A stretch of DNA of 64,000 nt from Spirochaetia bacterium (GTDB lineage: Bacteria > Spirochaetota > Spirochaetia > CADAEX01). The stretch spans positions 3,328,001-3,392,000 of the forward strand of contig OY759746.1 in assembly GCA_963662795.1 (NCBI GenBank), read 5' to 3'. The position numbers were made by a program, and so were the translations under genes. Positions 1 to 64,000 of the stretch are shown piece by piece. Position 1 is the stretch's first letter. Each line of letters starts with the position of its first letter. The notes under the pieces were generated by a model. It saw nothing but the letters and a program-made list of their open reading frames with translations. It made no database searches and was not told where the DNA came from.

Positions 1-1
1 T

Positions 2-67
2 ATACCTGTTTTAATTATTGCATTTGCGATTATCCGCTTTATCGGGCGAAAAAGAAAAGAATCTTAA
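2..67 (+). CDS. 3' end of an upstream gene, probably a GldG-like ABC auxiliary protein (partial)
   Basis: Frame reads IPVLIIAFAIIRFIGRKRKES*: a C-terminal TM helix plus basic tail directly before a DUF4340-like gene, the usual gldG-DUF4340 order. Confidence 0.5.
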   Translation: MPVLIIAFAIIRFIGRKRKES

Positions 68-82
68 ATTAAGGAGAAAAAG

Positions 83-1063
83 ATGGAATTCATCAAAAAG
101 ATAAAAATATTGTCTGTTCTGATAGTGGCTCTTACTGCGTTATATATCTCCGGGCTGGTTTTTTCATCAGCAAATGTTCATAAGAGAAAATCCGATGAAA
201 AGATATTTGATAATAATCTGATTGAAAAAATAGAAATGGTTAAGATTGATTCTGAGGATGGCCTTCTGAATTTCAATAAAGAAGGAGAAAAATGGGTAAT
301 TCAGCTTGATAATAAAAATTATCCGGCATCTTCTGAAAAAATTAAAAATCTGATTGATTCTGTGTCAGATATTACTAAATATCAGGTTTCAGGTACTGAT
401 CCAAAAAGCTGGGTAAAGTTTGACCTTGAAGAAGAAAAGGCCAAAAAAGCTGTTTTTCTCGATAGCAGTAAAAATCCTCTGTTTACCCTTTACATTGGCA
501 AGGAAGGCCCTGTAAGCGGAGGAGAGTATATCCGCAGTTCCCTGTCAGATGAGGTATATCTTCTTGACGCAACAATAAACAGATATTTCATCCGTGACAT
601 AAACTACTGGAGCGACCTGAGAGTTTTTCCTGCCGGGTTTGATGCCGCCTCAATTACTTCTGTAAAAATCAAATCTGATATTAAAATTGAAGATGAATTA
701 TTTAAACTGGATTTATACTTTAAAAAAGAAATTAAAGATAAGGGTACTCCCTTTATATGGATAAATAATGCTGATAATAAAGAATCAGACAGAAACAAAA
801 CCGATCTTATGATCAACAATATCATAACGATAAATGGAGACAGTTTTTCTGATACGGATATTACAGCAAAAAACTGTGAACTAGAGATTGAATCAGATGT
901 TCTTGGAAGAATAATATTTGATATCCAGAAGATTGACGAGGAATCTGTAATTTTTGGTATACGCGGAAATCCTCTGCGGTATAAGGCTTCAATTTATAAA
1001 ATAAACAGGCTCCTGAAATCAGTTAATGATATCTTTGCAGAACCAGAACCAGGAAACAGTTAA
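83..1063 (+). CDS. DUF4340 domain-containing membrane-anchored protein
   Basis: AGGAG RBS; N-terminal TM; 'W....YPA...KI..LI', 'L.IGK......YIR....VYL' pattern. Confidence 0.75.
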   Translation: MEFIKKIKILSVLIVALTALYISGLVFSSANVHKRKSDEKIFDNNLIEKIEMVKIDSEDGLLNFNKEGEKWVIQLDNKNYPASSEKIKNLIDSVSDITKYQVSGTDPKSWVKFDLEEEKAKKAVFLDSSKNPLFTLYIGKEGPVSGGEYIRSSLSDEVYLLDATINRYFIRDINYWSDLRVFPAGFDAASITSVKIKSDIKIEDELFKLDLYFKKEIKDKGTPFIWINNADNKESDRNKTDLMINNIITINGDSFSDTDITAKNCELEIESDVLGRIIFDIQKIDEESVIFGIRGNPLRYKASIYKINRLLKSVNDIFAEPEPGNS

Positions 1064-2325
1064 TCAGGATTACTTTCTGAAAGCATTTTTCTGTATTTTT
1101 CGGGATCCGACCTGAAGGCTATTACCGGTGTGCCGGATTCCGAAACTGCTTTTGCAAGTGCGCCTTCTGCTTCCTTTACGAGACGTTTCCCTGAGATCAG
1201 TCTTCCGTTACGTGAACTTACTCCCGCGAATATTTCTTCAATCTCTGAAACATGTTTAAGTCTTACTACAAAAGCATTGATTTTAGGCAGGCACTCCTCA
1301 AGGTCTGTCCCTGGATTAATTATAGCGATACTATTGCTGTCGTACTCAAAGGCCATATCAGGCATGAAAAAGCTGCGAAGAAGTTCAGGTAAATTCTGAT
1401 ACAGAATATTAATTCTGGCTTTTTCGGAGGAAATCCAGGAAAGTATGAAAAGTGTCAGATCAGTATCAAAAGAAGCAGCTTTATCAAGTTCATAGCTGAG
1501 TTTTGAATTGAAGTACTCAAACCAGGCAAGGCCTGTTTTTTCAGATATTTGTATATCTTCCTTGATTTCCGGTATTTCTTCTTCCTCAACAGCTTCACTG
1601 ACTGTAACAGGCTCTTTATAAGGAGATGCAGATGAAGGGGCAGCCTGTTTTACTGAAACATTATTATGCTTAATCTCAGCTGCAGCCGGTGATTTAACGG
1701 AATCATCTTTTTCCGCAGCCGTCTTTGCAGTTTCCTCATCCTGGTTACTGCCGGCTATTTTAACAGAAATGGCTGCCTTTTTCTTTTCAGGCATAAAAAG
1801 CAGGAAGAAAATTGTAATAATTATATAAAAGAGAAGAACAAGGATTATTATTTTTATCAGATAGGCAACATCATAAAATTTAAGCGTGTTGTAAACTGTT
1901 TCAATACTTATGTTATTGCTTCCCGGTATAATTACTGTTGCAGTAAAAAGGTTGTAAAGTATCCTGTTGAAGCTGTATTCCGGCTTCGTGATAAAATCCG
2001 GGGTAAAAACCGGCTTTTTGGTTATTATACCTGTATTTTTAATATAAAGATATTCTATCTTTTCATTGCTGCTGATAACGATGGATTGAAGCGCCATGTC
2101 AGCAGAAAAAAATCGATTAATTGTATTTTTAAATGCGGATGATGAAAATTCTTCACCTGAAAGGTATAAGGTTGTAATTTCGCTTTTTATTTTATTCAGG
2201 TATCTGGATCCATTTTCCCTGCCGTCATTGTACTTGCGGCTTATTGAAAAAATGGAAAATATTATGAGAACTATAAAAAAAATATTACTTAGAATAATGT
2301 AATTGGAATAATACTTGTTTTTCAT
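1060..2325 (-). CDS. Membrane protein with degenerate C-terminal GGDEF-like domain
   Basis: Two TM segments; 'EKTGL..EL.KA..DLTL', 'AGVSSRNGR..LVKEAE.AL.KA'; GGDEF position reads DSNSI. Confidence 0.6.
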   Translation of the reverse strand: MKNKYYSNYIILSNIFFIVLIIFSIFSISRKYNDGRENGSRYLNKIKSEITTLYLSGEEFSSSAFKNTINRFFSADMALQSIVISSNEKIEYLYIKNTGIITKKPVFTPDFITKPEYSFNRILYNLFTATVIIPGSNNISIETVYNTLKFYDVAYLIKIIILVLLFYIIITIFFLLFMPEKKKAAISVKIAGSNQDEETAKTAAEKDDSVKSPAAAEIKHNNVSVKQAAPSSASPYKEPVTVSEAVEEEEIPEIKEDIQISEKTGLAWFEYFNSKLSYELDKAASFDTDLTLFILSWISSEKARINILYQNLPELLRSFFMPDMAFEYDSNSIAIINPGTDLEECLPKINAFVVRLKHVSEIEEIFAGVSSRNGRLISGKRLVKEAEGALAKAVSESGTPVIAFRSDPEKYRKMLSESNPD

Positions 2326-2418
2326 ATAAATATTATTACCTATATTTTATGTTATGTGAATACATTTTTTTTTTCCTTTTTTTGGAAAAAAATAATAATT
2401 ATTGTATAATTAATTATT

Positions 2419-3258
2419 ATGAATGAAAAAACCAGAAAAAGGATACTGCCTGACGGATGGTATCCAGGAAGCCGCGAAGATGTCCTTGAGATTCTTGAAA
2501 GATGGGACAGAAAGAAAAAGCTTGAAGAAAAACAGAAAGCCTTATCAGTTATAGTACCGCATGCAGGATGGGTTTATTCAGGTGAAACAGCATTTCAGGC
2601 TTTATCAGCAATTCCCCGTGATATTGATACTATTGTTATTGCGGGAGGACATCTGGGTATAAATGAAAAGCCTCTTGCTGCCAAGGAAGAAACATTCAAC
2701 GCGACAATCGGCACTCTTCATAGCAATATTGAGCTTCTTTCATATTTATCCGGTGAAACTACTTTTTATCTTGACAGCTATCCTGACAATACTGTTGAAA
2801 TCAATCTGCCTATAATTAAATATTTATTTCCTGAATGCAAAATCCTCTGGCTGAGAATGCCGGCAAATTATGAAGTAATAAAATGTATAGCAGGAAATAT
2901 TTACGATTATTCTGAAAAAAACAAAAAAACTATTGCAATAGCAGGTTCGACAGACCTTACCCATTACGGATATAATTATGGTTTTCACCCTCACGGCACA
3001 GGAAAAGAAGGTCTGGAATGGGTAAAAACTGTTAACGACAGGGAGTTTATTGATTATATAACTGATTATCAGATTGAAAGGGCAATGGAACACAGCAGGA
3101 CGAATATGTCCGCCTGTTCAGCCGGGGCTGCCGCTCTTGCAGCAGAATACGCGCTTCTGAAAAAATGTAAAAAAGGAAAACTGATCAGCTATCACACAAG
3201 CTATGATGTAACGCCGTCTGACTCGTTTGTAGGCTATGCAGGAATTATTTTTGCCTGA
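2419..3258 (+). CDS. amrB: AmmeMemoRadiSam system protein B (MEMO1 family)
   Basis: GWYP, VPHAGWVYSG, STDLTHYG, SAC, SFVGYAGI motifs. Confidence 0.9.
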   Translation: MNEKTRKRILPDGWYPGSREDVLEILERWDRKKKLEEKQKALSVIVPHAGWVYSGETAFQALSAIPRDIDTIVIAGGHLGINEKPLAAKEETFNATIGTLHSNIELLSYLSGETTFYLDSYPDNTVEINLPIIKYLFPECKILWLRMPANYEVIKCIAGNIYDYSEKNKKTIAIAGSTDLTHYGYNYGFHPHGTGKEGLEWVKTVNDREFIDYITDYQIERAMEHSRTNMSACSAGAAALAAEYALLKKCKKGKLISYHTSYDVTPSDSFVGYAGIIFA

Positions 3259-4939
3259 GAGTTTTTTCAATCTGATTGAGACACCAGGAGCGTGTTTTAA
3301 GCAGAATCTCACCAGCCCCGTAATGCTCTTCTTTGTGCTCCTTTCTTGATGCTGCACAGACAGGATATATTGTCGTCCATAGTTCCTGCTCAGTTCTGGA
3401 AAGATTGCCGTAATATTTATTGAATGGACTGAATGGTTCGGGAAGCGCCCCCAGGGAATTGTAATAATCTTTCAAAAACATCTTCCACGGCATAAGCGCC
3501 TTGCCGGAAGCGAAAAGGTTATATTGATTAACCGGATCCATGCCCCCGGAAATATATGTAATTTCCCTTGGAGAACCTGGCGCAGATTTAACAGATATAT
3601 TATTTCTTCTGATAAACGAAATTAATGCGTTATAGTAATTATCCATTCTGCTGTTTGAAAACACACCCCTGGTTCCGGTTTCACGGATATTACCGCTCTG
3701 AGCAAATGCATAAACTGAATTTTCTGATGAGGAAAGCATGTTTTGATTATTTAAAAAATATTTATATAAAAAAGTATCTCTTGCATACGGTTTGAAGTCA
3801 GTGAAAGAATAATCAATGCCGTAAAGTGTTATATCCTGTATTCCAATTGCAGCTGCTATAGCAAGGGAGGAAAAACCTACATTGCCGCCGGAAGTATCTA
3901 TATACTGAAAATAACGCCATTTTGATGCTATATATCGTGAAAGTGGATTTGCAGATGTAAAATATATGCGTTCTCTGAAAAAACGGGACAGGAATACAGG
4001 CGAACCCAGATCCATAATTACCGGTATGTTGCGGGCTGCATAACCTATCAGATGATTATAGGTAATATGCTGACAATCTATGGAAACAACATAATCAGGA
4101 ATAATATTTCTTGAAATCAGGTACTGTGCTGCGGTATCTGATGATAAAATAAGGGTCTCTTCAATATTATTTTCAAGATGCCCTATCTGGGTCTCCAGTG
4201 AAGGCCCTGCGCCTACGATAGCCGCTTTATTTTTAACAAGCGGTAAAATCTGAACCCCTTCCGCATATTTTAAATTATTAATTATATTTTTAAACCATCT
4301 TTTCCCGAAAAAAGCCTGGCTTGTAAAATCATCTGAAATTTTATTCAGAACAACATTTATATCTTTTGTAATGGTTTCAAAAAAATCAACTTCAGAATTT
4401 GTGCGGTTCCTGAGTTTGACAATATCAAGATTCCCATAAACTGACGGAAGATATTTTTCTGTCAAAGTATTTTCAAGTCTTGTATAATCAGGATCAATTA
4501 GAAGATTAACTTTTCTGCTTGCAAATATTTCAGTCAGATCAACATTTTCAAGTATTTTTCTGAAATACTTTTTATCTGTGTCAATAATAAGAATATTTTC
4601 TACAGACTCGTCTTTTATATAGGGAGCTATGTGATAACCTCCCCCGATACCATATACAATAATAAATCCGCTGTTTTTCCCTTTCATTTCGGACTCGTAT
4701 AATTTTTCCGCTTCAAGGCGCGGATTGAAAAGGGAATGAAGCTGAATTATATTTGTTCCGTTTTTTATTACAGGTATTATATTCCCGTCTCTGGAAGAAA
4801 CAGTATCTATTTTTTTTGATGGTTTTATGGAACAGATTTCAAATGAAAGCTGAGGATCGATTGAAGAGAGGGCAAGAAGATTTTTTTTATATAATAATTC
4901 ATCCATTGCGTACTCTAGTTTTTGCAAATTCTTTTTCAA
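3245..4939 (-). CDS. Motility-associated factor (Maf/DUF115, MptE-like) protein
   Basis: LHS.FNP..EA, YGIGGGYH, W..N...N, IVGAGPSL, SSDTA, GGNV, LYGID; true start may be ~4906 (MDELLY). Confidence 0.85.
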   Translation of the reverse strand: MKKNLQKLEYAMDELLYKKNLLALSSIDPQLSFEICSIKPSKKIDTVSSRDGNIIPVIKNGTNIIQLHSLFNPRLEAEKLYESEMKGKNSGFIIVYGIGGGYHIAPYIKDESVENILIIDTDKKYFRKILENVDLTEIFASRKVNLLIDPDYTRLENTLTEKYLPSVYGNLDIVKLRNRTNSEVDFFETITKDINVVLNKISDDFTSQAFFGKRWFKNIINNLKYAEGVQILPLVKNKAAIVGAGPSLETQIGHLENNIEETLILSSDTAAQYLISRNIIPDYVVSIDCQHITYNHLIGYAARNIPVIMDLGSPVFLSRFFRERIYFTSANPLSRYIASKWRYFQYIDTSGGNVGFSSLAIAAAIGIQDITLYGIDYSFTDFKPYARDTFLYKYFLNNQNMLSSSENSVYAFAQSGNIRETGTRGVFSNSRMDNYYNALISFIRRNNISVKSAPGSPREITYISGGMDPVNQYNLFASGKALMPWKMFLKDYYNSLGALPEPFSPFNKYYGNLSRTEQELWTTIYPVCAASRKEHKEEHYGAGEILLKTRSWCLNQIEKTLRQK

Positions 4940-6536
4940 GAAATACAGTGCATTCTTTATTCAATGCTGTGTATTTTTCTTTTAAGTCCGTTAACATGTT
5001 TTTATTCATTATATGAAATAAATCAAGATATTTATATGTATCGAAATAGTAAAGAATATCTTTATCAAAAGCTGATTTTAATTCAGCTGTTATTGAACCG
5101 GAAGTCATATCTGTCAATCTTTTTTTTAATTCAGTTAAAAGATTATCCTGTAGATTGTAAATAATTTTTCTGTATTTTTTTTTATCAAGTGTCTTTAAAG
5201 AAAAATACTCATTTCTGTCCGATATATTTGATTCAGTTACCGGTTTTTCCCCGGCAATGCCAAGAGTGTCTATAAGATTGAATGCATCTTCGTTATTTAT
5301 AGGCTTCAGGTTGTCAAGCTGAACAGGAGAAGGATTAAGACGGTAGCAGTTACTTTTAAAATATGTTGAATTAAACCAGCCGGAATATGCAGACAGCTGG
5401 CCGGAAATTCTGTACCTGGAATCTGCAGATAATTTATCCGGATAGTTATATATTGCCTGATTATAATATTTGTCAAGAACAGGGTTATATCTGCAGGCAT
5501 TGGAATTCATAAATCGTTCGAAGGAGTGGGGCATGCAATGGGTTTTAATATCTTCCGAGCAAAAATCAATCCCTGCCATAATAACAGGCATTTCAGTAAT
5601 ATGAGATGCCAGAAAAAGCGCTGAGCCTGCAACCGTGCCGTTCGGATTAAGCTTTAAAAAGGGTAATTTGATATTGCCGAGAAAATATTCTTCAATAAAA
5701 GTTCCCTGATTGATTAATAAAAATGGATTTTTACAGGATTTTCCGAAATTGGCTGAAAGAGGCGATGAAAGCACTAATTCCTGATCTATTGAATAGTCAA
5801 GATGAACTGACGCATAATATCCGGGATCTGTTGTGAGGATAATATCGGGTGTGATTCCATAGTGTTTTAAAATAGAACATGAAGATGAGAGCGCAACAAG
5901 AAAGATATTTGTATATGTTTTCCTGAGCAATGGAATGGATTTTTCAAGAGAAGGGCCTGAGCCTGTAATTACTACCGGCTTTTGTATTTTTCTGATTGAA
6001 ACAATATTTTCAAGTGCCGTGATATTCCTGATAATGTTTTTAATGCATTTTTTGCCGAAATATGAAGTTGTATTGATATTTGAATTATATTCCGTTAGAA
6101 CCTGGGCCGCTATAGATGATATTGTTTTCGCCTGGTCCGGGAATGCTTTTATAACAGGTTCCCAGCTAATTGTTACCAGAGATTTTATGTCTGTTTCGGA
6201 TATTTTATCATAAAGGAATGTTTTAAGCGGTATACCGCATTCGGGATACCATAGCGAGTCATTCTTCTCATACTTATCAACAACTGAATGATCATATAGC
6301 TCCCTGTTCAGATGCAGAATAATAATCCTTGAATGGGGAAAATGTTTTCTGATCTGTCCATAAAGATAATTTAGACCTGGGAAAATGAGAATAATTACCC
6401 CGGGAGGATCTGACGGGTTAAACCGTGCAAGCAGGTATTTTTCCGCCTCTCTGACAGGATCAATTCCGGAGTGAATATACTTGTTGCAACAGAGGGCGGT
6501 TTTTTTTCCGGTTTTTGATATAATTACTTCAAGCAT
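4899..6536 (-). CDS. Motility-associated factor (Maf/DUF115, MptE-like) protein
   Basis: IHS..DPVREAEKY, ITGSGPSL, GITPD, TTDPGYYA, GTVAGSA, MAGIDF. Confidence 0.85.
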   Translation of the reverse strand: MLEVIISKTGKKTALCCNKYIHSGIDPVREAEKYLLARFNPSDPPGVIILIFPGLNYLYGQIRKHFPHSRIIILHLNRELYDHSVVDKYEKNDSLWYPECGIPLKTFLYDKISETDIKSLVTISWEPVIKAFPDQAKTISSIAAQVLTEYNSNINTTSYFGKKCIKNIIRNITALENIVSIRKIQKPVVITGSGPSLEKSIPLLRKTYTNIFLVALSSSCSILKHYGITPDIILTTDPGYYASVHLDYSIDQELVLSSPLSANFGKSCKNPFLLINQGTFIEEYFLGNIKLPFLKLNPNGTVAGSALFLASHITEMPVIMAGIDFCSEDIKTHCMPHSFERFMNSNACRYNPVLDKYYNQAIYNYPDKLSADSRYRISGQLSAYSGWFNSTYFKSNCYRLNPSPVQLDNLKPINNEDAFNLIDTLGIAGEKPVTESNISDRNEYFSLKTLDKKKYRKIIYNLQDNLLTELKKRLTDMTSGSITAELKSAFDKDILYYFDTYKYLDLFHIMNKNMLTDLKEKYTALNKECTVFLEKEFAKTRVRNG

Positions 6537-7566
6537 TAAGAAAATCTTTCATTGCATCATTATCAGCCGGTAGATGAAAAACTGTAATAAGGTTTGTACT
6601 GTCAAAATATTTCCCCGGTATCATGTTTTTAACAACCAGGAGAATCTGATGCGCAATAAGCTGTTTATCGTTAAGAGAAGGGGCATCTTTCACAAGGCAA
6701 ATCATGTTATTATCAAGAATAAGTATTTTTCCTGAATTGAGGATAAAGGAAGAAAAGAGCCTGATAAGATTATTGTGGAAACTGCTGTTATACTCATCTT
6801 CAAGCGATGAAACCAAATGATTGATATCAAATAATGCAACAAAATAGTTGGAATAACCTTCATTTTCTGCTTTTATCTTCATAATTGAATTGTAAGCCTG
6901 TTTTTTTGGAATGAAAAAACTTGTATCTGGTTTTAGTCTTATGTTTTTATAAAAATTAAAAAGAAGATCTTTGAAAGGCTGAAAATAAAGTGAATAATTA
7001 TTTATTATTTTACTGTAATCGTTTTCATGATAAATAAGATCAGAGAAAAAGAGAAATGCGAAAGGTTTGTTGTCTGTAGTATAAAAAGGTATAAGCAGGA
7101 CAGACTCAATATTGGCAAATTCCCGTGTGGAAAAGTATTTTTCAAAAGGGAAAAGGGCTTTGATGTCAATAAGCAGATGTTTTCCCTCCTGTATATTTGA
7201 ACTTATAAGTTCAAATACCTTATCATAAGGGATAATCATTCTGTTTGTTGTTGTGTAATCATAACCGGCAACTGCCCAGGTAGTAAAATAATTGGTATTG
7301 GAATCCCGGACAAGAAGTGCGCCCTTTTTTATTCCAAAATAATCTATAAAGAAATTGAAAATTTCAAAAGGTGCTGAAAGCCCCTTGTTCTTTTTTTTTA
7401 ATCTCGATATTTCTGATTCAATGTTTATCAGATTTTTTTTTTTGTCCGGAGCTTTTTCTCCGGACAAAAGTATTTCCGCTTTTTTAAACAGACTTTGCTG
7501 TTTATGGTATTCCTGTTGCCTGTCTATTTGAATCTGCTGATTTACAATTTTTTCAAGAAGCCCCAT
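6529..7566 (-). CDS. Hypothetical protein with possible GAF-like domain
   Basis: Long ORF coupled to neighbours; 'KGALL...WAVAGYD.TT.NRM.I', 'SVLLIPF' suggest a GAF-like fold. Confidence 0.55.
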   Translation of the reverse strand: MGLLEKIVNQQIQIDRQQEYHKQQSLFKKAEILLSGEKAPDKKKNLINIESEISRLKKKNKGLSAPFEIFNFFIDYFGIKKGALLVRDSNTNYFTTWAVAGYDYTTTNRMIIPYDKVFELISSNIQEGKHLLIDIKALFPFEKYFSTREFANIESVLLIPFYTTDNKPFAFLFFSDLIYHENDYSKIINNYSLYFQPFKDLLFNFYKNIRLKPDTSFFIPKKQAYNSIMKIKAENEGYSNYFVALFDINHLVSSLEDEYNSSFHNNLIRLFSSFILNSGKILILDNNMICLVKDAPSLNDKQLIAHQILLVVKNMIPGKYFDSTNLITVFHLPADNDAMKDFLNA

Positions 7567-7567
7567 A

Positions 7568-9526
7568 TTACATTAATCCTAATTCCTGAAACAATTTTTT
7601 ATAAGTTTTGAAATGCTCGGATTTAGCAAATTCTTCTATTTTTCCTTCCGGTAGAGCCTCGAGAAGCTGATCAAGGTAAACAAGTACTGACTTTATTTCT
7701 ATTTTAAGGTTTTCAGGGATGTCTTCGAGGTTCTTTTTATCAGCAAAGTCCTCAGTCTCTTCCATTCCAGCTATAGATTCCTCTTCCTGAGCTTCCCCGG
7801 ACTCCGAGCTATCAGGGATATCCATAGCAAAATCATCTTCCAGCTGTGATTCTTCATCTGTAAGTATTTCTGCTATGTTGTTTGTATCATCAAGATCTAT
7901 TGAAAAATCTTCTTCAGCAGGAGGTTCATCTTCAGGCTTTTGAGTACCAATTTTCACATCAGGTTTTTCAAAAGTTGTATCAAGCCTGGTTTCTTCATTT
8001 ATTTCCTGAATATAATTTTCAGGTTCATTATCTTTTGTTGTTTTTTTATCTTCTTCTTCTTCTTCTTCTTCTTCTTCTTCTGATAAATCTTCATGAATTG
8101 AAATTTCATCTTCAAGTGAAATTTCTTCATCCAGTGAAATATCTTCAAGTGAAAAATCTTCAGCTTCCGGGGTTTCCTTTGTAACCGGCCCTTCGTCCAG
8201 TGTAATTTCTTTATTATCATCCAAAGAGAAATCATCATCGAGAGTAATTTCTTCTTCAACCTCTTCTACAGCATCTTCCACTGTAAAATCGTTATCAAGA
8301 TTTATTTCTTCTTCAACCTCTTCTGCAGTATCTTCAACTGATAAACCGTTATCAGATTTTATTTCCTGTTCTGTAAAATCTTCATCAAGAGCTATTTCTT
8401 CATCGACTGCATCCAGATTAAGCTCATCATCAAGAGATATTTTTTCATTCCCGCTGTCAGGAATGTCAAGGGTAAGCTCATCATCAAGAGACATTTCAAA
8501 ATTATCAGGATTATCCTTTTCCTGATTGTTTTCATTATCAAAGGTTATTTCCTGTTCAGGTAAGGCAGAAAGATCATCTTCAGCTTTATCCTCGTCAGGA
8601 AGATTGTAATCATTTTTTTCTTTTAATTCATTTTCTGTATTGATTATATCTTCTTCAGTAATTTCTTCTGATGTATCAGATGCTTCACTGATTATTTCTT
8701 CAGGCTTTCCTTCAAGGAAATCAAGTTCTTCCTTGTTTTCCTCAAATAATTCTTCGGAAGGAATATCAATTTCAATATTTTCTTCAAAACTATCAGATTC
8801 CGGTTCAGGAACAGGTTCTGCAGAATAAGTTTCTGCGTCCGGCTCTTCTCCTTCCTCAAATACCTGCGATTCCTCTGTTATTTCCGCTGTATTGAAAATG
8901 TTGTCAAGTTCATCTCCGGTTAAAGCAATTGTCTCATCGCCGTCATCAGAGAAAAAACCTCCTGATGCAGTTTCATCTTCTTCAGGTGCTTCTGCCTCCT
9001 GAGTTTCCTTAGCTTCCATTTTTTTATATTTAGATAACTCCAGTTTAAGTTCGTGAAGTTCATTTTTTATGGAAGAAAGGTCGTTTTTGAGATCAGTTGC
9101 AATGCGGGAAAGCATTGCAAAAGATTTGCTGTCTTCCTCTTCAGCAAAGTCCTCTTTTTTTACAGAAGATTTCGATGCTTCTTTTGATTCAATTGACTGC
9201 GGTATTTCAATATCAATAAATTCTTCTTCCTCCAGGTTGTCAACATCGGATTCCTTATATTCCTCTTCAAAATCAAGATCATCTATTTCCTGAATGTTGA
9301 AAAGATCGTCTGTGTCTTCTCCGCTTTTAACATCTTCTTCAAGTGAATCAAGCAGTCTTTCTTCTTCCTCTGTAAGTAAAAAATTATCAGTACCGTTGTC
9401 AAGATCTGTCAGCTCAAAATCTTCAGAAGCAGATATACCTTTTTCATCTGTATAATTATCTGGACCGGACTTGACCCAAACTCCGTAATTCTCAAGTTCA
9501 TTTTCGTTTTTATCTACTTCCAGCAT
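7568..9526 (-). CDS. Highly acidic, largely disordered spirochaete-type hypothetical protein
   Basis: D/E-rich; ordered-looking blocks YGVWVK, GFF..D.DETIALTGDELDNI and C-terminal LK.EIKSVL.YLDQLLE.LPE.KIEEFAKSEHF.TYKKLF.ELG; AGGAG RBS. Confidence 0.8.
   Translation of the reverse strand: MLEVDKNENELENYGVWVKSGPDNYTDEKGISASEDFELTDLDNGTDNFLLTEEEERLLDSLEEDVKSGEDTDDLFNIQEIDDLDFEEEYKESDVDNLEEEEFIDIEIPQSIESKEASKSSVKKEDFAEEEDSKSFAMLSRIATDLKNDLSSIKNELHELKLELSKYKKMEAKETQEAEAPEEDETASGGFFSDDGDETIALTGDELDNIFNTAEITEESQVFEEGEEPDAETYSAEPVPEPESDSFEENIEIDIPSEELFEENKEELDFLEGKPEEIISEASDTSEEITEEDIINTENELKEKNDYNLPDEDKAEDDLSALPEQEITFDNENNQEKDNPDNFEMSLDDELTLDIPDSGNEKISLDDELNLDAVDEEIALDEDFTEQEIKSDNGLSVEDTAEEVEEEINLDNDFTVEDAVEEVEEEITLDDDFSLDDNKEITLDEGPVTKETPEAEDFSLEDISLDEEISLEDEISIHEDLSEEEEEEEEEEDKKTTKDNEPENYIQEINEETRLDTTFEKPDVKIGTQKPEDEPPAEEDFSIDLDDTNNIAEILTDEESQLEDDFAMDIPDSSESGEAQEEESIAGMEETEDFADKKNLEDIPENLKIEIKSVLVYLDQLLEALPEGKIEEFAKSEHFKTYKKLFQELGLM
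8051..8080. repeat. Perfect (TTC)10 / (GAA)10 microsatellite encoding poly-Glu
   Basis: Ten exact TTC units read directly. Confidence 0.95.
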
Positions 9527-9755
9527 TTCAAACTCCTGATTTTAATAATATTAATCAATTAATACGAACTAATTAATTATCGTTGTTTTACAATAAAAAA
9601 TTGATAAATATTATCACTAAATGAATAAGATAAACATTTAAATTAGTATAAACTGAAAAAGAGCGGTTTTCAATCACGCTTTTTAAGTTTTTCCCTATTT
9701 TATATTTCTTGTTTAACGATAATATATATAATAAAATAAATATGGTTGTGTTTAA

Positions 9756-10352
9756 ATGAAAAAAATAACTTTTATATCTATATTTCTGATTCTTATAGTT
9801 CCTGCCCTGATTTTTTCAGATTCTGCGTCGGAAAATCAGAAACGGGGGTTTTCATACTTTTTTTCATATCCAGTTCTAATGCTGGATGATGAAGACCTGC
9901 CGTTTATATATGGCTTCGGGGCTGGAATGAACATTGATTTCGGAGGAAAAATACCGGTACTCAATTTGACCGGCATAGAATATTCTGCCAGCTACAGTCT
10001 CCTTGATTTTGATGATTATTATCACTATTTCTCTACCGGTCTCGGTTATTATATAAGATCATCCTTTGCAATACCGGTAAATGTCGGATTCAGATTTGGA
10101 GCAGGAGCAGGATGGGTCATCGAAACAGCGGCCGGTACAGATACAGATAATAACCGCAGAATGAACGGATTATATACTTCGTTTTCACCATTTATGGAAA
10201 TCAGGACACAGAGACACTTTTATTTTGTTGCAGGTTTTGAAGCGAGGGAACAAAACGTCTCCCAGTCTGATAATGAAAGCAGTGAAGACGGGAAAGACGA
10301 TGACAATGCCCACATTGATATAATATATTTAAGGGTCGGGTACAGGTATTGA
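9756..10352 (+). CDS. Putative small outer-membrane beta-barrel protein
   Basis: Signal peptide; alternating Gly/aromatic strands; ends LRVGYRY. Confidence 0.6.
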   Translation: MKKITFISIFLILIVPALIFSDSASENQKRGFSYFFSYPVLMLDDEDLPFIYGFGAGMNIDFGGKIPVLNLTGIEYSASYSLLDFDDYYHYFSTGLGYYIRSSFAIPVNVGFRFGAGAGWVIETAAGTDTDNNRRMNGLYTSFSPFMEIRTQRHFYFVAGFEAREQNVSQSDNESSEDGKDDDNAHIDIIYLRVGYRY

Positions 10353-11752
10353 TGGATATGACATTTAATCAGGCGGGAAAAAAATATATGAATTATCCGG
10401 TAAAAAGATTTTTACTTGTTTTTTTATTTTTTGTGATTTTTTCATCTGTGCTTTCGGCCCAGGAAGAGGTTAAGTCGCTTAAATGGAAAGCAGTAGAGGG
10501 TGCATCGTATTATCTTGTAGAGATAAAAAAAGGGGAAAGGCTTGTCCAGAAGACTGAGACAGAAGATACTTTTATTCCTCTTGACCTTACGCAGGGAGAA
10601 TATCTATACAAAATATCAATATTCAACAAATTCAGAAAACTTATTGCAGAGTCAGACTGGCGGAATCTGTCAATTGAAAAGGAAATTCAGCCTTTTATAA
10701 GAAAAATCGAGCCTGAAATTGTTTATCTGTCTGATAAACCAGTCATACTCAGGGTTTTAGCCGATAACATCAAAGACAGTTCAGTCTTTACCCTTTCGGA
10801 AGGAGATAAAGCTGTTCAGGGAAATATAACTGCATCTGAAGATAATCTTTATACTGTTGAATTCAGTCCGGAAAAACTTGAACCCGGAAAATACGAAATA
10901 ACAGTACATAACAGGGAAGGCCTTAAGGATGTTTTTATAAATACTGTTGAAATAAGACTTTCTGTCAAACCTGTAATAGATGCTTTGGACAGAAAACAGC
11001 TTGAAAACGGATATGTCTACAGTGATATAATCATAAAGGGTAAAGGATTTGATTCAGGAATCATCCTTGAATTCAGAAACCGGGATACGGTTGTCAGACC
11101 TTCTTCCCTTGTTCTTGAATCGCCTGAAAAAATGACTGCTATTTTAGACCTCACATCTGCTCCGGCAGGAACCTATTCAGTATATGCTGAAAATCCTTCA
11201 GGTTTATCGGAATTATACCGCAGCAGACTTGAAGTGGTTGAACGAACAGACCTTGCGGCTGAGATTGAATCTCTCAAGGTTAAGAACGACCTTTTTACAA
11301 TACACAGCGGATTTTCCTACGGATATCTGCTGAACAACTATTCCGACTACCATAACTACAACTACTGGGGATATTCAACAAGGCTTCAGCTTGATTTTAA
11401 CAATGGTCTTTTTGACAAATATATCTGGCTTTCACCTTTCGGGGCGGAATTTGAATTTGACTATTACCCTAAGGATGTAGAATTCCGTGAACTTGGAATA
11501 AATATTTATTATAAAAGCCGCTTTAAAGAGCCTGTGAATTTTATAATAAGGGGCGGGGCAGGATTAAGCATGTTTGATGACGGGGATAATGGGCCTGGAG
11601 ACGGCCGTTATATGCAGGGAACTTTTGGCCTTGCTGTGAAAATCCTCCGGTATCTTTATTTCGATGTCTCGGCAGGCCCTAAAATCTGGATCGTTGATAC
11701 TAATTACATGAATTACTTAATCAGTACTTTTACTGCCGGGTATACATTCTAG
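10349..11752 (+). CDS. Putative outer-membrane protein with FN3/IPT-like domains and C-terminal beta-barrel
   Basis: Signal peptide; 'LKW.AVEGA..Y.VEI', two 'G.Y...V.N..G' Ig-like repeats; ends TAGYTF. Confidence 0.6.
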   Translation: MMDMTFNQAGKKYMNYPVKRFLLVFLFFVIFSSVLSAQEEVKSLKWKAVEGASYYLVEIKKGERLVQKTETEDTFIPLDLTQGEYLYKISIFNKFRKLIAESDWRNLSIEKEIQPFIRKIEPEIVYLSDKPVILRVLADNIKDSSVFTLSEGDKAVQGNITASEDNLYTVEFSPEKLEPGKYEITVHNREGLKDVFINTVEIRLSVKPVIDALDRKQLENGYVYSDIIIKGKGFDSGIILEFRNRDTVVRPSSLVLESPEKMTAILDLTSAPAGTYSVYAENPSGLSELYRSRLEVVERTDLAAEIESLKVKNDLFTIHSGFSYGYLLNNYSDYHNYNYWGYSTRLQLDFNNGLFDKYIWLSPFGAEFEFDYYPKDVEFRELGINIYYKSRFKEPVNFIIRGGAGLSMFDDGDNGPGDGRYMQGTFGLAVKILRYLYFDVSAGPKIWIVDTNYMNYLISTFTAGYTF

Positions 11753-11763
11753 GGCATAAATTG

Positions 11764-12873
11764 CTATTTTTCAAACCTGAAACATTTAAGCTCATTTATA
11801 GTCTGCGGTGCTGACTGTGAATTGTATAATCCGGAATCAGGATATCCGTCTCTGTTTATTTTCATAATATTTATATAGGAAGAAGGCGCTGTCCCGGATG
11901 AGAATACAAGAAATTCGCCGAACGGATCTGCCTCCATTGCCTGAAAATCCGTTATTGACGCTGTGGGGAAATTTTTAATTATACCGTCCACATTTCCGTC
12001 GCTGTAAATTTTAAGGCAGAAGATGTTAGGTTCCGCATTGTGTGCAAAATAAAGCATTTCTTCAGGTTTATTAAAGGAAACAAATCTGTTTCCGCCTGGT
12101 ATTATGTTCACAAAATTTCTTACAGTATTAATTTCTCCGCTGTCAATTCCAAAATTATAGACATAAATACCTATATACGGGGGAGGCGATATACTGTCTC
12201 TGAATATGCAGATCCTGTCATAAGCTGTGACTGCAGTCGGGTTTGATTCAAGTCCCCCCAGTATAGTTGAAGAATTATAGCTTCCGTCAGGATTGATATC
12301 AGTTCTGTACCATGAACCCGTAGGTACGGAGTAAAACATGAATGCACTGTAATTAATGCTTTTGGCAGTCGTAACTGTAGATGGGAGGGTTACGGGATAT
12401 CCTCCAAGAACTGTAAGGGTTCCTGATGCCTGTGAATAACTGTACCCATAAAAATTGTTACTTGTATCATATAAGGCAAATATATAGTTATTGATGTCTG
12501 TGAATATTATTTCATTAATACTTATACCGGGTAAAGGAAGGACAGGATAACCAGGCAGGTCCGAGAGGGATCCGTCTCCGTTTATGTTAAAACCGTAGAT
12601 GCTGTCCCCGGAGGCCGCAAAAAGCCTTTGATTTGTCTTATCGATTATTATACTGCCTACATTCCCTGCAAGAGACCTTTGTAGAATTTTAACGAGCGAG
12701 CCGTTTTCCGGGTCAAGCTTAAATGCCAGTATATCTGTACTGCCTCCGGCATACACAAAAAGCGGGCCGTAATCATTGAATCCGCCAATATCGCTGAAAT
12801 TTCCTATTTTGCAGGAAGTAAACAGGAAAAGAGGCAATGCTGACAGCATGATGGTCAGTTGTTTAATCTTCAT
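11764..12873 (-). CDS. Lipoprotein, lactonase-like beta-propeller
   Basis: Lipobox FTSC; repeats 'AFKLDPENGSL', 'GFNINGDGSL..LPGYP', 'ADPFGEFL'. Confidence 0.65.
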   Translation of the reverse strand: MKIKQLTIMLSALPLFLFTSCKIGNFSDIGGFNDYGPLFVYAGGSTDILAFKLDPENGSLVKILQRSLAGNVGSIIIDKTNQRLFAASGDSIYGFNINGDGSLSDLPGYPVLPLPGISINEIIFTDINNYIFALYDTSNNFYGYSYSQASGTLTVLGGYPVTLPSTVTTAKSINYSAFMFYSVPTGSWYRTDINPDGSYNSSTILGGLESNPTAVTAYDRICIFRDSISPPPYIGIYVYNFGIDSGEINTVRNFVNIIPGGNRFVSFNKPEEMLYFAHNAEPNIFCLKIYSDGNVDGIIKNFPTASITDFQAMEADPFGEFLVFSSGTAPSSYINIMKINRDGYPDSGLYNSQSAPQTINELKCFRFEK

Positions 12874-12975
12874 ACAAATAATATTATATATTTATCCCGA
12901 TTTTATATCAACTTTTATAATTTCATATCATGCTGCCCTTTAGAATATGGATTAAACAGCCGTAATTATGAATGT

Positions 12976-13419
12976 ATGAACCTCACTTCAAGAATTATTG
13001 CGGCTTCCTATATTATGGTTATTGTTTACCTTTCCCTCTCTTTCATTTACGGGCGGACAGGCCTCCTTTCAACAGAAGAGCTTGGACTGTACCGGCAGAA
13101 ACTGTATACAAACATTAATGAGCTTAAAAAAATAAACAGGGATTTTTCAAAGAAACTCCAGCCGCTTAATACGATGGAAAATATAAAACTCAGGGCAAGA
13201 GAAATGGGGTATATTTCTTCCAATGAGAGAAAAATATTTCTTGAAGGAATTGAAAGACCGGATATATATCATTCGCTGGGTACAATAATTTTCAGACATG
13301 ATTCAAATCAGGATAACAGTCAGATAATCAGATCAGTGAGTCTTATTTTTTCATTGTTATTTTACATTTTTTCCAGTATAGTATTAACCGGAAGAAATGG
13401 TATTAAAAAAATCAGATAA
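12976..13419 (+). CDS. Septum formation initiator family protein (FtsB/DivIC-like)
   Basis: TM then 'YG..GL', coiled coil, 'AREMGYI..NE'; start moved to ATG 12976. Confidence 0.7.
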   Translation: MNLTSRIIAASYIMVIVYLSLSFIYGRTGLLSTEELGLYRQKLYTNINELKKINRDFSKKLQPLNTMENIKLRAREMGYISSNERKIFLEGIERPDIYHSLGTIIFRHDSNQDNSQIIRSVSLIFSLLFYIFSSIVLTGRNGIKKIR

Positions 13420-13963
13420 TGATATAATAATAAAAATAACAGAAAATCTCAAAAATAACGGTGTTGCAATAATGCCATGCGATACCATTTACGGCATTGT
13501 CGGTATTCCGGGTACTGCTGAAGTCCGGATAAGGGAAATAAAGGGAAGGGGAGAAAACAAACCGTTTATTAAACTGATATCTTCAGCAGACTATATTAAA
13601 AGTATTTCTTACGATAATTTGGACAATCGCATACTTTCCCTGTGGCCAGGGCCTCTGACAGTCATTATCGAAGCTGGTAACGGGGAAACTGAGGCCTTAA
13701 GAGTTCCTCAGGACAGCTTTCTGCTTGAGATATTATCACTTCTTGGAAAACCTCTTGTTTCAACAAGCGTTAACAGAAGCGGAAATCCTGCAATGAATAA
13801 TATTGCAGAAATAATTAAAAATTTCGGGAAGTCAGTTGATTTGATTATTGACGGAGGCGATATGAGAGAATCTGTGCCTTCAACAATTGTTGATTTAACA
13901 TCAAAACCCTATAGAATACTCAGGCAGGGAAAATGTGTTGTTCCTGCTGAATTTCTGGTATAG
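13397..13963 (+). CDS. tsaC: L-threonylcarbamoyladenylate synthase (Sua5/YrdC/TsaC)
   Basis: P.DTIYG, KGR..KP, WPGPLT, STSVN.SG, PSTIVD, ILRQG. Confidence 0.92.
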   Translation: MVLKKSDNDIIIKITENLKNNGVAIMPCDTIYGIVGIPGTAEVRIREIKGRGENKPFIKLISSADYIKSISYDNLDNRILSLWPGPLTVIIEAGNGETEALRVPQDSFLLEILSLLGKPLVSTSVNRSGNPAMNNIAEIIKNFGKSVDLIIDGGDMRESVPSTIVDLTSKPYRILRQGKCVVPAEFLV

Positions 13964-13968
13964 CCTTA

Positions 13969-15000
13969 ATGATTCAGAAAAAGAACAAGCTGATTTACTT
14001 CAATTTTGCAGAACTTTTACCTGAAGACAACTATTTTTTTAATCATTTTGAAAAGGACTGCCTTGCATCAGGCCATGACAGGGCCCTTATCAACTGGGGA
14101 GGGAGTTTTCCCTGGAATTTTGATGATAGACTTTCACTTGTCGAACACATTCATGAAAAAACTATTACAGCGCTAAGCGGCAGAATGAAAAACAGCATTT
14201 TTTCCATACTGCCGGTTTTCCCTCTTATCGGAGGTATGGATTTCCTTCTTTCCTTTCCTTCATATTGTCACTTGCGGCTTGACGAATACTGCAGTGCTCT
14301 TAATATTGAATCAGCCGGCGCATTATTACTGCTTAATGAAATAATAGATGATTATACAAGCCTTGCCTGCAATACTGATGAAGCTGCATTTAATCTGACG
14401 GCTGTATCTTCTCTTAAAAATGAAAAGAGAATTAATCAGACTGCAGATGTTATTTCATCAGTTTTAGTCAGTAATCCGCAGTTCAGGATCATCTATCTTG
14501 TCGGATATAAAAAAGACCTGATTTTGATTGAAAAAATCAAAAAAAATATTAACTTTAAGGATATGGCAGTACTTTTTATGAATGATTATCCGGAATATAT
14601 TAATTCCGGAAATATCGGAAAGGGCGATTTGACATCAGCAGAACCGGTTTTTTTTCTGCCGGATAATGTTAAACAGCTTATGGAAAGCTATAATCTTGAT
14701 ATTAAATATGCATGGGACCTGCTCAGATTTTTAAAGTCAGGTCTGTATAAAATCAAATACAGCCTGGCGATTCCCTATTATGAATTTTCAACCCTGTCTG
14801 TATGCAATAAAGAGCTTGTTGATCTTTTTTCAAAAATCGTCAAGACTACCGGGATTATTAAAAAGAATCTTGACGGCAGACTGAATAAGAATAATATTAA
14901 TCTCTATTTTGATTCTGCAACAGGAATTATAAAAAAAGAGATTATGCTGATAAAATACGATATTGAAAACATTAAATCAAAGATTAGGGGAGACTTTTGA
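13969..15000 (+). CDS. Hypothetical protein, possible degenerate GH20 (HexDC/GcnA-like) barrel
   Basis: LINWGGSFPW and PLIGGMDFLL..Y.HLR resemble GH20 LIEYEDMFPY / PLIQTFGHLEF.L..HLRE; no HxGxDE. Confidence 0.5.
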   Translation: MIQKKNKLIYFNFAELLPEDNYFFNHFEKDCLASGHDRALINWGGSFPWNFDDRLSLVEHIHEKTITALSGRMKNSIFSILPVFPLIGGMDFLLSFPSYCHLRLDEYCSALNIESAGALLLLNEIIDDYTSLACNTDEAAFNLTAVSSLKNEKRINQTADVISSVLVSNPQFRIIYLVGYKKDLILIEKIKKNINFKDMAVLFMNDYPEYINSGNIGKGDLTSAEPVFFLPDNVKQLMESYNLDIKYAWDLLRFLKSGLYKIKYSLAIPYYEFSTLSVCNKELVDLFSKIVKTTGIIKKNLDGRLNKNNINLYFDSATGIIKKEIMLIKYDIENIKSKIRGDF

Positions 15001-15002
15001 AA

Positions 15003-15977
15003 ATGAAACTTAATACCAGATATCTTGGACTTGATCTGAAAAATCCTGTTATTGTATCCAGTTCAAAACTTACAGGAAACCTGGAAAAAATTGCGGAGCT
15101 CGAGGAAAAAGGTGCGGCAGCTGTAGTTCTGAAATCGCTCTTTGAAGAGCAGATACTGCTTGATACACAGAATATGGTAGACAATGTTGATACATCTTAT
15201 CATGCGGAAGCATTCAACTATTTCTCACAGTCTGCGATCGGTCATTTTATGGACGAATATCTTTCACTGGTTGATGAAGCGGGGAAAAAAGTATCGATAC
15301 CTGTAATTCCAAGTATTAATTGCACTACAGACGGCACATGGATAGAATACGCCAAAAGATTTGAAAAAGTCGGTGCAAAGGCGCTTGAACTTAATATTTT
15401 TATACAGCCTCATGATCTTAGGAAAACATCTGCTGAGCTTGAAGAAACCTACCTGAGCATTATCAGAAAAATGAAATCTGCAGTTTCAATTCCTTTTGCA
15501 TTGAAAATCAGCACATATTTTACAGGGCTTGCAAATGTGATGAAAAAATTTTCTGATGAAGGGGCAGCCGGTCTTGTTCTTTTTAACAGGTATTACAGGG
15601 CTGATATTGATATTGATAACCTGAAAGTAATCGGCGGATCATTTATAAGTCATCCGAGTGAAATGCTTACATCACTGCAGTGGATTGCAATACTTGCAGG
15701 AAAAATTAATGCAAATCTTTCAGCTACTACCGGTATACACTCCTATAAAGATGCTGTGAAACTTCTCCTCGCAGGAGCTGATACTATTCAGCTCTGTTCT
15801 ACTATTTATAACAACGGAACGGAGCAGATACCGGAAATACTTAAAGGTATTGAAGGATGGATGAGAAAGCACAAATTCAAATCCATTGACGAATTCCGCG
15901 GATTGATGAGTGAGGAAAAAAGTACCGGCAATTATAAAAGGGCGCAGTTTATTAAGACACTTGTCGGTATTGAATAA
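15003..15977 (+). CDS. Dihydroorotate dehydrogenase-like flavoprotein
   Basis: YLGL.LKNP, VVLKSLFEEQI, ALELNI, GLVLFNR, ATTGIH, LLAGA. Confidence 0.9.
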   Translation: MKLNTRYLGLDLKNPVIVSSSKLTGNLEKIAELEEKGAAAVVLKSLFEEQILLDTQNMVDNVDTSYHAEAFNYFSQSAIGHFMDEYLSLVDEAGKKVSIPVIPSINCTTDGTWIEYAKRFEKVGAKALELNIFIQPHDLRKTSAELEETYLSIIRKMKSAVSIPFALKISTYFTGLANVMKKFSDEGAAGLVLFNRYYRADIDIDNLKVIGGSFISHPSEMLTSLQWIAILAGKINANLSATTGIHSYKDAVKLLLAGADTIQLCSTIYNNGTEQIPEILKGIEGWMRKHKFKSIDEFRGLMSEEKSTGNYKRAQFIKTLVGIE

Positions 15978-15996
15978 GGAATAATCCCGGTTGATT

Positions 15997-16054
15997 ATCA
16001 GGCCCGCCTTTTTTACTCAATTTATAATTGGCTTAAAAAGCGGGCTGATTTTTT
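15997..16054. terminator. Probable bidirectional intrinsic terminator
   Basis: ATCAGGCCCGC..TTTTTA / TAAAAAGCGGGCTGAT inverted repeat followed by a T run, between convergent genes. Confidence 0.65.
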
Positions 16055-16059
16055 AAACG

Positions 16060-16797
16060 CTACATCAGTCCTGTCTTTGAGAGGATTATTGCAAGTCCCG
16101 CGGCACAGGCCGTTTCTGTTTTTAATACTCTTTCTCCAATGCTGTAAAGATTGAAACCGTAATCATAAAGGGTCTGTCTTTCTTTTGCGCTCCATCCCCG
16201 TTCGCCGCCAACCGCGAGAACTATGTGGTTTTTATCTTTTTTATCTGTTTCCCGGAATTGCAGTGCACCAAGCGGCTTCTCTGCTTCGTAGTTATCCAGG
16301 GCGGCCCTGACTGTATACTTATCCGGAATATTTTTAAGGCATTCTGAAAATGACTGAAATAGTCTGACTTCAGGAATATCTGCGGCAAAAGCCTGGGATG
16401 CTCCTTCTATCAGATAATTTTTATAGTTTTCCTTTTTCCATAAAGAACTGTCCATATAGGATTTTTCCGATTTTTCAAGTACAGCGAGAAAGAGTGCGGT
16501 GATTCCGATAGTAGCAGAATTTTTCAGTATTTTTTTTGCTTCAGGAGGACGGGTTACTGCAGTTAAAAGGATAACAGGGTTTCTTTTAATACTTCTTGCT
16601 GTATATGTAAAAGTGAAAATAATTTCCCTTGTGTCAATGCTGTTTATAAGGGCCTTTCCTGTTCCGGTATTTATAACTCCTGCATCGAAACTTTCGCCGG
16701 AGGATAATTTAAGTATCTTTTTTATGTGAATCGCCCTGGCATCATTTAAAGGCAGCGGTACGTTAATTTCCTCTGGTGTAAATAGAATTATATTCAT
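16060..16797 (-). CDS. rsmE: 16S rRNA m3U1498 methyltransferase RsmE
   Basis: HI.KILK, GASQA, LAVGGERGWS, SIGERVLKTETA SPOUT motifs. Confidence 0.9.
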   Translation of the reverse strand: MNIILFTPEEINVPLPLNDARAIHIKKILKLSSGESFDAGVINTGTGKALINSIDTREIIFTFTYTARSIKRNPVILLTAVTRPPEAKKILKNSATIGITALFLAVLEKSEKSYMDSSLWKKENYKNYLIEGASQAFAADIPEVRLFQSFSECLKNIPDKYTVRAALDNYEAEKPLGALQFRETDKKDKNHIVLAVGGERGWSAKERQTLYDYGFNLYSIGERVLKTETACAAGLAIILSKTGLM

Positions 16798-16931
16798 TAA
16801 TTTTATAGTAATTTTATGTTAATATTATTTCAACCATGATTATCTTATAATTTATTGTGGTTGACTTGAAAAAGGGATAGAAATAGAATATTAAACTGCT
16901 TAGTAATTTAACAGGAGATTAATATATAATA

Positions 16932-18080
16932 ATGGATGACACAAGTATTGAGTTTCTGGATGAGTTTAAGGAAATTGAGCCTTACAGGGGCGAGGATTTT
17001 ACCGCAGCCCTTGTAAGACTGAAAAACAGCAGGTCGCTGATAAACAATCTGAGAAAAGCAGCTTTCCGCGATTCACTGTTCATATTTAATCCGCTGCTGA
17101 ATTTACTTATCAAAATGTTTGTAAAGTATCATCTTCGAAATGTAAAAACACCCTATGATTTCCAGAAAAGCATAATAAAAGCTGTAATCGGCAGGATGAT
17201 TGATAAAACTACTACAGAACTTACCTTCTCGGGACTTGAAAATCTTGATCCGAAGCAGAGATATTTGTTCATTTCCAATCACAGGGATATTGTTCTGGAT
17301 CCCGCTCTTGCCAATTTTGCGATGACGAAAAACAATATGCCTACTTTTGAAATTGCTTTCGGGGACAATCTTCTTGTTAATGATCTTGTGGCAGATCTTA
17401 TAAGAATAAATAAATCTTTTATTGTAAGGCGGAATCAGCAGCCGAGAGAACAGCTTAATTCAACAATTATTCTTTCCAAATATATCTGGTATACGCTCCA
17501 TGTAAATGATTCTGTATGGATTGCCCAGAGGGAAGGGCGTGCCAAAGACGGAGAAGATTTAACAAACCCTGCCCTGATAAAAATGTTTTTTCTTTCACAG
17601 AGAAAGGGCGGCCTTCCATTCAGCGAATTCATAAATCAGCTGAAAATTATCCCTATAGCGATTTCATATGAATACGATCCCTGTGATAAGCTCAAGGCAA
17701 GGGAACTTGACAGAAGGGAAACCAGGGACGGATATAAAAAAAGAAAGGGAGAGGATTTTCTAAGCATGGTACAGGGTATCCGTGATTTTAAAGGAAGGAT
17801 TCATCTATCATTCGGCGATGCTTTAACCGGAAACTGGGAAGACAGTAAAGATGTATCTGCTGCAATAGACCGGTTTATACACACAAATTACAGGCTTTGG
17901 CCGTCCAATTATCTCTCATGGGATATTCTCCACGAAAGTAACAGACATTCTTCACACTATGATGAAAAATATAAAGAAGCTTTTCTTAAAAGGTTTCACA
18001 GACTCCCGGAAAATGTAAAAAAACATGCGTTAAGCGCTTATGCCAAACCGGTTGAAAATGCTGAAAAATACAGATTTTAG
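16932..18080 (+). CDS. Glycerol-3-phosphate/lysophospholipid acyltransferase (LPLAT)
   Basis: FISNHRDIVLD (HxxxxD), GDNL, WIAQREGRAKDG, ISYEYDP. Confidence 0.9.
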   Translation: MDDTSIEFLDEFKEIEPYRGEDFTAALVRLKNSRSLINNLRKAAFRDSLFIFNPLLNLLIKMFVKYHLRNVKTPYDFQKSIIKAVIGRMIDKTTTELTFSGLENLDPKQRYLFISNHRDIVLDPALANFAMTKNNMPTFEIAFGDNLLVNDLVADLIRINKSFIVRRNQQPREQLNSTIILSKYIWYTLHVNDSVWIAQREGRAKDGEDLTNPALIKMFFLSQRKGGLPFSEFINQLKIIPIAISYEYDPCDKLKARELDRRETRDGYKKRKGEDFLSMVQGIRDFKGRIHLSFGDALTGNWEDSKDVSAAIDRFIHTNYRLWPSNYLSWDILHESNRHSSHYDEKYKEAFLKRFHRLPENVKKHALSAYAKPVENAEKYRF

Positions 18081-18732
18081 TATAGCAGGATTGCTTAATA
18101 TCATTTTCATTTCAGCGCTATTTCCCCTTGTTTTATCCTGCGCTGAAAACAGACCCGAAATAAACCAGATTTTCTGGCAGATAAACAAAATCCATAACCT
18201 TGATTCAGGAAAGTATTATGATACTCTTTCACTTTTTATTGAGGCACGGGATGAGGACGGTATTGAAGACCTTCAGACAATCTATCTTATAAATGACAGC
18301 GAAGAACTTTTCTGGAAAATTACGGAAGAGAACTGGATCCAAAAAACCGACGGGGAAGAAAACTGGTTCGGTTCAGGTTCAATAATAATGAATGATTTTT
18401 CATTTTTCCCTTCCGGGAAATACAGGGCCGTTGTAATTGATGAAGCAGGAGAAAGAGCGGAAACTTCTTTTACCATTGGCAAATATGAATCCGGGTTCCC
18501 TGAAGATAAATTCCCGGCAGCAGGAGTCAGGGGTAATACCCCGTATTATTCTCCGGGGACTGAAGCTCTCTGGTTTTATGATAAAGAGATGAAGCTTGTT
18601 AAAGAGGTTTCCGCAATTCGTTCAGATGCCAAAAATATCCAGATTCCTTCCAATGGGGAAGTTATGTTCGCATATAAATATGACAGAGCCAATGGATTCG
18701 GCCTTGTAACCGGGCCATATGGAATTAAATAG
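18058..18732 (+). CDS. Hypothetical lipoprotein
   Basis: Lipobox VLSC; 'D.DG.EDL', 'P.G.YR..VID.AG'; start uncertain. Confidence 0.65.
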   Translation: MLKNTDFSIAGLLNIIFISALFPLVLSCAENRPEINQIFWQINKIHNLDSGKYYDTLSLFIEARDEDGIEDLQTIYLINDSEELFWKITEENWIQKTDGEENWFGSGSIIMNDFSFFPSGKYRAVVIDEAGERAETSFTIGKYESGFPEDKFPAAGVRGNTPYYSPGTEALWFYDKEMKLVKEVSAIRSDAKNIQIPSNGEVMFAYKYDRANGFGLVTGPYGIK

Positions 18733-20086
18733 CCATGTTGATTTTTTTAAGATCTTCCTGCATTTCTTCTTTTTTAATTATATCAATCGGTCTGTTTTCG
18801 ATATAGGCAAGTGCGCTTCGTGTGAAATCAGATGCTGAAAATATTATCCCTTTAATGATATTCTGCTTTTTCATGTCTTCAATAAACACTCTTATATAAG
18901 ATTCATCGATAGGCTCGGGCAGACGGAAAAAGTTTATAAGAAGGGACTGTACCTTGATATTCCGCCATTTTCCGGAATTTTTATCTACGGCAACTATCTG
19001 ACAGCCGTTTTTTATAGGAACTATCTCCCTTTCCGCAAAACCCCGGACTTCAAGAATCTTTATGCATATTTCAATAAATTTGTCATTACCGGCAGTCAGA
19101 AAATCTTTCATTGAATCGTCTGTCCGGATTTCCTGATACTGGCTCAGTTTTTTTTCGACATCCTTGAATCCCGGTTTTTTTTCAAATATTGCTTCCCATT
19201 GATCAACCGCATTGATGATTTTTCTCTCTTTCTCATAACATGCGGCAAGAAAATATCTGGCATAAAGTATTTCATTATCAGAGCTGTCTTTTGATAATCT
19301 TACAGCCCTTTCAAGTTCCATAATCGCGGATTCGATTTTGCTGTTCATCATGTGGCAAATCCCTTTCTCAATTATTGATTTCATCTTGAGTTCAGGATCT
19401 TTCTGTGCTTTTTCAAAAGCCGTTATAGCTGCCGTGAAATTACGGCTGTCTTTGTTTATTTTTCCGATAAAAAAATGAGCCTGCATGTTGTTCACATTAT
19501 ATTTCAGGCATTCTTCAAATGATGATTTGGCCTGTGTGAGCTGTTTTGAGCTGTAATAAATTTTGCCCAGTTTGAAATGTGCTTTATCATTTCTTTTATC
19601 AAGTTCAACCGCTTTCTGGTAATAGGATATCGCATTGTCTATTTTTCCGCGTCCTTCGAAAAGTTCCCCGACTATATATTGATGGTTTGTGTTATATGGA
19701 TCTTTTTTAATAAGCAGAAGGAATTCTTTCAAGGCCTCTTCGTGCTGATTAAACTTCAGGAAAAGGTTCGCGATTGTTTCCCTGAAAGTGAATTCGTCAA
19801 TTATTCCGGTGAATCTGCCGAGTTCATTTACTTTTATGAATTCCAGAAGCGCCAGTTCCGGTTTTCCATCCATCTGAAATGCGGTTCCAAGCAGATAATG
19901 GAGTTCGGAATTGGCCTGATCCCTGATTAAAAGCTGTTTTATTGTTTTTATGGCTGAATTATATCTGCCGTTTCTGATAAGATTGTTGATTGAGGAGATT
20001 TTTCTTGGAACAAGGAGTGATTTAACCAATAATATGATAAAAATAAATATTACTATACCGACAATTGTAGTAGTGACAAGAAACAT
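18725..20086 (-). CDS. Membrane-anchored TPR protein with C-terminal Mrr-like domain
   Basis: N-terminal TM, many TPR repeats, C-terminal 'KGIIFSASDFT.SA......PI.II' typical of Mrr_cat. Confidence 0.8.
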   Translation of the reverse strand: MFLVTTTIVGIVIFIFIILLVKSLLVPRKISSINNLIRNGRYNSAIKTIKQLLIRDQANSELHYLLGTAFQMDGKPELALLEFIKVNELGRFTGIIDEFTFRETIANLFLKFNQHEEALKEFLLLIKKDPYNTNHQYIVGELFEGRGKIDNAISYYQKAVELDKRNDKAHFKLGKIYYSSKQLTQAKSSFEECLKYNVNNMQAHFFIGKINKDSRNFTAAITAFEKAQKDPELKMKSIIEKGICHMMNSKIESAIMELERAVRLSKDSSDNEILYARYFLAACYEKERKIINAVDQWEAIFEKKPGFKDVEKKLSQYQEIRTDDSMKDFLTAGNDKFIEICIKILEVRGFAEREIVPIKNGCQIVAVDKNSGKWRNIKVQSLLINFFRLPEPIDESYIRVFIEDMKKQNIIKGIIFSASDFTRSALAYIENRPIDIIKKEEMQEDLKKINMAI

Positions 20087-20158
20087 GAAAATCTCCTATT
20101 GTTTATAGATTAAATATATTTTCTTATGCTGTCAAATATAATATCCTGTGGTATGTAT

Positions 20159-20866
20159 ATGAAAAATAAAATTATTATATTCCTGTTGTTATGCAGTACT
20201 CCTTTTATCTGCCTTTATGCCGAAGAAAATCTCCTGGGCAGGGGAGAAGAGCTTTTTATGCAAAATCGGCCCGCTGATGCGATACCTTTACTGCTTGGTG
20301 CACTTGAAAGAAATCCTGATGATGAAAAAATATTCCTGATGCTCGGAACTTCTTATTCACAGACTAAAAATTTCGAAAAGGCAGTAAATTATTTTAAGGA
20401 AGGAGCTAAAAAAGCATTAAAGAACAGGGATCTTTATTACTATAATGCGGGAAACACATATTATCTTATGGGGGAGTACCCTCTTGCTGAGGAAATGTAT
20501 TCCAGGGCAATTAGGGAGAACGGAAGCAGAAGCGGCAGCTATCTGAACAGAGCCAATACAAGACTAAGCATGGGTAAAAGAGAAGATGCTGTATCTGATT
20601 ATAAGGTATATCTTACAATTGAGCCTGATAATTATCAGAGAGAAACTATTCAGAAGCTTATTGATCTTCTGGAAAAACGGACCGGTGAAGAACTGATAAA
20701 AAAACAGCAGGATGAGGCAAGAAAGCTTGCCGAAGAAAAAAGAAAACAGGAAATGCTGAAAGATGTTCTGGATTCACTTAAAAACATAAGCGATGAAACA
20801 CGAAATGTTTCAGCAGGGACAGAAAAAATAAGCGATTATGAAGAAGAACTTGAACTTAAAGAATAA
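20159..20866 (+). CDS. Exported TPR protein
   Basis: Signal peptide; TPR motifs (YYNAGN, YLNRAN). Confidence 0.8.
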   Translation: MKNKIIIFLLLCSTPFICLYAEENLLGRGEELFMQNRPADAIPLLLGALERNPDDEKIFLMLGTSYSQTKNFEKAVNYFKEGAKKALKNRDLYYYNAGNTYYLMGEYPLAEEMYSRAIRENGSRSGSYLNRANTRLSMGKREDAVSDYKVYLTIEPDNYQRETIQKLIDLLEKRTGEELIKKQQDEARKLAEEKRKQEMLKDVLDSLKNISDETRNVSAGTEKISDYEEELELKE

Positions 20867-20885
20867 ATTTTTGTGAGGAAAACAG

Positions 20886-22736
20886 ATGAACCGTAGAATA
20901 TTGATAATCGCGGCAGCAGTAATTATTATCCTGCTTGCCCTTTTTTTTATAATCGGCAGTATAACCGGAAATAAAACTGATCCTGAAGGAGCCGGAGGGG
21001 CAGATAAACTCAGAACCAATACCATAAGGCTTGCGAAGGAATATTTTGAGAAGGGGGAATACCAGAGGGCCCTTGACCTGCTGGATAAAATTCTTATTCA
21101 GGATCCGGACGATAATGACGCAAAATCGCTCAGGGACAGCATATTGGCAGAAAAAAATGTCAAGTCGGCTGAGGAAAAGGAAAAAGAGCTTTCAATGCAG
21201 GATAAGCTTAAGGACAGCCTGGATGAACTTGGCAGCAGTTTGCAGGAAAAACGCCCTCAAGCGCAGCTTCCAATGCCGCCTGCCCAGAGTGAAACAGCGC
21301 AGGTTAAACCCAAAGATACTGCCGGATTATCTGCCGCTGAAAAAGAAAAGCAGAAACAGGTAAATGATCTAATAAAACAGGGAATTGAAAAAATGAACAG
21401 CGGCCGTCATCCGGCTGCGAGATCGGATTTTGATTCAGCGCTTAAAATTGATGATAATTCAGCAGAAGCCTGGGCCAGAAAAGGAGAATCCTTTCTGTCT
21501 GAAAACAGCAGCGACCCTGACAATTTAAAGGAAGCTGTTATAAATTCCAGGAAAGCTATTGAGAAGGATTCAAATTTATGGCTCCCTCATTATGTGCTTG
21601 GCCAGGTCTATAACGAAACAAGAGACTATTCGAGCGCTATCGATGAATTCAAACAGGCTTCAAAACTGAATCCTGAAAATTACCTGGTTTTTTACGAGCT
21701 TGGAAAAGCTCAGTACGCTGCCGGACAGTATCAGGGAGCAAAAAGTTCTTTTGAAAGCTGCGTCCACATTAAAAAGGATTTTGCCAACGGGCATTACAGG
21801 CTGGGCAAAACTTATCAGCAGACCGGAGATGAAAACCGCGCGTTAAAGGCATTCGGCGATGCGCTTAAAATTGACAGTAAATTTGACCTTTCCTGGTATG
21901 AAACAGGCAATATACTGAAAAATCAGAACGATTACAACGGGGCATATCAGGCGTATATGAAGGCGTATAACATAAATCCGAATCAGCCGGCATATCTCAT
22001 TCAGATAGGCAATATTTTGTCATGGCAGGGAAAATACAATGATGCTGAAGATTATTATCTCAAGGCCCTTACCATGCGGCCGCAGTCTGCAGAAATAAAC
22101 AACAATATGGCGCTTGTTAAAATAAAAGGGGGAAAGAGTGATGAAGCTGTTATTTACGCAAGGACTGCTGTAAAAATTGACCCTAAAAACGCCAGATATT
22201 ATTATACTCTCGGACAGGCATCTGAGGAAAACGGGGACCAGAGCTCTGCAGTAAAAGCCTACGGGGAAGCGATAAAACTTGATCCAGGTTATCAGCTTCC
22301 ATACATAAATCTCGGTAAAATTTATGATGATAATAAAATGTATGATGAAGCTCTTTCAATACTGCTTAAAGGGTATCAGCTCGGAAGTGATGATTTCGCG
22401 GTTAACAATAATCTGGGGATTGTCTATCTTCACAAAGAGCTATACAACGACAGCATCAAGCATTTTCTTTCTGCGGTTAAATCCAGACCTGATGCAACAC
22501 ATGCGCGGTATAACCTCGGGATAGCATATATTGAAACTTCACAGGACGATATTGCAATTAATACATTGAATGAGCTTATAAAAATCAGCCCTTCCTATTA
22601 CGATGCCTATTACCGGCTCGGGCACCTTTATATCAAAAAGGGAGATCAGAAAAAGGCCAATGAAATATTCAATAAACTGCTGGAGAAAAAGCCTGATTAT
22701 GAAAAGAGAAGTGAAATACTCACTCTGATAAACTAA
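20886..22736 (+). CDS. Membrane-anchored multi-TPR protein
   Basis: N-terminal TM and many consecutive TPR repeats; convergent with mutL. Confidence 0.85.
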   Translation: MNRRILIIAAAVIIILLALFFIIGSITGNKTDPEGAGGADKLRTNTIRLAKEYFEKGEYQRALDLLDKILIQDPDDNDAKSLRDSILAEKNVKSAEEKEKELSMQDKLKDSLDELGSSLQEKRPQAQLPMPPAQSETAQVKPKDTAGLSAAEKEKQKQVNDLIKQGIEKMNSGRHPAARSDFDSALKIDDNSAEAWARKGESFLSENSSDPDNLKEAVINSRKAIEKDSNLWLPHYVLGQVYNETRDYSSAIDEFKQASKLNPENYLVFYELGKAQYAAGQYQGAKSSFESCVHIKKDFANGHYRLGKTYQQTGDENRALKAFGDALKIDSKFDLSWYETGNILKNQNDYNGAYQAYMKAYNINPNQPAYLIQIGNILSWQGKYNDAEDYYLKALTMRPQSAEINNNMALVKIKGGKSDEAVIYARTAVKIDPKNARYYYTLGQASEENGDQSSAVKAYGEAIKLDPGYQLPYINLGKIYDDNKMYDEALSILLKGYQLGSDDFAVNNNLGIVYLHKELYNDSIKHFLSAVKSRPDATHARYNLGIAYIETSQDDIAINTLNELIKISPSYYDAYYRLGHLYIKKGDQKKANEIFNKLLEKKPDYEKRSEILTLIN

Positions 22737-22741
22737 GTTCG

Positions 22742-24505
22742 CTATACAATCCTGTTTATCCGGGCAAGAAGCTCTTTCCGGGTGATAGTCTGCCACACCG
22801 GCCTCCCGTGGGGGCAGTAAGGTGTTTCAAGATTAAAAGCTGCATTTATGATGGTTTCAGCTTCTCCCGGAGAGAGAATATCCCCTCCCTTTACTGCTTT
22901 TTTGCAGGAGGCAGTTGCGTATAACTTTTTTCTTACTTCGTTAATGTTTCCGGGAAATTCCATAATAATCGATGCAATATCATTTTTAATGCAGTTTAAT
23001 ATTTCGGGAAGAGAATCGATAAACCATCTGCCTGATTCGTCCCTTTCAATTATTATTCCGGTCTTTTTGTATTCTGAAAGCATTTCCTCTGAAAACTCCA
23101 TGCTTTCCGGAAAATAAAGCGGTACAAGAAGCTTCTGCATAATTTGTTTTTTGCTGCTGAAGGACTCATATATCGATTTTTCGTGCGCGGCATGCTGGTC
23201 AATGATATAGAGTGTCTCATCTTTTTCACACAGAAGAAAAGTGTTGAAAATCTGACCAAGGTATTTGAAATTTGCATCTTCGGTAAAAATATTTTCCGGA
23301 TTAAATGCTGCGGATGGAATTCCAGCAGGTGTTTTTTCTGCAACGGAAAATACCCTGCCTTCTGCGTTATCTTTGAGCCTGATCACCGGATCCGCATCTG
23401 TGCTGGATTGCGGATAGCCGGATATTTCTTTTTCATGGAAATTATTCCCGAAAAGATTTTCTTCCCTGGATTTGAATGTATATTCAGTTTTACCTGATGA
23501 GGCGCTGTTTTCTTTTAATGTTTTAATAATCAGTTCTGTAACTGAATGGTGTATCTGTTTTATATTTTTTATTTTTGCTTCTCTTTTAGCCGGATGGATG
23601 TTGAAATCTACCAGATCAGGTTTGTTATCAATGAATATTACAGCTGCAGGAAAATGTCCTCCCGGAAGATATTCCGAATAACCGTAAACTGCTGCCTGGA
23701 TCAGCGAATATTCCTGTATCCGTCTTCCGTTAAGGTAAATTTGGATATATTTCCTGTCCTTCCTGTATAAAACAGGATCCGCCAGCACTGCTTTTATGCT
23801 GTAGCTGCCCTCTTTTCCGGCCGGTTCGTATACTTCATATAAAAGCGACTGGTCCTGAAACACAGTGCTGTACGACAAAAGTATTCTTTCTTTTAATGAT
23901 GATACCGGCAGCATCTGTATAAGTTTACCGTCAATATAAAGTTTGAAGCTGATATCATGTCTTGCCGCCGCCTTTTCATAAAAAATGTTCCTGCATAATG
24001 TTGTTTCCGCTGAAGGGCTTTTTAAAAACTGTTTTCTGGCGGGGAAGGCGTAAAAAAGATCTTTTGCGGAAATTATTGTCCCTTTTCTTGCTTTTACAGT
24101 GCTGATTTCGTATTTTCCGCTGCTGTCAGTTTTAAGCGAATGTCCGGCAGATTCTGAATCTGTTGAAGTTATTATTTCAAGACGCGCTGAAGAAGCAATG
24201 CTGGATAAGGCTTCCCCTCTGAAACCGAGTGTACTTATGGAATAGAGGTCTTCTGCTGAAGATATTTTGGAAGTTGCATGGGGGAGAAAACAGAGCTCAA
24301 GGTCTCCCCTGTCCATACCGCTGCCGTTATCTGTTACCCTTATTTCTTTCATACCGCTTGATTCAATATTTACAGTAATATCGAGGCTGCCTGCGTCGAT
24401 GGAATTATCCAGCAGTTCCCTGAGTATTGAAGCGGGTCTGTCAATTACTTCCCCTGCAGCGATCTTAAGCGCGACCGACTGCTCGAGTATCCTTATCTGT
24501 CCCAT
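22742..24505 (-). CDS. mutL: DNA mismatch repair endonuclease MutL
   Basis: IAAGEVI.RP, HATSKI, GFRGEALSSI, DFNIHPAK.E, DQHAAHE, SCK.AVK, CPHGRP. Confidence 0.97.
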   Translation of the reverse strand: MGQIRILEQSVALKIAAGEVIDRPASILRELLDNSIDAGSLDITVNIESSGMKEIRVTDNGSGMDRGDLELCFLPHATSKISSAEDLYSISTLGFRGEALSSIASSARLEIITSTDSESAGHSLKTDSSGKYEISTVKARKGTIISAKDLFYAFPARKQFLKSPSAETTLCRNIFYEKAAARHDISFKLYIDGKLIQMLPVSSLKERILLSYSTVFQDQSLLYEVYEPAGKEGSYSIKAVLADPVLYRKDRKYIQIYLNGRRIQEYSLIQAAVYGYSEYLPGGHFPAAVIFIDNKPDLVDFNIHPAKREAKIKNIKQIHHSVTELIIKTLKENSASSGKTEYTFKSREENLFGNNFHEKEISGYPQSSTDADPVIRLKDNAEGRVFSVAEKTPAGIPSAAFNPENIFTEDANFKYLGQIFNTFLLCEKDETLYIIDQHAAHEKSIYESFSSKKQIMQKLLVPLYFPESMEFSEEMLSEYKKTGIIIERDESGRWFIDSLPEILNCIKNDIASIIMEFPGNINEVRKKLYATASCKKAVKGGDILSPGEAETIINAAFNLETPYCPHGRPVWQTITRKELLARINRIV

Positions 24506-24524
24506 TATTGAAATCCTTTCTGCA

Positions 24525-27500
24525 TCAGAACATTACCTTTCCGAAAATTCCTGCCTGAATACCAAGAAGATATATGTTTTTTTCATCTGAAACATAATCA
24601 TAAATTTTGTGTTTTTCCATACCAATCGATAAAACAGCTTTGAAATTCCCTTTTTCAGGAAAGACAAGAGCGGATTCATGGGTAAGGAGGATTGACCAGT
24701 AATTAATTTCGCTTAATGTGCTTTCAGGTGCTGTAGAATAAATAAGAGATTCTGTATGTGAAAAATAGGCTGGATCATCTTTCTCTTCAGCAAGATATTT
24801 CATATGGATTCTCTCTTTCGGACGGCGGATCCAGATGTATGAGGCAGAAGCATCATCGTAATAGTATTTCATGTCCTCTGAGTGGCTGTACACATACCTG
24901 AATTTGTTATCGATAATGAATTCTGTATCCTTATGTCCTGAAAAATAGAGACTGTTGCCGATTGCGTATTCCCTGTCCTGGGGGACCGGTGTATCTGTTG
25001 AACTCGCGGTAACAGAGAACCTTGTTATAAATTCATCAGTTCTGTAAAAATCGAAGACAGGCTCAATCCCTGTGGATCCGAACATGTTGACAGCCCTTGC
25101 CGTGTATTCACCGGTAATGCGGTAAATGTTAACAAAAGTGTCTTCATTTTTTGTAAAATCCTTTGAATACCGGAAACCAAGTTCAGAAGGGGCATATAGG
25201 TCTGAAATGCTCTGCCTCCGTCCCCGTGTAAGTTTTATAAATGCGGCAGGTGTATAGGTGCTTTTTGAAAGATAACTGCTTTTATCTTCAAAAGTCTCTT
25301 CAAATCCGTCCGAAAAAAATTCAGCGAACGGTATTCCGGTATAGAAATAACTTTGACCTGCAAAATCGCTGAACCAGAGGGCTGTATCGTCAAGAAAACT
25401 GCTTTCAGGCGCATCCCTGTTTGTGTATGAAAAACTCCTGGAATATCCCGGGGTAATATCCCACCCGTTTGCGCTTTTTTTATAAAACGGGAACTGAAGC
25501 TGCAGCAGTCCTGTGCTTGTCTGGCTCCTGTCCTCATCTTCTCCTGATGACTGTGTTCCGCTGCTGATAAGAACATCAGTTCCTGAAAATTCCCTCTTGA
25601 ACAGTATATTGTTTTCCGTCTCTATTGATCTGTCAGGCCATTTGTCGCTGTTATCCGCCGCAAGAAGTGAAAAAGAGTTAAGCCAGTTTTCCATATACCA
25701 TGAATCTTCAGTTGTGTAGCCGGATGAAATCTTTGTAAGGGATAAATCCGAGCTTCCGCTGATCGTTCCGTAAGTGTCTGATTTGTATTTAAAGTCCCAT
25801 TTCTGGGAAAGGTCGCTGTACAGGAGATATGATTCAGCCGATGCGCTGATATAACCTGTGTCGCCTGACTTTGCCTTCAGCTCATTCCTTTTTGAGAATG
25901 ATAAATTCCATTCATCCTTTGATTCACTGTAGTAATCTGAAAATGTCAGAAAATCCGTACCAAGGGGAGATGTATAGCTGTGATCTATTACCGAGTAAAA
26001 CTCCGGTTCTACCCATGAAAAGTCGAGATTAGTCTCAAGGTCTGAATTGAGAATACCGGTTTTGACAGTTGTTTTTGTCCTTGTATTGTTGGCATCGGTA
26101 TTTTCACTCAAATCAGTGCTGAAATCCTCTCTTACGTGCATGAAATCCTCTTTGAGTGTAAGGTCGCTTATTATGCTCTGCCCCCGTGCAGAAAGCAGCG
26201 TGCCCGGAAAAAATTGCTCATATCTGGTCGCGACAGCCCCGCTTAAAGATATCTTCGGGTCTGTAAGGTGGACTTCATCAAGATATAATTTACCGGCATC
26301 TGAATCTGATGTGATTTTAAGCATGGAAAGGCCCTTCTCTGTCGATGTCACCTTAACGCTTCCGTTCATGTTCTCTCCCGCAAGGTAAATGCGTTTTTTA
26401 TCTAGATCAATTTCAAGCTTTCTCCATTCATTAAAAGGATCAGTTGTAAAAGTTGCTGTAATACCCCTGCCTGATGTGTCTGTATAGGAAATTGTGAACT
26501 CCGCAGGGTCAGGCGTTCCGAGCTCAGGAATCCTGATATATCCTGCGAGTGTCCGGTACATATCATAAGGAACCGGGGTTGAGTAACCTGTGAGGGTATA
26601 GTCTGTTCCGTCCCAGCCCGATTCAAGCACCTTCTGGGTTGATGTAATGTCTAAATCACTGAAAAAGATGTCTTCTACCTCAGGATATGCTTTTACCAGT
26701 GTTTCAGGGGGCGCTTCCCCTGAAGAGTACCTCTCATAAACCTCTTTTGCGTAGGTTGAATCCTGGTTGGAAGCAGTAGCGCTGAAGGGAGAGCTTTCTA
26801 TAAAAAGTTCTCCGATGAGTATCCTTCCTGTTACAGCCGCTCCTGATTCATTTACATAAATAAACCTGACGGCAGATGACTGGGTTAGAAGCTTTTTTTC
26901 ATCTGATGTAAAGTTGTAATTTAATTTAATCCATTTACCTGATGATGATATATCGGGAAATGTGATTGCATAAACGGATAAAATATCATCAGCATCCTGT
27001 GTTACAATATTTTTCATATCCTCGAGGTCAAGTACCTTGTTAAGGTCATTATCCTCAGAATCTATTGAGCCGTTCCCCCTTGTCGTGCTTCCTCCTTTAC
27101 CGCCTACAAGAAGCACTGCGCTGTTTCCTGTATCGTTAAACGGAAAACCGTCTGAATATATGGAGTTTTCACTGTCAAGTACCCCGTCACCGTCAAGATC
27201 CTCGCTTACAGTTCCTATCTGGATATAAAGCTTGCCTGCTGAAACATCTTCGCATTTTATTTTAAACGAGATGCTTTCGGCGCTGCTTAAATCCTGGTTT
27301 TCCGAGTATTTTCGGAGCGGCACCTGGGCGCCGGCCCATTCATCATCATCAACATCCATATCCATGACAAGTATCTCCCCCTGGATTCCGTCATTGGATG
27401 CCTTTGCTGTATACGGGCCGGGAGGATTGCCTGTTTCATAGCTGTATATCTGGCTGTCAGACACATCCCATGTGTAATTGTTTAGCGATGCGCTGCCGAG

Positions 27501-29453
27501 GGAATAGCTGTAATAATCCTTGAATATCAGTTTCCCCCTGTTTCCCCTTTCGGCCGGGAAACTGCCTATGGAAATATTGTCTTCCGGCACACTCGAGGGG
27601 AATATATAGCTGCTGCCGAGCCTCATGGTTATGCCTGACTGCTGCATATCGAATAGCCGGAGTAAACCGGTGGTGTCGGGAGATGTAATTGAAACGCCTG
27701 TATCTATCCCCAGGGTAAAGTTTTCCCTTGTATATTCAAGACCACCTGTCGTAAGAAGGGAGCCTTTATACTGCTCAGGATATCTTGAATACTGATTTTG
27801 AAGGACATTCCACTTAATCCCGAAAGCAAGCTCTGCAGTCATATAATCGCCCAGAAAAAACCTGTTACCTGTCGCGAACAGCAGATCGCCGCCCTCAGTA
27901 TCGATGTATGAAGTCTTATAGGTAATTTTTATTTTGTCATTGGGATGTATATATGTTTTGAATGTTATAATACCGCTTGCATAATCTATATCGTACATTG
28001 ATTCCGCATATCCGTTTCTTTTTACTGTAACAGAACCGGGAACAATATCGGGATCAAGCGAAAAAGAGCTGACAGGTGAAAGAGTTTCAAGGCGCAGTTC
28101 CTTTACAAAGCTCCCCGGGACAGTTTTCTTTGAAAGCCCGTAAACAGGATTTAAAAACTTCCCGGAGAGGGGATACCTGTTATACATATCACGTACGCCG
28201 TTGGCATTCACATAAATATTTACGAGATTGTCTTCCGGTTCAGTCCTGAATTTAAGTTTTTCATCTATTACATCGGAATCGCTGCTTTTATCGGATATGC
28301 CGAAATTTATCTTTGATCTGTCGTCAGGGAGCTGTGCTGATGACTTGTAATATGAAAGTGATTCGAAAGGGGAGTATTCCCCTCGGTTGTAGATTAAAAG
28401 GGCCTGTTTGCCGTTGACAGTTACCTGCCAGTTGTCTGTAAGATCATAACTGAGAGTTGGATAATCTTCCAAAGCCCAGCTGAAATCTACAGCCCCGCTT
28501 GATGGAACCGGTGTCCCGTCAGCATCAACAGCGCACAAAGCTCCTTTCCCGATTGAAGTGCTTCCTATCGGGAATCCGTTTTTTGTGTAATAAACCAGGG
28601 CCCGGCTTTCAAGGGGCGGAGTAAATAGAACAGTTCCGTCATCGGAAGATATAACAGCTTCTGTATTTTCAGCCTTTTTATACCGTCTGCCGTCAGAACC
28701 CGTAAAACTTCCGTCATCATTTTCAATATAGACTTCAATGTTTTCAAAGTCCGTATCCGGAAGTATAAAGAGTCTGCCCCTGAAATAATCAGTTGGTACA
28801 AGGGTCTGTCTGTTAACTTCGTTTTTCCCTATAAATTCCTTGACTGCGAGTTCTGCCGGGTCATACCTTACCATCAGCTCATGCCATGTGTTTTCTGTCT
28901 TGAAAGCGGCAGATGCGCCCAGTGAATTGTTGGGTATTGATGAAATTGTTAAAAAACTGTAATCCTCAATATCAATTTTTGTATTACCGACAAGAACAGA
29001 CTGGACAAACTCATCCTCTTTCCCCTCATATCCGAGGAGAAAGGTATTCTGAGTTGAGTCTTCCTTGATTGTCGCTTCAAAGAAATACCTGTCCATAAGC
29101 CAGAGTGAAATTGTAAGGTCAGGGACCTGAGTAAAGGCAAGGCCGGGTGTCATCTGGGGGAAAGGGGCGGAAATATATTCACCTGATGAGAGATCGTATC
29201 CTATAGAACCTGTAAAAGATGAGTCCCAGGAGCCGAGCATGTATAAATCAACATCAGCATCATTAAGCTGTGTCTGGAATATAGCTTCGGGAGCTTCATC
29301 CTTTATGCTGGCGCTGCCTCTTTGAGTCTCATTTTTTTCTTCCGGATGTAAATACTGGGTTTGGGAAATAAAAATCAGGAGCAGAAAAAAAATGCCGTAG
29401 CAGTTAAATAAATGTTTCAAAATCTTACCTAACTTCCGGAATATCACATGCAT
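24525..29453 (-). CDS. Very large outer-membrane protein, distant SprA (T9SS translocon)-like
   Basis: Signal-like N terminus, C-terminal Phe, amphipathic strands; motifs LGYEGKEDEFVQSVLVGN, DY.RGR.FIL, VPGSVTV..YDIDY.SG, NRGKL, WAG, GKLYIQIG.VSED, DSEDNDLN in SprA order. Confidence 0.65.
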   Translation of the reverse strand: MHVIFRKLGKILKHLFNCYGIFFLLLIFISQTQYLHPEEKNETQRGSASIKDEAPEAIFQTQLNDADVDLYMLGSWDSSFTGSIGYDLSSGEYISAPFPQMTPGLAFTQVPDLTISLWLMDRYFFEATIKEDSTQNTFLLGYEGKEDEFVQSVLVGNTKIDIEDYSFLTISSIPNNSLGASAAFKTENTWHELMVRYDPAELAVKEFIGKNEVNRQTLVPTDYFRGRLFILPDTDFENIEVYIENDDGSFTGSDGRRYKKAENTEAVISSDDGTVLFTPPLESRALVYYTKNGFPIGSTSIGKGALCAVDADGTPVPSSGAVDFSWALEDYPTLSYDLTDNWQVTVNGKQALLIYNRGEYSPFESLSYYKSSAQLPDDRSKINFGISDKSSDSDVIDEKLKFRTEPEDNLVNIYVNANGVRDMYNRYPLSGKFLNPVYGLSKKTVPGSFVKELRLETLSPVSSFSLDPDIVPGSVTVKRNGYAESMYDIDYASGIITFKTYIHPNDKIKITYKTSYIDTEGGDLLFATGNRFFLGDYMTAELAFGIKWNVLQNQYSRYPEQYKGSLLTTGGLEYTRENFTLGIDTGVSITSPDTTGLLRLFDMQQSGITMRLGSSYIFPSSVPEDNISIGSFPAERGNRGKLIFKDYYSYSLGSASLNNYTWDVSDSQIYSYETGNPPGPYTAKASNDGIQGEILVMDMDVDDDEWAGAQVPLRKYSENQDLSSAESISFKIKCEDVSAGKLYIQIGTVSEDLDGDGVLDSENSIYSDGFPFNDTGNSAVLLVGGKGGSTTRGNGSIDSEDNDLNKVLDLEDMKNIVTQDADDILSVYAITFPDISSSGKWIKLNYNFTSDEKKLLTQSSAVRFIYVNESGAAVTGRILIGELFIESSPFSATASNQDSTYAKEVYERYSSGEAPPETLVKAYPEVEDIFFSDLDITSTQKVLESGWDGTDYTLTGYSTPVPYDMYRTLAGYIRIPELGTPDPAEFTISYTDTSGRGITATFTTDPFNEWRKLEIDLDKKRIYLAGENMNGSVKVTSTEKGLSMLKITSDSDAGKLYLDEVHLTDPKISLSGAVATRYEQFFPGTLLSARGQSIISDLTLKEDFMHVREDFSTDLSENTDANNTRTKTTVKTGILNSDLETNLDFSWVEPEFYSVIDHSYTSPLGTDFLTFSDYYSESKDEWNLSFSKRNELKAKSGDTGYISASAESYLLYSDLSQKWDFKYKSDTYGTISGSSDLSLTKISSGYTTEDSWYMENWLNSFSLLAADNSDKWPDRSIETENNILFKREFSGTDVLISSGTQSSGEDEDRSQTSTGLLQLQFPFYKKSANGWDITPGYSRSFSYTNRDAPESSFLDDTALWFSDFAGQSYFYTGIPFAEFFSDGFEETFEDKSSYLSKSTYTPAAFIKLTRGRRQSISDLYAPSELGFRYSKDFTKNEDTFVNIYRITGEYTARAVNMFGSTGIEPVFDFYRTDEFITRFSVTASSTDTPVPQDREYAIGNSLYFSGHKDTEFIIDNKFRYVYSHSEDMKYYYDDASASYIWIRRPKERIHMKYLAEEKDDPAYFSHTESLIYSTAPESTLSEINYWSILLTHESALVFPEKGNFKAVLSIGMEKHKIYDYVSDEKNIYLLGIQAGIFGKVMF

Positions 29454-29513
29454 GGGCAGCTCCGCAGCGGAGAGGAGTCAATGCATATTGCGGGTAAGGG
29501 CATCATGCATTAA

Positions 29514-30419
29514 TTACAGGCTTTCTTTCGCCCTGATAAGATTATACAATACTTTGTTTATAGTTACATCAATATTATGTTTTTGCCCAAGTTCGATCAT
29601 CTTGCCGGAAAGCATCTGTACCTCTGTTTTCCTTTTCGCTTCAGTATCCTGGCACATTGATGTTTTTCCATCACCGCCCAGGGAGGCGAGAATCCCGTAC
29701 CATTTAGTGAGGTCAGACCCGGAAAGATCAACACCTTCCGCATTTGCTACCTTGATTACCTCAAGCATTGTCTGGTCCATCAGTTCTTTGGCGTATACAT
29801 TGCTTCTCATAAACTCATAATTTGCGTTAAGTATGGCCGATACCTGGTTGATGCCTGTATTGATCATGAACTTGAACCACATAACATGCTTAATGTCCTC
29901 CGGTATTTCATGCGCAAGAGAGCATTCGATAAAAAGATCTTTTACCGGTTTAATATCATTTTCAGTAGTTGAATTATCAAAATGGCCGAAAAAAAGTTTG
30001 CCTTCGTTCGTGAAAATGGTAGCGTTTCCATCTCTTACTGCATCCATCCCAAGCGGAACAGACAAGAGTATTTTACCTTTTTTCAAACTGTTCTTTATGA
30101 TTTCTTCGCTGTCGATACCGTTAAGAACAGATATTATAACTGTCTCTTCCGTGACCATGTTTTTAATCTGTTCTATTATTTCAGGGAGATTGTGATATTT
30201 TACAGCAATCAGGATAAAATCAGGTTTAAATGCCGGGTTTCCGTCTGTGCATTTTACCGGATATTTTTTACCGTTAACGATAAGGCCGTCAGATTCAAGC
30301 CTTGTTTTTCTTTTCCCGTCAGCAAGAAAAAATATGTTCTTCTTTTTTTCAATAAATTTATGTCCGTAAAGCGCCCCAAGAGCGCCTGCGCCGGCAACAA
30401 GGATCTTTTCAATTTTCAT
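29514..30419 (-). CDS. panE: 2-dehydropantoate 2-reductase (ketopantoate reductase)
   Basis: GAGALG, AVK, LNG, W.KF..N..IN, KTSM.QD....RKTE. Confidence 0.9.
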   Translation of the reverse strand: MKIEKILVAGAGALGALYGHKFIEKKKNIFFLADGKRKTRLESDGLIVNGKKYPVKCTDGNPAFKPDFILIAVKYHNLPEIIEQIKNMVTEETVIISVLNGIDSEEIIKNSLKKGKILLSVPLGMDAVRDGNATIFTNEGKLFFGHFDNSTTENDIKPVKDLFIECSLAHEIPEDIKHVMWFKFMINTGINQVSAILNANYEFMRSNVYAKELMDQTMLEVIKVANAEGVDLSGSDLTKWYGILASLGGDGKTSMCQDTEAKRKTEVQMLSGKMIELGQKHNIDVTINKVLYNLIRAKESL

Positions 30420-30424
30420 CAGTA

Positions 30425-31120
30425 TCAGACGCCCCTGTTAAACAAATATATTTCATCCATGTTTAAGGTGTTCTGGAGGTGTATTGAATCCTGAATACTG
30501 TCCTGCGAAGTTGATTCAACATCAATCAGTTTTGTAAATTCCGCAAAGTCAGGGTGGCTGACAATAATTTTGAAAGTAAAAGTTTTTGTTATATTGTTTT
30601 CTTCAGCTTCTATGGGATATGGCCAGAAAATGAAAAGGCCGCCTGTATATTCTGAAAGAATTACCGGATTGGATGTCATTTCAGAGGTCATTTTGACAAG
30701 ATTGTCATCGAGAAATAGTTTTACATCAGCATTGGAAACCGGCTCAAACGTTTTTCCGTTTATGATTTTTCCGATTATATTGGGAAAATTGAAATAAAAA
30801 CCATCTTTAAAAAATTCTTCTGTTCTTCTATTATGGTCAGTTCCAAATCTCTTGCGGGATGATATTACAGAAAAACCTTCCTTGACCAGATGGAATATAT
30901 CAGCATCCATCTGCAGTTTTTTTGAATATTCAAGCTCATGGTGAACAATTCCCCTGCTTGAGATTACATATTTTGGGGCGGAATTATTTAATACATAGCA
31001 TGCGACATCAAGGCGGCATTGAATACAGTCGCAGTATTTTTCCCTGTCAAAAGTTGAGCTCTGACAGTATTCATCAACGGAATTTTTGACTTTTTCCTCA
31101 AGAAGATTGTGTATTTCCAT
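30425..31120 (-). CDS. ComFB (late competence development) domain protein with C-terminal beta-sandwich
   Basis: HN.LEE.V, C.C.QCR.DVACY.LN...PKYV.S..G. Confidence 0.88.
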   Translation of the reverse strand: MEIHNLLEEKVKNSVDEYCQSSTFDREKYCDCIQCRLDVACYVLNNSAPKYVISSRGIVHHELEYSKKLQMDADIFHLVKEGFSVISSRKRFGTDHNRRTEEFFKDGFYFNFPNIIGKIINGKTFEPVSNADVKLFLDDNLVKMTSEMTSNPVILSEYTGGLFIFWPYPIEAEENNITKTFTFKIIVSHPDFAEFTKLIDVESTSQDSIQDSIHLQNTLNMDEIYLFNRGV

Positions 31121-31179
31121 ATCTAAGATGAAGTTTATCAGTTGTTATTGAGAACTTCAAGAAATATTAATAATATTTT

Positions 31180-31941
31180 CTACAGATCGGTGGGCAGATA
31201 CTCGGAGTTGATTTTCCAGGGAGCATCAAATATATGCTCATAAACATTTTTATCCAGGTGGTAGAGTTCTTTAAGTACAGGTTTCATCCTGAGCCTCAGG
31301 TTTGTTTCCTTGTAGGGGCATGAGGTATTGTGAACAGGAAGCTCAAGCCGTTCCGCTGCAAGCCTGACTGCTGTTTCCCTTACAAGGCAGAGCGGTCTAA
31401 TAAGTTTTAATTTCCCTTCAAAAAAATCCTGAACCGGCATCATTGTTGAAAAATTGCCTCTAAGGCAAAGATTCATAAGTGTAGTTTCTACAATATCATC
31501 CATGTGATGCCCTGTCGCAATTATATTGATACCGTGTTTTTCCGCATATTCAAACAGTATTCTTTTCCTGTTTCTTGCACAGAGATAGCAGTTGAACTTA
31601 CCCCTGAAAGAGGGGGGCTGGATATCGGCGTCAAGTGATTCAAAGGGGATGGAAAGCATTTTGAAATATTTTTTAATTTCAGACATTTTATCTTCCGGAA
31701 CAGGGTATTCGCGGAAATTTATGTGGAGCGCTTTAAGTTCATATTTGACAGGAAGCCATTTAAGCCTGATCGCAAGACAAAGGGCAAGAACAAGTGAATC
31801 CTTGCCTCCTGATACTGCAAGGAGAACTTTATCATTCTCTCCCATCATGCTGAATCGGTTTATCCCTTTCCCTGCCTGCTTCACTATCCTCATAAGCCAT
31901 TTGGGAATTTTGTCTGTATCGCTTTTCATTATGTCTGTCAT
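31180..31941 (-). CDS. ttcA: tRNA 2-thiocytidine biosynthesis TtcA-family protein
   Basis: SGGKDS PP-loop, CYLC.R.R, IATGHH.DD, IRPL, SCP. Confidence 0.88.
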   Translation of the reverse strand: MTDIMKSDTDKIPKWLMRIVKQAGKGINRFSMMGENDKVLLAVSGGKDSLVLALCLAIRLKWLPVKYELKALHINFREYPVPEDKMSEIKKYFKMLSIPFESLDADIQPPSFRGKFNCYLCARNRKRILFEYAEKHGINIIATGHHMDDIVETTLMNLCLRGNFSTMMPVQDFFEGKLKLIRPLCLVRETAVRLAAERLELPVHNTSCPYKETNLRLRMKPVLKELYHLDKNVYEHIFDAPWKINSEYLPTDL

Positions 31942-32081
31942 GCGGCCCCTGTTTTCCTGTTTTAAAAAAAGATTGATTTTGCCGGCAGCTGCCGGTGCGT
32001 CTGCGTTAAAAGGTTTTTACCTGATGTTTGCCGGTCTATAATTGTTCTTCCCGGTATCACAGTCAGTTGCACAGGTGCTGT

Positions 32082-33374
32082 TCAGCAGCCGTTGTTTATT
32101 AAATCTTCAACCAACTTACGGTCACTGGAAGATATTTTGTTTATTATCTCCTCCGGAAGAAAAAGGCGGATTTTTCTTAAAACTCCTGTAAAACCTTTAA
32201 TAACAGGTTTATTGAAGACTGTTCCTGATGATATAAAACTGCTGGCGTTGTTTTCCTTTACTACAGGCATATCTATTTCAAATGAAATCTGTTCCGGAAT
32301 ATCGATGATTACTGCCACATCATCCGCTTGAGGTGAGTATTTTTTCCTGATAAACAAAAGTATTTCATTTTCCTTTAAAAGTCTTTTATCAAGAAAAGTA
32401 AGACAGTGATGGGCCGAATTTTCAACATCAAAAGGAATTTCAAGTGCAGTTTTATAAATATTTCTTTCTGAAACTCTTTTTAACAGAGAGAAGGGCGGGT
32501 AGCTGCTTTTTTTATAGTTCATGAAAAGTGTTTCATCATCAAGCCCGTAAAGCTCATCAGGCTTTATCATATTGTCTTTTATTCCAAGGAAGAGCGCTTT
32601 TTTGACCATTGCTGTCGCGCTTCTTACTGTTTTGTGCCAGTAGACTGCCCTGTACATAAGGTATTTTGAAAAGAGCAGGTTCTCAACTGCAGGAAGCCCC
32701 GCTTCAAGTACTGCAATATCTGTTTTCCCATGAGGAGTCATGTTGCTGATAATAAAATCTATATCCTGTATTCCGTATGGTACCCCGCAGAAATATGCAT
32801 CGCGGTTAAGATAGTCCAGCTTATCAGGGTCAAGAACGCCTGATAGGATATTTCTGAAAAAAAGTATCTCATCTGTAATATCTGCAGTTATATTTTTATC
32901 CACAATGGCGGCTGCCATGGCAGGGTCGATTTTAAGACTTTCCTTTATTACGGAAAAAAGCGGATCAGAGAGGATATACTGGCCTGTAAGTATTTCATGA
33001 TCGAGCAGGGGGAGCTCTTTAAGTGAATGTGCATACGGAAAATGCCCCATATCGTGCAGGAGGGACGCGCAAAGAAAAGCCAGCGCCCCTTCCTCTGTGA
33101 TCAGCGGGCATTTCTGTGACATTAATAGCTGTCTCAGAATCCTTTTTGAGATATGAAATACCCCGATACTGTGGCAGAGCCTTGTATGGGTTGCTCCCGG
33201 ATACACATGATATGAAGGGCCGAGCTGTTTTATTTTGTTTAGTTTCTGAAGTGTCCCGGAAGAAAGAATACTTTTCATTCCGGGAGAGAGCATTATATTC
33301 CCCCAGAGGGGATCGCGCACAGGTTCGGTATAATCAATATCCAGGTGGCGGAGCAGTGCTTCTGTTTTTAACAT
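32082..33374 (-). CDS. HD-domain phosphohydrolase (YdhJ/SAMHD1-like)
   Basis: RDPLWG, QLG...VYPGATHTR..HS.G, LLHD.GH.PY.H, D.DKLDYL.RD, MYR.VYWHK. Confidence 0.92.
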   Translation of the reverse strand: MLKTEALLRHLDIDYTEPVRDPLWGNIMLSPGMKSILSSGTLQKLNKIKQLGPSYHVYPGATHTRLCHSIGVFHISKRILRQLLMSQKCPLITEEGALAFLCASLLHDMGHFPYAHSLKELPLLDHEILTGQYILSDPLFSVIKESLKIDPAMAAAIVDKNITADITDEILFFRNILSGVLDPDKLDYLNRDAYFCGVPYGIQDIDFIISNMTPHGKTDIAVLEAGLPAVENLLFSKYLMYRAVYWHKTVRSATAMVKKALFLGIKDNMIKPDELYGLDDETLFMNYKKSSYPPFSLLKRVSERNIYKTALEIPFDVENSAHHCLTFLDKRLLKENEILLFIRKKYSPQADDVAVIIDIPEQISFEIDMPVVKENNASSFISSGTVFNKPVIKGFTGVLRKIRLFLPEEIINKISSSDRKLVEDLINNGC

Positions 33375-33383
33375 CTGAATCCG

Positions 33384-35315
33384 TTATACCGTTTTTCCCC
33401 TGGTATAATTAAGCATGCCGCCGGCAAGAAGGACTTCTGCCGCTGTTTTGGCAAGATCATGGGTGAAAATCATCTCTTTACCTGTAGTTTTGTTTACAGC
33501 TTTGATGAGGCTGCCTTTTTTGATGTCATCCGCAAACGACGGGAAATAGATAACATCATTTTTTGATATATTTTCGTAATCTGACGGGTCCTTAAAGGTA
33601 AGAGGCATAATCCCGAAGTTTACAAGGTTTGCCTTGTGAATTCTCGCGAAGCTTTTTACAATTACCGCTTTGACCCCAAGATACATTGGAGCAAGAGCAG
33701 CGTGTTCACGCGATGAACCCTGTCCATAGTTTTCCCCTCCCACAATTATTCCTTTCCCTGCTTTTTTCGCGTTTTCATAGAAATCCGGGTCAACAGCCTC
33801 AAAAGTAAACTTTGAAATCTCGGGTACATTTGACCTGAAAGGGAGCACCCTGGCCCCTGCAGGCATTATATGATCAGTTGTGATGTTATCCTCTGTTTTT
33901 ATAAGAACCTGTGCCTCAAACTGTTTCTCTGCGGGCTGCGCCTTGGGACACGGTTTGATATTCGGTCCCCGTTCGATTTCAAGCGAATCAAAGTCTTTTT
34001 CCGGAGCGGGCGGAACAATCATGGAATCATCAATTGAAATGAAGTTTGTATAATCTTTCTGGGTTATTTTTATTTTGCGCGGGTCTGTTATAACTCCGTA
34101 AAGGGCAGATGCCGCGGCTGTTTCAGGGGAAGAAAGGTAGACTTTCGCGTCTTTTGTCCCGCTTCTTCCTTTGAAATTCCTGTTGAATGATCTTATTGAT
34201 ACGCCGCCGGATGACGGGGCAAATCCCATACCGATACACGGTCCGCAAGCGCTCTCGAGTATTCTCGCGCCGCTTTTTACAAGTTTTTTTATTATGCCGG
34301 CTTCTATTGAGCTTTCAAATACCTGTTTGGACCCGGGAGAAATGCCAAGCGATACATTTTCAGCTACTGTTTTGCCGTCCAGTATATCTGAAGCTATACC
34401 AAGGTCATTAATAGAAGAATTGGTGCAGGAGCCGATCGCCGCCTGATCAATTTTAATTCCCTCAATCTCGCTGACCGCTACAACCTTGTCCGGCATATCC
34501 GGCTGCGCAATCATGGGGACTATCTCTGAAAGATTTATCTCAATAACCCTGTCGTATTTGCATCCTTCATCAGATTTGAATTCAACCCATGATTTTTCCC
34601 TCTTCTGAAGTTTGAAAAATTCTTTTGTTATATTGTCTGAGGGGAATATCGATGTTGTCGCGCCAAGTTCAGCGCCCATGTTTGTAATGGTTGATCTCTG
34701 GGGTACTGTAAGTGTCTCAACTCCCGGGCCGAAGTATTCATAAACCCTGCCGACACCGCCTTTAACAGTTTCGATCTGGAGGAGTTTTAGGATTATGTCT
34801 TTTGAACTGCACATGGGTTTCAGTTTTCCGGTAAGTTTTACACCGGTTACAAAAGGCATAGTCATTGTAAAAGGGGCCCCTGCCATTGCGCATGCGATGT
34901 CAAGTCCTCCTGCTCCTATCGAGAGCATCCCAAGCCCTCCTCCTGTAGGAGTATGGGAATCGGAGCCGAGAAGGGTTTTTCCCGGTATCCCGAACCGCTC
35001 AAGATGCACCTGATGGCATATACCGTTCCCTATCCGTGAAAAATATAATCCGTATTTTTTAGCGAAACTCTGAAGAAATTTATGGTCATCCATGTTTTTA
35101 AAATCAGACTGAAGAGTATTGTGATCAATATAGGAAACTGAAAGTTCTGTTTTTACCCTTTTTATCCCCATTGCCTCAAACTGCAGGTATACCATTGTCC
35201 CGGTCGCGTCCTGGGTCAGAGTCTGGTCTATTTTAACTGCAATTTCTTCCCCGGCAGTCATTGAACCTGAAACAAAATGATTTTCTATAATTTTCTGTGT
35301 AAGTGTTTTACTCAT
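33384..35315 (-). CDS. Aconitate hydratase (Aquifex-type)
   Basis: QTLTQDATGT, GICHQ, GSDSHT, IGSCTN, CGPCIG, NRNF.GR, TTDHI.PAG, NYGQGSSREHAA; start at MSKTLTQK after a GGAG RBS. Confidence 0.92.
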   Translation of the reverse strand: MSKTLTQKIIENHFVSGSMTAGEEIAVKIDQTLTQDATGTMVYLQFEAMGIKRVKTELSVSYIDHNTLQSDFKNMDDHKFLQSFAKKYGLYFSRIGNGICHQVHLERFGIPGKTLLGSDSHTPTGGGLGMLSIGAGGLDIACAMAGAPFTMTMPFVTGVKLTGKLKPMCSSKDIILKLLQIETVKGGVGRVYEYFGPGVETLTVPQRSTITNMGAELGATTSIFPSDNITKEFFKLQKREKSWVEFKSDEGCKYDRVIEINLSEIVPMIAQPDMPDKVVAVSEIEGIKIDQAAIGSCTNSSINDLGIASDILDGKTVAENVSLGISPGSKQVFESSIEAGIIKKLVKSGARILESACGPCIGMGFAPSSGGVSIRSFNRNFKGRSGTKDAKVYLSSPETAAASALYGVITDPRKIKITQKDYTNFISIDDSMIVPPAPEKDFDSLEIERGPNIKPCPKAQPAEKQFEAQVLIKTEDNITTDHIMPAGARVLPFRSNVPEISKFTFEAVDPDFYENAKKAGKGIIVGGENYGQGSSREHAALAPMYLGVKAVIVKSFARIHKANLVNFGIMPLTFKDPSDYENISKNDVIYFPSFADDIKKGSLIKAVNKTTGKEMIFTHDLAKTAAEVLLAGGMLNYTRGKTV

Positions 35316-35460
35316 ACGGATCTCCATTATTTGACAGTGATACATGATTATAATTTTATTTGCATAAATTGTCAAAAGCGGACTTGGAAAAAGTGGAATT
35401 CTAAGATAGAAAAAGAAGAAAATAATGGGGATACTCAGGGAAAGTGCTATAATTTTGGAA

Positions 35461-36063
35461 ATGAAAATTTGCAGATTCATATGGATTTCTGTATCAATTG
35501 GATTTTTTTTGTTTTTTTCAGGTTGTGACAGGGTATACAGGAAAAAAGACATAGACAGGGAAATTCATATAAGAAAAAACTATAGAATTGAGTACTACTT
35601 AAACAGGGAAGCCAGCCTGCAGACAGAGAAAGCTGTCAATACGGCTTTCCTGCTGTGGGAGGATTCTTCAGATTTTAGGTTTATCTATTCGGGAAGTGGG
35701 AAAGCCGGGCTTAAGCGGGACGGCAGGAATACAATATCTTTCATGCTCACCTGGCCGGATGAAGCACCTGCAGGGAAAGCTGCCTGGTGCCTTAATTACT
35801 ATGACAGAAACGGAAATATTGTTGAATCCGACATTATCTTCAACATGGCCCTTGCCCGGTTTACCACACTCGAAACAAAAACTCCAGACTCATATTACAT
35901 CGAAGGACTTTTAGCCCATGAGATAGGTCATATGCTGGGGCTTGAGCACATAGATTCCGCTGATTCCCTCATGAAACCGATGTTATCTCAAAGCGAATCA
36001 TATTTTATGGGCAGGATTGATGATGAGACAATAAGGCAGTATAAAAAACTTTATCCTGAATAA
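35461..36063 (+). CDS. Matrixin-family (M10) zinc metalloprotease, probable lipoprotein
   Basis: HEIGHMLGLEH and Met-turn SLM.P; FSGC lipobox. Confidence 0.88.
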   Translation: MKICRFIWISVSIGFFLFFSGCDRVYRKKDIDREIHIRKNYRIEYYLNREASLQTEKAVNTAFLLWEDSSDFRFIYSGSGKAGLKRDGRNTISFMLTWPDEAPAGKAAWCLNYYDRNGNIVESDIIFNMALARFTTLETKTPDSYYIEGLLAHEIGHMLGLEHIDSADSLMKPMLSQSESYFMGRIDDETIRQYKKLYPE

Positions 36064-36220
36064 CAATTCTGTAGATTCTTAAGCTGCTTAATAATACGGT
36101 TCCATCTATCTGAAAATAATCTGCTTTTAAGCCCGGAACAGACCAACCATAAAAAAATAATACGGTATTCCCGCCCGCAATAAACCCGGCCTGTCCCGGT
36201 TGAATTTTAAACTGACATTT

Positions 36221-36757
36221 TTACTTGAACCAGACGATAGGTCTTATTGATACATTTGCGCTGCTTATATCTCCTGCTGCTCCTGAATGGACTGTATCGT
36301 GCCAGCCATATAAAGTTGAAGTTTCTGATGGAATTGAAACCATACCAATATGGGAATAATAATTCCCGTCACCTGGAAGACTGAACTGGGATACAATATC
36401 GCTGCCGGAATCTGTTGCGCTGAATTGTATATATAACTGATACTCAGTCCCTGAAGTGCCGATAATTTCCACCATAGCCATAGTTGAGCCTGAAGGCACT
36501 GTAAAACCTGCAGAGGTTCTTCCAGTCCAGCCTGCTCCTGTCAGGTTTTGCGGTGCCGCTGAATCCCATTCCGGCAGCATCGCATCAACCTCAGATTTCG
36601 TATAATAACTGCTGGCATCAAAGTCAGCTCCCTCTCCTCCGCTTGCCCCTGGCTCTGAACAGGATAGAACTAAAACAAGTGCAATTGCAGTAACAGATGC
36701 GCTTAATAAACAAAGCAGCGCCGTTATTCCCATACTGAAAGTTTTTTTATTTTCCAT
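36221..36757 (-). CDS. Hypothetical lipoprotein
   Basis: GGAGG RBS; hydrophobic leader ending VLSC. Confidence 0.7.
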   Translation of the reverse strand: MENKKTFSMGITALLCLLSASVTAIALVLVLSCSEPGASGGEGADFDASSYYTKSEVDAMLPEWDSAAPQNLTGAGWTGRTSAGFTVPSGSTMAMVEIIGTSGTEYQLYIQFSATDSGSDIVSQFSLPGDGNYYSHIGMVSIPSETSTLYGWHDTVHSGAAGDISSANVSIRPIVWFK

Positions 36758-36816
36758 ACCGTATCCTCCTGAAAAATATATATTTCAGTTTAGATATCAG
36801 CTGTCTTGATCAGCAA

Positions 36817-36865
36817 TCGTGGGAATTACGTATTTTTTAGCTAAAACTGTCGTGGGAATTACGTA
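36817..36865 (-). promoter_or_regulatory. Two identical 16-bp repeats (TACGTAATTCCCACGA on - strand), probable LuxR-type activator sites
   Basis: TCGTGGGAATTACGTA at 36817-36832 and 36850-36865; the proximal copy abuts a weak -35 TTGCTG, with -10 TAAACT 18 bp further on. Confidence 0.65.
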
Positions 36866-38112
36866 GATGAGTCAATTCTGTATCTTGAAGTGAGTGCAAA
36901 AAGCTCGATCCTGTTTGAAGTGCCGGTTTTCTGAAATATATTTGTAAGATGTGTTTCTACTGTACGTTCTGAAATAAAAAGCATCTCCGCTATCTGCCGG
37001 CTGCTTTTCCCTTCAGCGCATAATTCAATAATCTCCATTTCCCTTTTTGTGATTTTATGGGTTTTGATAAAATCAGAAATACATTCATTTATCCTTGAAA
37101 GAACCAGAAAACCACTGATTTCGTTAAATGAATCGGTAAGTACTTTTATATATGAGTCACTGTACAGGGGATGATCTTTGTTGAGAAAAATCAGTCTGCA
37201 TTTCATATTTACTGTAATGCTATCTTTCATAACTGAGAAAATTGACATGGTTTTTTCCGGTTCCTGTATGAGGCCGGGGAAATAAACAGGATTTTTTTCA
37301 AAATCCCGGTCAATTACAAGAGTTTTTGCTGCATAAAGATTTGCGTTTGAAATATTCAAAGAAGTATCAATGATAAATACCATCTCGTTTATATTGTCCA
37401 GAACCTCATTTGCAACCAGAAAAGGTGTGATTTCCAGAAAATTATATCTTAAAAGGATAAACCACAGGCCGTATATATAAAAAGCAACTGTTAACGGGCC
37501 AAGCGGGGGGATGTGAATATTGAAAATATACGGGAAAAGAAAATCGAGAAAGCTTCCAATAAAAAGGGTCATAAGGGTGAAAACAGAAATAAGCAGCGCC
37601 TGTCTTTGCTGTATCCGTCTGCCGGAGTGTGATGCCCATTTATGAATCAGGTAAACAGTTGACGCGGTATAGGGAAAGTAATACAGCAGATATACCCAGA
37701 ACCATGGGGACCCGTAAGCCGGAGAATAACGCCATATCCCGTTCAGTAAAATAAAATCCTTAAAAAGGGATGAAGAAATAAATGTCGAGGCAAGAATAAA
37801 AGGGACAGGAATATAAATCAGCAGATCCTTTTTTCTGAATCCGTTACGGTAAGCAAGATTAAGATAAAAATGGAGATTAAATGCGTAGAAAGGGGCAAAC
37901 CCTAATGATGAAAGCCTGTACCAGAAAACTACGGTTTCCCGGTCATCTCCTGAAACAGAGTAACCGGCACAAAAAAGAAATATTGACATGGTAAAACACA
38001 TCAGAAAAAATAGTTTTCTGGCGTATTTTCTCCCTTCACCCTTAAGCGCAATAACCCCGAGAAAAATACAGCTTACAGACATTGCTGCCGTGAATGCAAG
38101 ATACAGTTTCAT
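36859..38112 (-). CDS. Membrane-bound LuxR-family regulator (HisKA_7TM-like + PAS-like + LuxR HTH)
   Basis: About 7 TM helices; C-terminal ITKREMEII..GKS..IAE.LFISERTVETHLTNIFQK. Confidence 0.9.
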   Translation of the reverse strand: MKLYLAFTAAMSVSCIFLGVIALKGEGRKYARKLFFLMCFTMSIFLFCAGYSVSGDDRETVVFWYRLSSLGFAPFYAFNLHFYLNLAYRNGFRKKDLLIYIPVPFILASTFISSSLFKDFILLNGIWRYSPAYGSPWFWVYLLYYFPYTASTVYLIHKWASHSGRRIQQRQALLISVFTLMTLFIGSFLDFLFPYIFNIHIPPLGPLTVAFYIYGLWFILLRYNFLEITPFLVANEVLDNINEMVFIIDTSLNISNANLYAAKTLVIDRDFEKNPVYFPGLIQEPEKTMSIFSVMKDSITVNMKCRLIFLNKDHPLYSDSYIKVLTDSFNEISGFLVLSRINECISDFIKTHKITKREMEIIELCAEGKSSRQIAEMLFISERTVETHLTNIFQKTGTSNRIELFALTSRYRIDSST

Positions 38113-38180
38113 AAGAAAATTATATGGTTATAATCAGGGAGCTGTCAAATAAAGCGTAATATATGATATAATAACAGAAC

Positions 38181-38864
38181 ATGAAGTTGACACATATTAT
38201 GATTATTACAGCTTTAACATTCGCTTTGTTATTTACTACAGCCGGATGCAGGGATGGAAAAGAAAAATCATCTGCAGCATCAGATGAAAAAAACATACAG
38301 AATACCGATAATCCCGGAAAAGCAGAATCCCCTGTTCAAAGCGGGCCGGAGCGTATTGAACTTGAACCTGCTCCCGGAAGCAGTTCATCAGAGACTTTAA
38401 AATTGAAATCCAGTTTAGTTTCTGAAATTGGATCTGTTTTTATTACTCCCGATGATTTTGAGATAGGGCCGCTGCTTGTTCATGACGGCGAAGACAGTTA
38501 TGCGCTTTTTATAAATAATTTTTTCAAAGAGCTTGAGAAGGGTAAAATAGCACGGGATATGATAGATCCTAAGAATATTCAGTTTTTAACTCAGGTTTTT
38601 GAATCATCAATCCGGTCGGATCATGTTCCGGATAATATAAGAATTGGCGAAGCTGTAAGAATATCCGGCAGCAGCAGCGGTTCTGAAAGCATAAGATTAA
38701 ATCTCAGGCTCTTCAAAGGGAATAACAGGACAGAAGGGGAAATATTTCTTATTGATCAGGGAGGCAGCTTCAAAATAAGCAATTTTAACGGCGATCTTTC
38801 AAGGCTTGATATTGAGTATGCGGGAAATGAAGGGAAATTTGAACCTGAGATATACAGGTTTTAA
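38181..38864 (+). CDS. Hypothetical lipoprotein
   Basis: Lipobox TAGC, low-complexity linker, 'P.DFEIG.L'. Confidence 0.7.
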   Translation: MKLTHIMIITALTFALLFTTAGCRDGKEKSSAASDEKNIQNTDNPGKAESPVQSGPERIELEPAPGSSSSETLKLKSSLVSEIGSVFITPDDFEIGPLLVHDGEDSYALFINNFFKELEKGKIARDMIDPKNIQFLTQVFESSIRSDHVPDNIRIGEAVRISGSSSGSESIRLNLRLFKGNNRTEGEIFLIDQGGSFKISNFNGDLSRLDIEYAGNEGKFEPEIYRF

Positions 38865-39032
38865 GGCAAGTATGTTCAATACTCCCTTTGAAAAACTATT
38901 TACTGCCTAAATATATATAGCAGAGGTTTTTTAAAAAATTGTCTGCAACATGGTTGTTTTTCTGACTATTTGATTTAAATTTGTATTAGTGAGTAGAATA
39001 TAATAAATGTATTATTATTCCGGAGGATCCAG

Positions 39033-40274
39033 GTGGGTGTTGAGACAAACAGAATTGAATCTGAGTTTATAATAAAATCGGTTATTGAGAAAAATATCCC
39101 GATTGCAGTTCATATAAAAAGAAATAAAATTGAGGGTGTCATAACTGATTTTATAATTGATAAGAAAATAATGATCAGTATTTCGCCTGATCAAATAAGT
39201 GAAGCGGCTGCCGGAGATGAAATATGTATCTATTTTTCCTATTTCAGTCATGTAATGAATTTTTGCGCAAGGATTCTTGGTGTTAATGAGGATGGGATAA
39301 CAGTAACATATCCGCCAAAAATATATAAAAATCTGAGCAGGAAATATGAGAGAGTACCTGCTCCTGAAAATGCCAAAATTGTTTTTACCGTCAAAGGTGA
39401 AAAATTCCAGCTTGATTTTCCAAAAACGGAAGAATACAATTCAGTTGATTTTCCCGAATTCAATACCGATGATTATGCGGTTGACAATATAACACAGCTG
39501 ATTACAGATTTCAGAACTAAAATTCTCGAAACAGCAAGTTATGTAAATATCATAACCTATAGAAAAAGCAAACCGGAAACACTGGAGGAACAGTTTATAT
39601 CGCTTTCAGGCAAGGTTTTGTATTTACCCTCTACAAATCAGCCGCTTCCCGAATTTATAGAGTCTGTCGAAGTACCTGTTCTCAATTCCGAGCTTGCAGA
39701 TACGCTTGTTATTGACGGGGTTAAAAAACTCAAAACACGTAATTTCGAGAAAAGCAGCAAGGGAATCCATTCTGAAATATACTGCCCTGTTTTATACCTT
39801 GAGTATGTAGTAGGTTATATACATGTCCAGAACAAAGATAAAAACAAATCAGGTATAAGTCCTGAAATTCTTGAATATGTTTATCAATTTTCCAAAGTTC
39901 TTGCCTTTTCACTGAAAATGAGCGGTTATTTCAAGGAAAAAATTGAAACCACGGAAAAATATGAAAGCACAATAATCGATATCAGCGCATCAGGACTGCT
40001 GTTCGGTTCAAATTCCAAAAAACTGGAAAAACTTTTTTTTCTTTATACTGATATAAAAATTGACCTTTACCTGGAAGAAAAAACAATACCTATATCCTGC
40101 AGAATCATGAGAAAGTACAAAAGCGGAGATACTGTTTTTTATGGACTTATCATCCTTGGAATCAAAGAGGAAGATTTTGAAGATCTGTTCCAGCTTGTTT
40201 ACGGCCGTAAAGCTACTGATGAAGATGTTGAGTTGTGGGAAGGAGGCTCAGCCCCTCCAGAGATCAATTTTTGA
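39033..40274 (+). CDS. PilZ-domain protein (DUF1577-like)
   Basis: RKYER (RxxxR) and DISASG (DxSxxG) motifs separated by a GAF-like segment; GGAGG RBS and GTG start. Confidence 0.82.
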   Translation: MGVETNRIESEFIIKSVIEKNIPIAVHIKRNKIEGVITDFIIDKKIMISISPDQISEAAAGDEICIYFSYFSHVMNFCARILGVNEDGITVTYPPKIYKNLSRKYERVPAPENAKIVFTVKGEKFQLDFPKTEEYNSVDFPEFNTDDYAVDNITQLITDFRTKILETASYVNIITYRKSKPETLEEQFISLSGKVLYLPSTNQPLPEFIESVEVPVLNSELADTLVIDGVKKLKTRNFEKSSKGIHSEIYCPVLYLEYVVGYIHVQNKDKNKSGISPEILEYVYQFSKVLAFSLKMSGYFKEKIETTEKYESTIIDISASGLLFGSNSKKLEKLFFLYTDIKIDLYLEEKTIPISCRIMRKYKSGDTVFYGLIILGIKEEDFEDLFQLVYGRKATDEDVELWEGGSAPPEINF

Positions 40275-40874
40275 AAATATAAAAAGCCCCCAGAAAAAAA
40301 ACGAGAAAAGTATAAAAAAAGTATTGTCTGCCCTGCCGGATTTTATCCTGAAGGAGGTGGCTGAAGGTATCTCTTCTTCCTTTTCAGATAAACCTTCAAT
40401 TTCAATAAGTCTTGCATCTATCTGTCCGATGATATCGGATTTTACATTCAGTTTCATTTCAGTGAATTTTTCAAAATAATAAAAAGTTTTGTACAAAAGG
40501 AGCCCTGTTTTTCCCGGAAAGATGAGCTCTTTTCTTACAGCAAATCTTGAAATATAAACTGATCCGATAAGAAGCAGTGATTTTTCAATACCGGAAATTA
40601 AAGCCTCTTCTGTAATAAACACTGGGCCTGCTGTGAAAATTACCTTACCGCCGAAAGGATAAATGTTTGCAAGCAGCACTCCTGCAGTAAGGATGATGTT
40701 GGGCAGGAGCCTGAAATTCCTTCCGGAAAAAAGGTTCATCAGTATAATAATTGCTGTAAAAACCAGTCGTATTGCTGTGTTTTCAGTAAACAAAAAAGGG
40801 ATCATTACAGAAAGGCCGGTATAAAAAAAAGTTTTTGGAATGATGCTTTTAAAGAGATTGGGAAGTCTAACCAT
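40248..40874 (-). CDS. Membrane protein, EcfT-like
   Basis: Multi-TM; 'P.GGKV...IT.EAL..G'; coupled to Gx transporter gene. Confidence 0.6.
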   Translation of the reverse strand: MVRLPNLFKSIIPKTFFYTGLSVMIPFLFTENTAIRLVFTAIIILMNLFSGRNFRLLPNIILTAGVLLANIYPFGGKVIFTAGPVFITEEALISGIEKSLLLIGSVYISRFAVRKELIFPGKTGLLLYKTFYYFEKFTEMKLNVKSDIIGQIDARLIEIEGLSEKEEEIPSATSFRIKSGRADNTFFILFSFFFWGLFIFSKIDLWRG

Positions 40875-41436
40875 TTCCAGGCTCTTTTGCAGGTTTTTTT
40901 TCCGAAATTTTGTTTGAGACCATGGAAAGCCATTTCGATTTCGAAATAAAAGACTGAGCGAACATCCCTATAAGTATTGAACTTACGGTGCCTGTGATTA
41001 AAACAGGCGGTGCAATAATAAGTGCCGCTTCGCCGAAAATAACAAGCCGCGCTATATAAAGCTGGATTATATTGCTTGCCAGAGCTCCCAGTACTGATAT
41101 GCCTATCATTGAAATGTGTTTCCTGAAAATATTTTTACCCAGGATCATCGCAGCTCCGCCCGCAACAGAGCCGAAAAAAGAAAAGAGGAAAATATAGGAA
41201 AAAACAGTCCCTGTAATTATTCCCTGCCCGGCAATTTTAAGGAGGACAAGCACAAAGGAGAGAGCTGGTGAAAATATTTCAAGCGATATTAAAATGGGAA
41301 TGTTCGCGATTCCAAGCCGCAGGAACGGGAGAGGTTTCGGGATGATATATTCTATCATTGACAGGAATACACAGCAGCCTGAAAGGAGGGCAAGGGTTTC
41401 CCTTTTGTCAAAAACTGACTGCATCAATTTTTTCAT
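40867..41436 (-). CDS. Gx transporter family protein (heptaprenyl diphosphate synthase component I-like)
   Basis: IE..IPKPLPFLRLGIANI, S..GISVLGA..SN..QL. Confidence 0.88.
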   Translation of the reverse strand: MKKLMQSVFDKRETLALLSGCCVFLSMIEYIIPKPLPFLRLGIANIPILISLEIFSPALSFVLVLLKIAGQGIITGTVFSYIFLFSFFGSVAGGAAMILGKNIFRKHISMIGISVLGALASNIIQLYIARLVIFGEAALIIAPPVLITGTVSSILIGMFAQSFISKSKWLSMVSNKISEKKPAKEPGNG

Positions 41437-41782
41437 TGTCTTCCTCTTTTCCTGTTATCCTTATAAAAACCCTGTTCGGAAGGCATCCGGCCCAGTCCCC
41501 CGTACTGTCAAGATGTCCTGATTTTACGCACAGCTTGTCAGGGCAGGGTGAGTCAAGAAAGTAAGCCTCCCTGTCCCTGATGAGAATTACAGAGTCTCCT
41601 AACGGCCCTTTAATATAAAGCACCCTGTCCCGGTCAAGCTGATAAACTTCTTTGCCGGATGATGCTGTAATTTCAAGGAGTTCAGGAGAGCTGTACCCGT
41701 CATATATATAAAATCCGGCAGTTATTGCCGTGGTTAAGCTTAACGCGATTGCCGCTATATCTGCGATTTTAATAAGTTTCAT
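41408..41782 (-). CDS. NusG domain II-containing protein
   Basis: GPLG, SPCPDKLCV..G, CLPNRV. Confidence 0.9.
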   Translation of the reverse strand: MKLIKIADIAAIALSLTTAITAGFYIYDGYSSPELLEITASSGKEVYQLDRDRVLYIKGPLGDSVILIRDREAYFLDSPCPDKLCVKSGHLDSTGDWAGCLPNRVFIRITGKEEDNEKIDAVSF

Positions 41783-41888
41783 CTTTTACTAATTTACAGC
41801 AATTGAAAGGAAATCAGAAGAACAAAAATCTGAAAACTGAGATTAAATTTTAATGGAATATTTTAGATTTTTAAAAAACAGGTTCTAC

Positions 41889-41917
41889 TTGACAATTAAT
41901 TGAACATCAGATAAATT
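41889..41917 (+). promoter_or_regulatory. Sigma70 promoter of tRNA-Met
   Basis: TTGACA-17 bp-TAAATT ending 19 bp before the tRNA. Confidence 0.75.
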
Positions 41918-41936
41918 AACCACCGTATTAAATCAT

Positions 41937-42009
41937 GGTGGCGTAGCTCAGTCGGTAGAGCAAACGGCTCATATCCGTTCGGTCAGGGGTTCAAATCCCT
42001 TCGCCACTA
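41937..42009 (+). tRNA. tRNA-Met(CAT), elongator type; CCA not encoded
   Basis: Cloverleaf: GGTGGCG/CGCCACT acceptor, GCTC/GAGC D stem, AACGG-CTCATAT-CCGTT anticodon arm, AGGGG-TTCAAAT-CCCTT T arm; lacks initiator features. Confidence 0.95.
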
Positions 42010-42095
42010 ATAAAAAAACAATTAAGAGATTGGTTAAATCGTTGTAATGTAAAGCTTCATTAAAAACTACCTTGCAAAATGTTATTTTATCTTAA

Positions 42096-42675
42096 GGGAC
42101 TTCTGAATAATTCAAGTTTTTCAGCTTTTTTCTCATAAATAAGCTCGTTCAGATAATCTTATGAAGTAAAATATTCCCAAAACCCTGAATTATTCCTTAA
42201 AGGACTAATGGTTTTAATACCCAAACCGGGCATTATTCTCAATTGTGTTCGTTATGCACAGATTAGACTCTGTCTTTTCACAGGAACCATATTTACATGA
42301 GTACATGAAACAAATACATGATTTGCATTCTTATCAAATCCATGGTATCTAACCTTCCGGTATCCAAACTATCTTTTAAGCACAAAGACATGCTCTACCT
42401 TAGCCCTGATTCGTGATTTGTTTCTGTTTTGCTCTTTTCCTTTTTCCGTAATGGCCTTACTTCTTCTGTCCACTTCTATGTGGGGTTTCATTCCAAAATG
42501 TCATTGATTCCCTTTTTTTGTCAGCTTCATTTCAGGATCCCTTCCTTTTTTCATGTTTTTAATGAATTCGGCGCTTCTGTTATTGTGGCATCTACTATGG
42601 TTTCTCTATAAACCTTTATTCCGTTTTCATGCAGGTATACATTTATCCTGGCAAAAAGTTCAGAGGCAAGGTCCC
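42096..42675 (-). mobile_element. Decayed, internally deleted IS5-family element
   Basis: End GGGACTTCTGAATAATT after TTAA; aligns with 63123-63830; broken transposase motifs (VDAT, FGMK, RAKVEH, VRY.G.DKN); other end uncertain (TTCAGAGG..GTCCC then TTAG). Confidence 0.85.
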
Positions 42676-42710
42676 TTAGGTGATATTCTAAATTTCCAGA
42701 ATTGTTTTTA

Positions 42711-42752
42711 TTGACAAAGATAGAAGTATCTAATAAAGTTAGATAAAACTAA
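42711..42752 (+). promoter_or_regulatory. Sigma70 promoter of the island operon, overlapped by two (T)TAG-N6-CTAA boxes
   Basis: TTGACA(42711)-17 bp-TAAAGT(42734); ATAGAAGTATCTAA 42720-42733 and TTAGATAAAACTAA 42739-42752. Confidence 0.65.
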
Positions 42753-42769
42753 GGATATATGACTTAAAT

Positions 42770-43384
42770 ATGCAGAAAAAAAAAGAATATATTGAAAACG
42801 CCATTATCAATGCCGCAAAAAGGGAGTTTATAGATAAGGGATTCCAGAGTGCCTCTATGCGTTCAATTGCAAAAAGATCCGGTATCTCTCTCAGCAATAT
42901 TTATAATTATTTTAAGTGCAAGGATGAAATATTTGAGGTAGTCATCAGCCCTGTTATAAAAAAGATTAACTCCGGTAAAATATTTATGGCCGATCCAGTG
43001 TCTGCTGAAAATGTTAATGATCTTGAGTCCCATCTTGAAATCATGAATAAAGTTATAAAGTTTGTGGAAGATAACAAAGATATTTTGAAAATGATTTTGT
43101 TCAGGTCAAATGGATCGGGGTATGAGACTTATGCTGATAACTTGACTGATTGGTATACTGATCTGTCTATGGAATATATTCCTGTTATGTGTAAGGAACG
43201 GAATATGGAGGTTATAAAGTTCGATCGTTTTATAATTCATAATATTGCAGGTCTGTGGATACAGTTTTTCAGAGAGGCACTGATGCATGATATTTCCGGC
43301 AATAAATTAAAAAATTCGGCTAAAGATATGATGGCTTTTATATATTTCGGCTGGTGTGGGATGTTTGAGAGAAAAAAGGAATAA
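42770..43384 (+). CDS. TetR/AcrR-family regulator
   Basis: I..AA..EF..KGF..ASMRSIAKRSGIS.SNIYNYF.CK. Confidence 0.93.
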   Translation: MQKKKEYIENAIINAAKREFIDKGFQSASMRSIAKRSGISLSNIYNYFKCKDEIFEVVISPVIKKINSGKIFMADPVSAENVNDLESHLEIMNKVIKFVEDNKDILKMILFRSNGSGYETYADNLTDWYTDLSMEYIPVMCKERNMEVIKFDRFIIHNIAGLWIQFFREALMHDISGNKLKNSAKDMMAFIYFGWCGMFERKKE

Positions 43385-43402
43385 AATATTTTTTGGATGT
43401 AA

Positions 43403-43419
43403 AACGAACAATGTTCGTT
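43403..43419. promoter_or_regulatory. Perfect 8-1-8 palindrome AACGAACA-A-TGTTCGTT, probable TetR operator
   Basis: Directly after the tetR stop; recurs at 45454-45470. Confidence 0.8.
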
Positions 43420-43467
43420 ATTAAGGTGAACCTATAAAAATAATTGACTGAAAAAGGGAGGTCGAAA

Positions 43468-44238
43468 GTGGATAAGGGAAAGATATTTCTGATTTTATTT
43501 TTGGGATTAAGTTTGGCTGATCTTATGGCTCATACAGGCAGAGATATAATGGTTATGGTTGACGAAAGGGAGGACGGGGAGACAAGGCATTCCGTTATTG
43601 AAATGACTCTGATTAACAAAAACGGCAGGACCCGTGTAAGAAACGTTATTTCGTATCAGAAGGATTACGGGAAAGATAAAAAATCTCTTATGTATTTTAC
43701 AAAGCCTGAGGATGTGAAGGGGACAGGATTTCTAAGCTGGGAATATGAGGACCAGGATAAAGAGGATGATAAATGGCTTTATATGCCGGCCCTTAGAAAA
43801 GAGAGGAGAATAAGCGGAAGTTCTGATAAAGAATATTTTATGGGGACAGATTTTACCTATGATGATATGGGTGACAGAAATGTTGATGAAGACATCCATA
43901 AACTTGTTGCGGAAGAGGAAGTTTCCGGTTTTGATTGCTGGGTTGTGGAATCGATCCCTAAAAATGAGAGTGAATATAGCAGTAAAAAGGTCTGGGTCAG
44001 AAAGGATATAGCTGTAGTTGTAAAGGTTGATTATTACAATAAAGTCGGGCTGATGAAAACTCTCAGTTGTATGGATATAGTTGAAATTGACGGAATATGG
44101 TCTGTCAGGAAGATGATAATGGAAAATATTCAGACAAAACATAAAACGATTATGGAAATATCAGATATAAGGTTTAATGAAAATATTCAGGATACGCTGT
44201 TCACAGTTTCTGCTTTGAAAACAGGAAGAATTCGTTAA
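43468..44238 (+). CDS. Outer-membrane lipoprotein-sorting (LolA-like) protein
   Basis: F..P.DVKGTGFL, DD.WLY.PAL...RRIS, FMGTDFTY.D; GTG start after GGGAGG. Confidence 0.9.
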   Translation: MDKGKIFLILFLGLSLADLMAHTGRDIMVMVDEREDGETRHSVIEMTLINKNGRTRVRNVISYQKDYGKDKKSLMYFTKPEDVKGTGFLSWEYEDQDKEDDKWLYMPALRKERRISGSSDKEYFMGTDFTYDDMGDRNVDEDIHKLVAEEEVSGFDCWVVESIPKNESEYSSKKVWVRKDIAVVVKVDYYNKVGLMKTLSCMDIVEIDGIWSVRKMIMENIQTKHKTIMEISDIRFNENIQDTLFTVSALKTGRIR

Positions 44239-44249
44239 CAGGTGGGAAT

Positions 44250-45437
44250 ATGAAAAAAGCTATTCTGACAATTATTATTTTTATTTTTACAGTTTTTAGT
44301 ATAACTGCAGTTGAACTTGACGGTTTTGCAGACTGTTATTCTTCTGTCGGGATAAAAAAAGATAATGATTTTATCGGTCTTAGATCAAGAATGCGGTTGA
44401 ATCTGTCAGCTGATAATGACAGATCTTATTTTTACGGATCTTTAAACTGTGTGGATAATCAGGGACTTTCTGAAAAGGAGATTACTCTTCGGGAACTCTA
44501 TATGGAACACAGTGGAGAGTTATGGGATATTAGAATAGGGCGGCAGATTTACATCTGGGGCAAGGCTGACGGTGTGAGGATTACTGATCTTATCTGCCCT
44601 GCTGATTACACAGAATACAATACAAGGGATCTTGATGATGTCAGGATGCCGGTTGAATCTGTAAAGGTGAGATATTTTCTACCATTCGGAGAAGTTGAAT
44701 TTATATGGATACCCCTGTTTAAAAGTTCTTTATATCCCGAAGGGGAAAATCCGTGGACGGTTGAGACTTCTTTAGCTGGTGAAGATGATGTTGTCCTGAA
44801 CGATCCTGTTGAGCCGGAGAAGAAATTTGAAAACAGTGAGATAGCTGGGAAGCTGTCGTTTTATCTTTCCGGTTTTGACTTTGCCATCTCCGCATTTCAC
44901 ACATGGGATGATGAACCTGTTTATCATAAGACAAGAAGTAACGGGGTTGTTTCTCTGACCCCTGAATATCACAGACTTGAATCTTTTGGTGTGGAACTGT
45001 CAAAACCTCTTTCTGATTTTGTATTGAGAAGTGAAACAGCATGTTTACTCGGGAAGTATTTTGCCTCTTTGAATGAGATGGGTGTAACAGAGAAGAATTA
45101 TATAAAAAGTCTGGCGGGACTGGATTGGTATGGTGATAACAATGTTGTAATTCTTCTCCAGGGAGGAGTTGATTTTATTATTGATTATGAAAAAGCTGTC
45201 AGCCGCGATGAGGCAGTCTTTTACGCTACGTTTAATATTACCAAAAAACTTTTTCGGGAATTATTGGAACTTAAAAATATGATCTATTACGATTTCAATG
45301 ATGAAGATGGGTATAATTGCGCTTCTGCTGAATATTCCATGACTGATGATTTCCGCTTTTCTCTTGGGGTGAATAATTATTTTGATACATATGAAAAAAA
45401 TAACATGATCTGGGTAAAGGCAAAATACAATTATTGA
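44250..45437 (+). CDS. DUF1302-like outer-membrane beta-barrel protein
   Basis: Signal peptide; LRELY, IGRQ..WGKADG..ITD.I.P.D; ends KAKYNY. Confidence 0.75.
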   Translation: MKKAILTIIIFIFTVFSITAVELDGFADCYSSVGIKKDNDFIGLRSRMRLNLSADNDRSYFYGSLNCVDNQGLSEKEITLRELYMEHSGELWDIRIGRQIYIWGKADGVRITDLICPADYTEYNTRDLDDVRMPVESVKVRYFLPFGEVEFIWIPLFKSSLYPEGENPWTVETSLAGEDDVVLNDPVEPEKKFENSEIAGKLSFYLSGFDFAISAFHTWDDEPVYHKTRSNGVVSLTPEYHRLESFGVELSKPLSDFVLRSETACLLGKYFASLNEMGVTEKNYIKSLAGLDWYGDNNVVILLQGGVDFIIDYEKAVSRDEAVFYATFNITKKLFRELLELKNMIYYDFNDEDGYNCASAEYSMTDDFRFSLGVNNYFDTYEKNNMIWVKAKYNY

Positions 45438-45442
45438 TTTTT

Positions 45443-45470
45443 AACGAACATAAAACGAACAATGTTCGTG
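45443..45470. promoter_or_regulatory. Second TetR-type operator plus an extra half site
   Basis: AACGAACA (45443) then TAAAACGAACAATGTTCGT (45451-45469), identical to 43400-43418. Confidence 0.8.
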
Positions 45471-45487
45471 TATGAATGGAGGGTAAT

Positions 45488-47932
45488 ATGGGAATTAAGA
45501 TAGAAAAAATAAATGAAAGATTCAAAGTGCTGGGTGAGCGGATTGTAAAACGCAGGGGGCTGTTGCTTGGTGTGTTTGCCCTGTTGGTAGTTTTTAGCTT
45601 TATGGGAATGAGCGGCCTTAAAGCAAATTATTCGAATGACAGCTGGTTCCTGGAAAATGATCCGCTTATTGTAGTGGAGGACAAATTTAAAGAGGTTTTT
45701 GGAAACAACACAAATTGTGCAGTTTTGATTGAGGTTGAAAATATTTTTGAAAAGAATACTCTTGAGAAAATTAGAGAGCTGGGAATTGAGCTTGAAAGCA
45801 AAGTTCCCTATGCAGATGATATTATATCAATTGCTGATTTTGAGTTCCTTGATGGAATTGAAGGGGGAATGAATGTTGACCAATTGATAGGAGATCCGGT
45901 TCCATCAGATAAAGCTGTTCTTTCCCTATTAAAACAGAAAGCACTTTCAAAGCCTGCTATCTGCAATAAGCTTATTTCTTCTTCAGGAAACGAAAGCTGG
46001 ATCATATTGAGGCTTCTGAATTATCCCGAAGACTGGAATAGCGATCCCAATCATCTGAAATATATTCAAAGGGAAGCTGAATTGTATCCCGGATTGTACA
46101 AAGGAATTGATGTATCAAAACCTCTTGATCCTGAGGATATTGCAGGCGTTATTTTTAAAAGAATAGTAAGACAGGATTATTATAAAATACTCAATCCTGC
46201 AGCGGCGGGACTGCCTGTTCTTGTTTCAGATAAAAGAGAGTTTTTCAATGCGGAAACTCCGCGCCTGATGCTCCTGGGCTTGCTGATCTCAGTTCTGGTT
46301 CTTGTAATTACTCTCCGTTCTTTGAGGGGTGTTGTTTTTCCAGTAATAACAGCTGTTGCTTCAATGATAATAACATTTGGGATTGAAGGATATTTAAAAG
46401 TGGAGTTTGATCCTTCCATGATTCTTATCCCTGCTTTTCTTGGTCTGGCTGTAGCAATTGGATATTCGATTCATGTGTTCAGTTTTTACAGACAGAACCT
46501 TGATAAGTCCGGAGACAGAAAAGATGCTGCTGTTAAAGCAGTAGAGGAGATCGGGTGGCCCCTTTTGTTTACAGCTCTTACAACAATTGCAGCTCTCATC
46601 TCTTTTCGGCTTATTGATGTAAAGACACTCCGTTGGGTTGGAATGACCTCTTCATTTATGGTTGCCGTAACTTATGTTGTTTCAGTATTTATTTTTCCGG
46701 CATTATTAAGTTATGGAAAAAACAAGGATATAAATTATAAAACAAAGAATAAAGAAAGTGGTTTATTCCCGGGAATGCTGACCTCTTTTGGAGAATGGAC
46801 AACGGTAAATCCTCTTAAAATTATTGCAGTATATATTGGGTTTTCAATAATCTGTATTTACGGACTAATGAAAATTGAAGTTTCTTTTGACATAAAAGAG
46901 TCAATGGGGGAAAAGATTCCATATGTTGCGAGAAACCTTCATGTCGGTGATTCAGATCTCGGTTCAATATATTCGTATGATGTCGGAATAGAATTCCAGA
47001 ATCCGGGTGAAGCAAAGGATCCTGAAAATCTGAAGAAATTTGATGAACTAATAGAAGAAATCGAATTATTCAGCCTGACCAAGAATACAAGTTCATTGCT
47101 GGATGTGCTTAAAGATATCAATGTTGTTTTGAATGAGAATGATTATAAGTACTATAAAGTTCCTGATACAAAAGAAATGGTTGCTCAGATGCTGCTATTG
47201 TATGAAAACGCAGGTGGAACAGAGGCTGAAAAATGGGTTGATTATGATTATCAGAGACTCCATGCTGCCGTCAATCTAAAATATTACAACAGTAAAGAGG
47301 CGGTTCGTGAGTTTTCAGAGATAAGAAAATTAGCCGGAGAGTTATTCCCCGGAGCAAATGTTGTGCTTTATGGTTCAATGCCTAAGTTTACCGACATGAT
47401 GCAGAAAGTTTCATGGGGACAGATAAAAGCATTCCTGATTTCTCTTGTTATTATCTCAATACTTATGATGCTTGTTTTCGGCAGTTTTGCAACCGGTCTT
47501 ATAGGGATGATACCGAACATATCACCTGCTCTTGCTGTAGGGGGAATTATGGGGATATTCGGTATACCGCTTGATATGATGACATGTACTGTTATGCCTA
47601 TGATCATGGGACTTTCGGTTGATGATACAATCCATTTTATAAATCACACACAACTTGAATATCTAAAAACAGGGGATAGAAGAAAAAGTGTTATTCAGAC
47701 ATTTAGACGGGTTTGTCCAGCTCTTATAATGACTTCAGCTGTTCTTATCCTTAATTTTTCTGCGTATACAACCTCAATGGCCAAATTTTACCTTCATTTC
47801 GGTATTCTTACATCTGCCGGAATATTTGCAGCACTTGTTGCAGATTTGTTTGTTACACCTGCTTTGATGATTTTGCAAAAAAATAATAACAGCAGGGTCT
47901 TGATTTCTTCAAAAAGGAAAATTGCGGGCTGA
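45488..47932 (+). CDS. MMPL/RND-family transporter
   Basis: Two repeats of TM-periplasmic domain-5TM; LFTALTT, GLSVDDTIH. Confidence 0.92.
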   Translation: MGIKIEKINERFKVLGERIVKRRGLLLGVFALLVVFSFMGMSGLKANYSNDSWFLENDPLIVVEDKFKEVFGNNTNCAVLIEVENIFEKNTLEKIRELGIELESKVPYADDIISIADFEFLDGIEGGMNVDQLIGDPVPSDKAVLSLLKQKALSKPAICNKLISSSGNESWIILRLLNYPEDWNSDPNHLKYIQREAELYPGLYKGIDVSKPLDPEDIAGVIFKRIVRQDYYKILNPAAAGLPVLVSDKREFFNAETPRLMLLGLLISVLVLVITLRSLRGVVFPVITAVASMIITFGIEGYLKVEFDPSMILIPAFLGLAVAIGYSIHVFSFYRQNLDKSGDRKDAAVKAVEEIGWPLLFTALTTIAALISFRLIDVKTLRWVGMTSSFMVAVTYVVSVFIFPALLSYGKNKDINYKTKNKESGLFPGMLTSFGEWTTVNPLKIIAVYIGFSIICIYGLMKIEVSFDIKESMGEKIPYVARNLHVGDSDLGSIYSYDVGIEFQNPGEAKDPENLKKFDELIEEIELFSLTKNTSSLLDVLKDINVVLNENDYKYYKVPDTKEMVAQMLLLYENAGGTEAEKWVDYDYQRLHAAVNLKYYNSKEAVREFSEIRKLAGELFPGANVVLYGSMPKFTDMMQKVSWGQIKAFLISLVIISILMMLVFGSFATGLIGMIPNISPALAVGGIMGIFGIPLDMMTCTVMPMIMGLSVDDTIHFINHTQLEYLKTGDRRKSVIQTFRRVCPALIMTSAVLILNFSAYTTSMAKFYLHFGILTSAGIFAALVADLFVTPALMILQKNNNSRVLISSKRKIAG

Positions 47933-47971
47933 TGGATATGGAACAGACTATTTTTACTGAGGAGTATTGGC

Positions 47972-48238
47972 ATGTTGATAAGTATTCTGACTATGGCGGG
48001 CGAAGGGCAGGTAACCGGTATTGATGATATTGCTTGCCGATTACATATAAGTGACGTGTTTGCAGAACAGTTAATTCGCCATCTTTTTAGATGCGGATAT
48101 CTGAGGGGCGTCACGGCAATTTCATCTGTCTCCGGGAACTGCAAGAACTGTTTATCTGATGGAAAATGTGGTTTCAGGAAAAACGGTATTAAAATGTGGG
48201 AACTTACAGATAAAGGTAGAAAGGTTATTGAAAATTAA
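47972..48238 (+). CDS. FeoC-like winged-helix protein with Cys cluster
   Basis: GAGGAG RBS; IA..L.IS....EQLI..L...GYL, CxxC-x5-C, WELT.KG; upstream of feoA. Confidence 0.75.
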   Translation: MLISILTMAGEGQVTGIDDIACRLHISDVFAEQLIRHLFRCGYLRGVTAISSVSGNCKNCLSDGKCGFRKNGIKMWELTDKGRKVIEN

Positions 48239-48290
48239 GAACTTCTAAGTCTTTTTAAGTTAGAAGAATTGAATAAGTACAGGAGGGTAT

Positions 48291-48521
48291 ATGTATACAC
48301 TTGATTTATTAAAAACAGGCGAAACAGGGAGAATAATCAGTTTGAAAGGGGGCAAACATTTTATCAGTAGAATTACTGCTATGGGGTTTACTCCTGAAAC
48401 AAAAATAAAAATGATTTTCAACCGGGGACGAGGCCCGATTATAGTTTTTTTGCGGGATACTATGGTCGCTCTGGGGCGTGGCGAAACCTTGAAAATTAGT
48501 GTTAAGGCTGGTGCTGTATGA
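48291..48521 (+). CDS. feoA: Ferrous iron transport protein A
   Basis: G..GRI, RI.AMGFTP, GP.IV.LR...VALGRGE. Confidence 0.92.
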   Translation: MYTLDLLKTGETGRIISLKGGKHFISRITAMGFTPETKIKMIFNRGRGPIIVFLRDTMVALGRGETLKISVKAGAV

Positions 48522-50566
48522 TTACGGGTGTCAGGACGAAATCATATACTGTTGCTCTTGCCGGACAGCCCAACACAGGGAAATCAACAGTTTTTAACAG
48601 ACTTACAGGGGCAAAGCAGCATGTGGGAAATTGGCCCGGAAAAACAGTGGAAAAGAAGATGGGATTCTATGACTATGATGGTAATACTTATAACATTGTT
48701 GACCTGCCGGGTACCTATAGCCTTACTGCCAATTCAATGGAGGAGCGGATTACCAGGGATTATCTTATTAAGGAAAACCCTGATGTTATTGTTGTAATGG
48801 CTGATGCGGCTCAGCTTGAACGTACTCTTTATTTACTTGCGGAAATCAGGATGCTTGCAATTCCTGTTGTTCTTGCATTGAATATGATGGATATTGCCGA
48901 AGGACAGGGGAAAAAAATAGATGTAGAAATACTTGAAATTTCAGCCGGGGTACCTGTTGTTCCAATTGCAGCTGCAAAGGGAAGAGGAATTGATCGGCTT
49001 TTAGCTCTTGTTGCAAAGACAATAAAAACCGGAAGATCAGCAGAAAAAAACATCCATGGAAATAGTGATTTTATTAGAGAATATCAGAAATTAAAAACAC
49101 TGATATCCGGAAAAATTCCCTTACCTTATACAGAAGAGTGGATAGCTGTAAAGTTGATTGAAAATGACGATGAAGTTGTAAATATTGTTAAAGAAAATAT
49201 ATCATTATCAGATTTTGAAAAAGTTGAAAGATGCATGAAAAGAATCCCTGACGGGATTCTGCTTGCCGCAGATTCCCGGTATAACTGGATTCGAGAGATC
49301 CTTTCTATGGCTCTTGATAATTCGGAAACTGATAAAAGAGAAAGAAAGCATTCCGGATTTGACAGAGCTGCTACCCATCCTGTCTGGGGGAAGCTGATTG
49401 CTGTCGGGATTATGGTAATATCCTTTGCAGCGGCTATGATTATAGCAATTCCTCTGATGTCAGCTTTACAGGCAGTTTTGCCTTCTATTTCCTTGTTCCT
49501 CCGCGAATTCTTTTCAGCTGCCCCCGTGTGGGTGGGGTCTCTTTTCGCTGATGGACTTCTTCCCGGTCTTTTTGTTGCGTTATGTATGCTTTCCTATATC
49601 TTCGGTGTTTATATTGTATTTGGAGTACTGGAAGATGTCGGGTATCTCGCCCGGCTGGCCTATATTTTTGACCGTTCAATGAGCAAGCTCGGGCTGCACG
49701 GGAAATCATTTATGCCGCTTCTAATGAGTTTCGGGTGTAATATTGCCGGTGTCACGGGAACACGGGTTATAGATTCCTGGCGGCAACGCATGGTAACACT
49801 TGTAATGGTTCCTATTATACCATGTTTGGCGCTTTGGGCTGTGGTAAGTTTTATGGGAATGATTTTTTTCGGCCCCGGAATGCCTCTGGTTATAATTTCT
49901 CTTTTACTTGTTATGGTTCTTTATCTGGTTCTTACATCGGTATTGCTTAGAAAGACTGTATTAAAAGGTGAATCAACTGGTCTTATTATGGAATTGCCTC
50001 CCTATCATAAACCCAACTGGAATACAATATTGGGTTATGTGTGGGTTCAGGTCAAAGGATTTTTAAAACGTGCTGTGACTCTTATTACGGTGATTACTAT
50101 ATTTATATGGGCTCTTTCGTATCAACCGGATGGAAATATTGAAAACAGTATCCTTGCTTCAATTGGAAGGTTTTTTGATCCGCTTTCAGGATTGATGGGG
50201 CTGGACTGGAAACTCTTTATTGCTCTTGTAGCAGCTATTGTAGCAAAAGAGGCTTCTTTGTCAGTTCTTGCTGTTCTTTATGGAATAGGGCAGGGCTGCA
50301 TGTCTATTACAAGTCTGTTAATTCCCGGGTCCGGAGGTTTTGAAGAAGCATCCCTTATCGGATCTCTTACCCATTCCATATCGCCGGCATCTGCTTTAGC
50401 TTTTATTTTTGCTTTTTTCTTTTCTATTCCCTGTATCGGAACAATAGCGACGATAAATTCTGAGACCCGATCCCTTGGATGGACTGCCGGATGTTCACTT
50501 TATTATACTTTAATATCTTTTATCGCCGGTGTCCTGGCTTATCATGCAGGGCTCATAATTTTTTAA
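48518..50566 (+). CDS. feoB: Ferrous iron transport protein B
   Basis: GQPNTGKS, GNWPGKTVE, DLPGTYSL, NMMD, LED.GYLAR, FGC, MELP.Y. Confidence 0.96.
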   Translation: MITGVRTKSYTVALAGQPNTGKSTVFNRLTGAKQHVGNWPGKTVEKKMGFYDYDGNTYNIVDLPGTYSLTANSMEERITRDYLIKENPDVIVVMADAAQLERTLYLLAEIRMLAIPVVLALNMMDIAEGQGKKIDVEILEISAGVPVVPIAAAKGRGIDRLLALVAKTIKTGRSAEKNIHGNSDFIREYQKLKTLISGKIPLPYTEEWIAVKLIENDDEVVNIVKENISLSDFEKVERCMKRIPDGILLAADSRYNWIREILSMALDNSETDKRERKHSGFDRAATHPVWGKLIAVGIMVISFAAAMIIAIPLMSALQAVLPSISLFLREFFSAAPVWVGSLFADGLLPGLFVALCMLSYIFGVYIVFGVLEDVGYLARLAYIFDRSMSKLGLHGKSFMPLLMSFGCNIAGVTGTRVIDSWRQRMVTLVMVPIIPCLALWAVVSFMGMIFFGPGMPLVIISLLLVMVLYLVLTSVLLRKTVLKGESTGLIMELPPYHKPNWNTILGYVWVQVKGFLKRAVTLITVITIFIWALSYQPDGNIENSILASIGRFFDPLSGLMGLDWKLFIALVAAIVAKEASLSVLAVLYGIGQGCMSITSLLIPGSGGFEEASLIGSLTHSISPASALAFIFAFFFSIPCIGTIATINSETRSLGWTAGCSLYYTLISFIAGVLAYHAGLIIF

Positions 50567-50592
50567 AAAAACAGGTAGGGAGTATAAACAAT

Positions 50593-52404
50593 ATGTCAAA
50601 AAAGAAAAATATATTTATTTTAAAAAGGTTGTCGCCTTATATGGGCAGGAAGAAAGTCCTTCTGCCGTTGTCACTAGTATTATCAGGAATTTCCGCAGTT
50701 CTTAACATTGTTCCTTTTGTGCTTGTATGGTTTATAACACGTGGTATATTGTTGGTTCCACAAGCGGTTGATGTTACTGATATCAGTTTTTATGCATGGT
50801 TCGCCTTTATAAGTGCGCTGGGAGGACTCGTAGTATATTTCTGCGCGCTAATGAGTTCACACCTTGCGGCCTTTCATGTAGAGGTTGGAATGCAAAAAAT
50901 CGGTATGAAAAAGGTTCTATCCATGCCGCTTGGCTTTTTTGATAAGTATTCAAGCGGAAAAATACGAAAAATCGTAAACGACGGAGCGGGTACAACGCAT
51001 ACGTTCCTGGCGCACCAGCTCCCGGATATGGCAGGCAGCATCATTTCTCCTGTAGTTCTAATAGCATTGATTTTTATCGTGGACTGGAGAATGGGGCTTG
51101 CGTCACTTGTCCCCATTATTCTGGGATTTATAACAATGAAATTTATGACGAGCACCAAAGGCAAGAGCTTTCAACAAATGTATTATGATTCTTTAGAGGA
51201 AATGAGTTCCGAATCTGTGGAATATATCCGCGGAATTCCAGTCGTAAAGACATTCGGTCAAACAATATTTTCTTTCAAACGGTTTTATAAAAGTATCATG
51301 AAGTATAAGGAAATGGTTCTTGCATATACTCTTCTTTGGCGAAAACCGATGTCGTTTTATACTGTAGTTATGCAGGCGGCTGCATATTTTTTAATTCCAA
51401 TGGCTATATTTTTAATCGGAAGGGGAGAAAACATTCCTCTTGTGTTGTCCGATTTTATTTTTTACATTCTGATATCGCCAATCTTTACTGTACTTTTAAT
51501 GAAATCGATGTATTTTCGGCAAAATGCTTTGATTGCGGGGCAGGCGATTGATAGACTGGACAACCTTCTGGATTATCCAGGTATGTATTATATCAAAAAC
51601 ACAATGACCATTAAAAATCACAGTCTGGAGTTTAAAGATGTTGTGTTTTTATATGAAGGAAGCAACAAACGTGCGATAGATAAAATAAGTTTTAAATTGA
51701 ATGAAGGTGAAACTGTCGCACTTGTCGGATCTTCGGGCGGTGGAAAAACGACAATTGCCCGGCTGGCTGCCCGCTTCTGGGATGTGGCCGAAGGTGAAGT
51801 CCTGGTTGGAGGAGTAAACGTCAAGGATATTCCCAAGAAAGAACTGATGAACAATATCTCTTTCGTGTTCCAAAGCACAAAGCTGTTCAAAGGATCATTA
51901 AGAGAGAATATTATTTTCGGAAAGGAAGACATCGGAGAAGAAGAAATAAATCAGGCAATTGATTCCTCCCAGTCAAGAGAAATTATAGAAAACTTACAGG
52001 ATGGGCTTGACACGGTAATCGGATCGAAAGGGACCTATCTTTCCGGGGGAGAACAGCAGCGAATTGCCCTTGCCAGAGCCATGGTCAAAAATGCCCCAAT
52101 TGTTCTTTTGGATGAGGCCACTGCCTTTGCTGACCCGGAAAATGAACATTTAATTCAAAAAGCCCTTAAGGAGCTTAGTCACGGAAAGACAACGCTAATG
52201 ATTGCTCATCGTCTAACCAGCGTACAAAATGTCGACAGAATTCTGGTCATTGAAGGAGGAAAGATTGCGGAGCAAGGAACGCACGGGCAGCTGCTGAATA
52301 AAGGCGGTGTTTATAAGACTATGTGGGATGAATATCAGAAAACTGTTGCATGGAAGATTGCTTTCAAAGAGACAGTGAGCATAGGAGGAGTCCAAAATGC
52401 TTAA
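50593..52404 (+). CDS. ABC transporter fused permease/ATPase, IrtA/YbtP-like subunit
   Basis: SHLAAF, FLAHQLPD, VEYIRGIPVVK.F; GSSGGGKT, LSGGE.QR, LLDEAT; start at MSKKK. Confidence 0.92.
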   Translation: MSKKKNIFILKRLSPYMGRKKVLLPLSLVLSGISAVLNIVPFVLVWFITRGILLVPQAVDVTDISFYAWFAFISALGGLVVYFCALMSSHLAAFHVEVGMQKIGMKKVLSMPLGFFDKYSSGKIRKIVNDGAGTTHTFLAHQLPDMAGSIISPVVLIALIFIVDWRMGLASLVPIILGFITMKFMTSTKGKSFQQMYYDSLEEMSSESVEYIRGIPVVKTFGQTIFSFKRFYKSIMKYKEMVLAYTLLWRKPMSFYTVVMQAAAYFLIPMAIFLIGRGENIPLVLSDFIFYILISPIFTVLLMKSMYFRQNALIAGQAIDRLDNLLDYPGMYYIKNTMTIKNHSLEFKDVVFLYEGSNKRAIDKISFKLNEGETVALVGSSGGGKTTIARLAARFWDVAEGEVLVGGVNVKDIPKKELMNNISFVFQSTKLFKGSLRENIIFGKEDIGEEEINQAIDSSQSREIIENLQDGLDTVIGSKGTYLSGGEQQRIALARAMVKNAPIVLLDEATAFADPENEHLIQKALKELSHGKTTLMIAHRLTSVQNVDRILVIEGGKIAEQGTHGQLLNKGGVYKTMWDEYQKTVAWKIAFKETVSIGGVQNA

Positions 52405-54136
52405 ATACTTTCAAAATAAATATGCTTTGTCTGAAAAAGGCGCAAAAGACTTTTTACGCTCAATTATCTGGACTGTAGTAATGGACATCAGCTTTATGAT
52501 CCCGGTAATTCTTAGTTTTAAATTTTTAAATGAGCATATGAGTTCACTTTTAAACGATTCCGGTAATTTCACAAACAGCATTCTCTACTATGTAATTATG
52601 TCTGTAGCGTTTTTCCTTCTTATGTTTGTTATCGCATATTTTCAATACGACTCGACCTATACAAAGATTTATGAAGAAAGTGCTCTTCGAAGGATTAGCC
52701 TGGCTGAAACACTTAGAAAGCTGCCGCTGGCTTTTTTCGGTAAAAAGGATATTTCAGATTTAAGCTCAACAATTATGGAAGATACAACACAGATTGAACA
52801 GCTTTTTTCTCATTCAGTTCCACAAATTTATGCGGCGGTAGCGACAACTATACTAATGGGTGTGATGATGTTTTTTTACAACTGGAAGCTGTCTCTTGCC
52901 GTCTTTTGGGTAGTTCCGGTTGCCATCCTGGTTTTTTACCTGTCGAGAAAGTTTCAGAACAGGGTACATTCAGAACTATACAATAAAAAAAGGGATATCT
53001 CTGATGAAATTCAGGAGGGGCTTGATTCGGCTCATGAAATAAAAGCCTATAACAGAGAAGATGATTATTCTGATAACATAAACTCAAGCTTGAATAATTA
53101 CGAAAAGTCCTTGATTAAAGGAGAGCTTTTACTAGGTGCATTTATCAACCTGTCTTATGTATTCTTAAAGCTTGGGCTTCCAGGTGTCATCCTGGCCGGT
53201 GCTTATCTTTTAGCGACCGGCTCCGTGAATGTTTTTACCTACCTTGTTTTTCTTGTTATTGCTGCACGTCTCTATAATCCAATAATGCAGGCGCTGGATA
53301 ATTTTGCGGCACTAATATATCTGAATGTGCGTATAAAACGCATGAAAGAAATGGATGCCCTGCCGCGGCAGGATGGAAAATCTGTGATTTATCCTGAAAA
53401 CTACGATATCAAGTTCAATAACGTTGACTTTTCTTATCAGAATGGGGTGCAGATATTGAAGAATGTAAGCTTTATAGCCAGGCAGGGCGAGGTGACGGCG
53501 CTTGTCGGCCCTTCCGGCGGCGGGAAAAGCACTGTCGCTAAATTATCCGCAAGATTCTGGGATATAGACAAAGGTGTTATCACCCTGGGCGGAGAAGACA
53601 TCTCACTGGTTGATCCGGAAACCCTTCTGAATAATTTTTCAATAGTTTTTCAGGATGTTACACTGTTTAATTCAAGTGTTATGGAGAATATCCGTCTCGG
53701 AAAGAAAGGAGCCTCAGATGAAGAGGTAATAAATGCAGCGCAGCTTGCCCAATGCGATGAGTTTGTTAAAAAGCTTCCGCAAGGATATGATACCTTGATA
53801 GGAGAAAACGGAGAAAAATTATCCGGGGGCGAAAGGCAGCGTATATCAATAGCCAGGGCAATGCTGAAAGATGCGCCGATAATCCTGCTGGATGAGGCCA
53901 CGGCATCGCTTGATGCGGAAAATGAAAGTAAAATTCAAAGTGCTCTCAGCGAACTTATAAAAAACAAAACTGTCCTGATTATTGCTCACCGTATGAGAAC
54001 AGTTTCCGGAGCTGATAAAATTGTTGTTATAAAAGGCGGTACTATCGCTGAAACAGGAACACCTCAGGAATTAAAAGAAAAACAGGGAATCTTTTCATCG
54101 ATGTTAAGGACACAATATAGAGTGAACCAGCTTTAA
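52397..54136 (+). CDS. ABC transporter fused permease/ATPase, IrtB/YbtQ-like subunit
   Basis: RI.LAE.LRKLPL.FF.K.D.SDL, SH.VPQ; GPSGGGKS, LSGGERQR, DEATASLD. Confidence 0.92.
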   Translation: MLKYFQNKYALSEKGAKDFLRSIIWTVVMDISFMIPVILSFKFLNEHMSSLLNDSGNFTNSILYYVIMSVAFFLLMFVIAYFQYDSTYTKIYEESALRRISLAETLRKLPLAFFGKKDISDLSSTIMEDTTQIEQLFSHSVPQIYAAVATTILMGVMMFFYNWKLSLAVFWVVPVAILVFYLSRKFQNRVHSELYNKKRDISDEIQEGLDSAHEIKAYNREDDYSDNINSSLNNYEKSLIKGELLLGAFINLSYVFLKLGLPGVILAGAYLLATGSVNVFTYLVFLVIAARLYNPIMQALDNFAALIYLNVRIKRMKEMDALPRQDGKSVIYPENYDIKFNNVDFSYQNGVQILKNVSFIARQGEVTALVGPSGGGKSTVAKLSARFWDIDKGVITLGGEDISLVDPETLLNNFSIVFQDVTLFNSSVMENIRLGKKGASDEEVINAAQLAQCDEFVKKLPQGYDTLIGENGEKLSGGERQRISIARAMLKDAPIILLDEATASLDAENESKIQSALSELIKNKTVLIIAHRMRTVSGADKIVVIKGGTIAETGTPQELKEKQGIFSSMLRTQYRVNQL

Positions 54137-54165
54137 TGATAAATTACTGTCTTAAAGTAGGTTGT

Positions 54166-54422
54166 ATGATTGTTTTAGTGTTCCACTCACTGGGGCGGGG
54201 TGAAGTTAGTTGGGTTTAATGGCTTTCCATTGAACTGGATGTTACTATTGAGGTTATAGAATCAATGGTTAGTAAACTTTTATCTATAGGATATCTGGAA
54301 TGACAGAATGCGGTGATGATTATGATTGTCACTGCAGGGAAGGATTGCACACCTTTGTTCTCATTTAGTAGGGGTGTTCTGCTGTGAAAGATAATGATAA
54401 TTCGATTATTAAAAGGAAATGA
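54166..54422 (+). pseudogene. Decayed second FeoC-like gene (not in the ORF track)
   Basis: MIVLVFHSLGRGEVSWV*WLSIELDVTIEVIESMVSKLLSIGYLE aligns without gaps to 47972-48238; after a frameshift C.....C.C..FVLI**G matches the Cys cluster and WELTDKG. Confidence 0.65.
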
Positions 54423-54423
54423 T

Positions 54424-55239
54424 ATGGAACAAAAAATCAGTATTAAGAAAGGTAATGTTCAGGAAACTCTTTTGCTACCTTTGTGGGGAAGAGCAGTTGA
54501 AACTCAAAAAGTGAAACCACGAATGATTGACGAAAAGGCTGTTGAAATTATTGGCAGACTTGATTACGATTTTTCAGCTATAAACAAAACTCAATCCATG
54601 TCACAACATGGATGGATAGCAAGAAGCCTGCATATTGACAGGATGGTTCTTGAATTTATAAAGAAACATCCGAAGGGCACAGTTATTAATATTGGCTGCG
54701 GCCTGGATACGACCTTTGGCCGTGTTGATAATGGCAAGATATTATTTTACGAACTTGATCTGCCTGATGTTGTTGAACTTCGAAAACATTTTTTTAAAGA
54801 GAGTGAAAGACATAAAAGTATTGCTTCTTCATTTCTTGATACAGAATGGTTTGATAAGATAGAAGTTAATGACAGTTTGTTATGCATAGCCGGCGGAGTG
54901 CTCTATTATGTTTCAGAAGAAGAAATAAAAAAGTTTTTCGTTTTAATGGCAAACTATTTTGGAAAGTGTGATTTTTACTTTGATTCTTTGTCTCCCATGG
55001 CAATAAAAATTGCAACGAAAAAAGTGTTAGAATCCGGAGGAATGGACAGTACTTCTACTGTCGGCTGGGGACTAAAACCTGTACAATCCATCGAAAAATG
55101 GGATAAAAGGTTTAAAGTAATAACTGCAATACCAATGTATAGAGGAATGAAAAAAGGACTTCCTTTGTCGACTAAAATAATGTTAACCATTCCCGATATA
55201 CTCGGTATATGTTCAATGGTGCATATGAGAATGGAGTAA
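54424..55239 (+). CDS. SAM-dependent methyltransferase, LCM/TcmP O-methyltransferase type
   Basis: VQETLL.PLWGRA.E, VINIGCGLDT, ELDLP.V...R; start at MEQK. Confidence 0.9.
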   Translation: MEQKISIKKGNVQETLLLPLWGRAVETQKVKPRMIDEKAVEIIGRLDYDFSAINKTQSMSQHGWIARSLHIDRMVLEFIKKHPKGTVINIGCGLDTTFGRVDNGKILFYELDLPDVVELRKHFFKESERHKSIASSFLDTEWFDKIEVNDSLLCIAGGVLYYVSEEEIKKFFVLMANYFGKCDFYFDSLSPMAIKIATKKVLESGGMDSTSTVGWGLKPVQSIEKWDKRFKVITAIPMYRGMKKGLPLSTKIMLTIPDILGICSMVHMRME

Positions 55240-55421
55240 AGATGTGCCAGAATTATAAATCGGATTATGGAACGTTTTGATTGGAGGAATTCTCTTCCTG
55301 ATTATAATTTGAAGACTGGAAAGTAATAATTTAGGGATAAAGGGTTTTGCACTGAAAGTTTAAATGGGGGAAGATCTTCGGAGTCAGCAGCTCATACAAT
55401 TTAAGCATAAGGGGATGTTTC

Positions 55422-56039
55422 ATGGGTTTAACAAAAAAACGAAAAGATTTTATAGATAGAACAGCCCGAAAACCTCACGGGAAGAATGCCATAAAAAACT
55501 ACAACGAACCGAAAGCTCATTATAAAGGTTTTCAGATTATTCTGGAAAAGCTAAATCTGAGCTCGCAGGATAAATATTTTGAAATTGGATGTGGTGGTGG
55601 AGTGCTTCTTAAAATGGTTCTGGAAAAAGTTAACTTCTGTGCAGCAATAGATCACAGTTGTGATATGGTTCAATTGTCCATCAAAAACAACAGGCAGGCT
55701 GTAGAGAACGGACGGGCAGAAGTAGTTTGTGGGGACGCAGTAAAACTGCCATGGGAGGATAATACTTTCACTGCCGGGGCAAGTGCAAACATGTTCTTTT
55801 TTATTGAACAGCCTCAGGTAGTTTTATTTGAGATATTTCGTGTTCTTAAACCCGGAGGCCGCTTTGTTATGGTAACAATGGGAAAGGGATTGTTGGGTAA
55901 AATTACATTCGGATGGCTTTATTCACTGCGAACATATTCAAATAAAGAGATGAAATCCATGTTGATGGCAGCCGGATTCTGTAATATAGATATAAAAACC
56001 AGATTCTCTCAAATATGCTGCTGTGAGAAACCGTTATGA
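55422..56039 (+). CDS. Class I SAM-dependent methyltransferase (UbiE-like)
   Basis: EIGCGGG, IDHS, GDA..LPW.D..F, RVLKPGG. Confidence 0.9.
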   Translation: MGLTKKRKDFIDRTARKPHGKNAIKNYNEPKAHYKGFQIILEKLNLSSQDKYFEIGCGGGVLLKMVLEKVNFCAAIDHSCDMVQLSIKNNRQAVENGRAEVVCGDAVKLPWEDNTFTAGASANMFFFIEQPQVVLFEIFRVLKPGGRFVMVTMGKGLLGKITFGWLYSLRTYSNKEMKSMLMAAGFCNIDIKTRFSQICCCEKPL

Positions 56040-56677
56040 GAAAATCGGCAGCTGAACGGGCAGTAAAGGAACGGAAGTTCTGGGATAAATTTGCCAGAAA
56101 GTATGATGGATGTATACATGAAAATGCTTCTGTTACTTATGAAATACTTTCCGATACTGTAAAGGCAAAAAACCTGCTGGAAATTGCGACTGGAACAGGA
56201 ATAATGGCACTAAAATTAAGTAGCCGGATTTCAAAAATAACAGCTGTTGATCTATCTCCTGAAATGATAAAAATTGCAGAAGAGAAGAGGAACGCAGAAT
56301 TAATAAAAAATATTGATTTTAAGGTTGGGGATTCCTGCAGTCTTGAGTTTAAGGATAGCTCTTTTGACACAATAATAGCTGTAAATCTTTTACATCTTCT
56401 GTTTGATCCTGATCTGGCCTTACAGGAGATGAAAAGGGTGCTTGAAGATAATGGGCAGATAATCATTCCGACTTATTGTCATGGAGAGAGTTTTAAAAGT
56501 CATATTATATCAAGGCTAATGTCGCTCGCCGGTTTTAGAGCAAGAAGCAGGTGGTCAGTCACTTCTTTTAAAGTTTTCGTTGAGAGAAGCGGATTTGAAA
56601 TAATTAAAGAGATTGTAATTGATGGTCCTATCCCTCTGGTATATCTGGTTGTGATGAAAAAAGATCTGCATTCTTAA
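56036..56677 (+). CDS. Class I SAM-dependent methyltransferase
   Basis: FWD..A..YD, LEIATGTG, VDLSPEM, FD....N.LH, IPTYCH. Confidence 0.9.
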   Translation: MRKSAAERAVKERKFWDKFARKYDGCIHENASVTYEILSDTVKAKNLLEIATGTGIMALKLSSRISKITAVDLSPEMIKIAEEKRNAELIKNIDFKVGDSCSLEFKDSSFDTIIAVNLLHLLFDPDLALQEMKRVLEDNGQIIIPTYCHGESFKSHIISRLMSLAGFRARSRWSVTSFKVFVERSGFEIIKEIVIDGPIPLVYLVVMKKDLHS

Positions 56678-56793
56678 GGAATTTATGAAAAAGGATGAGG
56701 GTGAATAGTCAAAGGAACAAGAAGAATTTTTTTATATTCAGCAGGTTATGCCTGATTTATTAAATACATGTTTACAGGAGAGGTTGAAAAATA

Positions 56794-57822
56794 ATGAATA
56801 TACCTGTTTTAGAAACCAGTTTTAACGGATTAAACAATTTACTGTATAAAAGTTATTTACCAAAAATAATAAATACTGCCGTGGATGCAGGATTTTTTGA
56901 AGAGCTGTCAAATACTCCAATGAATTTTTCCATACTGTCTGGAAAAACAGGGACAGATGAAAGAATAACGGAAGCTTTGCTTGATGTAATGACTGCTATA
57001 AATTTACTGGAGAAAACAGATGGCAAATACAGGCTTTCATTTTTGGCAAAAGATTTCTTGCTAAAAGACTCTGCAGTGAATCAAGCAGCCGCTTTCAAAA
57101 TGTTTTCAGGTTCAGCAGGTCCTTTTGATAATCTCGGTGAAGTTTTAAAAAACGGACCATCTGAGTTTAATCAGAAGATGTGGAGTTCCAGAGAAGCCGC
57201 AGCAGGAATGGAGGAGGGAGCAAAAGGGGGACTTTTGCAGTCAGTTGTTTCTTTTATAAAAGATATCCCTGAATTTAAACTATGTACCAGGATGTGTGAT
57301 TTCGCAGGAAATACAGGATACTATTCTCTTGCATTAATGGATGAAAACAGTAAACTCAAATCCTGTGTCTATGATTTACCTGAAGTTTGTAAAATAGCTG
57401 AGGAGTTGAGAGAAAAAGAGATTAATAGAGGAAGAATCACTTTCCACAGCGGGAATTTAATTGAAAAAAGTTCGTTCGGAAGTGACTATGATCTGTTTTT
57501 CTGTTCCCATTTTTTATATGAATTTGCTGCTAAAAACAACCTTTCTGTATTCCTGAAAAAGGTTAACAGATCTATGAAGCATGGCGGTTTATTTGTTTCA
57601 AGCCATATTTCTCCGGCTTCCGCCGGGGAAAATTATTTAACCCTTACTATTGTTGAACTTATTACCCGGTGTATGGGATATCCGACCCATCAAATATCTG
57701 AAATGACTATGAAGAAGTCATTAAATGAAGCTGGTTTTGGAAAATTCAGGATAAAACAACTTGATAAAGAGGCCTCAATTCCAACACTTCTTCTCTCCGC
57801 TGTAAAAATAAATGAGGAATAA
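56794..57822 (+). CDS. O-methyltransferase family 2 (dimerisation HTH + methyltransferase)
   Basis: N-terminal wHTH, DFAGNTGYY, VYDLP, YDL.F.SH.LY, GG.FVS.H. Confidence 0.85.
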   Translation: MNIPVLETSFNGLNNLLYKSYLPKIINTAVDAGFFEELSNTPMNFSILSGKTGTDERITEALLDVMTAINLLEKTDGKYRLSFLAKDFLLKDSAVNQAAAFKMFSGSAGPFDNLGEVLKNGPSEFNQKMWSSREAAAGMEEGAKGGLLQSVVSFIKDIPEFKLCTRMCDFAGNTGYYSLALMDENSKLKSCVYDLPEVCKIAEELREKEINRGRITFHSGNLIEKSSFGSDYDLFFCSHFLYEFAAKNNLSVFLKKVNRSMKHGGLFVSSHISPASAGENYLTLTIVELITRCMGYPTHQISEMTMKKSLNEAGFGKFRIKQLDKEASIPTLLLSAVKINEE

Positions 57823-57835
57823 ATAGAAGGAAATT

Positions 57836-58183
57836 ATGTTAAAAGAATTATTTATTGCAGGAGTTTCATTCGGCCTTTTTGTGGTATGTCCGAGAATGGC
57901 GGGGATGATGCATATAATAAATAAACATACAAATGTTTCCATGTTGATAACAGTTTTACTGGGAGTTCTCATTTCAATACCAATCCTGTTATTGATGGTT
58001 TTTACTTTTTCAAAATTTGGAGTTTGGGGAGCTCTGAGTGTCTGCGTTTTAACAGATCTGGGAGCTGCTCTGGTTATGAAAGAAATCAGCATGAGAGCCG
58101 GTTTTGAAACATTTGTTATTGCCGTTTTTGTTATTATTGGGGTAAAAATAGCTCCATTGCTGAGTAAGTTGATAATAAAATAG
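57836..58183 (+). CDS. Small multi-pass membrane protein of unknown function
   Basis: 115 aa, about 4 TM helices, VCPRMAG motif, AAGGA RBS. Confidence 0.75.
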   Translation: MLKELFIAGVSFGLFVVCPRMAGMMHIINKHTNVSMLITVLLGVLISIPILLLMVFTFSKFGVWGALSVCVLTDLGAALVMKEISMRAGFETFVIAVFVIIGVKIAPLLSKLIIK

Positions 58184-58222
58184 AAAATACAGAAAGGATT
58201 TTTTAAGCCGGTGTAACACTGA

Positions 58223-58264
58223 TTGACACAATACTTATGATGGTTAATAATGAATGAAAATTCA
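58223..58264 (+). promoter_or_regulatory. Sigma70 promoter and operator TGAATGAAAATTCA of second tetR
   Basis: TTGACA 58223, -10-like TAATAAT ~58245-58251, palindrome 58251-58264 repeated at 58882. Confidence 0.7.
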
Positions 58265-58282
58265 AAATTGGGAGATCAACCT

Positions 58283-58864
58283 GTGCCGCAGGTGTTAAAA
58301 GAAGAGATAAGGGAAAAAATAATGAAATCTGCTCTTGGTGAATTTTATGGAAAGGGATTCAAGTCTGCTACCATGAAAGACATTGCTTCAGCCGCCGGAA
58401 TTCCTACAGGGCTGATCTACTCATATTTTAAAAGCAAGGAGGATCTGCTTGAAAAAATAGTGCAGCCGGTAATTTCCCTGCTTAAGGACAGTATTCTTGA
58501 TAAGCTTCCTGATAACCCGGAAAATAATTTATATAATAAGGACTTGCCCATAATTCTCCGCTGCATTGAATATTACAATATGGAGATGGTTATACTTATC
58601 GATAAAAGTGAGGGGAGCAAAGTTTTTGAAATCAAAGAGGCAATTATTGATGATGTTACACGTCATTTGAAAATAACACCAATTCTTAAAGACACTGACT
58701 TTGACGAGATTTTTTATCACATTCTTGCAACAAACTTTATGGAAGGGGTATTTGAAATTGCAAGACATTATTCCGGCAGGGGTTGGGCTGAAACCATGCT
58801 GGATCTTCTGATAAAGCAGCATCTTTATGGAATCAGTTCCCTGCTCAAAGAAAAAGGGTCATGA
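58283..58864 (+). CDS. TetR/AcrR-family regulator
   Basis: PQVLKEEIR.KI..A..EF..KGF..ATM.DIA..AGI.TGLIYSYF.SK; GTG start after GGAG. Confidence 0.93.
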   Translation: MPQVLKEEIREKIMKSALGEFYGKGFKSATMKDIASAAGIPTGLIYSYFKSKEDLLEKIVQPVISLLKDSILDKLPDNPENNLYNKDLPIILRCIEYYNMEMVILIDKSEGSKVFEIKEAIIDDVTRHLKITPILKDTDFDEIFYHILATNFMEGVFEIARHYSGRGWAETMLDLLIKQHLYGISSLLKEKGS

Positions 58865-58881
58865 TTTTTTTGCTTTAAAAC

Positions 58882-58895
58882 TGAATGTATATTCA
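58882..58895. promoter_or_regulatory. Second operator copy TGAATGTATATTCA upstream of MATE
   Basis: 12/14 identical to 58251-58264. Confidence 0.7.
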
Positions 58896-58923
58896 ATATT
58901 AAAAAATTATAAGGAAACAGATA

Positions 58924-60324
58924 ATGAATGAGAAAAGACTTCAAATGATGAGAGAAGGAAAGGTTCCAACTGTCCTTCTGAAACTGGGGATGCCCGCAAT
59001 AATAGGGATGATGACCAGTGCTTTGTACAATATTGTAGACGCATATTTTGTCGGAGGACTTGGGACAAGCCAGATGGGAGCCGTATCCATAGTCTTTCCC
59101 CTGATGATGATCATAATCGGTCTGGGACTTACCTTCGGAAGCGGTGCAGGATCCTATATATCAAGGCTTCTGGGGGAAGCAAACAGGGAGCAGGCAAACA
59201 GAACTGCATCAACAGCCCTTTTTACAAGCCTGATTATAGGAACCGTTTTTGCTGGCGGAATCCTCTTTTCCCTTGACAGGGTTCTAATTACTCTAGGTGC
59301 TACAGAAACAATACTGCCCTTTGCCAGATCTTACGCAGTGATATTTATCTCAGGAGGAATTCTTGAAATATTTAATGTCTGTATGAACAACATTGTTATT
59401 TCAGAAGGAGCTTCTAAGGTAACGATGACCTCTATGCTCCTTGCTGTTGGGCTGAACATTGTGCTGGATCCCATATTTATTTATACATTCGGGTTCGGTA
59501 TAAAGGGAGCAGCCATAGCTACAGTAATAGCGCAGGCTTCTGCATCACTTTTTTTCCTGTGGTATCTTCTGTGCAAGAAAGGGGCATTAAGAATATCAGT
59601 CGGGTATTTTACAATTAATAAAACCATCTATTCTCAGATACTGAAGATCGGTATCCCTTTATTGCTGCTTCAGTTGGCTTCAAGCGTTTCAATGGCTCTG
59701 ACAAACATGGTGGCAAAAAGTTACGGTGATACTGCTGTTGCTGCCATGGGGGTGGTCGCCCGTGTTTCTACTCTTGGGGCTTATGTTGTATTCGGATATG
59801 TCAAAGGCTTTCAGCCTCTGGCTGGCTACAGCTATGGCGCGAGAAATTATGAACGTCTTAATAAAACAATAAATATATCGTTACTATATACAACAGTCTA
59901 TTGTGTTATTGTCTCTTTAATAATGATTTTTATGCCTGAGTATATAATATCTATGTTCAGTAAGAATGATTCAGAACTGATTGCTGTTGGAACTGCAGCT
60001 CTAAGGGCTAACGGATTTATTTTTTCCGCGTTCGGGTTTCAGATGATATATTCAACTCTTTTTTTGGCTCTTGGTAAGGGAAAAGAGGGGGGAATTCTAA
60101 GTATGAGCAGACAGGGAATATTCTTTATCCCCCTTATTATAATTCTTCCCGGATTATTAGGGTTAAACGGTATAATTTACACGCAGTTGATAGCAGATGT
60201 ATTTACAGTAGTTATTACTGCGGCTTTTGCAGTAATGCTTAAGCGGGAATTGAAAGATGATGCTTTTTCCAGTCTTAATGAATCAAGGGAATTAAATATT
60301 GTTATATCTAAATATTATAATTGA
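58924..60324 (+). CDS. MATE-family efflux transporter (MepA-like)
   Basis: LYNIVDAYFVG.LG, NIVLDPIFI..FG.GI.GAAIAT, G.QP..GY.YGA. Confidence 0.95.
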   Translation: MNEKRLQMMREGKVPTVLLKLGMPAIIGMMTSALYNIVDAYFVGGLGTSQMGAVSIVFPLMMIIIGLGLTFGSGAGSYISRLLGEANREQANRTASTALFTSLIIGTVFAGGILFSLDRVLITLGATETILPFARSYAVIFISGGILEIFNVCMNNIVISEGASKVTMTSMLLAVGLNIVLDPIFIYTFGFGIKGAAIATVIAQASASLFFLWYLLCKKGALRISVGYFTINKTIYSQILKIGIPLLLLQLASSVSMALTNMVAKSYGDTAVAAMGVVARVSTLGAYVVFGYVKGFQPLAGYSYGARNYERLNKTINISLLYTTVYCVIVSLIMIFMPEYIISMFSKNDSELIAVGTAALRANGFIFSAFGFQMIYSTLFLALGKGKEGGILSMSRQGIFFIPLIIILPGLLGLNGIIYTQLIADVFTVVITAAFAVMLKRELKDDAFSSLNESRELNIVISKYYN

Positions 60325-60340
60325 ATGAAGTTGAAATATA

Positions 60341-60389
60341 TTGACAATAGATCGACATTTGTCTAATGTGGTATTATAAAGTAATACCA
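60341..60389 (+). promoter_or_regulatory. Sigma70 promoter with palindromic operator TGGTATTAT-AAA-GTAATACCA
   Basis: TTGACA(60341)-17 bp-TAATGT(60364); 9-3-9 inverted repeat with one mismatch at 60369-60389. Confidence 0.75.
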
Positions 60390-60406
60390 GTAAAGGTGAG
60401 AATAAT

Positions 60407-60655
60407 ATGAAACAGAAAACTATTACCTTTAAAATTAATGAGGATATTGAGCAGTTGTTGATTAAAATTCCCAACAAATCCGAGTTTATCAGAAATTCAA
60501 TTTCAAAATCACTCGACTGTGTTTGCCCTCTTTGCGATGGAACAGGTATATTAAATTCCAAACAGAAAGAACACTGGGATCAGTTTAAACTGAATCATTC
60601 AATAAAACGTTGTGGAGAATGTGACGAACTTTATATTTCATGTAAAAAAAAATAA
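60407..60655 (+). CDS. Ribbon-helix-helix (CopG-like) regulator with Cys/His metal-binding tail
   Basis: TITFKI...L..IPNKSEFIR.SI then CPLC.GTG..HW..H...CxxC.....C. Confidence 0.8.
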   Translation: MKQKTITFKINEDIEQLLIKIPNKSEFIRNSISKSLDCVCPLCDGTGILNSKQKEHWDQFKLNHSIKRCGECDELYISCKKK

Positions 60656-60676
60656 TTATCAAAAAGGGGAGTCATT

Positions 60677-61297
60677 ATGAAAAATTGGGTAATAATAGCT
60701 GTATTGCTGCTTATATTTGCAAATAATGCAGATGGGAAAATAAATGTCTATACAAGCATATTACCTCAGAAGTTTTTTGTTGAAAAAATAGGGGGAGACA
60801 GGGTCACCGTTGATGTACTTGTAATACCCGGAAAAAGTCCTGCTATATATGAACCTGCTCCAAAGCAGGTATTAAACCTGAGTAATGCTGATGTGTTTTT
60901 CAGAATAGGTGTCCCGTTTGAAATTGCATTTATCCCAAATCTAAGAAGTAATATAAAAAATCTGAAGAATGTTCTTCTTCCTTATCGAGATGAATCTTTT
61001 TTTGTTTTCCATCCTGCTTTTAGATATTTTGCAGATGAATTCAGCTTGAAACAAATTACAGTTGAAACAGGAGGAAAGGAACCGCCTTCAAACACACTTG
61101 AAAAAATGATACAAAATGCTTTGGATAACAATATTAGAATTATTTTTGTACAGCCGGTATTTTCCAAAAAGAGTGCAGAAGCTGTTGCATCTGCTATTAA
61201 CGGAAATGTTGTTATACTAAATCCGCTTGATCCTGATTATATAAATAATCTTAAACATATTGCCAATGAAATAAGAATAGTAGTTAACAAAGAATAA
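60677..61297 (+). pseudogene. ZnuA/TroA-family metal-binding protein with large in-frame internal deletion
   Basis: SILPQ..VEKIGG, PG.SPA.YEP, FHPAF.YFA, IFVQP present; central DPH.W segment and backbone helix missing; only 206 aa. Confidence 0.7.
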
Positions 61298-61304
61298 AAT
61301 TCTC

Positions 61305-62342
61305 ATGATAAAAATGGACTATAAAAAACTGCTTAAACTCTCAGATAAGGTGGTTTTATTTCAATTATTAACATTCACTTTGTATTTTGCTTTTATTATA
61401 GCGAAAAGCGGTGTTTTTCAAAATGAATATTTAAAAAAATTTTCAATATTGTTTGTCACTATAGTTTTTGAAGGATTGCCATTTATAATAATTGGATCAA
61501 TAATATCCTCTATTATCCATATATATATTTCTGATGAAATAATTATGAAGTTGACACCCTCAAGAAAATTGTCCGGAATATTAATTGCAGCTTTACTTGG
61601 ATTTATCCTTCCTATATGTGAGTGTGCAATTGTTTCTGTTACAAAAAAATTGCTTGAAAAAAAAATGCCGATTTATATTGCTGTTACACTTTTAACTGCA
61701 ATGCCAATTGTAAATCCAATAGTGATCATGACTACCTATTTTGCATTTCCTGAACGATTAGATATTGTTTTTATCAGGCTTGTAACAGGTTTTTTATTAT
61801 CCGTATTAATTGGATTTATTGTCTCAATAGTATATAAAGGTAAAACATCTGTTCAGTTTCTACGAAATTCAAATGTTATAACGAAGACTGACATATGCTT
61901 GTGTAAATCCTGCAATCATCTACACGGTAATCCTCTTGATGGGTTTTATAAGGTTATTGACCATGCTGGATATGAGTTATATATCATTGGTCGTTTCTTT
62001 ATACTAGGATCTTTTTTAGCTACAATCTTTAGAACATGTATTCCTGAATCTTCTTTATTTATATTCATGAACAACCAAATATTGTCAATTTTACTTATGA
62101 TGAGTTTGGCTTATCTTTTGTCAATATGTTCAGAATCTGATGCGTTTATTGCAAGAAAATTCATTGGGATTTTCCCTGATAGTGCAATAATGAGTTTTTT
62201 AATTTTGGGTCCTATGATTGATATTAAAAATACAATTATGCTTTTAAATTTATTTAAACTGAAATTTACCATATTTCTGATATCAATTATTTCAATAACC
62301 TGTTTTTTATCAGCACTTTTTTTGGATTCTTTTGTTTTGTAA
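61305..62342 (+). CDS. DUF318/ArsP_1-family permease (YcgR-like)
   Basis: EGLPF..IG, PICEC, P.VNP, LS.CSESDAF, FL..GPM.D.KN. Confidence 0.88.
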   Translation: MIKMDYKKLLKLSDKVVLFQLLTFTLYFAFIIAKSGVFQNEYLKKFSILFVTIVFEGLPFIIIGSIISSIIHIYISDEIIMKLTPSRKLSGILIAALLGFILPICECAIVSVTKKLLEKKMPIYIAVTLLTAMPIVNPIVIMTTYFAFPERLDIVFIRLVTGFLLSVLIGFIVSIVYKGKTSVQFLRNSNVITKTDICLCKSCNHLHGNPLDGFYKVIDHAGYELYIIGRFFILGSFLATIFRTCIPESSLFIFMNNQILSILLMMSLAYLLSICSESDAFIARKFIGIFPDSAIMSFLILGPMIDIKNTIMLLNLFKLKFTIFLISIISITCFLSALFLDSFVL

Positions 62343-62352
62343 AGGGAAAAAA

Positions 62353-63111
62353 ATGCTGAAGAAGAGATTTTATTTTTATGAAACATTATGGCTTATTAAT
62401 CTCTTTGCATATACTGGACTTCTTCTCTATATAATTTTATCAAGTAAGGTAGAGATATTATTTCATCCAAGACAATATATATTTTTAATAATTACAGTTT
62501 TATTTTTCTTTTTTTTAATATATTTACAGTTTTATAATATCTATTCATTTAAGACGGAAAGAAAAATAAACAAAAGCATTGTCATTTTTTATATGCCCAT
62601 TTTATTTGCAATTATAGGACTGGCAAATGATAAAGACAGTATAATTAACACAGTATATAGACAGAATACTTTTATACCGGTAAATATACAGATCTTGTGT
62701 AACGATAAAGACAAAGAGGCTATATCAGAAACAGATAGTGTAATTATGAATAAAGATAACTATTATCAGGAATATAATAAAATATATGATGATATTGGTA
62801 AATATATCGGTAGAGAAATACAGATAAATGGTTATGTTTACAGGGAGAGTGTTTATAAAGACAACCAGTTTGTACTTGCTCAGGATTTGATGTGGTGTTG
62901 TGCTGCCGATATAGCAGTTATAGGTTTTTTTTGTGAATATGACAATGCTTCGGAGTTTGAAACCGGTTCCTGGTATGAGCTTTCAGGTAAGATCGCAAAG
63001 TCGTTATATCCTGATCAGGAGACAGGGAAAGAACGTGAATTTCCTTCCATACATATAGATAAATACAGAAAAATAAATCCCCCTGATATTCCATGTCTTT
63101 TCCCTTACTGA
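62353..63111 (+). CDS. TIGR03943/DUF1980-family protein (YcgQ-like)
   Basis: HPR, Y.G.EI...GYV, F.LA...M.CCAAD...GF, W....G, final P.L.PY. Confidence 0.85.
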   Translation: MLKKRFYFYETLWLINLFAYTGLLLYIILSSKVEILFHPRQYIFLIITVLFFFFLIYLQFYNIYSFKTERKINKSIVIFYMPILFAIIGLANDKDSIINTVYRQNTFIPVNIQILCNDKDKEAISETDSVIMNKDNYYQEYNKIYDDIGKYIGREIQINGYVYRESVYKDNQFVLAQDLMWCCAADIAVIGFFCEYDNASEFETGSWYELSGKIAKSLYPDQETGKEREFPSIHIDKYRKINPPDIPCLFPY

Positions 63112-63122
63112 TCAGAAATTAA

Positions 63123-63998
63123 GGAACCTCTGAATAATTCAAGTTTTTAAGCACCTTTTCTATAATTAATTCTGTTCAGATAATCCTATGAAGGAAAACG
63201 GGCCAAAAATCCTGAATTACTCCCCTAAGGGATTCATGTTTTTCATACCTATCCCGGGTATTTTTCTTAATTATTTCAGTTATGCACATGAGAGACCCTG
63301 TCTTTTCGCCAAAACAATATTTACCAGTGCACATGAAACAAATACATGATTTGCATTTTTATCAAGACCACGATACCTGACCTTTTGATATCCAAACTGT
63401 CTTTTAAGTACATGAAAGACATGTTCTACCTTTCCCTGATTCGTGATTTGTTTCTGTTCTGCTCTTTCTCTTTCTCAGTAAGTACTTTATTCCTGCTTCC
63501 CTTTTTCTGTATAAAGCTTTTTGCATAAGGTGATACTTTTGATATTTTTTCCTTTTGTCCACAGTAGGCTGAATCTCCCCAGACTCTTGTTTCTTCTCCA
63601 TGAAGAAGATCTTCCAGTACCTGCGAATCATGCACACTTGCAGCTGTTACAACAACTGAATGTATCAGTTTTGTCCTGCTGTCCACTCCTATGTGGGTTT
63701 TCATTCCAAAATGCCACTGATTCCCTTTTTTCGTCTGCTTCATTTCAGGGTCTCTTTCTTTTTTTATATTCTTTGTTGAACTAGCCGCTTCTATTATTGT
63801 GGCATTTACTATGGCTCGATTACTTCGGACAGTTCTTTCCACGGTATTATTTTATCCATCTGTTTAAGAAACACTTCTTTCTTTGTTGTTTTTCTGCATT
63901 TTTCAAAGCCTTCTGTTGCTAAAGATACCTGACGCATTTTCTCACTCCCATAGCTGGCTTTGATTCTATCATTTTTTCAATAATTAATCAGAGGTTCA
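63123..63998 (-). mobile_element. Internally deleted IS5-family element with both terminal inverted repeats
   Basis: GGAACCTCTGAATAATT (63123) / AATTAATCAGAGGTTCA (63982-63998), preceded by TTAA. Confidence 0.9.
63280..63937 (-). pseudogene. IS5-family transposase pseudogene
   Basis: MRQVSLA..RKT.K.FL.QMD / PWKEL, IVNATII (D>N), [38 protein letters not shown]; two frameshifts and an internal deletion. Confidence 0.9.
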
Positions 63999-64000
63999 CT

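Follow-up and report, generated by a model that had tools for sequence, protein, structure and literature searches.

A divergent SprA/Sov relative in Spirochaetota and a possible minimal type-9-like export route

The locus and its product

The window (the whole stretch of 64,000 nucleotides that was analysed) holds a long open reading frame at 24525..29453, stop codon counted in, on the minus strand, where the features of the gene and its neighbours mutL, panE and the ComFB-domain gene also lie. Its product, P0001, is a protein of 1,642 aa with a stop-free translation ending in ...GIFGKVMF, and is annotated here as an SprA-like outer-membrane protein on the basis of the ORF list, the translation, 45 homologues and a match to the family model TIGR04189. 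As the homologues (22-91% identity) show conservation over the full length, this is a real gene and not a chance ORF. At the N terminus (about residues 1-33; 29355..29453), a basic stretch precedes a hydrophobic one and gives, judged by eye from the translation, a signal-peptide-like appearance, and clear signal peptides are present in the relatives. The length, signal-like N terminus and terminal Phe had been read correctly in an earlier note made from the letters alone, and the motif coordinates quoted there all match the translation.

From the N terminus onwards, the features that can be distinguished are: residues 74-89 (29187..29234), the candidate first barrel strand, assigned from a covariation ladder with the last strand; a stretch similar to TIGR04189 positions 86-193 (28962..29285; profile match E 0.0099), which contains LGYEGKEDEFVQSVLVGN as residues 140-157 (28983-29036); residues 440-640 (27534..28136), equivalent to SprA 609-884 and comprising a PGSV.V..NG...DY.SG sandwich, a GNRF/RWN hairpin and a PDTTG.LRLF.M motif, with IVPGSVTV beginning at residue 470 (nt ~28045); a central region (residues 579-1250; 25704..27719) delimited by alignment and a gap map against short relatives; the acidic loops GKLYIQIG..EDLDGDG (27153..27419), similar to TIGR04189 positions 879-964 (profile match E 0.0072), with GKLYIQIGTVSEDLDGDG as residues 740-757 (27183-27236); and residues 1627-1642 (24528..24575), the last strand, which carries the terminal Phe, resembles an outer-membrane protein beta-signal and is placed by the translation and by covariation ladders. 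Laminin-G and phage-tail sandwich domains give weak matches in the middle of the protein. Along the gene the GC content is 0.42-0.44, the upper end of the range for the window (0.31-0.44), and promoter and terminator scans gave nothing decisive.

Family models confirm both neighbours between which the gene had been placed, namely mutL (22742..24505; TIGR00585, E 1e-120), 19 nt downstream on the same strand, and panE, for 2-dehydropantoate 2-reductase (29514..30419; TIGR00745, E 7.5e-64), 60 nt upstream and also on the same strand. Beyond panE lies a gene for a ComFB-domain protein (30425..31120; PF10719, E 3.4e-19), a conserved upstream neighbour found in 22/41 loci; the panE neighbour cluster occurs in five loci, the window counted. 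As for mutL, it follows the giant gene in 30/41 loci and is a conserved neighbour, probably without functional link to it. TPR proteins encoded in the window at 18725-22736 score 35-65 bits with PorW/SprE (cut-off 250), which we take as generic TPR similarity. In 18 related loci, two further barrel-like ORFs, one with a FecR domain, follow the giant gene; neither matched any part of a type 9 secretion system (T9SS), and the downstream ORF-A of these loci has no Pfam or PDB match and no homologue in the genome that encodes P0001.

Kinship with SprA/Sov

In the 3.93-Mb genome, only two matches to TIGR04189, the SprA/Sov equivalog model (curated cut-off 200 bits), were obtained, and both fall, colinear, within the P0001 ORF. 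When residues 45-1100 alone are used, P0001 matches this model in three stretches with E 5.9e-07 and 27.1 bits, the best of them corresponding to model positions 879-964 (the GKLY...EDLDGDG region). The score stays below the cut-off, which is likewise exceeded in none of the 301 Spirochaetota genomes sampled. At E<=10, TIGR04189 matches 13/41 family members, and the next-ranked model 6/41. A profile of the N-terminal part of the family finds SprA 123-272 as its sole match in the PDB (E 0.38), with ...fllGYegkedeflqsvriGN of the family aligned with SprA FKLAYTPSEDDIIQKVEVGN.

Full-length P0001 has no NCBIfam match at E<=1, and neither whole-length P0001 nor full profiles match SprA in Pfam, NCBIfam or the PDB. 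These whole-length negatives are uninformative, since domain-sized queries from the same proteins do reach SprA; it seems that the HMMER pipeline drops long queries at some step. At domain size, profiles of residues 440-640 and 640-900 do not find SprA in the PDB, residues 560-1642 match SprA among the NCBIfam models in 0/41 members, and the C-terminal half has no match in the PDB. The Pfam domain SprA_N (PF14349) was matched in 0/41 members at E<=10, 0/23 at E<=0.1 and 0/5 long homologues at E<=0.01; 25 of the 30 nearest atlas clusters belong to a set in which SprA_N sits on 12-36% of members, a lead only. Thus, of the two profile comparisons proposed in the earlier note, that with TIGR04189 succeeds domain-wise, while SprA_N is never matched.

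A second line of evidence runs through longer spirochaete proteins (~1,860-2,000 aa, recorded as 'hypothetical protein'), which share with P0001 the phylum and the C-terminal Phe, but are 250-350 aa longer and resemble SprA far more closely (with TIGR04189, up to 97 bits and E 3e-28). BLASTP aligns P0001 with such proteins over ~1,000 colinear residues (E 1.5e-38 and 9e-36), and hhalign aligns the two families over 948 columns (P 100%, E 5.1e-59). A domain profile of the long family in turn matches solved SprA (6h3i_A/6h3j_A) at residues 609-884 with E 4.8e-12, SprA VPQGSVVVTAAGR...DYSVDYQLGRV being aligned with the PGSV.V..NG..Y.vDY.sG motif of the long family, and residues 440-640 of the P0001 family match the same long-family domain (hhalign P 96.9%, E 1.9e-10). 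Two of the SprA motifs given in the earlier note have been checked against real SprA, in the FKLAYTPSEDDIIQKVEVGN and VPQGSVVVTAAGR alignments. The last 263 aa of the P0001 family show no similarity to the long family (hhalign P 0.7%). Similarity to SprA is detectable up to about residue 770 and that to the long family up to about residue 1,093. Judged from these comparisons, the homology between P0001 and SprA is statistically significant and limited to the N-terminal ~770-1,090 residues, so that the SprA/Sov kinship first proposed from motifs holds as a remote one, by the domain-wise match and by the chain via the long family.

Spread of the family

The superfamily is spread over Spirochaetota, with members of ~1,140 to 2,300 aa. 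At the lower end, relatives of 1,137-1,175 aa keep both ends and lack, by alignment and gap map, ~478 aa of residues 579-1250, a portion that probably consists of inserted non-barrel domains. The best 150 of 1,216 matches in a representative-protein search are all family members; among the 120 listed of 233 matches in the long-form search, all are unnamed or hypothetical proteins of spirochaetes or of a 'bacterium'. No published description of SprA-like giants of spirochaetes was found.

These data bear on whether the gene could be what is left of a type 9 system acquired by recent transfer from the Bacteroidota group, a reading with which the high GC content of the gene would agree, but which is scarcely credible. 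Homologues occur in 139 of the 301 sampled Spirochaetota genomes and in 83/126 sampled genera of the phylum; 65 of 66 loci carry Spirochaet-, Sediminispirochaeta or spirochete titles, the exception (L033) being an 'uncultured bacterium', and all 45 near homologues have spirochaete titles or none; furthermore, the synteny with mutL is kept, and 27 bits to Bacteroidota SprA are far too low for a recent arrival. With homologues in so many genera and mutL next to the gene in most loci, an old, vertical inheritance, as had been suggested, fits.

Support for one closed barrel

Covariation within the P0001 family ties the two ends of the protein together. The best antiparallel ladder of the last strand (residues 1627-1642) is with residues 74-89, rank 1 of 1,535 registers with z 5.0; it ranks 1, 1, 1, 2, 2, 2, 5 and 7 of 185 in eight half-samples and disappears on row permutation. 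The hairpin ladder of the last strand with residues 1604-1611 reaches 0.526. Since the last strand covaries with residues 74-89, both termini would lie in one sheet, and the ladder speaks for a single closed barrel to which both belong. The closure signal was not reproduced in the long family (Neff 89, top z 3.6); an amphipathic-strand scan gave no discrimination, and a DCA hairpin trace yielded 4-5 ladders above noise, too few for a strand count.

The ladder also weighs on the reading in which only the N-terminal sandwiches and hairpins are SprA-like, P0001 being a surface-anchored or adhesin-type protein with a smaller C-terminal barrel and no protein-conducting pore. The points at which similarity to SprA and to the long family ends would suit such a protein, as would the weak laminin-G and phage-tail matches; however, the last strand covaries with residues 74-89 and not with any strand of the C-terminal third, the short relatives retain exactly both ends, and the stretches aligned with SprA contain, as the alignments are read, hairpin-like segments besides soluble domains. 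We regard this reading as improbable.

Type 9 parts in the genome and across the phylum

Profile searches of the genome found no GldM and no GldN, and for GldL gave only noise (E>=1.3e-3), as in 9 of 14 control genomes that are without any T9SS; the negatives for motor and ring accordingly mean 'not found with these models'. PorU (NF033707) was matched only at the tail-like C-terminal model positions 961-1095, and neither PorP/SprF (TIGR03519) nor canonical PorV (NF033710) had a match. Because GldL/M/N, PorU, PorP and canonical PorV were undetected, a complete transferred T9SS elsewhere in the genome is excluded as far as the models used can see.

Two parts were found. One is a PorV/PorQ-family barrel (NF033709, 83.2 bits over model positions 2-309, cut-off 90; PF03687, 187.7 bits) with a C-terminal TPR, encoded 0.4 Mb from the giant gene and non-adjacent to it. 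It resembles the treponemal UPF0164 FadL-like barrels, among which the FadL orthologues of T. pallidum are presumably to be counted. FadL orthologues are described in T. pallidum (PMC12369335). The second is a tailed protein of 3,113 aa, which matches TIGR04183 at 27.8 bits (cut-off 23) up to 2 residues before the stop; its tail scores 15.3 bits with Pfam Por_Secre_tail (cut-off 27) and matches FlgD_ig better, at 48.7 bits. Thus, the statement that no por genes are recognisable stands for GldL/M/N and canonical PorV and had missed the PorV/PorQ-family barrel, and the genome search that had been proposed returned this barrel and one candidate substrate, with no GldL/M/N.

Across the phylum, the giant and PorV/PorQ-family barrels (scored present at E<=1e-10) occur together in 127 of the 301 genomes, the giant only in 16, the barrel only in 16 and neither in 142, the giant being counted here in 143 genomes and all these co-occurrence counts, including those with tails, ignoring shared ancestry. 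The giant is also present in 85/97 genomes with T9SS-type C-terminal (CTD) tails, and genes for CTD-tailed and PorV-family proteins stand in pairs on one strand, 68-252 nt apart, in at least 10 places. In one family the giant is found in 4/4 genomes and a PorV-family match in 0/4, and in a same-class family of six genomes of 1.0-1.8 Mb with multiple replicons these parts are found in 0/6. The counts point to a coupling of the giant with Ig-like C-terminal tails and PorV/PorQ-family barrels.

Such a coupling could also reflect shared lineage history, if P0001 were a giant barrel that shares its ancestor with SprA but has another job in spirochaetes, such as outer-membrane biogenesis or integrity, surface-lipoprotein export or uptake. 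Consistent with this are the lack of any detected motor, ring or sortase, the 58/143 giant-bearing genomes in which no CTD tail was detected, the position of the gene among housekeeping genes, the 18 related loci with two following barrel-like ORFs and no T9SS match, the C-terminal third unlike SprA, and the spirochaete surface-lipoprotein flippase, which reviews still describe as unidentified (PMC7857515). Yet the giant and PorV-family barrels are very tightly coupled, CTD-tail genes repeatedly stand beside PorV-family genes, and the giant is absent, along with the other parts, from all six small multi-replicon genomes. Furthermore, nothing links P0001 to lipoproteins; their export, offered earlier as an example of its function, found no support, the coupling being with tailed proteins and PorV/PorQ-family barrels instead. 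We hold another job to be unlikely, if clearly less so than an adhesin-type protein.

A possible motor-less export route

The reading that we favour, with moderate confidence, is that P0001 is a giant barrel, a very divergent and shortened relative of SprA/Sov, acting as pore in a minimal type-9-like route without known motor. P0001 would be exported by Sec and then inserted by BAM into the outer membrane as a giant beta-barrel, its N-terminal ~1,090 residues keeping barrel hairpins and inserted sandwiches in the same order as in SprA, and its first strand (74-89) closing onto the last (1627-1642). The cargo would be large secreted proteins that end in an Ig-like tail, in this genome the 3,113-aa protein; from the periplasm they would pass into the giant barrel and on to the PorV/PorQ-family (UPF0164/FadL-like) barrel. 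As the GldLM (PorLM) motor, the GldN (PorN) part of the PorKN ring and the PorU sortase were not found with the models used, extraction of the cargo would have to be powered by something other than GldLM. Of all this, the homology, the phyletic coupling and the covariation between first and last strand are shown, whereas pore function, cargo, carrier and energy source are inferred.

Extended to the phylum, this becomes a more tentative proposal, possible and somewhat short of probable: that Spirochaetota have an ancient motor-less type-9-like pathway in which a reduced pore of the SprA type works with a cognate PorV/PorQ-family carrier and Ig-tagged cargo, with a release not driven by GldLM. 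The data suggest that many spirochaetes have a stripped-down, so far undescribed SprA-type export route, the set of an SprA-type pore, PorV-family barrels and tailed cargo, with the motor not found, extending to roughly half of the spirochaete genomes sampled. If functional, it would widen the evolutionary range of the translocon, provide a natural minimal system for what the pore does alone, and be a candidate route of outer-membrane protein export in a phylum in which little is known of such routes. If the motor-less pathway is true, the SprA core would predate, or have arisen independently of, the motor and ring of Bacteroidota, and the forms down to 1,137 aa would indicate what a minimal pore needs; for structural studies, the family sizes of 1,137, 1,642, ~1,900 and 2,403 aa already amount to a deletion series.

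Comparison with known type 9 systems

The closest known proteins are SprA of Flavobacterium johnsoniae and Sov of Porphyromonas gingivalis (TIGR04189; PDB 6H3I, 6H3J, 8GL6 and others). In the literature, SprA is described as a 36-strand capped barrel with a lateral opening and the GldLM motor as needed for substrate release in Bacteroidota (PMC10994853), and the T9SS is called specific to Bacteroidota/FCB (PMC4793230). P0001 differs from SprA in its size (1,642 vs 2,403 aa, in agreement with the 'reduced' of the earlier note), in its score of 27 bits against a 200-bit cut-off, in having no SprA_N and in a C-terminal third unrelated by sequence. Its setting differs from that of the T9SS in the host phylum, Spirochaetota, and in that searches of its genome found no GldLM, GldN, PorU, PorP or canonical PorV. 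What P0001 shares with SprA/Sov is being a giant secreted outer-membrane protein, with SprA an N-terminal colinearity (model positions 86-193 and 879-964 directly, SprA 609-884 via the long family) and, within Spirochaetota, the co-occurrence with barrels of the PorV family and with Ig-like tails at the C terminus.

Sequence relationship to SprA

The gene at 24525-29453 on the reverse strand encodes a giant protein of 1,642 residues (P0001), the stop-free translation of which ends in ...GIFGKVMF and the N terminus of which, judged by eye, resembles a signal peptide. The limits of the ORF in an earlier note agree exactly with the ORF listing, and the motif positions are consistent with the translated protein. 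The same note had proposed homology to SprA. With full-length P0001 nothing relevant was retrieved from Pfam and NCBIfam, SprA was not retrieved from PDB sequences by phmmer with P0001 or by a 23-sequence profile, and the Pfam SprA_N model matched 0 of 23 and 0 of 41 family members. The whole-length negatives appear to be artefacts of query length: pieces of 250-1,050 residues of spirochaete giants find SprA, while full-length queries of the same proteins miss it. Whole-protein HMMER negatives on giant beta-rich proteins are not to be trusted.

Indeed, residues 45-1100 of P0001 alone match the SprA/Sov model TIGR04189 in three stretches (E 5.9e-07, 27.1 bits), and when all six frames of the 3.93-Mb genome were searched with this model, only two matches were returned, both inside the giant ORF and colinear, which correspond to the LGYEG... 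(E 0.0099) and GKLY...EDLDGDG (E 0.0072) motifs of the earlier note. TIGR04189 is matched by 13 of 41 family members (E<=10), and the runner-up family by six. The N-terminal profile of the family has SprA as its sole match in the PDB (SprA 123-272), but at E 0.38, and SprA was not found there with profiles of residues 440-640, 640-900 and 1380-1642. The language-model Atlas puts two stored relatives among 30 nearest clusters, 25 of which come from the set that carries SprA_N on 12-36% of members; this neighbourhood is a lead, not proof.

What is decisive for linking P0001 to SprA is a transitive chain through long-form spirochaete giants, found as frames of about 1,750-2,340 aa matching TIGR04189 in 103 of the 301 sampled Spirochaetota genomes, with single stretches of up to 97 bits (E 3e-28), none reaching the 200-bit cut-off. 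Plain BLASTP aligns P0001 with these giants over about 1,000 colinear residues (E 1.5e-38 and 9e-36), and hhalign matches the two family alignments in 948 columns (P0001 family 87-1093, long form 147-1233; P 100%, E 5.1e-59). With a profile built from 10 sequences of the long-form domain that matches best, the solved Flavobacterium johnsoniae SprA is retrieved over its residues 609-884 (6h3i_A, 6h3j_A and six further entries; E 4.8e-12). Residues 440-640 are the equivalent part of the P0001 family and align to this long-form domain (P 96.9%, E 1.9e-10). From the direct and transitive matches together, homology can be asserted for the first 770-1,090 residues or so; it does not extend to the C-terminal third, where SprA is matched by 0 of 41 members and the long-form family at P 0.7%.

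Architecture of the putative barrel

The silence of the C-terminal third would suit a protein that shares with SprA its N-terminal domains alone and forms no pore, a reading that we consider improbable and on which the pairing of first and last strands, a requirement of a single closed barrel, bears directly. Covariation was analysed by a home-made method (mean-field direct couplings) on an alignment of 196 full-length members of the family, of which 176 are non-redundant (Neff 166); the method yields no strand count. The last strand (1627-1642) forms an antiparallel ladder with residues 74-89 of strength 0.240, comparable to that with its hairpin neighbour (0.259), the best control being 0.118. 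This register ranks first among 1,535 along residues 40-1589 (z 5.0, runner-up 3.3), it ranks 1, 1, 1, 2, 2, 2, 5 and 7 of 185 in eight random half-samples, and row permutation removes the ladder. The closure was not replicated in the less diverse long-form family (Neff 89, top z 3.6).

Nine short relatives of 1,137-1,175 aa (L106:5963-9373 and L108-L115) occur in one genus of the window's class, for which eight of nine sampled genomes are about 2.7-2.9 Mb, six of those eight being single contigs. They retain both ends of P0001 (residues 58-504 correspond to 70-529, and 855-1137 to 1352-1642), including the same C terminus (...AGI.GKV.F), and lack about 478 residues scattered across P0001 579-1250. 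Strand pairing and short relatives together argue that both chain ends would build the barrel and that inserted domains would lie in the middle. In another genus a form of 2,084 aa occurs, longer by ~430 aa at its N terminus (L107:4597-10851).

Locus and distribution

P0001 is conserved over its full length in 45 homologues (22-91% identity), the records of which are without name or are spirochaete hypothetical proteins, and 65 of 66 related loci in named genomes are titled Spirochaet-, Sediminispirochaeta or spirochete, the remaining one 'uncultured bacterium'. The GC content of the gene (0.42-0.44) is within the range of the window (0.31-0.44). A recent transfer from the Bacteroidota group, to which the T9SS has been confined in published accounts, is very improbable. 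Abby et al. (PMC4793230) detected T9SS in no clade other than Bacteroidetes, where 60 of 97 genomes had it, and several abstracts call it Bacteroidetes- or FCB-group-specific. A search of openly available papers and abstracts found none on SprA relatives in spirochaetes.

The neighbours named in the earlier note were recovered on the strand of the giant gene, panE 60 nt before it and mutL 19 nt after it; mutL lies downstream in 30 of 41 loci in the synteny comparison called for there. Two extra signal-peptide ORFs are found between the giant gene and mutL, in 18 loci each (within L009-L054): ORF-A (~460 aa, e.g. L010:10919-12325), with neither Pfam nor PDB match, and ORF-B (~740 aa, e.g. L010:12347-14533), with a FecR domain at its N terminus, while its C-terminal part groups with ORF-A by BLAST. 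Both end in Phe (or Leu/Ile/Met/Tyr). They are missing at the window's locus, and ORF-A has no counterpart anywhere in that genome. Beside mutL in the window (18725-22736), three TPR proteins match many TPR families including PorW/SprE (35-65 bits; cut-off 250), which was read as generic TPR similarity.

A family-profile homologue is present in 139 of 301 genomes, 115 of 246 high-quality genomes and 83 of 126 genera; with TIGR04189 searches included, the giant is found in 143 genomes. It is nearly missing from two large families (0/45 and 1/38) and is found in 0/6 genomes of a same-class family with small multi-replicon genomes. PorV/PorQ-family barrels (NF033709, E<=1e-10) also occur in 143 genomes, 127 with the giant (giant only 16, barrel only 16, neither 142), and T9SS-type C-terminal sorting domains (tails, TIGR04183) over cut-off in 97, 85 with the giant (giant only 58, tail only 12, neither 146); all three occur together in 76. 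Related genomes are not independent and, therefore, Fisher values overstate the coupling. The giant/PorV-family pattern is consistent family by family with a single exception, f23 (G016, G031, G055, G246), with the giant and tails in 4/4 and the barrel match in 0/4. Some genomes have at least seven PorV-family matches, scored to a maximum of seven per genome, and 13 to at least 18 tail matches.

Candidate carrier and cargo

Comparison of the tail and PorV-family tables shows at least 10 places where a gene ending in a tail is directly followed, 68-252 nt on and without change of strand, by a PorV-family gene (among them, as genome:contig, G069:C21:6516-7851, G034:C2:3913-5217, G020:C161:18131-19339, G004:C123, G034:C29, G020:C81, G079:C323, G046:C87, G086:C59 and G006:C71); they are candidate pairs of cargo and carrier. 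The window's genome encodes, besides an ordinary FadL, a 409-aa PorV/PorQ-family barrel (G000:C1:2936911-2938140, reverse strand; L093:1228-2457), which matches NF033709 positions 2-309 with 83.2 bits against a cut-off of 90 and, in Pfam, UPF0164 with 187.7 bits plus a C-terminal TPR. Its gene faces, in divergent orientation, those of a TPR protein (1,015 aa) and a BNR/HAMP/SpoIIE-phosphatase protein (1,517 aa). The only C-terminally tailed protein detected there, the remaining tail-like matches being internal, is a secreted protein of 3,113 aa (G000:C1:1026174-1035515, reverse strand; L104:1178-10516), with a weak YdbH-like beta-rich region. Its last ~80 residues match the sorting-domain model (27.8 bits, cut-off 23) up to two residues short of the stop; for this tail Pfam prefers FlgD_ig (48.7 bits) over Por_Secre_tail (15.3 bits, under 27).

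Canonical PorV, GldM, GldN and PorP/SprF were not found in this genome with the models used, the GldL model gave only noise, likewise present in 9 of 14 control genomes, and PorU matches were confined to tail-like model positions. None of the 14 controls has a T9SS and, therefore, these absences mean 'not found with these models'. With such absences on one side and the distribution of barrels and tails on the other, common ancestry with SprA followed by a different job, such as the lipoprotein export proposed in the earlier note, seems unlikely.

Comparison with the Bacteroidota translocon

The giant is probably a reduced SprA-type pore, with a PorV-family barrel of the UPF0164 type as carrier and proteins with Ig-like tails as cargo; we infer its function as a pore as well as both partners. 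According to PMC10994853 and PMC12635249, the SprA of Bacteroidota is a 36-strand barrel, capped outside and with a lateral opening, over which PorV docks, its loops binding the C-terminal domain of the cargo inside the pore, and the carrier-cargo complex is then pulled out with energy from the GldLM motor. In the spirochaetes, the giant would provide the reduced pore, the UPF0164-type barrel would be its partner and the Ig-tailed proteins its cargo, and the release step would be powered by something other than GldLM.
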